Shown: positions 1 to 32,000 of the stretch, in pieces | Layout of the letters: the number at the start of each line of letters is the position of its first letter | How positions within the stretch are numbered: position 1 is the first letter of the stretch | NCBI RefSeq assembly: GCF_001941975.2 | Contig: NZ_CP146991.1 | Location: forward strand, 1,504,524-1,536,523 | Length of the DNA stretch: 32,000 bases | Direction: 5' to 3' | Source of the DNA: Sporomusa sphaeroides DSM 2875 | GTDB lineage: Bacteria > Bacillota > Negativicutes > Sporomusales > Sporomusaceae | Notes under the pieces: model-generated | The model's input: the letters and a program-made list of their open reading frames with translations, nothing else | The model's database searches: none | What the model was told of the DNA's origin: nothing | Position numbers and translations under genes: made by a program

Positions 1-552
1 CGGGTCTGGCAGCAATTTGCTGCAAACATGCTGCGGGCTAAAGGTCATATGCAATATTTTCATCAGCGATATGGCAGCAAATTCCGGCTGGATATCAGAC
101 CGGAAGTCCCCTTTGCTGATCGCATCCTTGATACAGTCCTGCAAAAAGGCGTGCAGGCGATGGGCGGCAATTTTCACAGTGCTGTCGAAATATTTTGTGG
201 GATTAAAAATTTCAACGAAAAAAAGACGGTCTATGTAAGGATTTTCTTTATGAGTCACGATCGCCATGGCTGCAAACTGTCTTATTTTCATCACCGGAGA
301 AATATCTTCCTTACTAAGGTTGTCAATTATGTTTTCAAGTATGGCTAACTGTTTTTCCAGGACAAAAGCATACAGGTTTTCTTTTCCGCCGAAATAATAA
401 GAAATCAGTGCAATGTTTACTCCCGCGGCATCAGCCAGCTCTTTTACCGAGACGGCAGCCAGTCCTTTGGTCGCGAACAAAGGAATTGCTGCTTCAATAA
501 TTTTATTAACGGTGGGCTTTTCGGTGCTTACTGGTGCTTTCGCTGTATTCAC
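1..552 (-). CDS. TetR/AcrR family transcriptional regulator (partial; C-terminus lies beyond the window edge)
   Basis: Hand translation of the minus strand from GTG at 552 gives VNTAKAPVSTEKPTVNKIIEAAIPLFATKGLAAVSVKELADAAGVNIALISYYFGGKENLYAFVLEKQ... This is a classic TetR N-terminal HTH (pattern I..A...F...G....SV.ELA..AGV....I.YYF..KE.LY). The frame stays open to position 1. It is absent from the ORF track because it has no stop codon inside the window. Confidence 0.8.
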   Translation of the reverse strand, partial: MNTAKAPVSTEKPTVNKIIEAAIPLFATKGLAAVSVKELADAAGVNIALISYYFGGKENLYAFVLEKQLAILENIIDNLSKEDISPVMKIRQFAAMAIVTHKENPYIDRLFFVEIFNPTKYFDSTVKIAAHRLHAFLQDCIKDAISKGDFRSDIQPEFAAISLMKILHMTFSPQHVCSKLLPDP

Positions 553-730
553 CCTCTTTCATTTGATAGCCTGCTTGGATTTTTAAATAAAGATTTAAAA
601 CATGAATTTAATTATAGTATATTATTCACCTAGTGTCTACCATATCCCACTAAAAATGTTGCTGAAAAAGTATGTGAAAATATTTTTTTAACCATAGAAA
701 AACAGGGAATTTTCTGTTAAACAAATAAAA

Positions 731-765
731 ACCGGGCTGCAATTCATTGCAGCCCGGTAATTTTT
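731..765 (-). terminator. Rho-independent terminator (bidirectional hairpin) downstream of the 768-1223 gene
   Basis: A perfect 12-bp stem accgggctgcaa / ttgcagcccggt with loop ttca spans 731-758. It is flanked by T-runs on both strands: tttttac follows it on the plus strand and ttttatttg follows it on the minus strand. Confidence 0.8.
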
Positions 766-767
766 AC

Positions 768-1223
768 TTAGCGTCGTGCTTGTTTATCCCTGTTTTTGAA
801 TTTATCCCATAGATACCGTCCGGCCATAAATACGGCGGCAAGCAAGATGACATTGAATACTATGCCCATTATACTGGCAAACATGCCTGCTTCGCCAAAG
901 CCGAACATACCGCCCAGCATACTGCCTAACAGCATGCCGCCGCCGAGGAGACCGGCAGTACGAAGGAAGCCGCCACCGGTAGTGGCTTGCTGTGCAGCAG
1001 CGGCCTGGGGATTGGGTTTAGCTGCTGCTGCCGGTGCTTTTTCATTATAGCTTTGTGCCGGGGCTGAAGGCTTATAATCGCTGGAATTGTTATTTTTGAC
1101 AGGGGAAGATTGGGTTGGCGGCGCTTTGAAAGACGGAGCCCTCCTTGAACCACCAATTGCGGCAAAACTTACAGCATTAAAAGCGAACATGAAAACAAAA
1201 GTCAATAATAATAATTTTCTCAT
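768..1223 (-). CDS. Hypothetical secreted/membrane protein (signal peptide, Pro/Ala/Gln-rich linker, Gly-zipper C-terminal TM region)
   Basis: 151-aa ORF. The N-terminus MRKLLLLTFVFMFAFNAVSFA looks like a signal peptide. The C-terminus GLLGGGMLLGSMLGGMFGFGEAGMFASIMGIVFNVILLAAVFMAG is hydrophobic and Gly-rich. AGGAGG lies upstream and a terminator lies downstream. No family was recognised. Confidence 0.6.
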   Translation of the reverse strand: MRKLLLLTFVFMFAFNAVSFAAIGGSRRAPSFKAPPTQSSPVKNNNSSDYKPSAPAQSYNEKAPAAAAKPNPQAAAAQQATTGGGFLRTAGLLGGGMLLGSMLGGMFGFGEAGMFASIMGIVFNVILLAAVFMAGRYLWDKFKNRDKQARR

Positions 1224-1231
1224 TAGTAAGG

Positions 1232-1546
1232 TTACTCCTCCTTGTGGGTCTTTACATCTTCCGGGAAAGTGTATATTTCTGCTAAACTAGGCAATTCTCC
1301 TGCTAAGTAACGATCAATATCATGGACATCAATATAAAAGGTACAGGCGACTTCAAGATAACCCTGTTCTTTGCCATGACTTAGCTCGCGGATGGCCATC
1401 AGGCGTTCGCGGAGATCCAAACAATCTTGATGCGATGCTGTTACATTGAGGGTTGCCAATGGAATGCCATATTCCCTCAGAACATCCTGTAAGTTCATTC
1501 TTTCCGACATGAATGCAATCACCACTTTGTCATAGTTTACCCTCAT
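1232..1546 (-). CDS. Hypothetical protein (104 aa), probably co-transcribed with 768-1223
   Basis: The ORF has normal amino-acid composition and is co-directional with the next gene, 8 nt upstream of it. No family was recognised from the sequence. Confidence 0.5.
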   Translation of the reverse strand: MRVNYDKVVIAFMSERMNLQDVLREYGIPLATLNVTASHQDCLDLRERLMAIRELSHGKEQGYLEVACTFYIDVHDIDRYLAGELPSLAEIYTFPEDVKTHKEE

Positions 1547-1671
1547 TTTGAGGTTTCGACACCAACAATGTAATATGAAACTAAGAAAAAGTCAAGGAAA
1601 AGATAGGTAAAGGGTGACTGATGACAGCCTGTCTTGTATAATAAAAAGCAAAAATAAGTGAGGTTACTATA

Positions 1672-1887
1672 TTGCGTAAATTTATAAAAACGACTGAAAG
1701 TATTATTACGCCTCTGGAGCCGCGGCGGGCAGTTATTGTTGGTGACGAATGCCTGGTGGATGTGCGGTTTGTGGAAAGCCGCAGTGAGGCGGCCGGCTGG
1801 CTTTATGAATATGAGGTAACCGGCGAGATCGGTAAAGTGGAAAAGTTTTTTGTCCGGTTGAAAGATATAGAGCGCAAACTGGATTAA
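1672..1887 (+). CDS. Hypothetical small protein (71 aa, TTG start)
   Basis: Its composition is balanced and charged (…VIVGDECLVDVRFVESRSEAAGWLYEYEVTGEIGKVEKFFVRLKDIERKLD). The overlapping minus-strand 125-aa ORF, by contrast, looks like low-complexity noise. No homology was recognised. Confidence 0.4.
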   Translation: MRKFIKTTESIITPLEPRRAVIVGDECLVDVRFVESRSEAAGWLYEYEVTGEIGKVEKFFVRLKDIERKLD

Positions 1888-2957
1888 CCCCGGTTTGGCA
1901 GGGTCTTTAGTATTAGCCATTTGGTAATAGGTACGCCGGCTAATAAAATAAAGAGCAGCCGGAACAACTGGTAGGCAACAACGGTGGCTAAATCGGCGTT
2001 AGCTGCCAGGGCTGTCAACCCCATCTCCGACATACCTCCCGGAGCCATGCTGATAAATGCCGTCACAAATGACATCGGGTATATCAGGGAGAAGGCGTAG
2101 GCAGTGCCTAACAACAGGCCGATTACTGTTAATACTGTAAGCAGATTGACTAAGGCAATGGTTTTCCAGTTGGTCAGACTGTTAAAGTCGACATCACTGC
2201 CCATGCGAATACCAACGAAAATCTGTGCCAGGGCAATCACCGGGGAAGGCAAAACAGGCGCATGTATGCCTGCTAATACCAGCAGCGCTGTTCCCAAAAC
2301 AGGTACAAGGACATATACATTAGCTAGTCTGACCCATTTGGCTAATTTTATTAAGCCAAGAATGGCCAGCAGAAAAAAGAGCAGTACCGGCAGTTCATCG
2401 CTGCCCATAGGTGTAACCAACCGGGCGCCGGCTGTAGTCATTTGACCGGTAATGCCGTGCAGTGCCAGCACGGGGACGACAAAGACAACGGTAATCACCC
2501 GCACTGTCTGCATCAAGGTAACTACGGACACATCAGTCCCTTTGGTTTCTTCGCAGATAACCGACATTTGGGACAAGCCGCCAGGCAGGCTGCCAATCAG
2601 GCTGTTGGCCAGGCCAACACCGGTATATCGTCCGGATACATAGCCTGTGGCTAAACAAAGGACAATCAGTGTTGTTGACATTAGCAGCATGTGCGGCAAT
2701 TGCTGCAGCACATGGTGGCCGACTGCCGGGGTAAAAGGGCTGCCCATCATATATCCCAGGACAACCATGCCCATGTTGCGTAATTTCTTCGGCCAATAAA
2801 CGGTTTTTTTTAAAGCTGATTTCCAGACAATGGTTATAACCAGCGGGCCTAACGTCCAGGGCAAAGGCAAATGCAGCAGGTTAAATAACAAGCCGCCGGT
2901 TATAGCCAGGAGAAAAATGGATAATAATTGTTTATACATGTATTCACCTTGATTCAT
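1884..2957 (-). CDS. AbrB-family membrane protein (putative transporter, AbrB-duplication type)
   Basis: 357-aa polytopic membrane protein with two similar halves. Each half contains a GG(L/M)SxM motif (PGGLSQMSV and PGGMSEMGL), which is typical of the AbrB/PF05145 duplication family. The true start may be the second ATG at 2939, which has AAGGTG 6 nt upstream. Confidence 0.75.
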   Translation of the reverse strand: MNQGEYMYKQLLSIFLLAITGGLLFNLLHLPLPWTLGPLVITIVWKSALKKTVYWPKKLRNMGMVVLGYMMGSPFTPAVGHHVLQQLPHMLLMSTTLIVLCLATGYVSGRYTGVGLANSLIGSLPGGLSQMSVICEETKGTDVSVVTLMQTVRVITVVFVVPVLALHGITGQMTTAGARLVTPMGSDELPVLLFFLLAILGLIKLAKWVRLANVYVLVPVLGTALLVLAGIHAPVLPSPVIALAQIFVGIRMGSDVDFNSLTNWKTIALVNLLTVLTVIGLLLGTAYAFSLIYPMSFVTAFISMAPGGMSEMGLTALAANADLATVVAYQLFRLLFILLAGVPITKWLILKTLPNRG

Positions 2958-3087
2958 GGAATGAATATACCATCTGTAAGCTCTCCTGTATATAGTAGCA
3001 CTTTAACCCCAAAGTGAAAAATAGATAGAATTTATATTTCGCAAAAAATATGGTAGAATTGGGGGAGAAATAGGAAGGGGTGGGCAG

Positions 3088-4491
3088 TTGAAACAAATAA
3101 CGCTGGAAGACGTATTAGCAGCCAAAGAACGGCTTGCTTCCCTTCAGGCTGAACTGCGCTGTTGTTATCAATTACCGGTAGTCAGTTTTACTGCTAATAT
3201 TCCCGGGTCTGTCAAAGATAGTCCTGTGGTACGGCAATTGCTGCAGACTGCGGTCAATAGATTCAGGACTATTGCCGGGAGCAGCATTGATATTGTGGAA
3301 GAACGGTTTATGTATTGGCCGACAGGCCCGGCAGCGGTATTGGTCGCGGACGGTAGTCCGGACGAACTTAAACGCTCCTGTATTGCTATTGAAGAAGCCG
3401 GTTTTCATGCCAGGCTGTTTGATATTGATGTATTTAGTGCAGACGGCAGGCAAATTTCCCGCAGTACCTTAGGCCAGCGGGAACGTACCTGTTTTCTGTG
3501 CGGTGAGCCTGCGGTACTGTGCCGCCGTTCCAACAAACATACGCTTGAGGAAATTAAAGCTAATGTTCAGGCAAGGTTGGCAGCTTTTGCGGCGACAGCC
3601 ACCGACCCCTGGCCACAAGCTGTTTGGGATATAGGTGCCTGGGCTGTTGAAGCCATGCTGATGGAAGCGGCCTGCACACCGGCGCCGGGGTTGGTAGACC
3701 GGGATAATGCCGGTGCGCACAACGATATGGATTTCTTCACCTTTTTGATGAGCAGCAGTGCGCTGGCCGGCAGTATGTTCCGCTGTGCCGCCGCCGGCTA
3801 CCGGCACGATGGTTTGCCGGCAGAGTTATTGCCGGTGCTGCGATATATCGGCAAAGACGGTGAAGCCCGGATGATGAAGGCCACAAGCGGTGTTAACACC
3901 CAAAAAGGGCTGTTGTTCCTGCTGGGGATACTGGCAGCAGCTGCTGCATATACCTTGAAACAGTCAGCAACCGTTACCGGGGAACAAATTCTTGATACAG
4001 CCGCCGTTATGGCGCAAGGCATTGTGAGCAGAGAGCTGGCGGTGCTGCCGGCGAGAGATCCGGTCAGGCTGACTGCCGGCGAAAAGCTGTACCTGAAATA
4101 TGGAGTAACCGGTATCCGCGGCGAAGTGGAGAGCGGTATGCCCAGTATTCGGGAGCATGGTCTGCCGGTATTAAAGCAGGCGCTGGCCGCAGGGCTGTCT
4201 TTGAATGACGCCCTGGTACATACACTGGTGAGTTTAATGACGGTGGTGGAAGATACTACGATTTTAAACCGCCATAGCCTGGAAGTTTTGCTTGATGTGA
4301 AAAACCAGGCTAAAGGGATAATGAGTCGCGGGGGTATGCTTGCCGGTCCAGGCAGGGCGAAAATTGCAGAAATGGATGAACTATTTATTGCCCGAAATAT
4401 TAGTCCTGGCGGGGTTGCCGATTTATTGGCCGCTACGTACTTTCTCTACTTGGTTGAAACTAACAATGTAGAAATGGCGGGGACGATATGA
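3088..4491 (+). CDS. citXG: Bifunctional CitX-CitG: holo-citrate lyase synthase (apo-ACP 2'-(5''-phosphoribosyl)-3'-dephospho-CoA transferase) fused to triphosphoribosyl-dephospho-CoA synthase
   Basis: The N-terminal ~180 aa match remembered E. coli CitX blocks (VVSFTANIPGSVKDS, RLFDIDVF, RTCFLCGEPAVLCRRSNKHTL). The C-terminal part carries the CitG/MdcB signature GLVDRDNAGAHNDMDFFTF. TTG start with a GGAAGGGG RBS. Confidence 0.85.
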   Translation: MKQITLEDVLAAKERLASLQAELRCCYQLPVVSFTANIPGSVKDSPVVRQLLQTAVNRFRTIAGSSIDIVEERFMYWPTGPAAVLVADGSPDELKRSCIAIEEAGFHARLFDIDVFSADGRQISRSTLGQRERTCFLCGEPAVLCRRSNKHTLEEIKANVQARLAAFAATATDPWPQAVWDIGAWAVEAMLMEAACTPAPGLVDRDNAGAHNDMDFFTFLMSSSALAGSMFRCAAAGYRHDGLPAELLPVLRYIGKDGEARMMKATSGVNTQKGLLFLLGILAAAAAYTLKQSATVTGEQILDTAAVMAQGIVSRELAVLPARDPVRLTAGEKLYLKYGVTGIRGEVESGMPSIREHGLPVLKQALAAGLSLNDALVHTLVSLMTVVEDTTILNRHSLEVLLDVKNQAKGIMSRGGMLAGPGRAKIAEMDELFIARNISPGGVADLLAATYFLYLVETNNVEMAGTI

Positions 4492-5288
4492 GCGACAATG
4501 TGGTTTTAGCATTTATATTAACTTCGATAGCCGGTTTGGCAACCGGTGTGGGCGGATTACTGGCTTTTCTTGTAAAACGGAATAATACCAGGCTGCTGTC
4601 TGTCGGGCTGGGCTTTTCGGCCGGGATCATGATTTATGTTTCTTTTGTTGAACTCTTGCGCCAGGCCGAGGGTTCACTGATTGCTCATATGGGCGATCCT
4701 CTGGGCAAGTGGATAACCATTGCCAGCTTCTTTGGCGGCATTTTGCTATCCATTCTGCTGGATAAACTGGTGCCGGAGCACATGAGCTACCATGAGGTCG
4801 ATGTTAATGCAGCGCAGGAAACCCAGAAGCTTTCGGCGGAAAAGCTAAAACGGATGGGGTTGTTTACCGCTTTTGCCATTGCGCTGCACAACTTTCCTGA
4901 AGGCTTGGCTACCTTCATCGGCACTCTGGATGATCCGGCTTTAGGGGTATCTTTGGCGGCCGCTATTGCCATTCACAATATCCCGGAAGGTATGTCTGTG
5001 GCTTTGCCGATCTATTATGCCACAGGCAATACCCTGCAGGCGTTTGGCTATTCGCTGTTATCCGGGCTGGCAGAACCTGTGGGCGGATTACTGGGCTATA
5101 TTGTCTTAAAAACCTTTTTAAATGAAATGGTTCTGGGGGTTACCTTTGCCGCGGTTGCCGGCATTATGGTATATATATCACTGGATGAATTACTGCCAAT
5201 GGCCCGCGAATCAGGTACAGGACACAGTGAAATGTTCGGTCTGGTACTGGGGATGCTGGTTATGGCCATTAGTCTATTATTGTTTTGA
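4488..5288 (+). CDS. zupT: ZIP-family zinc transporter ZupT
   Basis: 266-aa polytopic protein with the paired ZIP motifs HNFPEGLA and HNIPEGMSVA. Its start overlaps the citXG stop (ATGA). Confidence 0.9.
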   Translation: MSDNVVLAFILTSIAGLATGVGGLLAFLVKRNNTRLLSVGLGFSAGIMIYVSFVELLRQAEGSLIAHMGDPLGKWITIASFFGGILLSILLDKLVPEHMSYHEVDVNAAQETQKLSAEKLKRMGLFTAFAIALHNFPEGLATFIGTLDDPALGVSLAAAIAIHNIPEGMSVALPIYYATGNTLQAFGYSLLSGLAEPVGGLLGYIVLKTFLNEMVLGVTFAAVAGIMVYISLDELLPMARESGTGHSEMFGLVLGMLVMAISLLLF

Positions 5289-5312
5289 GTTATCTATTCT
5301 GGTTGACTAAGA

Positions 5313-5347
5313 AAAGCTCGCCGTCATGGCCGGCTTTATTTTTTTTC
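5313..5347 (+). terminator. Rho-independent terminator after zupT
   Basis: Stem aaagctcgcc / ggccggcttt (one C-C mismatch, one G-U pair) with loop gtcat, followed by a run of T. Confidence 0.65.
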
Positions 5348-5393
5348 AAAAATATGTTATAATTATTTTTCAAGTGATTATTAAGAAAGATAA

Positions 5394-7025
<1,632 letters not shown>

Positions 7026-7040
7026 AATTATAGTGATAAA

Positions 7041-7075
7041 AAACGAGATTGCTTGGCGGCAATCTCGTTTTTTAT
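7041..7075 (+). terminator. Rho-independent terminator after the ABC-F gene
   Basis: Stem acgagattgc / gcaatctcgt with a 6-nt loop, followed by tttttt. Confidence 0.8.
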
Positions 7076-7376
7076 CCTAAATATTTTCCCACTGGGAAAA
7101 TACAGTATAATTAAGTGTACAGGCTGTTCAGGGGACGGTTAGCTCCTGCCTGTTAAGGAGAAGGATGGTACAATGACTGTTTGAAGCATTTTGCTGTCGC
7201 AGTTGCCACGCTCATGATATTGGCCATAAGCCAAAAGGAATAACCATCTCTGTGCTCAAGCCTGTTTGTTGTACCATCAGAAGCGTAGGCGTGTTGTTTT
7301 TTTCTATGGTGGCGGATTGCTCACCGAAGGCCCGTTTAACTGAATCTTAGCCAGCCGCGCAAGTCAGGATATCCAC

Positions 7377-8027
7377 TCAGCATAAGGTTCTCCCAATTTT
7401 ATTTGACATTACTATATAGACCAACGTGGCGAGAAGGGAGATTAAGGTTTTTTGACAACAACTACTGATAGAAGACTTATAGTAGGAACACCTGAATTTG
7501 AACAATTTGCTATTCACTGACCCAGACGCCATCGAATCAGCTAGGGAAGGGCCAATAGTAAATGCGTTTGGACAAGGTTTTTCAGACAATTTGAGTCGGT
7601 AAAGCAGAAAGAAAATGCATTATTTTATTATAAATGAGATTTTTATTGAGTTCAATTAGATTAGCTGTGTAGATTGAATGGACTAGATTATATTTAACAC
7701 CATTCAGCAAGCCAGTCTTAGGCAATAACAAATTCCTTGGCATACAGTATAATTCGGATAGTTTCAAATTATATCAAAAGTAGAATTGACTTCCTCCCGC
7801 CCGGTTGCTGTTCTCCATTGGAACCTGTTTCGCACGTCACGCTTGAAAAAGCTAAAGCCAATATATCGCCTGTAGCCGACGTGACAATTGTTCCATGACG
7901 GATTTCCTCTTGCTTTTGAGCCCATATTAGCGTCTAGGAACACTGCATGCAGGTTGTGAAGCAGGCTGTTGACAAAACAGGCGGCATTTTCCGAAGGGAA
8001 AATCAGCTTGTTTTGTTTTCCGGCCAA
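7377..8027 (-). pseudogene. Probable decayed transposase remnant (IS1182/IS5-like, DUF772-type N-terminus), broken into three frame-shifted ORFs
   Basis: Three end-to-end minus-strand ORFs in different frames (8027-7764, 7767-7582, 7589-7377) lie in an AT-rich ~1.1-kb gap with no intact gene. Fragments resemble remembered IS1182-type blocks. NKLIFPSENAACFVNSL resembles QLSLF..IPEDH..RFI..FVD. SKARGNPSWNN resembles EKGRPAYHPK. FFKRDVRNRFQW resembles SSR.IE....ENIAFRW. GLLNGVKYNLVHSIYTAN resembles GLV..E.VAIDGTKIKAN, with the catalytic D lost. The similarity is weak and judged from memory only. Confidence 0.35.
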
Positions 8028-8210
8028 TGATCAATTTGTATAAATTCCGGTCCGTATGTTTATATCTACAGTCTAATTGTCAAAACCATTATATATTGTT
8101 ATACATATAATATAATCTGTACCAGTTTTCTAATGCTAATGGCCGCCGGGCCTCAGTGCCCCCACCTCAGCGAAAACAGTTTCTTATGCGAAATAGCAGG
8201 CAGGTCAAGG

Positions 8211-8615
8211 CTAGCGGTCAGTAAGCTGCATTTCGCCAGGGCCACCCTCGGTCCAGATAGTTATAAACACCTGGCCGTTTTCCCGAAAAGCACGCAGCAA
8301 CTCACAATGACGCAGGACAGCAAAGTTTTTTTCGAGCTGTAGCCGTGATATGCTTAATTTTTGCATAATTTGGTCATGTGTAACCGGTCCTTCAGCTTGG
8401 ACGTAATTGTAGAGGTCTTTTTGCAGGTCGGTCAGGCCATCGGTGCCTTCCTGGCCTGCTGCCTTGCGTGCCGATTTAGCACTGTACACGGCAGCTACAT
8501 CACAACTGCGCGGCGGTTCCAGCGCTTCCACATAACAGTCCTCACACAGTGTCTGGCCCCGGTGTTTGACTTCTTCACCAGCCGGAATGGCTGCATTGCA
8601 TTTTTGACAAACCAT
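8211..8615 (-). CDS. Hypothetical zinc-ribbon plus winged-helix-like protein
   Basis: 134 aa. The N-terminal CQKC...CEDC forms a four-Cys zinc ribbon. The C-terminal part (LQKDLYNYVQAEGPVTHDQIMQKLSISRLQLEKNFAVLRHCELL) looks like a wHTH. No named family was recognised. Confidence 0.6.
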   Translation of the reverse strand: MVCQKCNAAIPAGEEVKHRGQTLCEDCYVEALEPPRSCDVAAVYSAKSARKAAGQEGTDGLTDLQKDLYNYVQAEGPVTHDQIMQKLSISRLQLEKNFAVLRHCELLRAFRENGQVFITIWTEGGPGEMQLTDR

Positions 8616-8811
8616 TGTTCTAACCTCCAGTTATGCTATGTGTTTTGGTACTCTATTTTATTATAGCAAAGTAACAATGTAAATAGGAAGTCAATTAACG
8701 TTGGTGTGAATTAGTGTGATGACTTATACCACTTATGTCATAAAAAATACCAGATGTGAGCAAGTCATTATAAGGAACAAGTGGTCAAAATATCAAGTGC
8801 GAAATAAATTT

Positions 8812-8897
8812 TATATAGCATAGGCAAACCTTCTGAAAAGTGGGGACGCAAAGCCACGGGTCTAAGACAATTTGTTAAGATAGCCAGGTTGCAAAGA
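8812..8897 (+). promoter_or_regulatory. c-di-GMP-I (GEMM-I) riboswitch aptamer in the leader of the pgaABCD-like operon
   Basis: The sequence AUAGGCAAACCUUCUGAAAAGUGGGGACGCAAAGCCACGGGUCUAAG...AGAUAGCCAGGUUGC matches the conserved GEMM-I core as remembered from Vc2 (GGCAAACC-stem-GAAA tetraloop-stem-GGGACGCAAAGCC-CGG-CUAA...UAGC-GGGUU-C). That includes the GNRA tetraloop hairpin and a CUAAG tetraloop-receptor-like element. Confidence 0.8.
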
Positions 8898-8926
8898 TGG
8901 TTAACTTTGTAATCGGGCTATTTTTA
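8880..8926 (+). terminator. Intrinsic terminator forming the riboswitch expression platform
   Basis: A 17-position stem AUAGCCAGGUUGCAAAG / CUUUGUAAUCGGGCUAU (one mismatch, two G-U pairs) has loop AUGGUUAA and is followed by UUUUU. Its 5' arm reuses the 3' strand of the aptamer (AGCCAGGUUGC), so aptamer and terminator are mutually exclusive. This predicts an ON switch. Confidence 0.7.
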
Positions 8927-9091
8927 CATCCATTTGAATGTGCTTGTATAGCTAGCTAAGTTCATTTTAATGTTCTAGCATGCTCTCCAATGGAAGGTGC
9001 GGCAAGCTGTCTGTTCAGTATGAACCAATGTAGAAATGATACTAAGAACGTGTTAGGAATGACAAGAATTTATCATATAAGGGAGTTTGAT

Positions 9092-11404
9092 ATGATGCAA
9101 GTTAAGGCAGCTTTGTTAGGGGCAGTGTTGAGTCTTTGCCTCAGCAACACTGCGCAGGCTGCACCTGCTGTGGCGGAAATGCAACCTTCGCTGGCGTTGC
9201 TGAGGCAAAATTATGAAGAACAGCAAGGAAACTGGCAGGTAGCGCAGGATTATGCGGTGGCATTGGCGCGGGATGGACAGTATGGGCTGGCACTGGCTAT
9301 ATTCGAAACGTTGTCAGAATATGCCGGTGTGCAGAAAACCATGTGGTTTGATTATGCTGTTGTTGCTTGCTGGGCCGGGGATTATGCAACTGCCGTTCGG
9401 ATTTATGAAAACCAATTACTGCATATGTCGCAAGCTGTTCCCGATTATGTAAGAGTCAATGTGGCCAGCGCTTATTTTAAACTTGAACGCTATAATGAGG
9501 CATGGCAGTTATACCACCGATTAGTTCAAGACGGAAATCAGAAGGTCAGGCTCTGGGAAGCAGAAAGTCTGGCTTATATGGGTAAAAATGAGGAAGCCGA
9601 TATAGTTTATGAGACCTTGCTGACAGAACAGCCTGACAATCTGGAGGTCTATAGCGGCAAAGCCAGACTGCTGTTTTTGCGCGGTGATGCGATTGGCGCG
9701 GTTGCGGTTATTGATAAAGCCCTGGCGCTGATCGCCCGGAGCAAGGAAAAGTATCCGGTGCAATCACTGTTGTCACTGCGGGGGGAAATGGCGGCACAAT
9801 GTATCAGAAATGAGGAGTACTATCATGGAATAGTACTTCTGCGTCCGACGATTCAGGATGGTTCGGCTACCATTCAAATGCAGTGTGATTATATTTTGGC
9901 GTTATTCCTAAACGGCGATTATAAAACGGCGATTACCGAAGCAGAGCGTCTATGGCCAGATTATCGCAGTATTCCCGTATATGGACGGCGGGCGTTAGCC
10001 GACGCTTATTTGCGGTATAACCTGCCCCAACAAGCTATCGGTGTTTATCGCAGTATCTGGGATGATGAAGAATCACTGTTAAGTGACAAACATAGCTTGG
10101 CCTATTCGTATTTATTGTCAGGGAAAAATAAGAGAACCGGCATGGAATTATACACTGAAATTATTAATACAGGCATTGAGCAAGCCATGAATGTTGCTTA
10201 TGATGCTAATCGTTTCTTTGAAATGGGACGATATGAAGCGGGAAAAAATCTGTATCACACAATCATCAATACGTACCCGGAAAATGTAATAATTCGCCAG
10301 CGTTTTGCAGTTGCTCTTTATAATAGTGGGCTGCTCCGGGAAGCCTGCGAGCAATATGAAGCCTTGGCGGCGTTGCCGGCTGCGCAGCCTGTAGCTGCCG
10401 GCGGTATTATAAATTCAGCGGTTACTGTCGGTGACTATCGTGCTGCCAGAAGCGCGCTCGAAAAGCTAAATGGTGAATATAGCACCAACCCGGTTGTGGC
10501 TCAGGCGGCAGGCCGGTTTGACCGGCGCCTGCAGGGTGATATGTATTCTGCTTTTTCCAGCAGTAGTGATTATAAAGGCAATGAGGTTCGCACCGGTCAA
10601 ATCATTGGTGAACAGCGGCTTGGCGATCGTTTCTTTGCATTGGCCGGAGTGGCTGCCAGCCGGATTTCTGATAATGATGGCGCAGATACCCTGAAAACCT
10701 TTTCTGTCGGTGGACGATATGTTGATATGAAACACACCGCGCAGCTGTGGCTGGATCAAAGCCGCAATCACGGGACACTTAATGGTTACCGTTTTGCTGG
10801 CAGTTACTATTTTGGTGAACAAAGCTGGTTGGATTTTGCCATCAATCGTGTACCGGTAGCTGATGTGCAGGCATTGGCAGACCGGATTATGCTGACAGAA
10901 TACCAGCTAGGGTTTACCCGTCAAATAGGTACCCGGGATATCGCTGGCATTACGGCAACTACTGCGAATTACAGTGACAGCAATCTCCGCAACGGGTTTA
11001 GTCTGGACTGGGAACATATCATGATTAATAATGCACAAAAAACGCTGAGCTGGTTTAGTTATTTTGGCAGGGATAATTATAAAAAGCAGGAGATCAATGG
11101 TGTTGAACCTGTCTATGAAAGTCCGGAGACACGGGAAAGTTATGGGGCAGGCTTGCGCCAGCGTTGGCATTACCCTAAGCATTATTGGGAAACCTCGCTG
11201 GATTTGGGCTGGGGACGCGACCGGCCGGAGCCTATAGATTTTAATCCTGCTGTTCGTTTGGAGTATGGTTGTACATTTTCGCGTAATCAAGCATTAGTGA
11301 TTGGTGCCGGCTACGGCTTACGCACCGGTTACTCAACAAGTACAGGGGGAAAGCCCCAATTTGCTGATCGACAATTTGATGTTAGTTACTATTTCACGTG
11401 GTAG
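9092..11404 (+). CDS. pgaA: PgaA-like PNAG export porin (N-terminal TPR domain plus C-terminal outer-membrane beta-barrel)
   Basis: Starting at ATG 9092 (GGGAG RBS 6 nt upstream) gives the signal peptide MMQVKAALLGAVLSLCLSNTAQA. A TPR-like helical-repeat region follows. The C-terminal ~270 aa has alternating beta-strand character and ends in YYFTW, an OMP-type aromatic terminus. It is the first gene of a pgaB-pgaC-pgaD set. The track start at 8990 adds 34 residues with no RBS. Confidence 0.8.
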   Translation: MMQVKAALLGAVLSLCLSNTAQAAPAVAEMQPSLALLRQNYEEQQGNWQVAQDYAVALARDGQYGLALAIFETLSEYAGVQKTMWFDYAVVACWAGDYATAVRIYENQLLHMSQAVPDYVRVNVASAYFKLERYNEAWQLYHRLVQDGNQKVRLWEAESLAYMGKNEEADIVYETLLTEQPDNLEVYSGKARLLFLRGDAIGAVAVIDKALALIARSKEKYPVQSLLSLRGEMAAQCIRNEEYYHGIVLLRPTIQDGSATIQMQCDYILALFLNGDYKTAITEAERLWPDYRSIPVYGRRALADAYLRYNLPQQAIGVYRSIWDDEESLLSDKHSLAYSYLLSGKNKRTGMELYTEIINTGIEQAMNVAYDANRFFEMGRYEAGKNLYHTIINTYPENVIIRQRFAVALYNSGLLREACEQYEALAALPAAQPVAAGGIINSAVTVGDYRAARSALEKLNGEYSTNPVVAQAAGRFDRRLQGDMYSAFSSSSDYKGNEVRTGQIIGEQRLGDRFFALAGVAASRISDNDGADTLKTFSVGGRYVDMKHTAQLWLDQSRNHGTLNGYRFAGSYYFGEQSWLDFAINRVPVADVQALADRIMLTEYQLGFTRQIGTRDIAGITATTANYSDSNLRNGFSLDWEHIMINNAQKTLSWFSYFGRDNYKKQEINGVEPVYESPETRESYGAGLRQRWHYPKHYWETSLDLGWGRDRPEPIDFNPAVRLEYGCTFSRNQALVIGAGYGLRTGYSTSTGGKPQFADRQFDVSYYFTW

Positions 11405-11422
11405 TTAGGAGGTTTATTTTGG

Positions 11423-13264
11423 ATGAACAGAAAAGTGTGGATATCTCTGTTATGCCTGCTGGGAGTATTATTTTCTGTTAGTTTACCGGCTGCGGCAAAC
11501 GATGTTCTTATTTTATGCTATCACGATGTTGCTGAAAAGCCAGGCAATAATATTTATACTGTAACGCCTGCTGCCTTGAGAAGCCATTTGGATTACTTGA
11601 AGGAAAATGGCTATACACCTATTTCGCTTGAAGACTATATTGCAGCATCAAAGGGGGAAGATAAGCTGCCGGCTAAGCCGGTGATGCTAACCTTTGATGA
11701 CGGGTACCAGTCCTTTTATACAAAAGTATTTCCTTTACTGAAAGAATATAATTATCCGGGGATGATGGCCATTGTAACATCATGGCTGGATTACGCCCCT
11801 GCCGATCTGGGACCGCTGCTGACCTGGCAGCAAATTCGGGAGATGGAATCTTCCGGTTTGATTACTATTGCGTCCCATTCTCATGCGGCACATCGTTTTA
11901 CTGTCACTACACCCCAAGGCGACCGGGGACCGCTATTCGGTAGTTTGCAATATAAAGAGGGAAAATACGAATCGGTTGCCGACTACCGGCAACGGGTAAT
12001 GAGTGATTTTGCGGCAACGCAAGCAGTGTTGACAAGAGAATTGGGACATAAAGCCCAAGCGCTGGTTTGGCCTTTTGGGGCCTACACCCAATTAGCTATT
12101 GAGGATGCTTTCGCGGCAGGCTTCGAAGCCTGCTTTGCCTTGGATGACGGGGTTAACCGTCCCGGAAAACAGGCGCTGAAAGAAGCCAATCGTATCATCA
12201 TAACGAATAACCCGTCCAAGAAAAGGTTTGCTCAATTAGTTAACACAATCGGCAAGGCACCGGTCAAAGCCGCACAACTGGATCTCGACAAAATTTATGA
12301 TCCGGATAGTACCGAACAAACGGAAGAAAATCTAAATTTGGCCATTGACCGCCTCCTGGCTTCCGGTACGAATACCGTTTACCTGCAAGCCTTCAGTGAT
12401 GAGAATGGAACAGGCAATATAGAAAGTGTATATTTTTACACCACGACAGCTCCGGTCAGGGCCGATATTTTTAACCATGTGATTGCACGCTTGCGGGCAG
12501 AAGGCAAATTTACAATTTATGCATGGCTGCCGACACTGGCGGCGCAATGGATTATTGATGAGAATCCGGAAACTGCGGTTGTGGCCTGTGAAGCAAAAAA
12601 TCTGGGCTGGTATCGCCGGGCAACTCCTTTTAGCCCGGAAGTGAGTGACCGCCTGACAGCGATGGTTACTGATCTTGTGAAATACAATGATATCAATGGC
12701 ATACTGTTTCAGGATGATGTATATCTTAATGATTTTGAGGATTTCTCACCCGCAGCCAGGCAAGTATTTAAAACTGAGACAGGTTTGGAGCTTACTCCCG
12801 AATTATTGAAAGCTGACCCGGAATTAAATGACCGCTGGATAAAAATGAAAACTAATGCGCTTACCGGTCTGACGGTAAAACTACAGGCTGCAGCGAAAGA
12901 ATACCGGACTAATCTTGGCAGTGCCCGCAATATTTACCCTATCCTTATTACTGAGCCCGCAGCTGAAACGTGGCTGGGTCAAAATTACGGGCAATATCTG
13001 GATACCTATGATTATACGGTGATTATGGCCTATCCCTATTTAGAAAAAGAATATGAGGATCCGGTTGGCTGGCTGGAAGAATTAGCAACAGCTGCATTAA
13101 AGAATCCGCAGAATGCGCAAAAAACCGTGTTTAAATTGCAAACTTATGATTGGAATAAAAACCGCTGGCTAAGCGCAGATGAAATAAATCGCTTTACCAA
13201 TGCGCTGAAGAAAAAAGGCGCTATTCATATTGCATACTACCCGGAGAATGTTTTTTCGGAATAA
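11423..13264 (+). CDS. pgaB: Poly-beta-1,6-N-acetyl-D-glucosamine N-deacetylase PgaB (CE4 deacetylase plus C-terminal glycoside-hydrolase-like domain)
   Basis: Signal peptide, then CE4 motifs (LCYHDV, LTFDDGYQSFYTKVFPLLKEY, SHSHAAH, WPFG), then a ~300-aa C-terminal domain as in PgaB. AGGAGG RBS. Confidence 0.9.
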   Translation: MNRKVWISLLCLLGVLFSVSLPAAANDVLILCYHDVAEKPGNNIYTVTPAALRSHLDYLKENGYTPISLEDYIAASKGEDKLPAKPVMLTFDDGYQSFYTKVFPLLKEYNYPGMMAIVTSWLDYAPADLGPLLTWQQIREMESSGLITIASHSHAAHRFTVTTPQGDRGPLFGSLQYKEGKYESVADYRQRVMSDFAATQAVLTRELGHKAQALVWPFGAYTQLAIEDAFAAGFEACFALDDGVNRPGKQALKEANRIIITNNPSKKRFAQLVNTIGKAPVKAAQLDLDKIYDPDSTEQTEENLNLAIDRLLASGTNTVYLQAFSDENGTGNIESVYFYTTTAPVRADIFNHVIARLRAEGKFTIYAWLPTLAAQWIIDENPETAVVACEAKNLGWYRRATPFSPEVSDRLTAMVTDLVKYNDINGILFQDDVYLNDFEDFSPAARQVFKTETGLELTPELLKADPELNDRWIKMKTNALTGLTVKLQAAAKEYRTNLGSARNIYPILITEPAAETWLGQNYGQYLDTYDYTVIMAYPYLEKEYEDPVGWLEELATAALKNPQNAQKTVFKLQTYDWNKNRWLSADEINRFTNALKKKGAIHIAYYPENVFSE

Positions 13265-13287
13265 TTTAAACCAGGGGGTGAAACAGG

Positions 13288-14532
13288 GTGGAAACATATA
13301 GCTGGCTTGAGTTTTTAGAGAACTATGTTTTCTATTACCCACTGGCAATGAGTATTGTCTGGATGATGGGCGCATCGTATTTTTATTTGCGGCGGGAGCG
13401 AGGAGAAAAACAGGTACCGGAGTTAAAAGAATATCCGCTGGTATCGGTGTTGATTCCTGCCCGCAATGAAGAAGACGCTATCCGCAGCACGGTCGAAGCC
13501 GTACTTACTTCTGAATATCCTAATTTTGAAATTATCGTTCTTGATGATGCAAGTACAGATTCTACCGCAGCTATTATCCAGGAAATTGAAGCTAACGAGG
13601 AACGAGTACGGGTGTTATTGTTAAATAAAAATGTAGGTAAACCGTCGGCGCTGCGTTATGGGGCGTTGGCCAGCAGAGGGGATATCCTGCTTTGCATTGA
13701 TGCGGATGCGTATCTTGATCCATGGGCGATGCACTGGATGGTCAGTCATTTTAATGGTCCCCGCGTGGGGGCGGTTACCGGTAATCCCCGGGTGAGAAAC
13801 CGTACATCCCTGTTGGCGAAAATTCAGGTGGGTGAATACTCCTCAATCATCGGGATGATTAAACGCACCCAACGGATTTTAGGCAAAGTGTTGACTGTAT
13901 CTGGCGTAATTGCTGCTTTCCGTAAGCAAGCTATTTTTGACGCCGGTTTATGGGATACCGACATGATTACTGATGATATTAATATTACGTGGAAACTGGA
14001 AAAACGATTCTGGGATATCCGTTATGAACCGAATGCGTTGTGTTGGATTTTAGTGCCAGAGACGGTCAGCGGCTTGTGGCGGCAGAGAGTCAGATGGGCA
14101 CAAGGCGGTGTAGAGGTTGTCCGCCGGCACCGCGATATTTGGAAAAGCTGGAAACAACGCCGTTTATGGCCGGTATATCTAGAGTATGTGTTATCCATCA
14201 TCTGGTCATATGTTTTTATTTTACTGGGGATTGTCGGACTTGTTAACTTAACTTATCCAACCGGCTTGCCGGAGGTGCGTATTTTTCCGGAATGGAAAGG
14301 TTCGATGCTTGCTTTTATATGTCTGCTGCAGTTTCTCATCGGTTTAACTATTGACCAAAAATATGAGAAATCTATTCCGGGCTATTTGTTTTGGGTTATT
14401 TGGTATCCCTTTGCCTATTGGCTATTGACGGCTTTGGCTACCGTATATGCAGCACCACGGGCATTATTCCGAAAAATGGGACAGCCAGCTGTCTGGACCA
14501 GTCCTGACAGGGGGATATTCACCAAATTATAA
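13288..14532 (+). CDS. pgaC: Poly-beta-1,6-N-acetyl-D-glucosamine synthase PgaC (GT2)
   Basis: GT2 hallmarks are present: VLIPARNEE, VLDDASTD, IDADA, GNPRVRN and the processive-synthase motif QRVRWAQG. TM helices flank the catalytic domain. GTG start with a GGGGGTG RBS. Confidence 0.9.
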   Translation: METYSWLEFLENYVFYYPLAMSIVWMMGASYFYLRRERGEKQVPELKEYPLVSVLIPARNEEDAIRSTVEAVLTSEYPNFEIIVLDDASTDSTAAIIQEIEANEERVRVLLLNKNVGKPSALRYGALASRGDILLCIDADAYLDPWAMHWMVSHFNGPRVGAVTGNPRVRNRTSLLAKIQVGEYSSIIGMIKRTQRILGKVLTVSGVIAAFRKQAIFDAGLWDTDMITDDINITWKLEKRFWDIRYEPNALCWILVPETVSGLWRQRVRWAQGGVEVVRRHRDIWKSWKQRRLWPVYLEYVLSIIWSYVFILLGIVGLVNLTYPTGLPEVRIFPEWKGSMLAFICLLQFLIGLTIDQKYEKSIPGYLFWVIWYPFAYWLLTALATVYAAPRALFRKMGQPAVWTSPDRGIFTKL

Positions 14533-14560
14533 TGCGCATTCATGCGAAAGGAGGGAGCTT

Positions 14561-15277
14561 TTGAACACCAGTGACAATTTGTACCGGATTTTAGGCAGCA
14601 AGCTTATGGCTATTATTGCAGGTCTTCTATTAGTGGTCATTGTGCTGTATCTTAGCTATGTCTTTGGGTACATTCAGGCCCCTGAACAGTTGTTAATCAA
14701 GAATATAGCAGTATTCTTTGTTATAATAAGTGCAATTGTAATTATTACCGGGTTGCTTTTTTATAACATTACACAAATGATTTTCTTAACTAAAGCTCGA
14801 GAAACTGAAGAAGCTGCTGCGTTGGAAACCCAACTGGTAATTAATCAACCGATTTTGCAGAAGCCGATTATCCGCGGCTTAGAGGTATTGGCTTCGGCTT
14901 CGATCTGGGTTGTTTTTTTATACTTTTTTCAAACATTCCTTTCGGCGGTTGTTTGGATCTTAGGTGGACGCTCCTTGTACGCCAAGCTTTTTTCACCGGA
15001 CATTATTGAAGGCACAGAAAATATGTTGTTTCTGGTTTTTGTCTTTGCATTAGCGATGTTTTTGGTCATGCTGGCTTGGGCTAACTGGAATTACCGGAGG
15101 TATGGGCGTTTGGAGCGTCGTAAACCGCGTCCGCCCATACCGTCCAATATTATTGCCAGCTATTATGATATTCCGGAACAAATGGTGTTTACTGTCCAAG
15201 ATATGAAGATTGCAAGAATCAGTCCGTTAGATAGCGGGTTAAATATGGAAGTAGTAAAAAAACTGGTCAAAAATTAG
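14561..15277 (+). CDS. pgaD: PgaD-like PNAG synthesis accessory membrane protein
   Basis: It lies immediately after pgaC and has several TM helices. The PgaD-like juxtamembrane motif is LAWANWNYRRYGRLERRK. The start was reassigned to TTG 14561 (AAAGGAGGG RBS 7-8 nt upstream), because the track start at 14447 would overlap the last 86 nt of pgaC. Confidence 0.65.
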   Translation: MNTSDNLYRILGSKLMAIIAGLLLVVIVLYLSYVFGYIQAPEQLLIKNIAVFFVIISAIVIITGLLFYNITQMIFLTKARETEEAAALETQLVINQPILQKPIIRGLEVLASASIWVVFLYFFQTFLSAVVWILGGRSLYAKLFSPDIIEGTENMLFLVFVFALAMFLVMLAWANWNYRRYGRLERRKPRPPIPSNIIASYYDIPEQMVFTVQDMKIARISPLDSGLNMEVVKKLVKN

Positions 15278-15414
15278 GTGATTTTTTCAAAACAACAAGG
15301 CTTACGTTATGGTCAAAGATGCGTATAGACTTTGTTGTTTTACAATTAATAAAAACTCAGGTTCTGATTTATACTAATTAAACAAGGTACTAATCTTTTG
15401 CCTGGGAGAATTTT

Positions 15415-16473
15415 ATGCCGAAAAAACCATTTGAAGATTTGACAATCGAAAAGGTTCGACGCGATGATCTTGGCAATTTAGAGAAGTTATTTACCAGTGC
15501 TTTTGCTGATGAAGTGGATATTGAACAAGTGAAACGCCGCATTCGTCGCACCAGACAATTTTATTATATTCTGAACCCGTTAAGTAAGTTTTCTCTATGG
15601 GTTAAAAACCATTTTAATATTTATGTAATAAAAATTTCCGGGGAATTAGTGGGGTTTGTCCAGGTATCTTACATCAACTCTACTCAGATGCATATTGATT
15701 ATATTGCCTTTAGCAAAGCGTACCGGGGACAGGGTCTGGGCCAGTGGGTGCTGACGATGCTGTTTTCCCAGGCGGCTGATGCTAATAATTATGATGTTAT
15801 TTTGGAAGTCCGGGTTGGCAATAGGGCCTACAACTTCTATAAACGGCTGGGCTTCCGGGAAATGACCGAGATACTGCATTACGAATTGCGTCTGGAGCCG
15901 GCCTTTGTATTGCCGCAAGTAGTGGAATTGCCGGGATTCCGTAAGCTTACCACGCGGGAACGCGGGAAATTATATCATTTATATCTGGAGTCGGTGCCTA
16001 CTACCCTGCGCCGGGTGATTAGACGGACTTACGGGGAGTTTAGCCCCAGTATGATGGTTAGGCATCTGGAATGGGCGAAAAATTATCTGATGCGTAAACA
16101 AAAGCAGGACTACGTTGTGGAACAAGACGGCAAAATCGTAGCCTGGCTGAATATGAACAGTTATTTCAAGGTCAAAAGCCATGTAATCAGTCTTACCATA
16201 CATCCGGACTATGAGCCCTTGCGCCAGGGGCTGCTCAGTAAGGCCATTCGGCTTATTGCTGAGAGCTATGGCCCGGGTGTTATCAGCACCACAATCTATA
16301 GTGACGATCCTGGCAAACAGGCTGTTTTAGAGCAACTGGGCTTCCGCAAGGAGTTGGCCTATTATCTGATGTTTCGGCCGGCGGCGGCAAAGCGCAATGA
16401 CTCAGGCAAGTCACCTGCGCACACAACGAAGCCCTGGCCTGTCAGTGGCAGGCCAGGGAAAAAACGAATATAG
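15415..16473 (+). CDS. GNAT-family N-acetyltransferase (tandem GNAT-like domains)
   Basis: 352 aa. The first domain has the acetyl-CoA binding motif YRGQGLGQWVL plus NRAYNFYKRLGF. The second half has GNAT-like strand/helix periodicity ending in LEQLGFRK. Confidence 0.75.
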   Translation: MPKKPFEDLTIEKVRRDDLGNLEKLFTSAFADEVDIEQVKRRIRRTRQFYYILNPLSKFSLWVKNHFNIYVIKISGELVGFVQVSYINSTQMHIDYIAFSKAYRGQGLGQWVLTMLFSQAADANNYDVILEVRVGNRAYNFYKRLGFREMTEILHYELRLEPAFVLPQVVELPGFRKLTTRERGKLYHLYLESVPTTLRRVIRRTYGEFSPSMMVRHLEWAKNYLMRKQKQDYVVEQDGKIVAWLNMNSYFKVKSHVISLTIHPDYEPLRQGLLSKAIRLIAESYGPGVISTTIYSDDPGKQAVLEQLGFRKELAYYLMFRPAAAKRNDSGKSPAHTTKPWPVSGRPGKKRI

Positions 16474-16538
16474 GCGGTGTAGCGCCGCTAATGCTCATAT
16501 TATGCTGCCCGACAACAGGGGAAAGGATTGACGGAGAA

Positions 16539-17357
16539 TTGCCGGAAATTCCAGAGATCGAAACAGTCAGACGTCAGCTTGAACAGTGTGTTCAGGGGAG
16601 AATAATTGATACAGTAATGATTAACCGGGAAAAATCACTTAATGTAGCTGCGGACAATTTCATTGATACCATAACCGGTCAACAAATTATCAAGGTCAGG
16701 AGACGGGCAAAACAGATTATCCTGACCTTGTCCAATGCTCATTCCCTTGTAGTACATTTTATGCTTGAAGGGTATGTGCGGATTTTTTATAGCTGGGAAA
16801 CAGTGAGTGGCCGTCCTTCGGTTGTTTTTACGTTAAACTCCGGGGATAAAATGGCTTTTTTTAAACTTACTTTAGGCTATATCCATCTGATGCCTGCTGT
16901 CAATTTTGCGGATATACCGGAATTATCCGGCCTTGGCCCGGAGCCGCTTTCGCCGGAATTTACGCCGGAAGAATTTTTAAACCTACTGTCAAAGCGTAAA
17001 GGAATGATAAAACCCCTGTTGATGGATCAGGCGTTCCTTGCCGGTATTGGCAACGTTTATTCCAATGAAACGCTGTTTTGCAGCAGGATTAGGCCTGAAC
17101 GCAAAGCTGCTGCACTCACAACAACGGAAAGAATTAACCTGTACCACTGTATTCGCGCTATTCTTACCAGAGCGATTGAACTGGGTGGGGTTAATGAAGA
17201 CAAGTTTGCCTCAGATGACACCCTGACAGGAGGGTTTGAACCCCATTTGCAGGTAGCTTATCGCACCGGCCTGCCCTGTTATGTTTGCCGCACTTCTATC
17301 GAAACCAAACGCGTTGGCGGCAGGAATGCCTTTTATTGTCCGGTGTGCCAGCGATAA
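16539..17357 (+). CDS. mutM: Formamidopyrimidine-DNA glycosylase (Fpg/MutM, Fpg/Nei family)
   Basis: With TTG at 16539 the protein begins (M)PEIPEIETVRRQL, the canonical Fpg N-terminus in which Pro2 is the catalytic nucleophile. It has an H2TH region and a C-terminal zinc finger CYVCRTSIETKRVGGRNAFYCPVCQ. The track start at 16491 would bury the catalytic proline. Confidence 0.85.
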   Translation: MPEIPEIETVRRQLEQCVQGRIIDTVMINREKSLNVAADNFIDTITGQQIIKVRRRAKQIILTLSNAHSLVVHFMLEGYVRIFYSWETVSGRPSVVFTLNSGDKMAFFKLTLGYIHLMPAVNFADIPELSGLGPEPLSPEFTPEEFLNLLSKRKGMIKPLLMDQAFLAGIGNVYSNETLFCSRIRPERKAAALTTTERINLYHCIRAILTRAIELGGVNEDKFASDDTLTGGFEPHLQVAYRTGLPCYVCRTSIETKRVGGRNAFYCPVCQR

Positions 17358-17451
17358 TTCCCGGTGGCTGTCTGTACGGTCACAAGTTTAGCTTTCAATA
17401 TATTTACCTTTTATATATAATTTGGTATAGTATACCAATAAACTATTATAA

Positions 17452-17931
17452 TTGGGTGATGATATGTTTACAGCTATGAGACGGATTGACCGGCAAGTCA
17501 GTACCGAAGAGACAATTCGAATTCTGGAAAAATGTGAATATGGTGTTTTGTCAACAGTAAACCAGGAAGGCTATTCTTATGGTGTGCCGCTTAGTTATAT
17601 TTATAAAGATGGCAGCATTTATTTCCATAGTGCCAATGATGGCTATAAACTTAAGAATATAGCCGGCAATGGCAAAGTTTCGTTTTGTGTTGTTGGCCAA
17701 AAGCAATCCATGCCGGAGAAATTCACGACAAGCTATGAAAGTGTAATTGTTTTTGGTCAAGCGACTGTGGTGCTGGGCCAGGAAAAACAGGAAGCGCTGC
17801 TTGGTCTGATAAGTAAATACGGACCAGACTATCTGGAACAGGGAAAAGAATATATCCGAAAAAGTCAAGACCGGACAACGGTAATAAAAATTACGGTGGA
17901 ACATATGACCGGTAAAGTACGACCACAGTAG
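17452..17931 (+). CDS. Pyridoxamine 5'-phosphate oxidase-like FMN-binding protein (Pyridox_ox_2 / NimA-like)
   Basis: MRRIDRQVSTEETIRILEKCEYGVLSTVNQEGYSYGVPLSYIYKDGSIYFHSA matches the usual N-terminal pattern of this family. The actual start may be ATG 17464 or 17476. Confidence 0.75.
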   Translation: MGDDMFTAMRRIDRQVSTEETIRILEKCEYGVLSTVNQEGYSYGVPLSYIYKDGSIYFHSANDGYKLKNIAGNGKVSFCVVGQKQSMPEKFTTSYESVIVFGQATVVLGQEKQEALLGLISKYGPDYLEQGKEYIRKSQDRTTVIKITVEHMTGKVRPQ

Positions 17932-17942
17932 GAGCTGTAGCA

Positions 17943-18671
17943 ATGACAGAGAATGAGCTTAGACTTGCGATATGTCAGATTGGCAGACGAATGTATGACA
18001 GTGGTTTTGTTGCGGCTAATGACGGCAATATCAGTGTGAGATTGAACACTGGCGAGTTTCTCACCACACCGACAGGGGTAAGCAAAGGCTTTATGACCCC
18101 GGATATGCTGCTGACTGTTGATCGGGAAGGCAACATCGTGGCGGCAGAGGGCAGCTGGCGGCCGTCATCAGAGCTTAAGATGCATCTTAAGGTGTATGAG
18201 GAGCGCCCGGACGTTCAGGCAGTTGTTCATGCCCACCCGCCGTATGCCACGACCTTTGCTATTGCCCGGACTCCCCTGAATAAACCGCTGATTGCGGAGG
18301 CTGTCGCTATGCTGGGGTGTGTACCGGTGGCTGAATATGGTACTCCTTCTACCCAAGAGGTGCCCAATGCGGTGGCTCCTTATTTGGAGCATTTTGATGC
18401 TGTGCTATTGGCAAACCACGGTGCGCTCGCCTGGGGAGACAGCCTGACTGCTGCTTATCACAAGCTGGAGTCGGTAGAATTTTATGCCAAAATAACCTTT
18501 TTGTCCTTACAAATGGGGAAGCCTGTGGAATTGTCGGCCACACAGATAGAAGCCTTGTACGAAATCAGAGAAAAAGCAGGAACAGCAGGACGCCATCCGG
18601 GAAAAATCTGTAGGCAAAGCTGTAATTTACAATGTGGCCGGAAGTACCCGGATAATCAAGACAGACTGTAA
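17943..18671 (+). CDS. Class II aldolase/adducin family protein (L-fuculose-phosphate aldolase-like)
   Basis: Family motifs are present: GNISVR, PTGV, the metal-binding SELKMH and VVHAHPPYAT, and LLANHGALAWG. A ~30-aa Cys-containing C-terminal tail is extra. Confidence 0.8.
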   Translation: MTENELRLAICQIGRRMYDSGFVAANDGNISVRLNTGEFLTTPTGVSKGFMTPDMLLTVDREGNIVAAEGSWRPSSELKMHLKVYEERPDVQAVVHAHPPYATTFAIARTPLNKPLIAEAVAMLGCVPVAEYGTPSTQEVPNAVAPYLEHFDAVLLANHGALAWGDSLTAAYHKLESVEFYAKITFLSLQMGKPVELSATQIEALYEIREKAGTAGRHPGKICRQSCNLQCGRKYPDNQDRL

Positions 18672-18679
18672 ACTGATTG

Positions 18680-18708
18680 TTGACAGTGCTGTGAAGTTTT
18701 AGGATAAT
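18680..18708 (+). promoter_or_regulatory. Sigma-70/SigA-type promoter (TTGACA-17 nt-GATAAT)
   Basis: Consensus -35 TTGACA at 18680-18685, an exact 17-nt spacer, and -10 GATAAT at 18703-18708. It lies ~270 nt upstream of the DUF815 gene start. Confidence 0.5.
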
Positions 18709-18976
18709 GTATATAAGCATAGTATTGATGCGTTTCACCCTGAATGTACTAGCCAAGTGCCTGAATGTAACTCTTGCGAATTCTAACGATTCGGTACAGT
18801 TGGCCGGGGCGTAACTCATGGTAACAGTGTAACCGGCAATAGCAGGTGAGTGCAGGGCAGGACGATACTGCGAATTTTACCGCTCCTGTTGTATAGGTTA
18901 CCTATGCAACTAGGGCGGTTTTATGTTATGACCGCTTATTTCTTTTTATAAATCATTTTTGCAGGAGGGGTTTGTC

Positions 18977-20260
18977 GTGGCCGCGATTTGTACTGAACTG
19001 AATCAATTATTGGTTTTCCGCAATTTGCTGGGTGATGATGTGGTGAACGGCTTGCAGGCTTTAGCGGAGGCAGATACAGCAGACGATAATGAGTATGCGC
19101 TGGCTGCTATCCTGATTGAGTGGGCTGAAGCAACAGGTGTGACCGGTAATATTCCGGAGAATTATGTATTAGGACTGATTGGGTGTGACCAAAATATCTT
19201 CAGCAGCACAGCTGAGAAGCTGGCCGTTAAGGCAGAAAGCAGTTTGCAGGAGGCTGTTGTTCATGATATTGCTATTTTGAAAAAACTGCTGGCAGGGATA
19301 AGCACACTATTTTCAGCTGATGTTCGGGCTATCATTGCAGATTATCGGCCGCTTACCGGGGATGCTGCCAGAAAATCGAGAAGTTTCCGGAACCTGGCTG
19401 TGCTCAGAGATTTATTTTTTGAAGTTGAAAATAAATATTCACCGCAGGCACTGGCTGCGGCTCTTGCCAGATATTATCATCATTATGGCTGTGGTAAATT
19501 AGCCGGGTACAGTGCGTTTAAATGGGATAGCCGGGAGCGGGAAATTGTTGGGATTGAACATACTGATCCGGTGCAGTTGTCGGATATTATAGGCTACGAT
19601 TACCAAAAAAACGAGCTTATCCGTAATACAGAGGCTTTTATTCAGGGCCGGCCGGCTAATAATGTGCTGTTGGTAGGCGCCAGGGGGACCGGCAAATCGT
19701 CATCAGTTAAAGCCGTGGCTAACCATTATTTTGAGGAAGGTCTTAGACTGATTGAAATTGCCAAAAGCGATTTTGAATGTATTCCCGAAATTATGTCGGT
19801 ACTGCGCCAGTGGGGTAAAAAATGCATCTTATTTATTGATGATTTGTCTTTTGAAGAATTTGAAGCAGAATACAAAGTGTTAAAATCCCTCATTGACGGT
19901 GGAATGGAAATTCGGCCTGACAATGTCCTGATTTATGCCACTTCCAACCGGCGAAATCTGATAAAGGAAACCTGGGATGACCGCAGTGGCGACGAGCTGC
20001 ATCGCCAGGATACCATTAATGAAAAGATATCGCTGGCAGACCGTTTTGGGATTACGCTGTTTTATCCGTTGCCCAACCAGGAAGAGTACTTTAAAATTGT
20101 TGAAGACATTGCGCTGAGAAACGGTATACGTTTAACAGGCGACGAGCTTAGAACAAAAGCGCTGCGGTGGGAGATGTCACATTCGGGCCGCTCAGGCCGG
20201 CTGGCAAAACAATTTATTGATTATCTGGCAGGCGGCAGTTCTGACCCATATCCAGAATAA
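18977..20260 (+). CDS. DUF815-type AAA+/P-loop ATP-binding protein
   Basis: Walker A GARGTGKSS and Walker B ILFIDDLSF lie in the C-terminal half, with the overall layout of the DUF815 ATPase family. The start was set to GTG 18977 (AGGAGGGG RBS 7 nt upstream) instead of TTG 18959. Confidence 0.75.
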   Translation: MAAICTELNQLLVFRNLLGDDVVNGLQALAEADTADDNEYALAAILIEWAEATGVTGNIPENYVLGLIGCDQNIFSSTAEKLAVKAESSLQEAVVHDIAILKKLLAGISTLFSADVRAIIADYRPLTGDAARKSRSFRNLAVLRDLFFEVENKYSPQALAAALARYYHHYGCGKLAGYSAFKWDSREREIVGIEHTDPVQLSDIIGYDYQKNELIRNTEAFIQGRPANNVLLVGARGTGKSSSVKAVANHYFEEGLRLIEIAKSDFECIPEIMSVLRQWGKKCILFIDDLSFEEFEAEYKVLKSLIDGGMEIRPDNVLIYATSNRRNLIKETWDDRSGDELHRQDTINEKISLADRFGITLFYPLPNQEEYFKIVEDIALRNGIRLTGDELRTKALRWEMSHSGRSGRLAKQFIDYLAGGSSDPYPE

Positions 20261-20292
20261 AAAGTGTTTGCATAAGTATTGGAGGCTTTACC

Positions 20293-21279
20293 ATGAATAT
20301 TTTGGTGACAGGCGGCGCGGGATATATTGGTTCTCATACGGTACGCCTGTTAGAAAAAACAGGCAGCAGAGTGATTGTTTATGATAATCTGGTGACAGGT
20401 CACCAGGCTGCGGTAAAAAACAGCGTACTTATTAAAGGCGATATTTTTGACAGTGAACGCCTGACTGACACCATCAAATGCTACAGCATCAGCTCGGTCG
20501 TTCATTTTGCGGCCTATAGCCTTGTCGGGGTTTCCATGGCCAAGCCGCAGGACTATTATCACAATAATGTTGCCGGAACGCTGAATCTGCTTGATGTTAT
20601 GCTGGAAAATGGCGTTAAAAAACTGGTATTTTCGTCAACAGCTGCCGTATATGGTGAGCCGGAAAAATCCCTGATAACCGAAGAGTCAATTAAAAATCCT
20701 ACCAATGTCTATGGCAGGACCAAGCTTATCATGGAAAACGCCATGGCGGACTATTCACGTGCGTACGGACTTACCTATATTGCCTTGCGTTACTTCAATG
20801 CCTGTGGTGCTGATGCCGCAGGTGACATCGGTGAAGATCATCAACCGGAGACGCACCTGATACCGCTTGTGCTCAAAGCCTGTCAGGGGAAAACTAAGGG
20901 ACTAAGCATTTTTGGCGAGGATTACCCCACCAAAGACGGAACCTGTGTGCGGGACTATATTCATGTAAACGACCTGGGACAGGCCCATGTGCTGGCACTG
21001 GCGGCTTTATACAACGGTCATGGGTCTGATGTGTATAATCTTGGTAATGGCAATGGCTTTACCGTTAGGGAAATAATTGCAGCCGCTGAAGCGGTAACCG
21101 GCCTGACTGTGCCCCAAACGGTAGCCGCCCGGCGTGTCGGTGATCCTGCCGTGCTGGTTGCCGGCGCTGATAAAATCCGGCAGGATTTAGGTTGGCAGCC
21201 CCGGTACACCGATATTAAGCAGATAATTGCCACCGCCTGGCGCTGGCATCAGGCGCATCCCGACGGGTTTGCCGGTTGA
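20293..21279 (+). CDS. galE: UDP-glucose 4-epimerase GalE
   Basis: Rossmann motif GGAGYIGSH, a catalytic YGRTK (YxxxK) and an SST triad region. Length 328 aa. High similarity to remembered GalE sequences. Confidence 0.9.
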   Translation: MNILVTGGAGYIGSHTVRLLEKTGSRVIVYDNLVTGHQAAVKNSVLIKGDIFDSERLTDTIKCYSISSVVHFAAYSLVGVSMAKPQDYYHNNVAGTLNLLDVMLENGVKKLVFSSTAAVYGEPEKSLITEESIKNPTNVYGRTKLIMENAMADYSRAYGLTYIALRYFNACGADAAGDIGEDHQPETHLIPLVLKACQGKTKGLSIFGEDYPTKDGTCVRDYIHVNDLGQAHVLALAALYNGHGSDVYNLGNGNGFTVREIIAAAEAVTGLTVPQTVAARRVGDPAVLVAGADKIRQDLGWQPRYTDIKQIIATAWRWHQAHPDGFAG

Positions 21280-21287
21280 GGGCGTTG

Positions 21288-23774
21288 ATGAATACTTTAC
21301 CCATTGAGGAAATCCTGCCTGAGCTTAAAGCCGTACTTAGCTTGCCGGGAAACGCGGTCCTTGTAGCACCACCCGGCTCAGGCAAGACAACCCGCATTCC
21401 GTTGGCGCTGTTGAATGAGCCATGGCTAAAGGGGCGGCGCATCCTGCTGCTGGAGCCAAGGCGCTTAGCCGCTCGTGCTGCTGCGCGTTATATGGCCCGG
21501 TTGCTGGGAGAGCAACCTGGAGAAACGGTAGGCTACCGGGTTCGGCTGGACAGCTGTATTGGTCCCAAAACACGTATCGAAGTCATTACCGAAGGTATTC
21601 TTACCAGAATGCTGCAAAGCGACCAGGCGTTAGATGGCGTAGGGCTGATACTATTTGATGAATTCCATGAACGGAGTCTGCAGGCCGACCTCGGCTTAGC
21701 GCTGGCGCTGGAAGCGCAGGCAGTACTTAGAGAAGATTTGCGTCTGCTGATTATGTCGGCAACGCTTGCCGCTGAGCCGGTAGCTGCCTTGCTTGGCAAT
21801 GCGCCGGTTCTTAGGAGTAATGGCCGGGTTTTTCCGGTGGAGACTCATTATCTAGAACGGCGAACAGCAAGTCAACTGGAACATATTGTTGCGCAAACGG
21901 TGTTTACCTCGCTTGCTGGAAACAGTGGTGATGTATTGGTGTTTTTGCCGGGAGCCGGAGAGATTCGCCGGGTTCAGGCTGAGTTAAGCGCAAATGGCAT
22001 AACAAAACAGGCGCGAGTTGCACCGCTTTATGGTAATTTGTCGCCAGCCGCTCAGGATGCGGCTCTTTTACCCAGTACGGATGGGATGCGGAAAGTCATA
22101 TTGGCTACCTCGATTGCCGAGACCAGCCTTACGGTGGAGGGGGTAGACACAGTCATTGACAGCGGGTTGATGCGTGTGCCGAAGTATTCGTCCCGTACCG
22201 GGCTGACACGCTTGGAAACGGTAAGGGTTTCCCGTCAGGCAGCCGAGCAGCGGCGTGGCCGTGCGGGACGACTGGGTCCGGGTAGTTGCTACCGGCTTTG
22301 GACCAGACAGGAGGATTTGTATTTAGAATCCAGCAATACGCCGGAAATTTTAGCCGCCGATTTGACACCACTTGCTTTGGAATTGGCTGCCTGGGGAGTG
22401 AATGACCCTCAGCAGCTGTTATGGCTGGATATACCGCCGGCAGCGGCATTTTTGCAGGCGCAGGCACTGCTGGTGAAGCTGGGGGCGTTGGAAACAGGTG
22501 GTAGTATTACTGCCCATGGGCGGTTGATGGTTCAGTCAGGCTTGCACCCGCGCTTGGCCCATATGATCATCAGAGCGAAAGAAGCGGGTTTGGGTAACCT
22601 GGCCTGTGAACTTGCGGCTATTTTACAGGAACGGGATTTTTTGCAAGGCAATGGCAATAGGACTGATGTTGATTTGCGGCTGCGGCTGGAGGCTGTGCGT
22701 GAAGCTGCAAGCGGCAAGTATCCTGAGGAGTCGCTGCGCCGGCGCATTAAGGCCGAAAGTGAAAGGTTAAAACAGGATTTTTCCATTCACCGCAACCGGC
22801 AGGAGACGGTGGAAGCTTGCGGCTTGGTACTGGCTTTTGCCTATCCGGACAGAATTGGACAATTGCGGAGTGGCGGCCGGTTCCTGTTGGAGAATGGGCG
22901 TGGTGCCGGCATGCATGAATTACAGCCCTTGGCGCATAGTCCGTATATCGTAGCCGCCGATCTTGATGGGCAAGGGACCGACAGCCGGATTTTTTTGGCT
23001 GCGCCGATAGATTATGAACAGATAAGGCGCTATTTTAGCCGGCAGATAGCAGCCGGGACCAATGTCGCCTGGGATGCAGCCGCCCAGGCAGTACGGGCAA
23101 AAAGCTATGAGCGGCTTGGTGCCATCCTGTTAAAGGAAAGTCCTTGTGCCAATCCTGACCGGGACGGCGTTATGGCCGCCCTGCTGAGCGGCATTGCCCT
23201 TGAGGGCTTGAGCATCCTGCCCTGGACCAAAGCGGCACAGCAATTGCGTCAACGCTTGTTATTTGCTGGGCAGCAGACGGAAGGCTGGCCTGACGTTTCT
23301 GACGAAAAGCTGCTTGCTACTTTGGAAAACTGGCTTGGACCGTATGTCTACGGTCTAACGAGCCGGGCAGAACTAGCGAAACTCAATGTAGCTGCCATTT
23401 TAGAAAATCTGCTTACCTGGCAGCAGCGTCAGGAGCTTGATGAGTATGCGCCTGCCCATGTGGTTGTGCCCAGCGGCCGGCAGATTGCCATAAATTATAG
23501 CAATCCGCTATGCCCTGTACTGGCGGTAAAACTTCAGGAGCTATTTGGGCTTAAAGAAACTCCGTGTATTGCCGGGGGGAAAGTCGCGTTGACCTTGGAA
23601 CTGCTGTCACCGGCGCAGCGCCCGGTTCAGGTAACCCGGGATTTAGCCAGTTTTTGGTGTACTACATACTTTGAAGTCAAAAAGGATTTAATGGGACGTT
23701 ACCCCAAGCATTATTGGCCGGATGACCCGGCAACGGCAGTTCCAACCCACCGGATCAGGCCAGGAAACTCATGA
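21288..23774 (+). CDS. hrpB: ATP-dependent RNA helicase HrpB (DEAH-box)
   Basis: Helicase motifs PPGSGKTT, DEFHER, SAT, TSIAETSLT and QRRGRAGR are present, plus the HrpB-specific C-terminal domain. ATG 21288 gives MNTLPIEEILPEL, matching the HrpB N-terminus. The track start is TTG 21276. Confidence 0.9.
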   Translation: MNTLPIEEILPELKAVLSLPGNAVLVAPPGSGKTTRIPLALLNEPWLKGRRILLLEPRRLAARAAARYMARLLGEQPGETVGYRVRLDSCIGPKTRIEVITEGILTRMLQSDQALDGVGLILFDEFHERSLQADLGLALALEAQAVLREDLRLLIMSATLAAEPVAALLGNAPVLRSNGRVFPVETHYLERRTASQLEHIVAQTVFTSLAGNSGDVLVFLPGAGEIRRVQAELSANGITKQARVAPLYGNLSPAAQDAALLPSTDGMRKVILATSIAETSLTVEGVDTVIDSGLMRVPKYSSRTGLTRLETVRVSRQAAEQRRGRAGRLGPGSCYRLWTRQEDLYLESSNTPEILAADLTPLALELAAWGVNDPQQLLWLDIPPAAAFLQAQALLVKLGALETGGSITAHGRLMVQSGLHPRLAHMIIRAKEAGLGNLACELAAILQERDFLQGNGNRTDVDLRLRLEAVREAASGKYPEESLRRRIKAESERLKQDFSIHRNRQETVEACGLVLAFAYPDRIGQLRSGGRFLLENGRGAGMHELQPLAHSPYIVAADLDGQGTDSRIFLAAPIDYEQIRRYFSRQIAAGTNVAWDAAAQAVRAKSYERLGAILLKESPCANPDRDGVMAALLSGIALEGLSILPWTKAAQQLRQRLLFAGQQTEGWPDVSDEKLLATLENWLGPYVYGLTSRAELAKLNVAAILENLLTWQQRQELDEYAPAHVVVPSGRQIAINYSNPLCPVLAVKLQELFGLKETPCIAGGKVALTLELLSPAQRPVQVTRDLASFWCTTYFEVKKDLMGRYPKHYWPDDPATAVPTHRIRPGNS

Positions 23775-23818
23775 AATGTTGTCAGAAATATGTCAGCAAG
23801 AAAAGTGATTTGGGATGC

Positions 23819-23847
23819 TTGACATAAATATGGTGGTATGATAGAAT
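23819..23847 (+). promoter_or_regulatory. SigA-type promoter of the tRNA cluster (TTGACA-17 nt-TAGAAT)
   Basis: -35 TTGACA at 23819-23824, a 17-nt spacer and -10 TAGAAT at 23842-23847, ~28 nt upstream of tRNA-His. Confidence 0.6.
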
Positions 23848-23875
23848 AAATTCTGTCGTTAGCGGCACTGGATAT

Positions 23876-23952
23876 GGTGGCTGTGGTGAAGCGGTTAACA
23901 CGCCGGATTGTGGCTCCGGTATTCGAGGGTTCGATCCCCTTCAGTCACCCCA
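23876..23952 (+). tRNA. tRNA-His (GTG)
   Basis: Cloverleaf folded by hand. There is an 8-bp acceptor stem including the His-specific G-1:C73 pair, anticodon stem CCGGA/TCCGG with loop TTGTGGC, T-arm GAGGG-TTCGATC-CCCTT, and an encoded CCA. Confidence 0.9.
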
Positions 23953-23966
23953 ATAATCTTGTTAGT

Positions 23967-24042
23967 AGGGGCGTAGCCAAGTCGGTAAGGCAACGGACTT
24001 TGACTCCGTCATGCGTTGGTTCGAGTCCAGCCGCCCCTGCCA
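23967..24042 (+). tRNA. tRNA-Gln (TTG)
   Basis: Acceptor AGGGGCG/CGCCCCT, anticodon stem ACGGA/TCCGT with loop CTTTGAC, a T-loop GGTTCGAGTCC, and an encoded CCA. Confidence 0.9.
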
Positions 24043-24139
24043 TAAGCAGAGAACCAGGTTTTTAGGAACGATAGTGACACGAAAACCTGTGTGAATCGCT
24101 TAGTTCCGAGCGTTAGTAAGGAACTTATTTAAAGATGTC

Positions 24140-24215
24140 GACCCACTAGCTCAGTCGGTAGAGCACCTGACTTTTAATCAGGGTGTCCCGCGTTCGAGTC
24201 GCGGGTGGGTCACCA
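24140..24215 (+). tRNA. tRNA-Lys (TTT)
   Basis: Acceptor GACCCAC/GTGGGTC, D-arm TAGCTCAGTCGGTAGAGCA, anticodon stem CCTGA/TCAGG with loop CTTTTAA, a T-loop GTTCGAGTC, and an encoded CCA. Confidence 0.9.
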
Positions 24216-24219
24216 TAAT

Positions 24220-24302
24220 GCGGGAGTGGCGGAATTGGCAGACGCACCAGACTTAGGATCTGGCGGGTGACCGTGGGGGTTCAAGTCCCTTCTCCCGCAC
24301 CA
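24220..24302 (+). tRNA. tRNA-Leu (TAG), class II with long variable arm
   Basis: Acceptor GCGGGAG/CTCCCGC, anticodon stem CCAGA/TCTGG with loop CTTAGGA, a long variable arm, a T-loop GGTTCAAGTCC, and an encoded CCA. Confidence 0.9.
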
Positions 24303-24311
24303 AATCAAACA

Positions 24312-24347
24312 AAAAGACTTTCAGGTTTTGACCTGAGAGTCTTTTTG
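24312..24347 (+). terminator. Rho-independent terminator of the tRNA cluster
   Basis: 12-bp stem agactttcaggt / acctgagagtct (one G-U pair) with loop tttg, followed by ttttt. Confidence 0.8.
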
Positions 24348-24381
24348 TATATAGTATATATTAGAAACTATAAATTTTCAG

Positions 24382-24409
24382 CTGACAATTTGCAGTCAAT
24401 GAATATAAT
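24382..24409 (+). promoter_or_regulatory. Candidate SigA-type promoter (CTGACA-16 nt-TATAAT) for the TfoX_C gene
   Basis: -35 CTGACA at 24382-24387, a 16-nt spacer and a perfect -10 TATAAT at 24404-24409. Confidence 0.4.
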
Positions 24410-24498
24410 TTCCGCTTATCAAGACATCCGCGCTTTGGATAATGCAGAAAATCAAATGGGATCATCGAACTAGAACGGAGAAAGGAGGAGAATGGCTT

Positions 24499-24759
24499 AT
24501 GGGGGAGTTAACAAAATTGCCGAATATCGCTGCCAAGTTGGAAGCGCAGCTTGCGGATGTGGGTATTACTACCGAGGAAGAGTTAAGAAACATAGGTAGC
24601 CGTGAAGCATGGCTACGCATCCTTGCCCGTGACCCGTCCGCTTGCATTATGCGGCTTTCAGCGCTGGAGGGTGCAATTCAAGGAATGCGCTGGCATTACC
24701 TTGATGACGAGACGAAAAAGTCGCTTAAGGCGTTTTATCACATGCATAAGGGCAAATAG
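24499..24759 (+). CDS. TfoX/Sxy C-terminal-domain protein (stand-alone TfoX_C)
   Basis: LTKLPNIAAKLEAQLADVGITTEEELRNIGSREAWLRILARDPSACIMRLSALEGAIQGMRW matches the TfoX_C helix-hairpin-helix pattern. ATG 24499 follows AGGAGG. The upstream 19 codons in the track ORF have no RBS. Confidence 0.7.
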   Translation: MGELTKLPNIAAKLEAQLADVGITTEEELRNIGSREAWLRILARDPSACIMRLSALEGAIQGMRWHYLDDETKKSLKAFYHMHKGK

Positions 24760-24949
24760 ATATGTGCATTCCTTGCCGGCCACGATATAGAAGCTATGCT
24801 GGTGATTAAAGTGCCTCCTCTTCAAATAATTTAATTGTTATTGTCCTATGATAATTATTATTCATTCTTATAACATATGTTTCCACAAAAATAAAGATAT
24901 ATATATCCTTCAGGCTGGACAATAATAAGAAGCATGGAGGGGATCAACT

Positions 24950-25531
24950 TTGACCAGTCAGCGAAAAGTCGCTTTGGCATTGACGGGAATATTTCTGGCG
25001 CTTTTCATTGTTATCATTATCGGGGTGCTGGAACAGGGCCGGTATGATTATGCAAAAAATATTGCAATCAAAGCAGCTATATGGGTAATTTATACTTTTT
25101 TAGAAATGAAATATGATGTTCAATTAAGTAATTACATCCGGGTGTTGGTAATGGCAGTGCTTCTCAGTGACAGTTTTGCCGGGCTATATTTAAATTTGTA
25201 TGCCACGTCGGCGATTTTTGATAAAATTCAGCATGTATTTGGAAGCTACGCCTTTGCGTTATTTGTTTACACTCTTATTTGTACGTTAACCCGGCCTGTT
25301 ATAAACCGGGCCTTTAGCTTATTTTTTATTATCTCCCTGGGGCTAAGTATTGGTGCAATCTATGAAATTGGTGAATTCATAGGAGATGCGACTATGCGGC
25401 CGGCAATTCCCAGTCAGCCCAGTCTGCTTGATACCAACCTTGATTTACTGGCAGATTTAGGAGGGGCACTTCTCGCAGCTATTCATATAGCCATTGTTCT
25501 GACATATAATCGTACCCCTCCGGTCAGGTAG
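24950..25531 (+). CDS. Hypothetical polytopic membrane protein (193 aa, about 5-6 TM helices)
   Basis: TTG start 6 nt after GGAGGGG. Hydrophobic helices run throughout. No family was recognised. It is convergent with the peptide/rSAM pair. Confidence 0.6.
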   Translation: MTSQRKVALALTGIFLALFIVIIIGVLEQGRYDYAKNIAIKAAIWVIYTFLEMKYDVQLSNYIRVLVMAVLLSDSFAGLYLNLYATSAIFDKIQHVFGSYAFALFVYTLICTLTRPVINRAFSLFFIISLGLSIGAIYEIGEFIGDATMRPAIPSQPSLLDTNLDLLADLGGALLAAIHIAIVLTYNRTPPVR

Positions 25532-25555
25532 GAATACATATGTATTACATACAGC

Positions 25556-25586
25556 AGAGAAGAGTACCATTACGGTACCCTTCTCT
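25556..25586 (-). terminator. Hairpin between convergent genes, probable terminator of the rSAM-peptide operon
   Basis: 13-position stem agagaagagtacc / ggtacccttctct (one A-C mismatch) with a 5-nt loop, starting 6 nt after the peptide stop codon. The trailing sequence is not strongly U-rich on either strand. A separate 14-bp perfect palindrome aatacatatgtatt lies at 25533-25546. Confidence 0.45.
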
Positions 25587-25592
25587 CTATAC

Positions 25593-25997
25593 TTATAACG
25601 GGTTGCAGGGGCGGTGAGCAGGCCGGCACGGACGCGGGGAACATTGCTGAGGACTGCACTGCCTTGGACTACATTGTTGAGGGCTGCATTGCTGCGGACT
25701 ACATTGCTGTGGTCTGCATTGTTGCGGATTGCACTGTGATGGTCTGCACTGCCTTGGGCTGCATTGCCATGGCCTGCATTGTTGCTGCGGAAAACAAAAA
25801 TGCGGACGGCATTGGCGGGGAGAACAAGGCGCCCAGGAGGGGCGGCAGCCGATTTGCTGATTTGGTCGACAGGGGTTCCAAGCAGGATTGCAGCTTATAC
25901 GTTCAGTATTTTCGTCTTCTTCAAATTCGTCATCCATATCTTCCATTTCCGGGGTTTCCCATTTCGGGTCCATATATTTGTCATCATACATTTTCAT
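25593..25997 (-). CDS. Cys-repeat RiPP precursor candidate (134 aa: acidic leader residues 1-35, C-x-P repeat core residues 36-134)
   Basis: The ATG overlaps the stop of the upstream radical SAM gene (AGATGAAA) and GGAGG lies 5-6 nt upstream. The core has 18 Cys, each followed by x-Pro, with 11 consecutive Cys (C74-C124) spaced exactly 5 residues apart (CSPQQ, CSPRQ, CRPQQ...). Leader coordinates are 25893-25997 and core coordinates 25596-25892. Confidence 0.8.
   Translation of the reverse strand: MKMYDDKYMDPKWETPEMEDMDDEFEEDENTERISCNPAWNPCRPNQQIGCRPSWAPCSPRQCRPHFCFPQQQCRPWQCSPRQCRPSQCNPQQCRPQQCSPQQCSPQQCSPRQCSPQQCSPRPCRPAHRPCNPL
25626..25826 (-). repeat. Imperfect 15-nt (5-codon) tandem repeat inside the precursor CDS
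   Basis: The plus strand reads ggNctgcaNtgNNNN repeatedly (for example ggactgcactgcctt, ggactacattgttga, gggctgcattgctgc). This encodes CxPxQ units from C58 to C124. The units differ at synonymous and non-synonymous sites, so the repeat is not a recent perfect duplication. Confidence 0.85.
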
Positions 25998-27232
25998 CTA
26001 TCCTCCCAGTTTCCTGTGTATGGGTTATAGGAGCAGTCGGCAGGGGCGGCTTGCCAGGACTTCTTTGGGTCCTGGCCTTGGGCTAACGGGCGGCAGTCGG
26101 CGCAGGCAAAGCGGTATTCGCAATCCTGACATTTGCTGATACAGTCCTTTGTGGTTTGCCAGCAGGTGGTCAGCGGTTGGCCGGTAAGTATGGCAGCAAG
26201 TGATGTGTTCAATATGTTTCCACAAACTTGATCACGGGCAAAGATGCAGGGAATGACATCGCCGGTAGACGTTATGGCCAGCCGGCCTGCTAAACAGCTA
26301 TGGAAATGCTGCGCTTTGCCAAATGTTTCAGGGTCGGTAAAGAAGGGGGGCTTAATGGCCGGTTTGCTGTAGGCTTGGGGCAGCAGTTCCAGATTATCAC
26401 CGCGTCCGGTAGGTCGGATGACATCGGGTGGCACAGGCTCAACCCCAAGGTCGGTCAAAAGTTTCACAATATTTTCTGCTTCTTGTTCATTGGCTTTCAT
26501 AATAATAGAAGCAATACGCAGCGGCAGCCCCTTGGCCAGAATTTTTTGAATGGCAGACATAGTTTTGTCAAAACTGCCGGGATGCTGGGTAACCCTATCA
26601 TGAACTGCGGAATTGTCGGCATAGATAGTGGTGGCAATGCTGACAGAATGCTGTTTAAAAAAGTCAATACAGTCATCATCCACAAGTGTGGCATTGGTAA
26701 ATATCTCAACCAATTCATAGTTTTCCTCGCGGGCCTTGATGATTAATTCTCGCCACCTTGGGTACAACAACGGTTCGCCGCCAATAAGCTGAATGCCGTA
26801 GGCGCCTGCCAGCCGGGCTTCGGTAATTAATTCAAGCCAGCGGGTATGTGGCATACAGCCTGCCGCCGTGTGCGGACTGCTGGCCGAATAGCAATGTAAG
26901 CAGCGGTTGTTGCAGGTTGATGTAAGCTCAAGCCAGATATACTCAAGTGTAGGCTGGTACGGCTGGATGGGGCATGTTCGTTTTCCGGCGGGAAGTTCGT
27001 TGTATATTGCGCCAAGCCCTTTGGTTGTCAATTTATCAAGAAATGATAAGTACCGCTTGCCGTCAACTGAGTTGACATCCATTATTTCTTCTAATGCCGA
27101 GCTTTCGCACGCCTTGAGCAGTTCTACTGCTCCCCGGTTGATAGAATACACTCGGCCTGAGGAAAAGTCGTAGATAGCACCGCGTGCTTTCCCTTCTATC
27201 AAGACACTTTCGGCTTTCAAATGGTAATACAA
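25994..27232 (-). CDS. Radical SAM/SPASM-domain peptide maturase with N-terminal RRE (PqqD-like) domain
   Basis: The radical SAM cluster motif is CNNRCLHC (CxxxCxxC) in LELTSTCNNRCLHCY. GGEPLL is also present. The SPASM signature is C-x10-G-x4-C (CLAGRLAITSTGDVIPC), then CQDCEYRFACADC, then a terminal Cys (PADCSYNPY). The first ~95 aa (…GAIYDFSSGRVYSINRGAVELLKACE…) resemble a PqqD-like peptide-recognition element. TTG start 7 nt after GGAGG. Confidence 0.9.
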   Translation of the reverse strand: MYYHLKAESVLIEGKARGAIYDFSSGRVYSINRGAVELLKACESSALEEIMDVNSVDGKRYLSFLDKLTTKGLGAIYNELPAGKRTCPIQPYQPTLEYIWLELTSTCNNRCLHCYSASSPHTAAGCMPHTRWLELITEARLAGAYGIQLIGGEPLLYPRWRELIIKAREENYELVEIFTNATLVDDDCIDFFKQHSVSIATTIYADNSAVHDRVTQHPGSFDKTMSAIQKILAKGLPLRIASIIMKANEQEAENIVKLLTDLGVEPVPPDVIRPTGRGDNLELLPQAYSKPAIKPPFFTDPETFGKAQHFHSCLAGRLAITSTGDVIPCIFARDQVCGNILNTSLAAILTGQPLTTCWQTTKDCISKCQDCEYRFACADCRPLAQGQDPKKSWQAAPADCSYNPYTGNWEDR

Positions 27233-27292
27233 CCGGACGCCTCCTTTAGCGTAGCTTTGCTTATCCTGAGTGGGCTTGTTCAGGATAATTTG

Positions 27293-27340
27293 CGGCTTGT
27301 GTTGTCACCACAGGTTTGGCACAAGCCGTGTTTTTGTGTT
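27293..27340 (+). other. Terminator-like hairpin oriented on the plus strand, just upstream of (antisense side of) the rSAM start
   Basis: 9-bp GC-rich stem cggcttgtg / cacaagccg enclosing an 18-nt loop, followed on the plus strand by tgtttttgtgttt. On the minus strand the same hairpin, together with a second 9-bp hairpin at 27261-27288 (ttatcctga / tcaggataa), would sit in the 5' UTR of the rSAM gene. Confidence 0.5.
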
Positions 27341-27456
27341 TATACATAATATGCAAGCCGATAGATAGGTGCTAGTTTCAATTGTAAAATATACAGCATG
27401 CTGCAAGCATTTTATTGGTGGGAATAGGATTGTTTAACAGAATAGATTGATTAATG

Positions 27457-27485
27457 TTGACAGATAATAATTTATGGTTTATAAT
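27457..27485 (+). promoter_or_regulatory. Consensus SigA promoter of tRNA-Gly (TTGACA-17 nt-TATAAT)
   Basis: Perfect -35 TTGACA (27457-27462), a 17-nt spacer and perfect -10 TATAAT (27480-27485), 24 nt upstream of the tRNA. Confidence 0.7.
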
Positions 27486-27508
27486 CAATTTCGTTGTTAG
27501 CACAATAT

Positions 27509-27583
27509 GCGGAAGTAGCTCAGCGGTAGAGCATCGCCTTGCCAAGGCGAGGGTCGCGAGTTCGAATCTCGTTTTCCGCTCCA
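27509..27583 (+). tRNA. tRNA-Gly (GCC)
   Basis: Acceptor GCGGAAG/TTTCCGC-type stem, D-arm TAGCTCAGCGGTAGAGCA, anticodon stem TCGCC/GGCGA with loop TTGCCAA, a T-loop GTTCGAATC, and an encoded CCA. Confidence 0.9.
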
Positions 27584-27590
27584 TACGCGC

Positions 27591-27621
27591 AAAAACCCAG
27601 CACTTTTGGCTGGGTTTTTTG
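27591..27621 (+). terminator. Rho-independent terminator after tRNA-Gly
   Basis: Stem aaaacccagc / gctgggtttt with loop acttttg, followed by tttt. Confidence 0.85.
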
Positions 27622-27703
27622 CTCATATCTTGTCTTTGATATTTACTTGTGGTATGATATTATTCATGACATTGCTGCATTTATGGATACTGGCTGGATT
27701 TTT

Positions 27704-27753
27704 TAATGGGAATACTAGAGAAACCATAAAGTTTATGTCAATAATGGGAATAC
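27704..27753 (+). repeat. Two copies of a 13-nt direct repeat taatgggaatact (27704-27716 and 27741-27753)
   Basis: Exact 13-nt match read directly from the sequence, with 37-nt periodicity, in the untranslated region between tRNA-Gly and tig. Confidence 0.6.
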
Positions 27754-27767
27754 TGTGATAATGGACT

Positions 27768-27926
27768 AGTGTTGCATTCAGTGATGTTATGAAGTATAGC
27801 TCCGAGAATTTTTGTTGTCAGGCGCGGCGGAGGAGCCGCACATATCGGACATATGTAAGGCGACGACAACAAAGCCTGGCGGCAAAAAGGCCGGTGATAT
27901 ACTTCGTGTTATCGCTGGATGCAGCA
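27768..27926 (+). ncRNA. Long (~160 nt) near-continuous hairpin; candidate structured RNA element or MITE-like inverted repeat in the tig leader
   Basis: The outer 30-position helix 27768-27797 / 27897-27926 has 23 Watson-Crick pairs, 6 G-U pairs and 1 mismatch. An inner 15-bp helix 27808-27822 / 27873-27887 has 3 more G-U pairs. The apex carries two small hairpins: gcggc-GGAGGA-gccgc at 27823-27838 and acauau-cggac-auaugu at 27839-27855. All G-U positions would be A-C mismatches on the minus strand. Confidence 0.45.
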
Positions 27927-27985
27927 CTCGGTTGACAGTGAATAAGCTGTGTCAGCAGTTAATTTAATAAGGGGGAAATACATAA

Positions 27986-29272
27986 ATGAAGGTAACAGCG
28001 GAAAGAATAGACAATCATAAAACAGTACTCAATCTTGAAGTTCCACAGGCTGAGGTGGCCAAGGCTCTGGAAAAGGCTTACCGCAAATTAGCCAACCAAG
28101 TCAACATTCCTGGTTTCCGTAAAGGCAAGGCTCCGCGCAAGGTCATTGAAATGCGTATCGGCAAAGAAGCACTTTTGGATGAAGCTTTTGAAATCCTGGC
28201 TCCTGAAGCCTATGGCAAAGCACTGGCTGAACAGGAAATAGACCCTGTTGGCCGTCCGGAAATTGAGGTTGTTACCTTAGCGGAAGATCAGCCGTTAGTA
28301 TTTAAAGCCACTGTTGTTAAAAAACCTGAAGTAACTTTGGGTCAGTATAAAGAGCTTGCCATTGAAAAAACTGTCGCAGAAGTTACTGAAGCCGACATAG
28401 ACAGTGAAATTGAGAGAAACCGCAGCCGTAATGCTAAGATGGTCGTAGTGGAAGATGCTGAACTTAAGCAGGGAGATTTAGCGATCATTGACTTTAAGGG
28501 TTTTATTGACGGTGTTCCGTTTGAAGGCGGCGAAGGCAAAAGCTACCCGCTGGAAATCGGTTCCGGCAGTTTTATCCCCGGGTTTGAAGACCAACTGGTA
28601 GGTGCTAAATCCGGTGAAGAACGCGAAGTAAAAGTATCTTTCCCGGAAGACTATTTTGTTGCTGAGCTGGCAGGGAAGGAAGCTGCCTTTACCGTAAATA
28701 TTCATGACATCAAACGCAAGGAATTGCCGGAGCTTGATGATGAATTTGCCAAAGAAACCAGTGAGTTTGATACTTTGGCGGAATTAAAAGCCGATATTAA
28801 GAATAGGTTAGAACAGGCTGCTGAAGCAAAGGCAGAACGTGAGTTCCGTACGGCAGCAATAAAAACTGCTGTTGACAATGCTTCACTTGATGTTCCCGAA
28901 GTAATGATTGAGAATCAAATTGACACCATGATTCAGGATTTTGATATCAACTTGCAGCAACGTGGTATGAAACTTGATAAATATCTTGAATATACTAAAA
29001 TGGATATGGCTGCTTTGCGCAATAACTACCGTGACTCTGCATTATATAATGTTAAAACCGACCTGGTATTGGAAGCCATTGTTAAAGCGGAGGGTCTCAC
29101 GGCCAATCCGGAAGAAATGCAGCAGGAAATTGCGTCTATGGCGGCGAATTACCAAACTACGGCCGAAGAAATTGTTAAAGTCATTCGTCAAACCGGCCGG
29201 TTCCAGGCACTGCAAGATTCAGTTTTACGTAAAAAAGCTGCCCAGCTTGTAATTGACGGCGTAGCAAAATAA
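27986..29272 (+). CDS. tig: Trigger factor (ribosome-associated PPIase chaperone)
   Basis: 428 aa with the ribosome-binding signature GFRKGKAPR, a central FKBP-type domain (FKGFIDGVPFEGGEG...GSGSFIPGFEDQLVG), and the position upstream of clpP-clpX. Confidence 0.95.
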   Translation: MKVTAERIDNHKTVLNLEVPQAEVAKALEKAYRKLANQVNIPGFRKGKAPRKVIEMRIGKEALLDEAFEILAPEAYGKALAEQEIDPVGRPEIEVVTLAEDQPLVFKATVVKKPEVTLGQYKELAIEKTVAEVTEADIDSEIERNRSRNAKMVVVEDAELKQGDLAIIDFKGFIDGVPFEGGEGKSYPLEIGSGSFIPGFEDQLVGAKSGEEREVKVSFPEDYFVAELAGKEAAFTVNIHDIKRKELPELDDEFAKETSEFDTLAELKADIKNRLEQAAEAKAEREFRTAAIKTAVDNASLDVPEVMIENQIDTMIQDFDINLQQRGMKLDKYLEYTKMDMAALRNNYRDSALYNVKTDLVLEAIVKAEGLTANPEEMQQEIASMAANYQTTAEEIVKVIRQTGRFQALQDSVLRKKAAQLVIDGVAK

Positions 29273-29297
29273 ATTTTTGAGTTTGAGGTGATTTGTC

Positions 29298-29903
29298 ATG
29301 CCTTATGTGCCAATTGTAGTAGAGCAGTCTAACCGCGGTGAGCGGGCCTATGATATTTACTCGCGGTTATTAAAGGACCGCATCGTATTTATTGGTGGAC
29401 CAATTGATGACAATGTGGCTAACCTGGTAATTGCTCAGCTGCTGTTTTTAGAATCAGAAGATCCGGATAAAGACATCCATATTTACATTAACAGTCCCGG
29501 GGGAGTGGTAACGGCTGCCCTGGCAATGTATGATACCATGCAATATGTTAAGCCGGATGTATCCACGATTTGCATAGGTCAGGCTGCCAGCGCCGGTGCG
29601 CTTCTCTTGGCTGCCGGGGCTAAAGGTAAGCGGTATGCGCTTCCTAATTCCCGGATTATGATTCATCAGCCGCTTGGCGGTGCCCAAGGGCAGGCCACCG
29701 ACATTGAAATTCATGCCCGGGAAATACTTCGCATGCGTGAACATTTAAACGAAATTCTTGTTCACCATACCGGTCAATCTATGGAAAAAATCCAGAACGA
29801 TACCGAACGGGATTTCTTCATGTCCAGTGAGCAGGCGAAAGAATACGGCCTTATTGACGCAGTAGTAGTGCGGGGTGACAGACACAAGGAGACTCCCAAG
29901 TAG
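29298..29903 (+). CDS. clpP: ATP-dependent Clp protease proteolytic subunit ClpP
   Basis: [34 protein letters not shown]. The catalytic Ser is in [11 protein letters not shown] and the catalytic His in MIHQPLGG. Length 201 aa. Confidence 0.95.
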
Positions 29904-29915
29904 AGAGGTGGTAAT

Positions 29916-31178
29916 ATGTTGAAATTTGGGGATGACAGGGGTCAACTAAAATGTTCCTTTTGCGGCAAACTGCAGGAACAAGTAAAAAAGCTTGTTGCCG
30001 GGCCAGGTGTATATATATGTGATGAATGTATCGAACTTTGCAATGAAATCATTGAGGAAGAACTGAGTGAAGATTTGGATGTCGAACTCAGAGATGTTCC
30101 TAAGCCCAAAGAAATAAATGATATTCTTGATCAGTATGTCATTGGTCAGGAAGAAGCAAAGAAGTCACTGGCCGTAGCCGTGTACAATCATTATAAACGA
30201 ATTAACCTTGGCGCAAAAATGGATGATGTCGAATTGCAAAAGTCCAACATCATCATGCTTGGGCCGACCGGCAGCGGCAAGACGCTGCTGGCGCAAACCC
30301 TGGCCAAGATTCTTAATGTTCCCTTTGCTGTAGCTGACGCTACCTCATTGACGGAAGCCGGTTATGTGGGCGAGGATGTCGAGAACATTCTCTTAAAACT
30401 TATTCAGGCAGCCGATTATGATGTTGAAAAGGCCGAAAAGGGCATTGTTTATATTGATGAAATTGATAAAATTGCCCGCAAATCAGAAAACCCCTCAATC
30501 ACCCGTGATGTTTCCGGTGAGGGAGTGCAGCAAGCTCTCCTGAAAATTCTTGAAGGTACGGTGGCCAGTGTACCGCCGCAAGGTGGACGCAAACATCCTC
30601 ATCAGGAATTCATTCAAATTGACACTACAAATATTCTTTTTATCTGCGGCGGTGCCTTTGACGGCATTGACAAGATCATTAGTTCCAGAACAGGCAAAAA
30701 GTCTATGGGCTTTGGTGCCGAAGTCCGCAGCAAAGAGAAAAAGCAATTGGGTGAAATGCTCAAGAGCATTCTGCCTGAAGATCTCCTCAAATTTGGATTA
30801 ATTCCTGAATTTGTTGGACGTCTTCCGGTGATTGTTACCTTGGATGCATTGGATGAAGCTGCTCTTGTACGCATTCTGATTGAGCCAAAGAATGCGCTTG
30901 TTAAGCAATATCAAAAATTCCTGGAAATTGATAATGTCCAGCTTGAATTTAAAGAAGATGCGCTAAGTGCTATTGCTGCTGAAGCTTTAAAACGCAATAC
31001 CGGGGCACGGGGACTTAGAGCGATCATTGAAGGTATTATGCGGAATGTGATGTATGATATTCCGTCACGTACCGATATTGCCAAATGCATTGTCACCAAA
31101 GAGGTTATTTTGAATAAAGAAGAACCGATACTGGTGGCTGCCGAACGCAAAACAAAGAAAAAAGAAGAATCTGCTTAA
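29916..31178 (+). CDS. clpX: ATP-dependent Clp protease ATP-binding subunit ClpX
   Basis: N-terminal zinc-binding domain CSFCGK...CDECIELC, Walker [13 protein letters not shown], Walker B VYIDEIDK, and the pore-loop GYVG. Confidence 0.95.
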
Positions 31179-31183
31179 CCGAT

Positions 31184-31210
31184 AAAAGGAGCCTAAGGCT
31201 CCTTTTTTTT
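31184..31210 (+). terminator. Rho-independent terminator after clpX
   Basis: Stem aaaaggagcc / ggctcctttt with loop taa, followed by a T-run. Confidence 0.85.
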
Positions 31211-31331
31211 ACATATTCAGCTTTGCTTGCCGGGTTTTGCCAGGATAAAATAGTGTACATTGCCTATACTAGACTCATGATAAAGCTACAAGACTTAAAA
31301 ATTTTGCCCGGGGAAGGAGGTTCATTGAATT

Positions 31332-32000
31332 TTGGATTATGCTGTCAATCTTATTACTGTCATTCAACTGTTTTTTGCCGTGGTTATTGGGCTCTATTTC
31401 TGGAACCTGCTTAAATCACAGCAAGGAAACAAGATAGCCGTAGAGCGCGAATCCAGAAAAGAAATGGACAAACTGCAAAAAATGCGGGAGATATCCTTAA
31501 CCGAACCACTAGCGGAAAAAACCCGGCCAACCGACTTTTCGGAAATCGTTGGCCAGGAAGAAGGCCTGAAAGCCCTTCGGGCTGCCTTATGTGGCGCCAA
31601 CCCACAGCATGTATTGATCTATGGTCCGCCAGGTGTGGGTAAAACGGCGGCCGCGCGGTTAGTTCTCAACGAAGCCAGGCGAAATAGTTATTCGCCCTTT
31701 AATGTTGCGGCTAAGTTTATCGAGCTTGATGCCACAACAGCCAGATTTGACGAGCGGGGTATTGCAGACCCGCTTATTGGCACCGTACATGACCCTATTT
31801 ATCAAGGCGCTGGTCAGTTAGGGATGGCCGGCATTCCTCAGCCAAAAGCCGGAGCCGTAACCAAAGCTCATGGCGGCGTATTGTTTATTGATGAAATTGG
31901 CGAGCTTCATCATATCCAGATGAATAAATTACTAAAGGTATTGGAAGACCGTAAAGTTTTCCTGGACAGCTCCTATTATAATAGTGAGGACGGCAACATA
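31332..32000 (+). CDS. lonB: LonB-type ATP-dependent protease (sporulation-associated Lon paralogue), partial; continues beyond the window
   Basis: Hand translation from TTG 31332 gives MDYAVNLITVIQLFFAVVIGLYFWNLLKSQQGNK...EPLAEKTRPTDFSEIVGQEEGLKALRAALCGANPQHVLIYGPPGVGKTAAARLVL...DATTARFDERGIADPLIG...GGVLFIDEIGEL. This is collinear with remembered B. subtilis LonB, including the N-terminal TM helix. The frame is open to position 32000. It is absent from the track because no stop codon lies in the window. Confidence 0.85.
   Translation, partial: MDYAVNLITVIQLFFAVVIGLYFWNLLKSQQGNKIAVERESRKEMDKLQKMREISLTEPLAEKTRPTDFSEIVGQEEGLKALRAALCGANPQHVLIYGPPGVGKTAAARLVLNEARRNSYSPFNVAAKFIELDATTARFDERGIADPLIGTVHDPIYQGAGQLGMAGIPQPKAGAVTKAHGGVLFIDEIGELHHIQMNKLLKVLEDRKVFLDSSYYNSEDGNI

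What the first reader, a model, noticed from the sequence alone, without database searches (positions are those of the whole stretch)
8812..8926. c-di-GMP-I riboswitch with a mutually exclusive terminator controlling a pgaABCD-like operon (predicted ON switch)
The aptamer core is recognisable by eye (GGCAAACC...GAAA...GGGACGCAAAGCC.CGGG.CUAAG...AGCCAGGUUGC). The 3' aptamer strand is also the 5' arm of a strong terminator hairpin followed by U5. Ligand-stabilised aptamer folding should therefore prevent termination and turn on PNAG synthesis, which fits c-di-GMP promoting biofilm matrix production. In E. coli, c-di-GMP is known to act on PNAG synthesis post-translationally at the PgaC-PgaD complex. 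An RNA-level c-di-GMP input on a pga operon would add a transcriptional layer and is a clean, testable regulatory prediction.
Basis: partly seen in the sequence, partly recalled or inferred. Interest (0 to 1): 0.6.

Follow-up and report, generated by a model that had tools for sequence, protein, structure and literature searches.

The report
c-di-GMP riboswitch switching on PNAG operon
A well-known type of RNA sensor for the bacterial signal c-di-GMP sits in front of a complete pgaABCD biofilm-polysaccharide operon in a diderm Firmicute, is built to let transcription through only when the signal is present, and arrived with the operon as one inserted cassette; I found no paper describing this gene pairing, but the mechanism itself is ordinary.

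Summary
Rfam RF01051 (c-di-GMP-I) matches window 8813-8896 at 72.2 bits (gathering score 35, E 1.6e-12). The last 20 nt of the aptamer form the 5' arm of a 19-bp hairpin (8877-8924) that runs into U5 (8921-8925). pgaA, pgaB, pgaC and pgaD follow at 9092-15277.

The ON-switch reading is supported by comparison. Seven other Negativicutes genomes carry the same aptamer ahead of pga, and all ten leaders share the aptamer/terminator overlap. The terminator helix covaries: 87.9% of cells pair, 6 pairs carry compensatory changes, and 0 of 500 shuffles reach this. One shared position covaries with both of its alternative partners. The ligand-contact bases (Vc2 G20, A47, C92) are invariant. The genome has 27 GGDEF matches.

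The riboswitch and pgaABCD are a roughly 6.8-kb insertion. Same-genus genomes have the two flanks about 240 nt apart. The nearest copy (about 82% nucleotide identity) is in another family and shares only the riboswitch and the operon.

Not shown: ligand binding, c-di-GMP-dependent readthrough, or expression.

No searchable paper links a c-di-GMP riboswitch to pga. This scan has noted riboswitch-gated polysaccharide operons before, in Clostridia, on other DNA. Verdict: a new member of a known kind, of moderate interest.

The parts
8782..8810 (+). Possible promoter: TGGTCA (8782-8787), 17-nt spacer, TAAATT (8805-8810), 8 of 12 matches. It would start the RNA near 8817, just ahead of the first base-paired aptamer position.
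   Evidence: Read by eye. The promoter scan found no + strand site with at least 9 of 12 matches in 8400-9300. Homology with the nearest relative starts at 8782. That relative has a near-consensus TTGACA-18-TAAAAT further upstream, and the window has not kept its -35 box. Weak and inferred.
8813..8896 (+). c-di-GMP-I (GEMM-I) aptamer. First helix 8824-8849 with GAAA tetraloop 8835-8838; second helix 8852-8890. Ligand-contact equivalents are G8823, A8850 and C8892.
   Evidence: RF01051 at 72.2 bits against gathering score 35, E 1.6e-12. 20 of 22 consensus pairs are canonical. G, A and C are invariant in all 10 pga-linked leaders. The mapping to Vc2 G20/A47/C92 follows PMC11218506 and PMC5888326.
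8877..8925 (+). Intrinsic terminator: 5' arm 8877-8896 (identical to the aptamer's 3' end), loop 8897-8904, 3' arm 8905-8924, U-run 8921-8925.
   Evidence: Minimum-free-energy folds and the terminator scan. On alignment A1 the helix is 87.9% paired, 6 pairs have changes on both sides, 0 of 500 shuffles reach this, and slid controls give 36-52%.
8927..9039 (+). 113-nt spacer found only in this genome's copy of the leader. No function assigned.
   Evidence: Absent from the G035 copy, single copy in the genome, no stable fold (z = +1.75), no promoter-like site on the + strand.
9080..9085 (+). Shine-Dalgarno sequence AGGGAG, 6 nt before the ATG at 9092.
   Evidence: Read directly. It lies 155 nt past the terminator, so the riboswitch cannot act by masking it.
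9092..11404 (+). pgaA: outer-membrane PNAG export porin with TPR domain.
   Evidence: TPR families, and PgaA_barrel at 26.5 bits (cut-off 27) over residues 497-739. A signal-peptide-like N-terminus can be read.
11423..13264 (+). pgaB: PNAG de-N-acetylase plus glycoside-hydrolase-like domain.
   Evidence: Polysacc_deac_1 at 70 bits and GHL13 at 294 bits.
13288..14532 (+). pgaC: family-2 glycosyltransferase, the PNAG synthase.
   Evidence: Glyco_tranf_2_3 at 120.7 bits and Glycos_transf_2 at 115.8 bits.
14447..15277 (+). pgaD-like gene. The longest ORF overlaps pgaC, so the true start is probably further downstream.
   Evidence: PgaD family at 47.1 bits on residues 130-259. Homology with G035 runs to 15276.
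8630..15413 (+). Inserted cassette: leader with riboswitch plus pgaABCD.
   Evidence: In the same-genus genomes G008 and G014, window 8629 and window 15414 correspond to points about 240 nt apart. None of the 19 other same-family genomes searched has pgaB, and none has a PgaA match beyond the TPR region. Homology with G035 covers only 8782-8926 and 9040-15276.

Best explanation
This is a transcriptional ON riboswitch for c-di-GMP that controls a pgaABCD (PNAG) operon. RNA polymerase first transcribes the aptamer (8813-8896). Without ligand, the aptamer's last 20 nt pair with 8905-8924 instead. That builds a 19-bp hairpin ending in the U-run, and transcription stops before pgaA. When c-di-GMP is bound, it holds the second aptamer helix and C8892 in place. 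The terminator then loses its 5' arm, polymerase reads on for about 165 nt to the pgaA ribosome-binding site, and the operon is made. Leader and operon entered this genome together as one cassette, so the operon brought its own c-di-GMP input. Shown here: aptamer identity, the shared strand, conservation and covariation of both alternative structures, the operon's content, and the insertion. Inferred: ligand binding, the direction and size of the response, and expression in this host.
For: The aptamer scores 72.2 bits against a gathering score of 35. The ligand-contact bases are G, A and C in all 10 leaders (mapping). With the terminator the fold is -32.4 kcal/mol. With the aptamer helices enforced it is -24.3, and only a 6-bp hairpin remains, 12 nt away from the U-run. 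All 10 pga-linked leaders place the last 15-20 nt of the aptamer inside the terminator's 5' arm; G054 was read by eye because the script stopped at an earlier U-run. The terminator covaries: 6 pairs and 15 cells have changes on both sides, 0 of 500 shuffles reach this, and slid controls give 36-52% paired. Column 84 reads C-G-C, U-A-U or U-G-U with its two alternative partners. RF01051 lies ahead of pga in 7 other genomes from several families, and these cluster on the PgaB tree. The genome has 27 GGDEF matches. The ribosome-binding site is too far away for translational control.
Against: No + strand promoter with at least 9 of 12 matches lies upstream, and the donor-type -35 box is outside the shared DNA, so this copy may be poorly transcribed. 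The aptamer has two non-canonical pairs. Most Negativicutes pga loci examined have no riboswitch: 31 of the 38 other upstream stretches, a few of them cut by contig ends. The ten leaders are related, so the shuffle statistics overstate independence.
Confidence: 0.85

Rival explanations
1. The element is a genuine riboswitch by descent but is silent or decaying in this host. The cassette lost its original promoter when it was inserted, so pgaABCD is little expressed whatever the c-di-GMP level.
For: No + strand promoter with at least 9 of 12 matches lies in 8400-9300. G035 has TTGACA-18-TAAAAT upstream of its aptamer, but homology with the window begins only at 8782, inside that promoter. A 113-nt stretch of unknown origin sits between the terminator and the ribosome-binding site.
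Against: All four pga genes are open and the aptamer scores as high as its relatives. The terminator is intact. An 8-of-12 promoter is present at the right distance.
Confidence: 0.1
2. It is an OFF switch: c-di-GMP binding promotes termination and lowers PNAG synthesis. This is how class I riboswitches behave in Clostridioides difficile.
For: The C. difficile class I riboswitches are described as transcriptional OFF switches (PMC11477304).
Against: Here the terminator's 5' arm is the aptamer's own 3' strand in all ten leaders. A folded aptamer and the terminator therefore cannot coexist, and no separate anti-terminator that the aptamer could disrupt is evident. Class I ON switches are known, such as Bc2 of Bacillus thuringiensis (PMC11218506).
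Confidence: 0.03
3. The aptamer senses another cyclic dinucleotide, such as 3'3'-cGAMP, as some GEMM-I variants do.
For: Rare c-di-GMP-I variants sense c-AMP-GMP (PMC7266159). One relative (G033) scores best as the c-di-GMP-I-GGC variant RF03167.
Against: The position equivalent to Vc2 G20, which contacts one guanine of c-di-GMP, is G in all ten leaders, and the C92 equivalent is C. That cGAMP-sensing variants carry A at this position is my own recollection of Kellenberger et al. 2015 and Nelson et al. 2015, which I could not open. The window's RNA scores on RF01051 itself.
Confidence: 0.02

Closest known systems
Bc2, the c-di-GMP-I ON riboswitch upstream of cap in Bacillus thuringiensis BMB171
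   Same: Class I aptamer in a Firmicute. It acts at the level of transcription, and more c-di-GMP gives more downstream expression (PMC11218506). It controls a surface or adhesion function.
   Different: Bc2 controls a collagen-adhesion protein gene, not a polysaccharide operon. It has been tested by reporter fusion; this element has not.
Vc2 (Vibrio cholerae, upstream of tfoY), the structural reference for c-di-GMP-I
   Same: Same fold family. GAAA tetraloop, and G20, A47 and C92 equivalents present.
   Different: Different host phylum, target gene and expression platform. This element has a plain terminator overlap.
Clostridioides difficile class I riboswitches (e.g. upstream of flgB)
   Same: Same aptamer class, with transcription termination as the output, in Firmicutes (PMC11477304).
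   Different: Those are OFF switches on motility and protease genes. This one has ON architecture on a matrix-polysaccharide operon.
E. coli pgaABCD regulation (CsrA on the pgaA leader; c-di-GMP binding to PgaC-PgaD)
   Same: Same four-gene PNAG machinery. c-di-GMP is the activating signal (PMC12564702).
   Different: In E. coli, c-di-GMP acts on the PgaC-PgaD protein complex, and the leader is controlled by CsrA and Rho (PMC4052769, listed). No riboswitch is known there. Here the c-di-GMP input is on the mRNA leader.
Riboswitch-gated exopolysaccharide operons of gut Clostridia noted earlier in this scan (NELoc-2-like cassettes)
   Same: A c-di-GMP-I aptamer heading a synthase-dependent polysaccharide operon in Firmicutes (AI notes that I did not check).
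   Different: Those operons have non-canonical gene sets (HEAT partner, VTC/CotH module) in monoderm hosts. This is the canonical Gram-negative-type pgaABCD with an outer-membrane porin in a diderm host.

Membership tests
c-di-GMP-I riboswitch (Rfam RF01051, GEMM-I) | Covariance-model score at or above the curated gathering score | tested here: met
   72.2 bits against 35, full-length match 1-87/87, E 1.6e-12.
c-di-GMP-I riboswitch (Rfam RF01051, GEMM-I) | Two side-by-side helices, the first capped by a GNRA tetraloop (type I architecture) | tested here: met
   20 of 22 consensus pairs are canonical and the GAAA loop is at 8835-8838. On the 10-leader alignment the aptamer pairs are 87.3% formed, with 6 pairs changed on both sides. 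The tetraloop-receptor contact itself cannot be tested from sequence.
c-di-GMP-I riboswitch (Rfam RF01051, GEMM-I) | Ligand-contact nucleotides equivalent to Vc2 G20, A47 and C92 | tested here: met
   G8823, A8850 and C8892, invariant in all 10 leaders. The mapping uses the Bc1 G11/A38/C81 correspondence in PMC11218506 and the contacts described in PMC5888326.
c-di-GMP-I riboswitch (Rfam RF01051, GEMM-I) | Binds c-di-GMP selectively | not testable with these tools
   Needs in-line probing, ITC or a gel-shift assay.
c-di-GMP-I riboswitch (Rfam RF01051, GEMM-I) | Lies in the 5' leader of a co-directional gene, with an expression platform that competes with the aptamer | tested here: met
   The aptamer ends 195 nt before the pgaA start. 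The terminator shares 20 nt with the aptamer.
Intrinsic (Rho-independent) terminator | Stable stem-loop immediately followed by a U-run, conserved in relatives | tested here: met
   19-bp stem at -21.9 kcal/mol ending in U5. Present in all 10 leaders, with compensatory changes. Termination activity itself was not tested.
pgaABCD PNAG synthesis and export operon | Four co-directional genes: TPR/beta-barrel porin, deacetylase with GHL13 domain, GT2 synthase, PgaD | tested here: met
   Pfam hits. PgaA_barrel scores 26.5 bits, just under its cut-off of 27, but covers 243 residues at the C-terminus. PgaD scores 47.1 bits. The polymer made was not tested.

The most novel reading that the evidence does not exclude
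The riboswitch and pgaABCD form a self-contained transferable module. It has moved between families of diderm Firmicutes with its c-di-GMP sensor attached, so any recipient that already makes c-di-GMP gains signal-controlled PNAG production at once. If PgaC-PgaD here also needs c-di-GMP, as in E. coli, the same signal would gate the pathway twice, at RNA and at enzyme level, giving a sharp threshold. Relatives with two complete riboswitches in tandem would sharpen it further.
Probability: 0.45. Interest if true: 0.55.

Novelty: new member of a known kind. Interest (0 to 1): 0.42.

Why it matters
PNAG is one of the most widespread biofilm polysaccharides. In the model systems its control by c-di-GMP is known only at the protein level (PgaC-PgaD), with CsrA and Rho acting on the leader. 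This locus and seven relatives show that a lineage of pga operons instead, or in addition, reads c-di-GMP directly on the mRNA. That gives a compact natural part (about 115 nt) linking c-di-GMP to a defined matrix polymer, and a simple system for testing one-signal, two-level control. It also shows a regulatory RNA travelling with its operon during horizontal transfer. It adds a named target to the largely unannotated c-di-GMP-I regulon and a first handle on c-di-GMP signalling in Negativicutes, which one recent paper calls unstudied in Selenomonas (PMC13339959). It does not change how riboswitches are understood to work.

Tried and rejected
- **Plasmid search:** window 8700-9100 against plasmids found no match.
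- **Organism name:** The look-up of encoding contigs returned an unnamed Logan contig. 'Sporomusa' rests on an earlier scan note that I did not verify.
- **PgaA across the family:** hits were only to the TPR part of roughly 1100-aa proteins at 26-30% identity. I read these as other TPR proteins, not orthologues.
- **More upstream DNA at ten pga loci:** no further RF01051 or c-di-GMP-II hits; only lysine riboswitches belonging to neighbouring genes.
- **A second regulatory structure or bypass promoter in 8927-9100:** the region does not fold better than shuffles (z = +1.75) and has no promoter-like site on the + strand.
- **A conserved P1 stem closing the aptamer:** candidate pairs in the window (8819-8821 with 8897-8899) are not kept in G035, so I make no claim.
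- **CsrA-type GGA sites in the leader:** only seen by eye, not tested.
- **Kellenberger et al. 2015 (PMC4418906):** not held.
- **Literature:** eight full-text searches found no paper linking a c-di-GMP riboswitch to pga or PNAG.
- **Metagenome pattern scan:** not run, because the genome set already gave enough leaders.

Full report
**1. The observation**

Scanning the whole window against Rfam 15 gives one riboswitch hit. RF01051 (c-di-GMP-I) matches 8813-8896 on the + strand, full length, at 72.2 bits against a gathering score of 35, E 1.6e-12. Mapping the consensus structure onto the sequence gives 20 canonical pairs out of 22, with U8832/U8841 and C8857/A8886 as the exceptions, and a GAAA tetraloop at 8835-8838.

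Folding 8805-8930 gives a minimum-free-energy structure dominated by a hairpin. The fold has z = -3.3, and none of 200 shuffles folds as well. The hairpin's 5' arm is 8877-8896, its loop 8897-8904 and its 3' arm 8905-8924. It has 19 pairs, one A/G mismatch, and -21.9 kcal/mol on its own. It ends in the run UUUUU at 8921-8925. The independent terminator scan reports the inner stem plus T-run.

**2. What follows it**

The next genes on the same strand are:
- pgaA, 9092-11404: TPR repeats plus a C-terminal PgaA_barrel match.
- pgaB, 11423-13264: Polysacc_deac_1 plus GHL13.
- pgaC, 13288-14532: GT2.
- A PgaD-domain protein inside 14447-15277.

A good Shine-Dalgarno sequence (AGGGAG, 9080-9085) precedes the ATG at 9092. 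That is 155 nt past the terminator, so control must be at the level of transcription, not ribosome access. The stretch between them (8927-9100) has no stable structure (z = +1.75) and no promoter-like site on the + strand.

**3. The two structures exclude each other**

Nine aptamer positions are paired in both structures, and the whole 3' strand of the second aptamer helix lies inside the terminator's 5' arm. C8892, the equivalent of the base that pairs with one guanine of the ligand, pairs with G8909 in the terminator.

Energetically the terminator fold wins without ligand: -32.4 kcal/mol, against -24.3 when the aptamer helices are enforced. In the enforced fold only a 6-bp hairpin survives, 12 nt away from the U-run, which is not a terminator geometry. 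The aptamer is transcribed first, so ligand capture during transcription would decide the outcome. That last step is inference from how such switches are known to work.

**4. Comparative evidence**

PgaB is a specific marker, and I searched 401 genomes of the class with it. 41 have it, and none of the 19 other genomes of the window's own family do. PgaA gives only TPR-region matches in the genus.

I fetched the DNA upstream of pgaB at 38 usable loci plus one 296-nt contig stub, and scanned all of it with every Rfam model. RF01051 lies ahead of pga in G035, G051 (two copies in tandem), G029 (two copies), G054, G102 and G094. In G033 the same RNA scores best as the sister model RF03167. No c-di-GMP-II hit appeared anywhere. 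Fetching more upstream DNA at ten loci added nothing. That makes eight of 39 loci counting the window, with a handful not assessable because a contig ends.

In all ten leaders the last 15-20 nt of the aptamer are the 5' arm of a hairpin followed by a U-run. For G054 I read the hairpin by eye, because the script stopped at an earlier U-run.

On the alignment of the ten leaders (A1) the terminator helix behaves as follows:
- It is 87.9% paired.
- 6 pairs and 15 cells have changes on both sides.
- No shuffle out of 500 reaches these values.
- Sliding the partner strand by 1-3 columns drops pairing to 36-52%.

The aptamer pairs are 87.3% formed, with 6 pairs changed on both sides.

Column 84 is the most telling. 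With its aptamer partner (column 44) and its terminator partner (column 122) it reads C-G-C in four leaders, U-A-U in two and U-G-U in two. That is what two alternative, selected structures predict. The leaders are related, so these numbers overstate independence. The slid controls keep relatedness and still fail.

**5. Ligand**

The positions that contact c-di-GMP in the Vc2 structure are G20, A47 and C92 (PMC5888326). They correspond to positions 11, 38 and about 81 of a class I aptamer numbered from its start (PMC11218506). They are G8823, A8850 and C8892 here, and they are invariant in all ten leaders. The genome has 27 GGDEF-domain matches and two more RF01051 aptamers elsewhere, so the signal and this mode of sensing are in use. 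Binding itself is untested.

**6. Origin**

The window and the closest pga locus (G035, in a different family; PgaB 82% identical) share only 8782-8926 (88%) and 9040-15276 (81.5%). Their flanks are unrelated.

Within the window's own genus the flanking genes are conserved in all 15 other genomes. In G008 and G014, window 8629 (the end of a small zinc-ribbon-like gene) and window 15414 (the start of a GNAT gene) correspond to points about 240 nt apart, against 6.8 kb here. So the leader plus pgaABCD is an insertion into a conserved site.

On a PgaB tree, the window, G035, G051 and G029 form a 100/100 clade in which every member has the riboswitch. A 99/98 clade of nine rows holds six with it. 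The RNA has therefore stayed with this operon lineage while the lineage spread across host families. GC content does not mark the insert: 0.43-0.48 inside, much as outside.

**7. Weak points**

- No promoter of normal strength lies upstream. The best candidate is TGGTCA-17-TAAATT at 8782-8810, with 8 of 12 matches. G035 has a near-consensus promoter whose -35 box lies outside the shared DNA. This copy may be weakly expressed.
- Most pga operons of the class have no riboswitch, so this is one lineage's solution and not a general rule.

**8. Comparison with what is known**

The aptamer is a regular member of c-di-GMP-I. Class I switches that turn genes on are known, such as Bc2 of B. thuringiensis (PMC11218506). 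Those of C. difficile are OFF switches (PMC11477304).

c-di-GMP control of PNAG is known in E. coli at the PgaC-PgaD complex (PMC12564702), and the pgaA leader there is a CsrA/Rho target (PMC4052769, listed). Eight full-text searches found no paper that places a c-di-GMP riboswitch on a pga operon. A regulon survey says most GEMM-controlled genes are of unknown function (PMC3766115).

Earlier notes of this scan describe riboswitch-gated but non-canonical polysaccharide operons in gut Clostridia, on other DNA. The general theme is therefore not new to the scan.

**9. Verdict**

This is a real c-di-GMP-I riboswitch with conserved, covarying ON architecture, heading a canonical pgaABCD operon that entered this genome as a cassette. 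It is a new member of a known kind. A specialist would find it plausible rather than surprising. Its value lies in naming a clear target, the evidence for a mobile sensor-plus-operon module, and an easy bench test. Interest 0.42.

Noticed in passing
L045:1892-2270 (G051) and L046:1889-2269 (G029): Two complete c-di-GMP-I riboswitches in tandem ahead of pgaA, each with its own terminator. In G051 a near-consensus promoter (TTGACG-17-TAGAAT) lies between them, so the second switch may also head its own transcript.
   Followed up: partly
window 15415-16473: The tandem-GNAT gene just after pgaD belongs to the conserved genus synteny and sits next to the empty site in relatives. It is not part of the pga cassette.
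   Followed up: partly
window 8927-9039: A 113-nt stretch between terminator and ribosome-binding site is absent from the closest relative's leader, single copy in the genome, unstructured, and of unknown origin.
   Followed up: yes
window 7084-7260: A segment of about 170 nt matches many places (67-80% identity) in this genome and every same-genus genome, so it is a dispersed repeat. It lies in the gene-poor stretch that another note calls a transposase remnant, just upstream of the insertion.
   Followed up: no
L063:203-4668 (G094) and L065:483-574 (G033): In this genus the riboswitch heads an operon that starts with a BcsB-like gene (668 aa) before pgaA and pgaB. Nearly identical aptamers score as RF01051 in one genome and as the c-di-GMP-I-GGC variant RF03167 in the other. 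A third genome of the genus (G067) has the same gene order but no aptamer within 3 kb.
   Followed up: partly
L001:1501-1588 and L002:1501-1588 (own genome, C1:1742320 and C1:2652255): The genome's other two c-di-GMP-I aptamers precede an 88-aa sigma-70 region 4 / HTH protein and a PAS-domain protein. Their expression platforms were not examined.
   Followed up: partly
window 14447-14532: The longest pgaD-like ORF overlaps the end of pgaC by 86 nt, and the PgaD domain covers only residues 130-259. The real start is probably downstream, so the 'enlarged PgaD' may be partly an ORF-calling effect.
   Followed up: no
window 8940-9085: Several GGA motifs lie in the leader after the terminator (for example near 8995, 9056 and the Shine-Dalgarno sequence). 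They recall the CsrA sites of the E. coli pgaA leader, but this was only seen by eye.
   Followed up: no

Follow-up and report, generated by a model that had tools for sequence, protein, structure and literature searches.

The examined window is a 32,000-nucleotide stretch of the Sporomusa sphaeroides DSM 2875 genome that includes, on its minus strand, a cassette of two genes. The first (25994..27232, minus strand; an open reading frame of 412 aa plus stop) encodes a putative radical SAM/SPASM maturase, and the second (25593..25997, minus strand; 134 aa plus stop) a peptide that is its putative precursor or substrate. An earlier note on this DNA had placed both open reading frames here and described them as tightly coupled. 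Both were confirmed on the minus strand, as was the coupling: the ATG of the peptide overlaps the TGA of the enzyme in an ATGA at 25994-25997. An alternative peptide ATG at 25991, 2 nt past the enzyme stop, is better spaced to GGAGG and would give a product of 132 aa. Metagenome gene callers also give a peptide of 132 aa, and the NCBI annotation of the same genome misses the peptide gene, so that substrates of this kind are probably under-counted.

The enzyme starts at a TTG with a ribosome-binding site, GGAGG (27240..27244, minus strand), 7 nt 5' of it. Across 13 aligned Sporomusa loci, both this TTG and the AAAGGAGG that serves as ribosome-binding site show little or no variation. Directly after the peptide stop codon, between the convergent peptide and DUF2238 genes, lies a terminator-like hairpin with a 19-bp stem (25549..25592, minus strand); its folding energy is -27.7 kcal/mol (z -4.8, with none of 200 shuffles equally stable) and a clear T-run is absent. 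Open reading frames on the plus strand over the repeat that encodes the peptide core (25614-26086) were dismissed as by-products of that repeat. The neighbouring genes are all housekeeping: tig, clpP, clpX, a lonB-like gene, tRNA-Gly and DUF2238.

The peptide combines a conserved leader with an array of C-x-P units

The first 35 residues of the peptide form an acidic leader (25893..25997, minus strand) with 15 Asp or Glu residues. It includes the box PKWETPE (25947..25967, minus strand) and the pre-core box ERIS. Across Negativicutes peptides two leader boxes are kept, (R/N)PKW(E/D)xPE(M/I)xxW and (D/E)R..(I/V)G. The core that follows (25596..25892, minus strand) is 99 aa long, is free of Asp, Glu and Lys, and consists of 18 C-x-P units that take up all 18 Cys of the peptide. 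In 100,000 shuffles of the core the number of C-x-P units averaged 4.0 and never exceeded 12. The DNA repeats with a period of 15, with matches of only 69-82%, which indicates that the motif is kept at the protein level.

According to the earlier note, the unit was CxPxQ with a five-residue period, and each Cys might form a thioether to the Gln at +4. In the window peptide, 12 of the 18 units do read CxPxQ and 12 of the 17 Cys-Cys spacings are 5, but this regularity does not extend to the family. Pro occupies position +2 of 621 of the 626 core Cys (99%) in 46 Negativicutes-type peptides and the same position after 95% of the core Cys in 20 distant ones, and Cys and Pro(+2) are the only positions fixed family-wide. 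Spacing between Cys varies from 3 to 9 (3 for example in CRPCPPSQ), the +4 residue is Gln in 28% and Arg in 5% of cases, and the +1 residue is not conserved (Trp, Phe or Tyr in 38%, with Arg, Asn, Ser and Pro also frequent). The unit is thus C-x-P rather than CxPxQ or a Cys at every fifth residue, and Gln is an improbable acceptor, so that the Cys-to-Gln(+4) thioether is unlikely as the chemistry of the family. Its precursors hold 10-29 units in cores of 50-170 residues.

The enzyme is closest to RiPP maturases

With a PF04055 score of 64.5 bits (Pfam cut-off 29.5), the enzyme belongs to the radical SAM superfamily. Its CxxxCxxC motif, C107-x3-C111-x2-C114 (26891..26914, minus strand), would bind the SAM-cleaving 4Fe-4S cluster; of 78 aligned enzymes, all have C111 and C114 and 77 have C107. 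The SPASM region (26033..26296, minus strand) has seven invariant Cys, at 313, 329, 368, 371, 377, 380 and 400. We defined SPASM by the pattern C-x9-15-G-x4-C, gap, C-x2-C-x5-C-x3-C, gap, C together with the model score. The window enzyme reads C-x10-G-x4-C, gap, C-x2-C-x5-C-x2-C, gap, C, its fourth spacing being x2 and not x3, and scores 33 bits against the PF13186 cut-off of 21.5, which makes it a SPASM protein. TIGR04085 gave 25.9 bits for the isolated C-terminal fragment (cut-off 27). An eighth invariant SPASM Cys is absent among the 78 aligned enzymes, position 311 being His, Cys or Asn. A phmmer search of the SPASM fragment against the PDB, run for mapping its ligands to anSME and CteB numbering, returned noise only. 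The radical SAM/SPASM architecture given in the earlier note is thus upheld.

The same note had assigned a PqqD-like domain to the N-terminus. Residues 1-78 (26999..27232, minus strand) are predicted to form an RRE-like domain of PqqD-like fold that would bind the leader. We took such a domain to be an N-terminal, leader-binding winged helix of three strands and three helices. The AF2 model (pLDDT 75-93) has four strands (2-5, 9-13, 17-22 and 27-32) and three helices (33-41, 47-50 and 56-70). Enzyme residues 20-214 align with residues 18-224 of the CteB chain, that is, with the N-terminal part of CteB, and the domain aligns with the N-terminus of TIGR04193 (E 0.0017). Pfam PqqD did not match the N-terminal ~78 residues, so the label, a candidate one, draws on the predicted fold and these alignments and not on a family model.

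Homologues of the enzyme number 639 at E<=1e-10, with identities of 57-97% among the top 120. Among solved structures, sequence and fold comparisons both put the enzyme nearest to the RiPP maturases SkfB (3e-24; Foldseek rank 1), SuiB and CteB, with anSME a much weaker relative (5e-7; Foldseek rank 16).

C-x-P corresponds to the opening half of the sulfatase motif C/S-x-P/A-x-R. This likeness suggests that the enzyme might take the C-beta hydrogen of Cys and convert it to formylglycine, giving a poly-aldehyde protein that could condense with amines. A change on Cys itself would account for the fact that only Cys and Pro(+2) are fixed while spacing is free, and anSME is itself a radical SAM/SPASM enzyme that abstracts a C-beta hydrogen (PMC10114670). 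We consider this quite unlikely, as the enzyme is far nearer to peptide cross-linkers, both in the PDB comparison and by the anSME model TIGR03942, which gave 18.9 bits on the SPASM part (cut-off 349) and was not among the best 25 of 67 NCBIfam families for the whole enzyme. Arg follows at +4 in just 5% of the units. Anaerobic sulfatase maturases have eight cluster-ligating Cys, against seven here, and to our knowledge they use no RRE or leader system.

Chemically diverse radical SAM/SPASM maturases, namely SuiB, WgkB, PqqE and MftC, are among the NCBIfam and PDB matches of the enzyme. Another radical change could therefore be envisaged, such as epimerisation of Cys or a neighbour, a C-C link from an aromatic +1 residue, or modification of the Pro ring, with Cys serving as a cluster anchor. 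The Trp, Phe and Tyr at 38% of +1 positions would suit the C-C link. We regard such a change as rather unlikely, since +1 is not conserved, the fixed residues are Cys and Pro only, and so far enzymes of this class with Cys-rich substrates have been thioether formers (PMC10114670).

No family-specific model of NCBIfam or Pfam recognised the enzyme, its N- or C-terminal part, ten of its relatives or 11 of the peptides. The NCBIfam comparison of the enzyme covers the best 25 of 67 families, each of those 25 at 51 bits or more. StsB and AlbA occur in the NCBIfam match lists of the enzymes, and the SkfB, AlbA and StsB models scored far under their cut-offs (75 vs 625, 64 vs 850 and 57 vs 300 bits). 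The most specific domain-level similarity is to TIGR04193 (grasp-with-SPASM), with 90 bits over 112 aa in the SPASM and C-terminal tail; the whole enzyme reached 99.5 bits and its relatives 84-115, below the cut-off of 175, and an ATP-grasp gene is absent from the window. SCIFF and ranthipeptide models were not found among the best 25 enzyme matches, nor was a SCIFF model among the peptide matches. Membership of the CXXX-repeat family, which the earlier note mentions, was not supported: its maturase model TIGR04115 was not among the best 25 of 67 families for the window enzyme or, at E<=1e-20, among the matches of ten relatives, and its target model TIGR04117 matched one Deltaproteobacterial peptide (locus L054) with 13.9 bits (cut-off 50). 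The 'Cys-every-fifth' label named there does exist, as the NCBIfam model CefA (NF038108), but does not apply to the window peptide, which scored 7.8 bits (E 3.1; cut-off 30); ten related peptides, pure CFPRQ-type ones included, did not match it. Peptide searches of a set of 5.8 billion proteins gave 2 and 11 matches, low complexity and uncalled genes limiting this route.

A literature search found no paper on the enzyme/C-x-P peptide family and, as the earlier note had supposed, no biochemical characterisation of the system. The two-gene unit is described by no curated family and by no paper that we found, and its candidate sigma-K-type promoter, described below, is new here.

Enzyme and peptide genes occur together across phyla

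A same-strand open reading frame with at least three C-x-P lies within 3 kb of the enzyme at 66 of 79 genome loci. Open reading frames with at least six C-x-P were found within 3 kb of the enzyme in 63 cases and farther off in one. Metagenomes were scanned with a hand-made DNA pattern for the first leader box alone, ignoring the enzyme. Of the 35 peptides detected in this way, 32 lie 0-107 nt from the enzyme; the remaining three are located where a contig ends or on one that is very short. The adjacency, expected from the earlier note, holds across phyla, in both directions and in both gene orders. Distant enzyme relatives adjoin other Cys-rich peptides.

Exceptions were also observed. A single peptide lineage, P0128/P0131, lacks any maturase within 10 kb, three enzymes (L003, L040 and L042) are without a nearby peptide, and S. 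silvacetica has kept the enzyme and lost the adjacent peptide gene. The orphan peptides and the three lone enzymes would fit a small protein that is not a substrate at all, but shares the operon as a Cys-rich protein that stays unmodified and binds metal or Fe-S or has a structural role. We hold this to be very unlikely given the two-way adjacency across phyla and in both gene orders, the conserved leader box beside an enzyme with an RRE-like domain, and the pairing of distant enzyme relatives with other Cys-rich peptides. Judged by co-occurrence, enzyme and peptide are a conserved pair of the putative maturase/substrate type, and the pairing is a trait of the family.

All genus-named hosts at >50% enzyme identity are endospore-forming Sporomusaceae, with the addition of Ruminiclostridium sufflavum. 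Relatives at 33-39% identity are found in non-sporulating CPR bacteria, Deltaproteobacteria and archaea, which implies that the enzyme/C-x-P pairing is older than any role in spores.

A candidate sigma-K-type promoter precedes the cassette

Upstream of the enzyme gene lies a promoter-like element (27345..27375, minus strand) composed of CTAGCAC, a 15-nt spacer and GCATATTATG. Its -35 AC is at 27369-27370 and its -10, GCATATTATG, at 27345-27354. Both GCATATTATG and the promoter-like block are invariant in 13 Sporomusa loci, and in spore-forming Sporomusaceae the candidate cassette promoter takes the form CAC, 15-18 nt, GCATATTATGTA. About 70 loci, spanning different genera, carry CATATTATG 5' of the leading cassette gene, whichever of the two that is; it also lies 5' of the orphan peptide P0128 and the orphan enzymes L003 and L025. 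Of 49 sequence windows taken 5' of cassettes, 40 contain the pattern AC-N16-18-CATAnnnT, compared with a background rate of 0.032 per window. The sigma-K consensus has AC at -35 and CATATAAT at -10 (PMC3789822; PMC517825). For the sequence part of assignment to a sigma-K regulon we used -35 AC and -10 CATAnnnT(A); the element matches this and is conserved, its spacer in the window being 15 nt and not 17. Five clade-B loci (L016, L017, L027, L031 and L049) have AATAT, not CATAT, at -10. By consensus match and conservation, the promoter seems to be of sigma-K type and the cassette seems to be switched on late in sporulation.

Two other readings of the element were ruled out. Sigma-A would call for a TTGACA-like -35 at 17 nt, which is absent, and the TG does not sit where an extended -10 would have it. 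Sigma-E carries ATA at -35, unlike sigma-K (PMC3789822), and the -35 here is without ATA.

Between promoter and ribosome-binding site, the 5' untranslated region folds into two hairpins (27261..27328, minus strand; folding energy -35.2 kcal/mol, z -3.1) that the window shares only with S. rhizae and Sporomusa sp. KB1. An Rfam scan of the cassette and 5' untranslated region found tRNA-Gly only, with no match for the hairpins.

An RRE-like domain, a radical SAM/SPASM enzyme and a Cys-rich precursor together have the architecture of sactipeptide and ranthipeptide systems. SCIFF systems are likewise minimal cassettes and widely conserved. The cassette could accordingly make a classical RiPP whose leader is cleaved and whose polycyclic product, for example with Cys-Gln(+4) thioethers, is released as an antibiotic or signal; ABC transporter genes do lie near one distant locus (L076). 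This is unlikely in our estimate. Protease, exporter and immunity genes are absent from the window and from the Sporomusaceae loci, the position of the cassette is syntenic and its inheritance looks vertical. The cores exceed the length expected of a secreted RiPP, none of the side-chain positions is conserved, Gln(+4) included, and spacing goes down to 3. The candidate promoter, too, is of sporulation type. Together, this conserved sigma-K-type candidate and the lack of export and protease genes favour a spore-associated protein over a secreted natural product.

Discussion

Our preferred explanation, to which we would give somewhat less than an even chance, is that a leader-guided maturase cross-links, probably by thioethers, a Cys/Pro-rich protein made in the mother cell for the spore surface. 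The cassette would then be a two-gene operon for a post-translationally modified Cys/Pro-rich protein of spore-forming Sporomusaceae. RNA polymerase with a late mother-cell sigma factor would transcribe the operon during sporulation. The RRE-like domain would bind the peptide leader, and the enzyme would act along the core, one unit after another. In each unit the Cys thiolate would coordinate auxiliary cluster I at its free iron site, and the 5'-deoxyadenosyl radical would abstract a hydrogen from a carbon within the unit or adjoining it, either of Pro(+2) or a backbone C-alpha, upon which a C-S thioether would form. The product would have up to 18 small rings, each with a loss of 2 Da, and no free thiols, and would become part of the outer spore layers or be deposited on them. 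Since the mother-cell cytoplasm around the forespore is where coat proteins are synthesised, an export step would be unnecessary.

Going by the kinship of the enzyme and the Cys content of the peptide, the chemistry is probably thioether formation. In the thioether-forming enzymes PapB and Tte1186, the substrate Cys or Sec binds an auxiliary-cluster iron (PMC10177961). The argument from an open iron site is weak, since enzymes that form no thioethers have a seven-Cys SPASM as well.

A more specific version, which we think doubtful, is that the Cys sulfur is stapled to Pro(+2) in 10-29 units, yielding a building block of the coat or exosporium that is free of thiols and proof against proteases and redox reactions. 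We know of no RiPP with a Cys-Pro thioether. Other spore formers use disulfide-bonded Cys-rich proteins in their outer spore layers; Cys-Pro stapling, if true, would be an anaerobe's replacement for that cross-linking and the first radical SAM step in spore-envelope assembly.

More generally, the cassette could reveal by what chemistry strict anaerobes harden a Cys-rich spore protein. If the sporulation link is true, it would offer a first handle on the spore-surface biochemistry of diderm spore formers, the Sporomusaceae, and exemplify a new, oxygen-free route to hardening a structural protein. A defined and widespread enzyme/substrate family would join the radical SAM peptide maturases, and the three-residue recognition unit C-x-P is attractive for enzymology and peptide stapling.

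Comparison with known systems

Cys-rich proteins are common building blocks of spore outer layers (PMC7333573, PMC6101409). CotY/ExsY, CdeC/CdeM and CsxA are Cys-rich, cross-linked structural proteins under mother-cell sigma factors (PMC7333573, PMC6101409), as proposed here, but they rely on disulfides and self-assembly and share no sequence similarity with the C-x-P peptide. A radical SAM partner is not known for them, and none is mentioned in the spore outer-layer literature that we searched.

anSME, like the enzyme described here, is a radical SAM/SPASM enzyme that would act on a Cys with Pro at +2, but the C-x-P system lacks Arg(+4), includes an RRE-like domain and a leader, and has seven and not eight cluster Cys. 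In grasp-with-SPASM proteins (TIGR04193), both the N-domain and the SPASM tail align with the window enzyme, which differs in having no ATP-grasp partner and a full radical SAM core in its middle.

CefA and the CXXX-repeat peptides (TIGR04115/TIGR04117) are also computationally defined Cys-periodic peptides tied to maturases. The Deltaproteobacterial relative at L054, with CTPT and CSPT units, is weakly similar to TIGR04117; the period of the C-x-P family, unlike theirs, is variable. In triceptides, radical SAM/SPASM enzymes cross-link residue i to i+2 in repeated three-residue motifs through a C-C bond between an aromatic ring and a C-beta. They are a formal analogue of the C-x-P unit, but their link is an aromatic C-C one and no triceptide model is among the enzyme matches.

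Among the sactisynthase-type relatives SkfB, AlbA and StsB, the best by sequence and fold is SkfB, which is itself sporulation-linked. The C-alpha thioethers of sactisynthases would accept any acceptor side chain, which fits the C-x-P family, although known sactipeptides have few Cys and hairpin topologies whereas this family has long tandem arrays.

The systems of PapB/freyrasin, CteB/SCIFF, QhpD and NxxcB likewise place an RRE-like, radical SAM and SPASM enzyme beside a Cys-rich precursor, and CteB is among the best structural matches of the window enzyme. Ranthipeptides are defined by thioethers that join the Cys sulfur to a C-beta or C-gamma. Compared with them, the C-x-P family conserves none of Asp, Glu, Asn or Thr as an acceptor, carries 10-29 units per precursor and has a candidate sporulation-type promoter. 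The freyrasin precursor has six CxxxD motifs, and PapB acts iteratively on these tandem short motifs, as is proposed here for the C-x-P array.

The candidate maturase and its homologues

The first gene of the cassette (25994..27232, minus strand) encodes a 412-aa enzyme from a TTG start 7 nt after a GGAGG; this start and AAAGGAGG are kept in 13 of 13 aligned Sporomusa loci. The radical-SAM CxxxCxxC site and the SPASM domain that the earlier note had read in this protein were confirmed: the motif C107-x3-C111-x2-C114 is present, and the enzyme scores 64.5 bits with PF04055 and 33 bits with the SPASM model PF13186. Mean column identity in an alignment of 21 enzyme sequences is 70%. Among 78 aligned enzymes, C111 and C114 are invariant, C107 is found in 77, and exactly seven SPASM cysteines are invariant (313, 329, 368, 371, 377, 380 and 400); there is no eighth, and position 311 is H, C or N. 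The AlphaFold model (pLDDT 78) has an N-terminal domain with four strands and three helices. The peptide maturases SkfB, SuiB and CteB were the top solved structures in both a profile search and Foldseek, with the anaerobic sulfatase-maturing enzyme (anSME) far lower; the CteB alignment begins at residue 20 and therefore takes in the N-terminal region of CteB.

Searching with the enzyme gave 639 homologues at E≤1e-10, the best 120 of which are 57–97% identical and include named Sporomusa, Pelosinus, Methylomusa, Lucifera and Dendrosporobacter, as well as Ruminiclostridium sufflavum. They are labelled just ‘radical SAM protein’ or carry a wrong generic name. In Pelosinus sp. IPA-1 the enzyme occurs as two paralogues (P0062 and P0090).

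The peptide gene

The second gene (25593..25997, minus strand) encodes a 134-aa peptide, its ATG overlapping the TGA of the enzyme. An alternative ATG at 25991, 2 nt past the enzyme stop, is better spaced than the first from the GGAGG that sits within the last codons of the enzyme gene, and the resulting 132-aa product is the choice of metagenome gene callers. The two genes are tightly coupled, whichever ATG is used. A strong hairpin lies 3' of the peptide stop (25549..25592, minus strand; −27.7 kcal/mol, z −4.8).

The peptide gene is absent from the NCBI annotation of the same genome (GCA_900042765.1, contig FCOW01000026.1), and its relatives are mostly without a name or not called as genes; uncalled positions are 25593..25997 (minus strand) in the window and 7239..7702 in locus L080. 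ORFs of 41–140 aa opposite the repeat array (25614..26086, plus strand) were rejected as by-products of the codon pattern of the repeat.

The leader comprises 35 residues, 15 of them D or E, and the 99-residue core lacks D, E and K but contains 18 cysteines, all in Cys-any-Pro (C-x-P) units. Composition-preserving shuffling of the core (100,000 trials) gave a mean of 4.0 and a maximum of 12 such units vs the 18 observed. The underlying DNA repeat, of period 15, matches only at 69–82%; thus the motif is kept at the protein level. Two leader boxes are common to Negativicutes-type peptides, (R/N)PKW(E/D)xPE(M/I)xxW and, right ahead of the first cysteine, (D/E)R..(I/V)G; leaders of distant relatives differ, being of an E-L-x-K-V-T type.

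C-x-P proteins of a Deltaproteobacteria MAG (L054, 7275..7799) and a Woesearchaeota MAG (L068, 4294..5927; three paralogues in tandem) have Tat-like N-termini, RRxF(I/L)(K/R). The L054 protein closes with a peptidoglycan-binding-like domain, which is also similar to the C-terminus of HxsA, another radical-SAM target. These two loci hint at an envelope-anchored role of C-x-P proteins outside spore formers.

Pairing of enzyme and peptide

Enzyme homologues pair with C-x-P peptides from whichever side the search is made, a point that the earlier note had proposed to check. A genome scan with the enzyme yielded 79 loci, and 66 have, within 3 kb and on the same strand, an ORF containing three or more C-x-P units, mostly directly downstream (−4 to +46 nt) and in some cases 100–300 nt upstream. 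ORFs with at least six units lie within 3 kb of an enzyme in 63 cases and beyond it in one. This lone distant ORF is a second, longer copy in locus L016 (11136..11588, 25 units), about 4 kb downstream of the enzyme; the other L016 copy lies upstream. In the opposite direction, metagenome contigs were scanned for the leader box by itself, using a DNA pattern that encodes PKW[D/E]xPE[I/M]x[D/E]W. All 35 stretches found fall within C-x-P ORFs, in which 413 of 417 cysteines belong to a unit. An enzyme homologue lies 0–107 nt from the peptide in 32 of these; the other three are located where a contig ends or on a contig of 1.2 kb.

Unpaired genes were also found. Sporomusa silvacetica (L003) has the enzyme in the same syntenic position, intact and with its promoter, and the peptide gene is gone, just 64 nt (7239..7303) separating the enzyme stop from the DUF2238 gene. 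Two further loci (L040, L042) have no peptide near the enzyme, and the P0128/P0131 peptide lineage (loci L084–L088 and L095 for P0128; L089–L093 for P0131) has no SPASM enzyme within 4–10 kb. P0128 and P0131 represent a short subtype of 79–88 aa with 6–7 units and a hydrophobic stretch of 15–17 residues after the first; this subtype adjoins an enzyme in L021, L036, L119 and L124.

The conserved unit and its likely modification

In 46 Negativicutes-type peptides proline occupies +2 of 621 of 626 core cysteines (99%), and it does so for 95% of cysteines in 20 peptides beside distant enzymes (33–39% identity) from CPR bacteria, Clostridia, Deltaproteobacteria and archaea. No other position is fixed across the family: R, W, F, N, Y, P and S occur at +1, R (37%), S (18%) and N (12%) at +3, and Gln is at +4 in only 28%. 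Cysteines are spaced 3 to 9 residues apart, with a mode of 5, in arrays of CNPN (period 4), CFPRQ (5), CWPRQQ (6), CFPRQTx (7) or CRPCPPSQ (two cysteines per 8), and precursors carry 10–29 units. The CxPxQ unit with a cysteine at every fifth residue, proposed earlier from the window, is therefore one local version of the C-x-P family.

Array ends also differ: Sporomusa-type cores all finish in a conserved tail, C(M)P..HR(P/L)CNPL (window 25596..25625; L001, L004, L006, L009, L010, L046), and Pelosinus-type cores in CWPRR(D/Y/H). Locus L045 (9018..9834) has two tandem peptides 2.2 kb from the enzyme, one with CWPWRGGGG(G) repeats and the other with CWPRRRPPCSP.

A thioether from Cys to Gln(+4), as suggested in the earlier note, is unlikely to be the chemistry of a family in which that Gln is infrequent and spacing goes down to 3. 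Since a spacing of 3 leaves only x and P between two cysteines, the modification would, judging from the precursors, involve Cys itself, proline or a backbone carbon. By analogy, a thioether formed at each C-x-P unit is most likely, because the nearest enzyme relatives form thioethers and cross-links and because the substrate Cys binds an auxiliary-cluster iron in PapB and Tte1186 (PMC10177961). The acceptor would lie inside the three-residue unit, at proline or the backbone C-alpha. The main chemical rival is an anSME-like oxidation of each Cys to formylglycine, to which the resemblance of C-x-P to the sulfatase motif points; however, the similarity of the enzyme to anSME is weak, the family is without Arg at +4, and a predicted PqqD-like leader-binding domain (RRE) and a leader are present.

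A putative sigma-K-type promoter

In the upstream alignment of Sporomusa cassettes GCATATTATG is invariant, with CAC about 15–17 nt 5' of it, and the remaining sequence has diverged. CATATTATG occurs 80 times in 977 kb of sequence, and about 70 occurrences sit 35–145 nt before the leading gene of a cassette, be it the enzyme, with the peptide following, or the peptide. It is also upstream of the orphan enzymes of L003 and L025 and of the orphan peptide P0128, which, without an enzyme nearby, retains a CAC-N17-CATATTATG promoter. Of 49 windows taken upstream of cassettes, 40 contain AC-N16-18-CATAnnnT, for which the background is 0.032 per window. A mapped sigma-K promoter has AC at −35 and CATATAAT at −10 (PMC3789822), and in the B. 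subtilis sigma-K logo the −35 and −10 blocks are 5 and 10 nt long and lie 14–16 nt apart (PMC517825). There is no TTGACA-like −35 at the cassette promoter. By consensus match, the conserved element (27345..27375, minus strand; spacer 15 nt in the window) is of the sigma-K promoter type.

Between promoter and ribosome-binding site, the 5' UTR forms two stable hairpins (27261..27328, minus strand; z −3.1), found in three species only (that of the window, S. rhizae and Sporomusa sp. KB1) and matching no family in an Rfam scan; they may represent an inserted repeat or act as a regulatory leader. A separate clade (L016, L017, L027, L031 and L049, including Ruminiclostridium sufflavum), with CRPCPPSQ cores and the peptide first, has a different conserved block upstream of the peptide, GTGTAAC-N17-AATAT(G/T)(A/C)TATAGGG, and a terminator-like hairpin between peptide and enzyme.

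Genomic setting and proposed role

The cassette is flanked on one side by tRNA-Gly and tig-clpP-clpX-lonB-like genes and on the other by a DUF2238 membrane-protein gene, a TfoX_C gene, a cluster of tRNAs and the gene for HrpB, a synteny common to other Sporomusa. The tRNA-Gly(GCC) gene (27509..27583, plus strand) has a perfect TTGACA-17-TATAAT promoter (27457..27485, plus strand) divergent from the cassette. The four-tRNA cluster (His, Gln, Lys, Leu) is at 23877..24302, and 24442..24759 (plus strand) encodes a stand-alone protein of 105 aa (86 aa per other gene callers) with the TfoX C-terminal domain only (81 bits). Elsewhere in the window, a PgaB-like protein (polysaccharide deacetylase plus GHL13) followed by a family-2 glycosyltransferase (11423..14532, plus strand) points to a poly-N-acetylglucosamine-type exopolysaccharide operon.

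Apart from one Ruminiclostridium, every named host in the >50%-identity clade belongs to the endospore-forming Sporomusaceae. Genomes of Veillonella, Selenomonas or Acidaminococcus type were missing from the loci, an absence that is only suggestive because the genome scan was pattern-based.

We interpret the locus as a maturase and its substrate, guided by a leader, whose expression would come late, in the mother cell. Genes for a protease, an exporter or immunity were found neither at the window cassette nor in most relatives' loci. On this reading the lack of export genes would be understandable, since coat and exosporium proteins are put together from the cytoplasm of the mother cell and a modified peptide deposited in the outer layers of the spore would need none. 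Spore outer layers are usually built from Cys-rich proteins (PMC7333573, PMC6101409), and a radical-SAM enzyme is mentioned in none of the papers retrieved on the subject.

Comparison with known systems

No NCBIfam cut-off (release 20) was reached by the window enzyme, among its best 25 of 67 families, or by ten relatives, and in a scan of ten peptide relatives likewise none was reached. The top matches of the enzyme are generic (AhbD, 101 bits vs a cut-off of 500). The hit of greatest specificity, to TIGR04193 (grasp-with-SPASM maturase), covers the N-terminal domain as well as the SPASM tail and scores 99.5 bits, below its cut-off of 175. The ‘Cys-every-fifth’ label mentioned in the earlier note does exist, as the NCBIfam model CefA, but the peptide scores only 7.8 bits against its cut-off of 30. 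An RRE and radical-SAM/SPASM enzyme with a Cys-rich precursor is a known kind of system. The C-x-P family, its three-residue unit, its size of 10–29 units per precursor and its putative sporulation-type control are undescribed in NCBIfam release 20, Pfam and the searchable literature, and there is a moderate chance that this family holds a new chemistry and a new biological role.

Follow-up and report, generated by a model that had tools for sequence, protein, structure and literature searches.

A minus-strand open reading frame (ORF) of Sporomusa sphaeroides DSM 2875, at positions 25593-25997 of the 32,000-nucleotide stretch analysed here (the window), translates to a 134-residue Cys-x-Pro repeat peptide. 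Directly upstream lies the gene of an enzyme with RRE, radical SAM (rSAM) and SPASM domains. Is the peptide the substrate of this enzyme, what would be done to its repeats, and what might the product be for? As set out below, the ORF probably encodes the precursor of a peptide modified by its neighbour, while the nature of the modification and its role can be proposed with less assurance.

The probable precursor gene

The features of the precursor gene are as follows.

25593-25997, minus strand: precursor ORF, 134 residues, stop codon TAA at 25593-25595; orthologous ORFs adjoin rSAM homologues, and a 97%-identical gene is called in locus L080
26002-26007, minus strand: Shine-Dalgarno sequence GGGAGG of the precursor, within the 3' end of the rSAM gene
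25893-25997, minus strand: acidic leader, residues 1-35, with 15 Asp/Glu and 4 Lys/Arg; net negative in most Negativicutes orthologues
25944-25967, minus strand: leader motif PKWETPEM, a putative RRE contact; no change at W, P or E in 31 Negativicutes precursors
25596-25892, minus strand: core, residues 36-134, with 18 C-x-P units, 12 Arg and no Asp, Glu or Lys
25629-25826, minus strand: period-5 block, C58 to P123, of C-x-P-x-Q units, one of them of 6 residues
25596-25616, minus strand: C-terminus HRPCNPL, conserved in the Sporomusa clade by orthologue comparison

The first ATG of the precursor overlaps the stop codon of the rSAM gene (ATGA) and is preceded at 4 nt by GGGAGG. Translation may instead start at Met3 (nucleotide 25991), 10 nt from the same GGGAGG and with a 2-nt gap to the rSAM stop codon; such a start is called in the metagenome copy L080 and is also seen in orthologues beginning with MSDDKY. 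Judged from its sequence, the ORF is a real gene, translationally coupled to that of the upstream enzyme.

Most precursor orthologues are left uncalled in public annotation: a search of 5.8 billion proteins gave only two matches, and one of 1.84 billion cluster representatives about 10 true ones. This could be taken to mean that the ORF is an artefact of periodicity in an untranslated DNA repeat, but that explanation is effectively refuted. More than 60 loci keep the frame, the leader motif and C-x-P despite complete turnover of the repeat units and codon differences, and the gene has the Shine-Dalgarno sequence and translational coupling just described. Relative to L080, it shows seven synonymous and four non-synonymous codon changes and no indels. 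The non-synonymous changes affect x positions only, and selection on the repeats at the protein level is supported by these comparisons. As the codons for Cys, Pro and Gln vary between units, the repeats have diverged at the DNA level, in agreement with the first-pass annotation; Tandem Repeats Finder reports period-15-nt arrays with matches of only 69-82%. Scans of the window peptide and seven other precursors against Pfam and NCBIfam gave no match, the window peptide having no NCBIfam hit at E <= 1. A second ORF of 134 residues in the window (8211-8615) was considered as a paralogue of the precursor and rejected, its sequence being unrelated.

Core and leader

A recount from the translation reproduced all earlier figures, namely the residue tallies, the positions of the 18 Cys and the x-Pro that follows each of them (18/18). 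The 99-residue core comprises 18 Cys, 22 Pro, 20 Gln, 12 Arg and 2 His, without Asp, Glu or Lys. Its Cys residues are spaced, in order, by 7, 8, 7, 5, 5 and 6 residues, ten times by 5, and finally by 7, so that 12 of the 17 spacings equal 5. Among 200,000 random shuffles of the core, none had more than 12 CxP occurrences, versus 18 observed. In 72 precursors of the family, 814 of the 828 core Cys (98%) have a Pro at +2, which marks C-x-P as a selected and near-invariant feature. The other regularities of the window peptide are more local. Family precursors carry between 4 and 28 C-x-P units, with Cys spacings of 3 to 10 rather than a fixed one. Gln does precede the next Cys in all units of the period-5 block except those ending in F67 and P123, but Gln at +4, which had been put forward as a conserved element, occurs in only 22% of cases family-wide. 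It is a habit of Sporomusa and Pelosinus, confined to Negativicutes among the precursors compared.

The leader motif has the family consensus PKW[ED]xPE[MIL]xxW[DE], and we infer that it contacts the RRE domain of the enzyme. The position of the leader/core junction can only be inferred: orthologues around it read ER[VI]xxx[IV]GC, and 'IGC' recurs within cores too. The absence of a GG/GA cleavage motif, noted earlier for the window peptide, holds for its clade but not for the relative P0148, whose leader is of the GG type (LDKVSGG).

Another earlier idea was that the acidic leader could mask a cationic core, as in propeptides of cationic antimicrobial peptides; the product would then be a secreted antimicrobial, held neutral until its leader is removed. 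Leader and core are indeed of complementary charge in the window and in most Negativicutes, where leaders have net charges mostly between -5 and -18 and cores mostly between +5 and +14 (lowest +2). In contrast, cores that are acidic or carry no net charge are found in Clostridia, Synergistaceae, Patescibacteria and archaea, the lowest net charge being -13. Charge pairing is therefore not a property of the family, and masking of a cationic core cannot be its general principle.

The enzyme

The organisation of the enzyme is as follows.

25994-27232, minus strand: RRE, radical SAM and SPASM enzyme of 412 residues (Pfam Radical_SAM and SPASM), with a TTG start preceded by AAAGGAGG
26948-27232, minus strand: RRE-like N-terminal domain, residues 1-95, of strands followed by three helices; model pLDDT about 90
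26891-26914, minus strand: CxxxCxxC radical SAM cluster motif, C107/C111/C114, invariant in 75 family members
26033-26296, minus strand: SPASM region with seven Cys invariant in 75 members, C313/C329/C368/C371/C377/C380/C400

Pfam scores are 64.5 bits for Radical_SAM and 33 bits for SPASM, and the AF2 model has a pLDDT of 80. The N-terminal 95 residues are predicted to form the RRE domain expected of the rSAM/SPASM class of RiPP maturases. In the profile comparison, the alignment with CteB begins at residue 20, and Foldseek alignments to CteB span the full length. The SPASM region includes a C-terminal signature, C.Y.P..G.W, and has no eighth invariant Cys among the 75 family members. This domain organisation is well established. 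By both profile and fold, the closest solved structures are SkfB and CteB, then SuiB, with anSME lower; identities to solved structures are 13-19%. The match to SkfB has a profile E of 5e-24 and a Foldseek E of 5e-14, at 19% identity, and that to anSME a Foldseek E of about 5e-10 and a TM of about 0.5.

Scans of the window enzyme and four distant family enzymes against NCBIfam reached no family cut-off. The window enzyme falls well below those of thioether maturases, with 75 versus 625 bits for StsB, 64 versus 850 for AlbA and 57 versus 300 for SkfB, and the ScfB, PapB and QhpD models are absent from its 25 best hits. When the SPASM region by itself was compared with PDB sequences, only chance matches came up (LAMTOR2, dehydrogenases).

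Distribution and partnership

Homologues of the rSAM enzyme occur in loci of Negativicutes, Clostridia, Synergistaceae, Bacteroidetes, Patescibacteria and Woesearchaeota. Of 79 such loci taken from public genomes, 65 have a CxP-rich ORF on the strand of the enzyme gene, usually directly downstream or upstream. A six-frame scan of the 79 loci found every segment with at least four CxP on the enzyme strand and within about 2.4 kb, one segment, the rSAM ORF of L004 itself, being left out of this count; nearly all segments have a leader-like N-terminus. The window thus follows the layout of the rSAM/SPASM class of RiPPs, with a short, co-oriented putative precursor beside the enzyme. In L078, enzyme and CxP tail form a natural fusion. 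The GG-leader variant P0148 is followed by a 31%-identical rSAM enzyme (E = 3e-63). The conserved adjacency and the fusion establish the partnership of enzyme and peptide, and bear out the earlier view of the ORF as a translated, precursor-like product paired with its neighbour.

The pair is not kept everywhere: the core is lost or degraded and the enzyme retained in L003, L039, L025, L036, L041 and L042, which implies that the pair is dispensable or that the enzyme has other substrates. Three loci of Selenomonadales/Veillonellaceae type have the rSAM gene and lack both the peptide and the promoter 12-mer described below. The neighbours of distant loci include no conserved transporter or protease. 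In L073 and L076, the neighbourhood contains a two-component system and a 202-residue protein of no assigned identity. Automatic annotation labels the family enzymes PqqE, AlbA or MoaA, and the peptides are called hypothetical or missed. Literature searches, including the literal core strings CWPRQ and CNPNCNP, found no paper on a family of CxP peptides with rSAM enzymes.

Operon and genomic context

Three further elements frame the two genes.

27343-27376, minus strand: promoter-like element, ACTAGCAC, a 14-nt gap, then GCATATTATGTA
27233-27340, minus strand: 5' leader RNA with two predicted hairpins, MFE -32.1 kcal/mol, z = -3.2; varies between species
25549-25592, minus strand: terminator-like hairpin directly past the stop codon, MFE -27.7 kcal/mol, z = -4.8, with no clear U-tract

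In each of 33 loci, drawn from several genera, the promoter 12-mer occurs as one exact copy in the orientation of the operon; with the exception of L029, it precedes the first operon gene. The conserved promoter-like layout in Sporomusaceae is GCACA(C), about 16-17 nt, then CATATTATG, with a CATA-type -10; the element can alternatively be read as sigma-A-like (CTAACA, 18 nt, TATTAT). The 5' leader RNA is only partly common to the window, L005 and L046, and an Rfam search with it gave no family match. The terminator-like hairpin is common to the operon and a convergent DUF2238 gene.

In about 40 Negativicutes loci, the enzyme-precursor pair is divergent from tig-clpP-clpX, with no adjoining transporter, protease or immunity gene. 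Synteny indicates that the Sporomusaceae operon is vertically inherited at one fixed chromosomal site. The fixed site is unlike bacteriocin clusters and, together with the missing genes and the acidic or neutral cores of other lineages, speaks against a secreted cationic antimicrobial. The export leaders of distant members (GG-type in P0148, Tat-like in L063) would suit such a function, as would the charge pattern in most Negativicutes, but on balance we regard it as improbable. With neither GG/GA in its leader nor a transporter nearby, the window peptide does not resemble double-glycine bacteriocins. Given the vertical inheritance at one site and the lack of an adjacent transporter or protease, a classical exported bacteriocin is an unlikely product of the Sporomusaceae operon.

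Comparison with known systems

A close parallel in gene organisation is offered by the SCIFF/ScfB and CteA/CteB ranthipeptide systems of Clostridia, which likewise comprise two genes, for a short, Cys-rich precursor and an RRE-rSAM-SPASM maturase. SCIFF shares with the window pair a broad vertical conservation in a Firmicutes lineage, usually without transporter or protease. However, the SCIFF peptide has six Cys, no Pro rule and no repeats, unlike the 4-28 units of the CxP family, and the maturase model TIGR03974 is outside the top 25 hits of the window enzyme (the distant family member L052 reaches 63 bits, the cut-off being 425).

As for SkfB, the closest solved enzyme, it forms a Cys-to-C-alpha thioether. 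Nevertheless, the identity is low, the window enzyme misses the corresponding model TIGR04403, and SkfA is not a repeat peptide, bearing a single thioether and a disulfide; the skf cluster also has export and immunity genes.

Repeat substrates are known as well. Freyrasin (PapA/PapB) is a ranthipeptide with six CX3D motifs, every copy of which is modified by one rSAM enzyme. The C-x-P-x-Q unit of the window has the same C-X3-acceptor spacing, but the window core contains no Asp or Glu and the +4 residue is not conserved across the CxP family. The PapB model NF047865 is outside the top 25 for the window enzyme, and distant members score 45-63 bits against a cut-off of 340. CefA/CefB (NF038107) combines an rSAM/SPASM maturase with a peptide having Cys at every fifth residue, as in the main block of the window. 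In contrast, the period of the CxP family ranges from 3 to 10, five accounting for 12 of 17 spacings in the window, no peptide model matches, and the enzymes score under 51 bits (window) and 60.6 bits (L052) against a cut-off of 600. The phrase 'Cys-every-fifth' had no occurrence in the literature, and the search for CefA/CefB was swamped by cephalosporin papers. Finally, the ACGX-repeat system (rSAM_ACGX, TIGR04340) also pairs a short, Cys-containing tandem-repeat peptide with an rSAM/SPASM enzyme of uncharacterised chemistry, but its repeat is A-C-G-x rather than C-x-P and the window enzyme, with 63 bits, stays far below the cut-off of 400.

Proposed modification

We propose that the acidic leader would dock through its PKW[ED]xPE motif onto the N-terminal RRE domain, and that the enzyme would then move along the core, each C-x-P unit being one modification site. 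As Cys and Pro(+2) alone are invariant and the shortest units have only three residues, the modification would have to be confined to the C-x-P unit or to the Cys itself. The likeliest reaction would be formation of a thioether from the Cys sulphur to a carbon of the x residue or of Pro, giving one small ring per unit. One modification per unit, probably a thioether, is favoured because SkfB and CteB, the closest solved enzymes, form thioethers. By this analogy, thioether chemistry on C-x-P units is our leading, if tentative, proposal, to which we give somewhat less than an even chance. It is extrapolated from distant relatives, as the identities above indicate, and C-x-P resembles the anSME substrate motif CxPxR and no sacti- or ranthipeptide motif. 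We know of no direct precedent for a thioether to x or Pro inside C-x-P; the nearest is the thiomorpholine of enteropeptin.

The resemblance to CxPxR suggests another chemistry. An anSME-like enzyme could abstract a C-beta hydrogen from each C-x-P Cys, yielding a thioaldehyde and from it, by hydrolysis, formylglycine or, by backbone trapping as with SbtM, a 5-thiooxazole; the product would be a poly-aldehyde or a metal-binding poly-thiooxazole peptide. That C-x-P is the sole invariant feature and that a three-residue period is tolerated fit modification of the Cys itself, and anSME is a clear structural relative of the window enzyme. The auxiliary clusters of anSME use eight Cys, whereas the CxP family has seven invariant SPASM Cys; anSME lacks an RRE domain and ranks under SkfB, CteB and SuiB by profile and fold. 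The anSME model TIGR03942 is outside the 25 best hits of the window enzyme (under 51 bits against a cut-off of 349; distant family enzymes, 49-61 bits), and Arg is found at +4 in none of the 18 window units. The sulphatase consensus CXPXR and the thiooxazole route of SbtM have been described (PMC13638132). Among rSAM/SPASM substrate motifs known from experiment, only the C/S-x-P-x-R motif of sulphatases shares Cys-x-Pro (PMC13638132), but the window substrate is a leader-bearing repeat peptide without a sulphatase domain. All in all, we consider anSME-like chemistry, the chief competing proposal, unlikely, and the thioether remains our preferred reaction.

Biological role

Whatever the chemistry, the modified polypeptide of Sporomusaceae might be a structural, spore-associated, Cys-rich component cross-linked by the rSAM enzyme. 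This idea concerns function and is compatible with the thioether and substrate enzymology proposed here. A spore component would be made within the mother cell or forespore and would thus need no exporter, in line with an operon devoid of transporter and protease genes and vertically inherited in spore-forming Sporomusaceae. The CATA-type -10 of the promoter-like element resembles the Bacillus sigma-K/E/G consensus sequences, and the three Selenomonadales/Veillonellaceae-type loci that lack both peptide and 12-mer while keeping the rSAM gene point in the same direction. However, the promoter-like element can also be read as sigma-A-like, and the family also occurs in non-sporulating Patescibacteria, Bacteroidetes and Woesearchaeota, with Tat-like or GG-type export leaders. 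On balance, we judge a spore role to be on the unlikely side.

A metallothionein-like function, in which free thiols bind metal and the rSAM enzyme is incidental or merely prepares the scaffold, appears highly improbable. The core is 18% Cys and has two His, and the Tat-type leaders of archaeal homologues would be in keeping with a peptide exported after folding or metal loading. Yet the window core contains no CC, CxC or CxxC, its minimum Cys spacing being 5, the link between enzyme and peptide persists from phylum to phylum, one fusion included, and no metal-homeostasis genes lie beside the window operon. Some period-3 relatives do contain C-x-P-C. Neither the metallothionein-like nor the spore-component explanation accounts for the partnership with the enzyme.

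It is tempting to speculate further that the C-x-P repeat peptides are a new RiPP class with an undescribed modification per unit, for instance a ring closed by a thioether between Cys and Pro or between Cys and x, or a heterocycle made from Cys. The peptide would, in Sporomusaceae, have been domesticated into a non-exported polymer, vertically inherited and possibly under sporulation control, with a structural, metal or redox role and no antibiotic one. This combined proposal is the boldest made here, and there is perhaps a small chance that it holds in full.

Significance

Much of the new chemistry found in peptides comes from rSAM/SPASM maturases, and so far a new cross-link has come with each new substrate motif. 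The motif of this family is minimal, Cys-x-Pro, and is kept at 98% of sites from Negativicutes to Patescibacteria and archaea, while no curated family model covers the peptide or its enzyme. The pair is a clean two-gene unit, directly co-expressible, for which nature has even provided an enzyme-substrate fusion. Sporomusaceae are acetogens used in microbial electrosynthesis, and in them the operon behaves as a core gene pair next to tig-clpPX. It raises a question shared with SCIFF in Clostridia, namely what purpose a conserved, non-exported modified peptide may serve.

The peptide and its gene

The operon encodes a Cys-rich peptide and an RRE-rSAM-SPASM enzyme (RRE, RiPP recognition element; rSAM, radical SAM), presumed to be its maturase.

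25593-25997 (-): precursor ORF, translated as a 134-aa peptide with leader MKMYDDKYMDPKWETPEMEDMDDEFEEDENTERIS followed by core CNPAWNPC...HRPCNPL
25994-27232 (-): enzyme ORF, with Pfam Radical_SAM and SPASM domains

The hand counts of the first-pass annotation were all correct when repeated on the translated peptide. Leader residues 1-35 contain 15 Asp/Glu against 4 Lys/Arg, and the 99-residue core comprises 18 Cys, 22 Pro, 20 Gln, 12 Arg, 2 His and zero Asp, Glu or Lys. Each Cys is followed by x-Pro (18/18), with Cys spacings of 7, 8, 7, 5, 5 and 6, then ten of 5 and a last one of 7; shuffling the core 200,000 times yielded at most 12 C-x-P units. The Cys-x-Pro observation is confirmed. Tandem Repeats Finder detected period-15-nt arrays with matches of only 69-82%, and codons alternate from unit to unit (TGC/TGT, all four Pro codons, CAG/CAA). 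The repeat is thus old at the DNA level and maintained at the protein level, which bears out the earlier proposal that the units have diverged under selection for the pattern. Relative to a 97%-identical copy on a metagenome contig (L080), 11 codons differ, 7 synonymously and 4 non-synonymously, with 0 indels; the four substitutions, S59F, R82S, R95K and P123L, are confined to x positions.

The enzyme ORF lies upstream, and its stop codon overlaps the first ATG of the precursor (ATGA). A GGGAGG sequence sits 4 nt before this ATG and 10 nt before the ATG of Met3, the position used as start in orthologues and in the gene call of the near-identical contig. A strong hairpin directly follows the stop codon (-27.7 kcal/mol, z = -4.8).

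What the precursors conserve

Across 72 precursors, Pro is found at +2 for 814 of 828 core Cys residues (98%). Elsewhere, the commonest residue at a position never accounts for more than 28%, and Gln at +4 stands at 22%. The variable x is one of R, W, N, S, F, Y, P and Q. The period varies between 3 (CSPCNPCRP) and 10, with 4 (CNPN), 5 (C[WFY]PRQ) and 6 (CWPRQQ) in between. Cys and the Pro two residues on are the sole invariant features of the peptide neighbouring the enzyme. The leader is conserved in a lineage-specific manner, with the consensus PKW[ED]xPE[MIL]xxW[DE] in Negativicutes (31 sequences, all with the W, P and E) and ELTKVT-like or LEMECLT-like sequences outside them. In most Negativicutes, the net charge is -5 to -18 for leaders and mostly +5 to +14, minimum +2, for cores, whereas cores range from neutral down to -13 in Clostridia, Synergistaceae, Patescibacteria and archaea.

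C-x-P is therefore the rule of the whole family, and Gln(+4), strict period 5 and charge pairing are local habits. The earlier interpretation thus holds in part: a precursor-like gene does lie beside an rSAM gene and C-x-P is selected, but the Gln of the C-x-P-x-Q signature is not general among orthologues, the acidic leader/cationic core pairing is limited to most Negativicutes, and period 5 does not generalise.

The enzyme and its annotation

The CxxxCxxC motif and seven SPASM Cys residues are invariant among 75 family members, which share no eighth invariant SPASM Cys. The AlphaFold2 model (pLDDT 80) shows N-terminal strands and three helices, then the SAM barrel and the SPASM domain. Profile matches to solved structures are to SkfB (E = 5e-24), SuiB (2e-11) and CteB (7e-11), the last alignment beginning at residue 20, and Foldseek ranks SkfB, CteB and SuiB on top, with anSME and PqqE lower. 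Its nearest relatives of known structure are peptide maturases that contain an RRE.

For this enzyme, every NCBIfam family scores far below its cut-off (best 101 bits vs 500), and none matches seven further precursors or four distant enzymes at cut-off. Orthologous enzymes (database proteins P0013, P0015, P0023 and P0066) bear contradictory names, PqqA peptide cyclase/PqqE, GTP 3',8-cyclase or subtilosin maturase AlbA, which look like mis-annotations due to a missing family model. Scores are too low by far for membership of the conceptually similar 'Cys-every-fifth' system CefA/CefB (NCBIfam): the L052 relative scores 60.6 bits against a cut-off of 600, and the window enzyme less than 51 bits. 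The peptide itself has 2 relatives among 5.8 billion proteins. A three-sequence profile gave 41 matches among 1.84 billion cluster representatives, about 10 of them true precursors and the others unrelated Cys/Pro-rich low-complexity proteins. Named precursors are all called 'hypothetical protein', and full-text literature searches, literal core strings included, found no description of the family.

Distribution of the pair

With one genome per species, 79 loci harbour enzyme relatives (75% down to 29% identity). A six-frame scan of these loci (~640 kb in total) for ORFs with at least four C-x-P found one on the enzyme strand in 65/79, mostly directly downstream or upstream of the enzyme gene. 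All such segments are on that strand within ~2.4 kb, except for the rSAM ORF itself in L004, and nearly all have a leader-like N-terminus. The partnership is conserved far beyond the Sporomusa sphaeroides genome.

Negativicutes: Sporomusa, Pelosinus, Lucifera, Dendrosporobacter, Propionispora
Clostridia: Ruminiclostridium, Lutispora, Lachnospiraceae, Oscillospiraceae, Peptococcaceae, Thermacetogeniaceae
Others: Synergistaceae, one Bacteroidetes MAG, several Patescibacteria, one Woesearchaeota MAG

Several loci depart from the simple pair. At L078 (242-1300), in a Ca. Angelobacter MAG, the two partners are naturally fused: an Asp-rich linker connects an rSAM enzyme that lacks the RRE and has a shortened SPASM region to a C-terminal tail of 12 C-x-P units. 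P0148 (L082, 27-1529) has a GG-type leader, LDKVSGG (EKLTDESLDKVSGG), ahead of the core IGCQPSWSPC, which matches the opening core unit in several orthologues from Sporomusa (such as L001), and then a full-length relative of the window enzyme (31% identity, E = 3e-63). At the Woesearchaeota locus (L063, 1501-3927), the rSAM gene is preceded by a tandem array of four precursors, each with a Tat-like signal RRDFLRKAG (RRDFLRKAGTAVVVGLGG); at least one contains two leader-core modules ('KKVT' motif). Flanking the precursor-rSAM unit, the loci of Thermacetogeniaceae and Peptococcaceae (L073 and L076; 2613-3288, 5212-6946) encode a conserved 202-aa protein that matches nothing in Pfam, and a PAS-HisKA_3 kinase together with a response regulator of the LuxR type.

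Chromosomal setting and control

27986: tig
29298: clpP
29916: clpX
27343-27354 (-): conserved 12-mer, part of an element spanning 27343-27376 (-)
27233-27340 (-): 108-nt 5' leader

In about 40 Negativicutes loci, as in the window, the pair is divergent from tRNA-Gly and tig-clpP-clpX, and genes for transporters, proteases or immunity are absent from its immediate neighbourhood; the Sporomusa loci have a convergent gene for a DUF2238 membrane protein. Cross-genus identity is similar for the enzyme (57-63%) and trigger factor (58-68%), as expected if the enzyme has long been inherited vertically. Sporomusa silvacetica (L003, ~5240-5330) and a soil MAG (L039) have kept the rSAM gene and the leader (MSDDQYKSPKWETPEMSEWDT) and lost the C-x-P core, and their precursor looks like a pseudogene; L036, L041 and L042 have the rSAM gene and neither peptide nor 12-mer. 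Given such losses, the system is dispensable. A perfect TTGACA-17-TATAAT promoter (27457-27485, +) drives tRNA-Gly(GCC) (27509-27583, +), divergent from the operon, and a tRNA cluster (His, Gln, Lys, Leu; 23877-24302, +) lies on its other side.

The 12-mer GCATATTATGTA occurs exactly, once per locus and on the operon strand, in 33 loci of several genera (L001-L053), 30-55 nt ahead of the first operon gene. It precedes the peptide gene where that comes first (L040); the exception is L029, where it lies between the enzyme gene and a degenerate peptide gene. Some 16-17 nt further upstream is a conserved GCACA(C), and CATATTATG, the core of the element, forms a palindrome of 9 bp. With its CATA-type -10, the element resembles the consensus sequences of the Bacillus sporulation factors sigma-K, sigma-E and sigma-G, but it may also be read as sigma-A-like (CTAACA, 18 nt, TATTAT), so that the resemblance is no more than a lead. 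The 5' leader RNA that follows has two predicted hairpins (z = -3.2) and no Rfam match. It is an insertion by comparison with most orthologues from Sporomusa, and L005 and L046 share no more than part of it.

Elsewhere in the window, a c-di-GMP-I riboswitch (8813-8896, +; 72 bits, E = 1.6e-12) directly precedes a pgaA/B/C/D-like operon (8990-15277) for a TPR and PgaA barrel protein, a deacetylase with GHL13, a GT2 glycosyltransferase and PgaD. This arrangement suggests that c-di-GMP controls a PNAG-type exopolysaccharide in a diderm Firmicute.

Possible modification and function

We propose that the leader binds the RRE domain and that the enzyme would modify every C-x-P unit. As units can be as short as 3 residues and x is free, the reaction would have to involve Cys alone, or Cys with x or Pro. 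Thioether formation is our tentative first choice, because thioethers are what the enzyme's nearest relatives, SkfB and CteB, produce and because the seven-Cys SPASM pattern is that of CteB, in which it keeps a position on auxiliary cluster I open to the substrate thiolate. The precedent of freyrasin, whose thioethers are formed repeat by repeat, points the same way. An anSME-like C-beta oxidation of Cys, giving a thioaldehyde that could yield formylglycine or thiooxazole, is the main rival, and C-x-P does echo the sulfatase motif C-x-P-x-R (PMC13638132). Nevertheless, this route seems unlikely: the enzyme resembles anSME less closely, the window units lack Arg at +4, and an RRE is present.

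In Sporomusaceae the product may act inside the cell, for example in association with spores, and in other lineages it may be exported. The C-x-P pair is an undescribed variant of the theme of rSAM-modified Cys-repeat peptides, and the system is widespread, unannotated and experimentally tractable.
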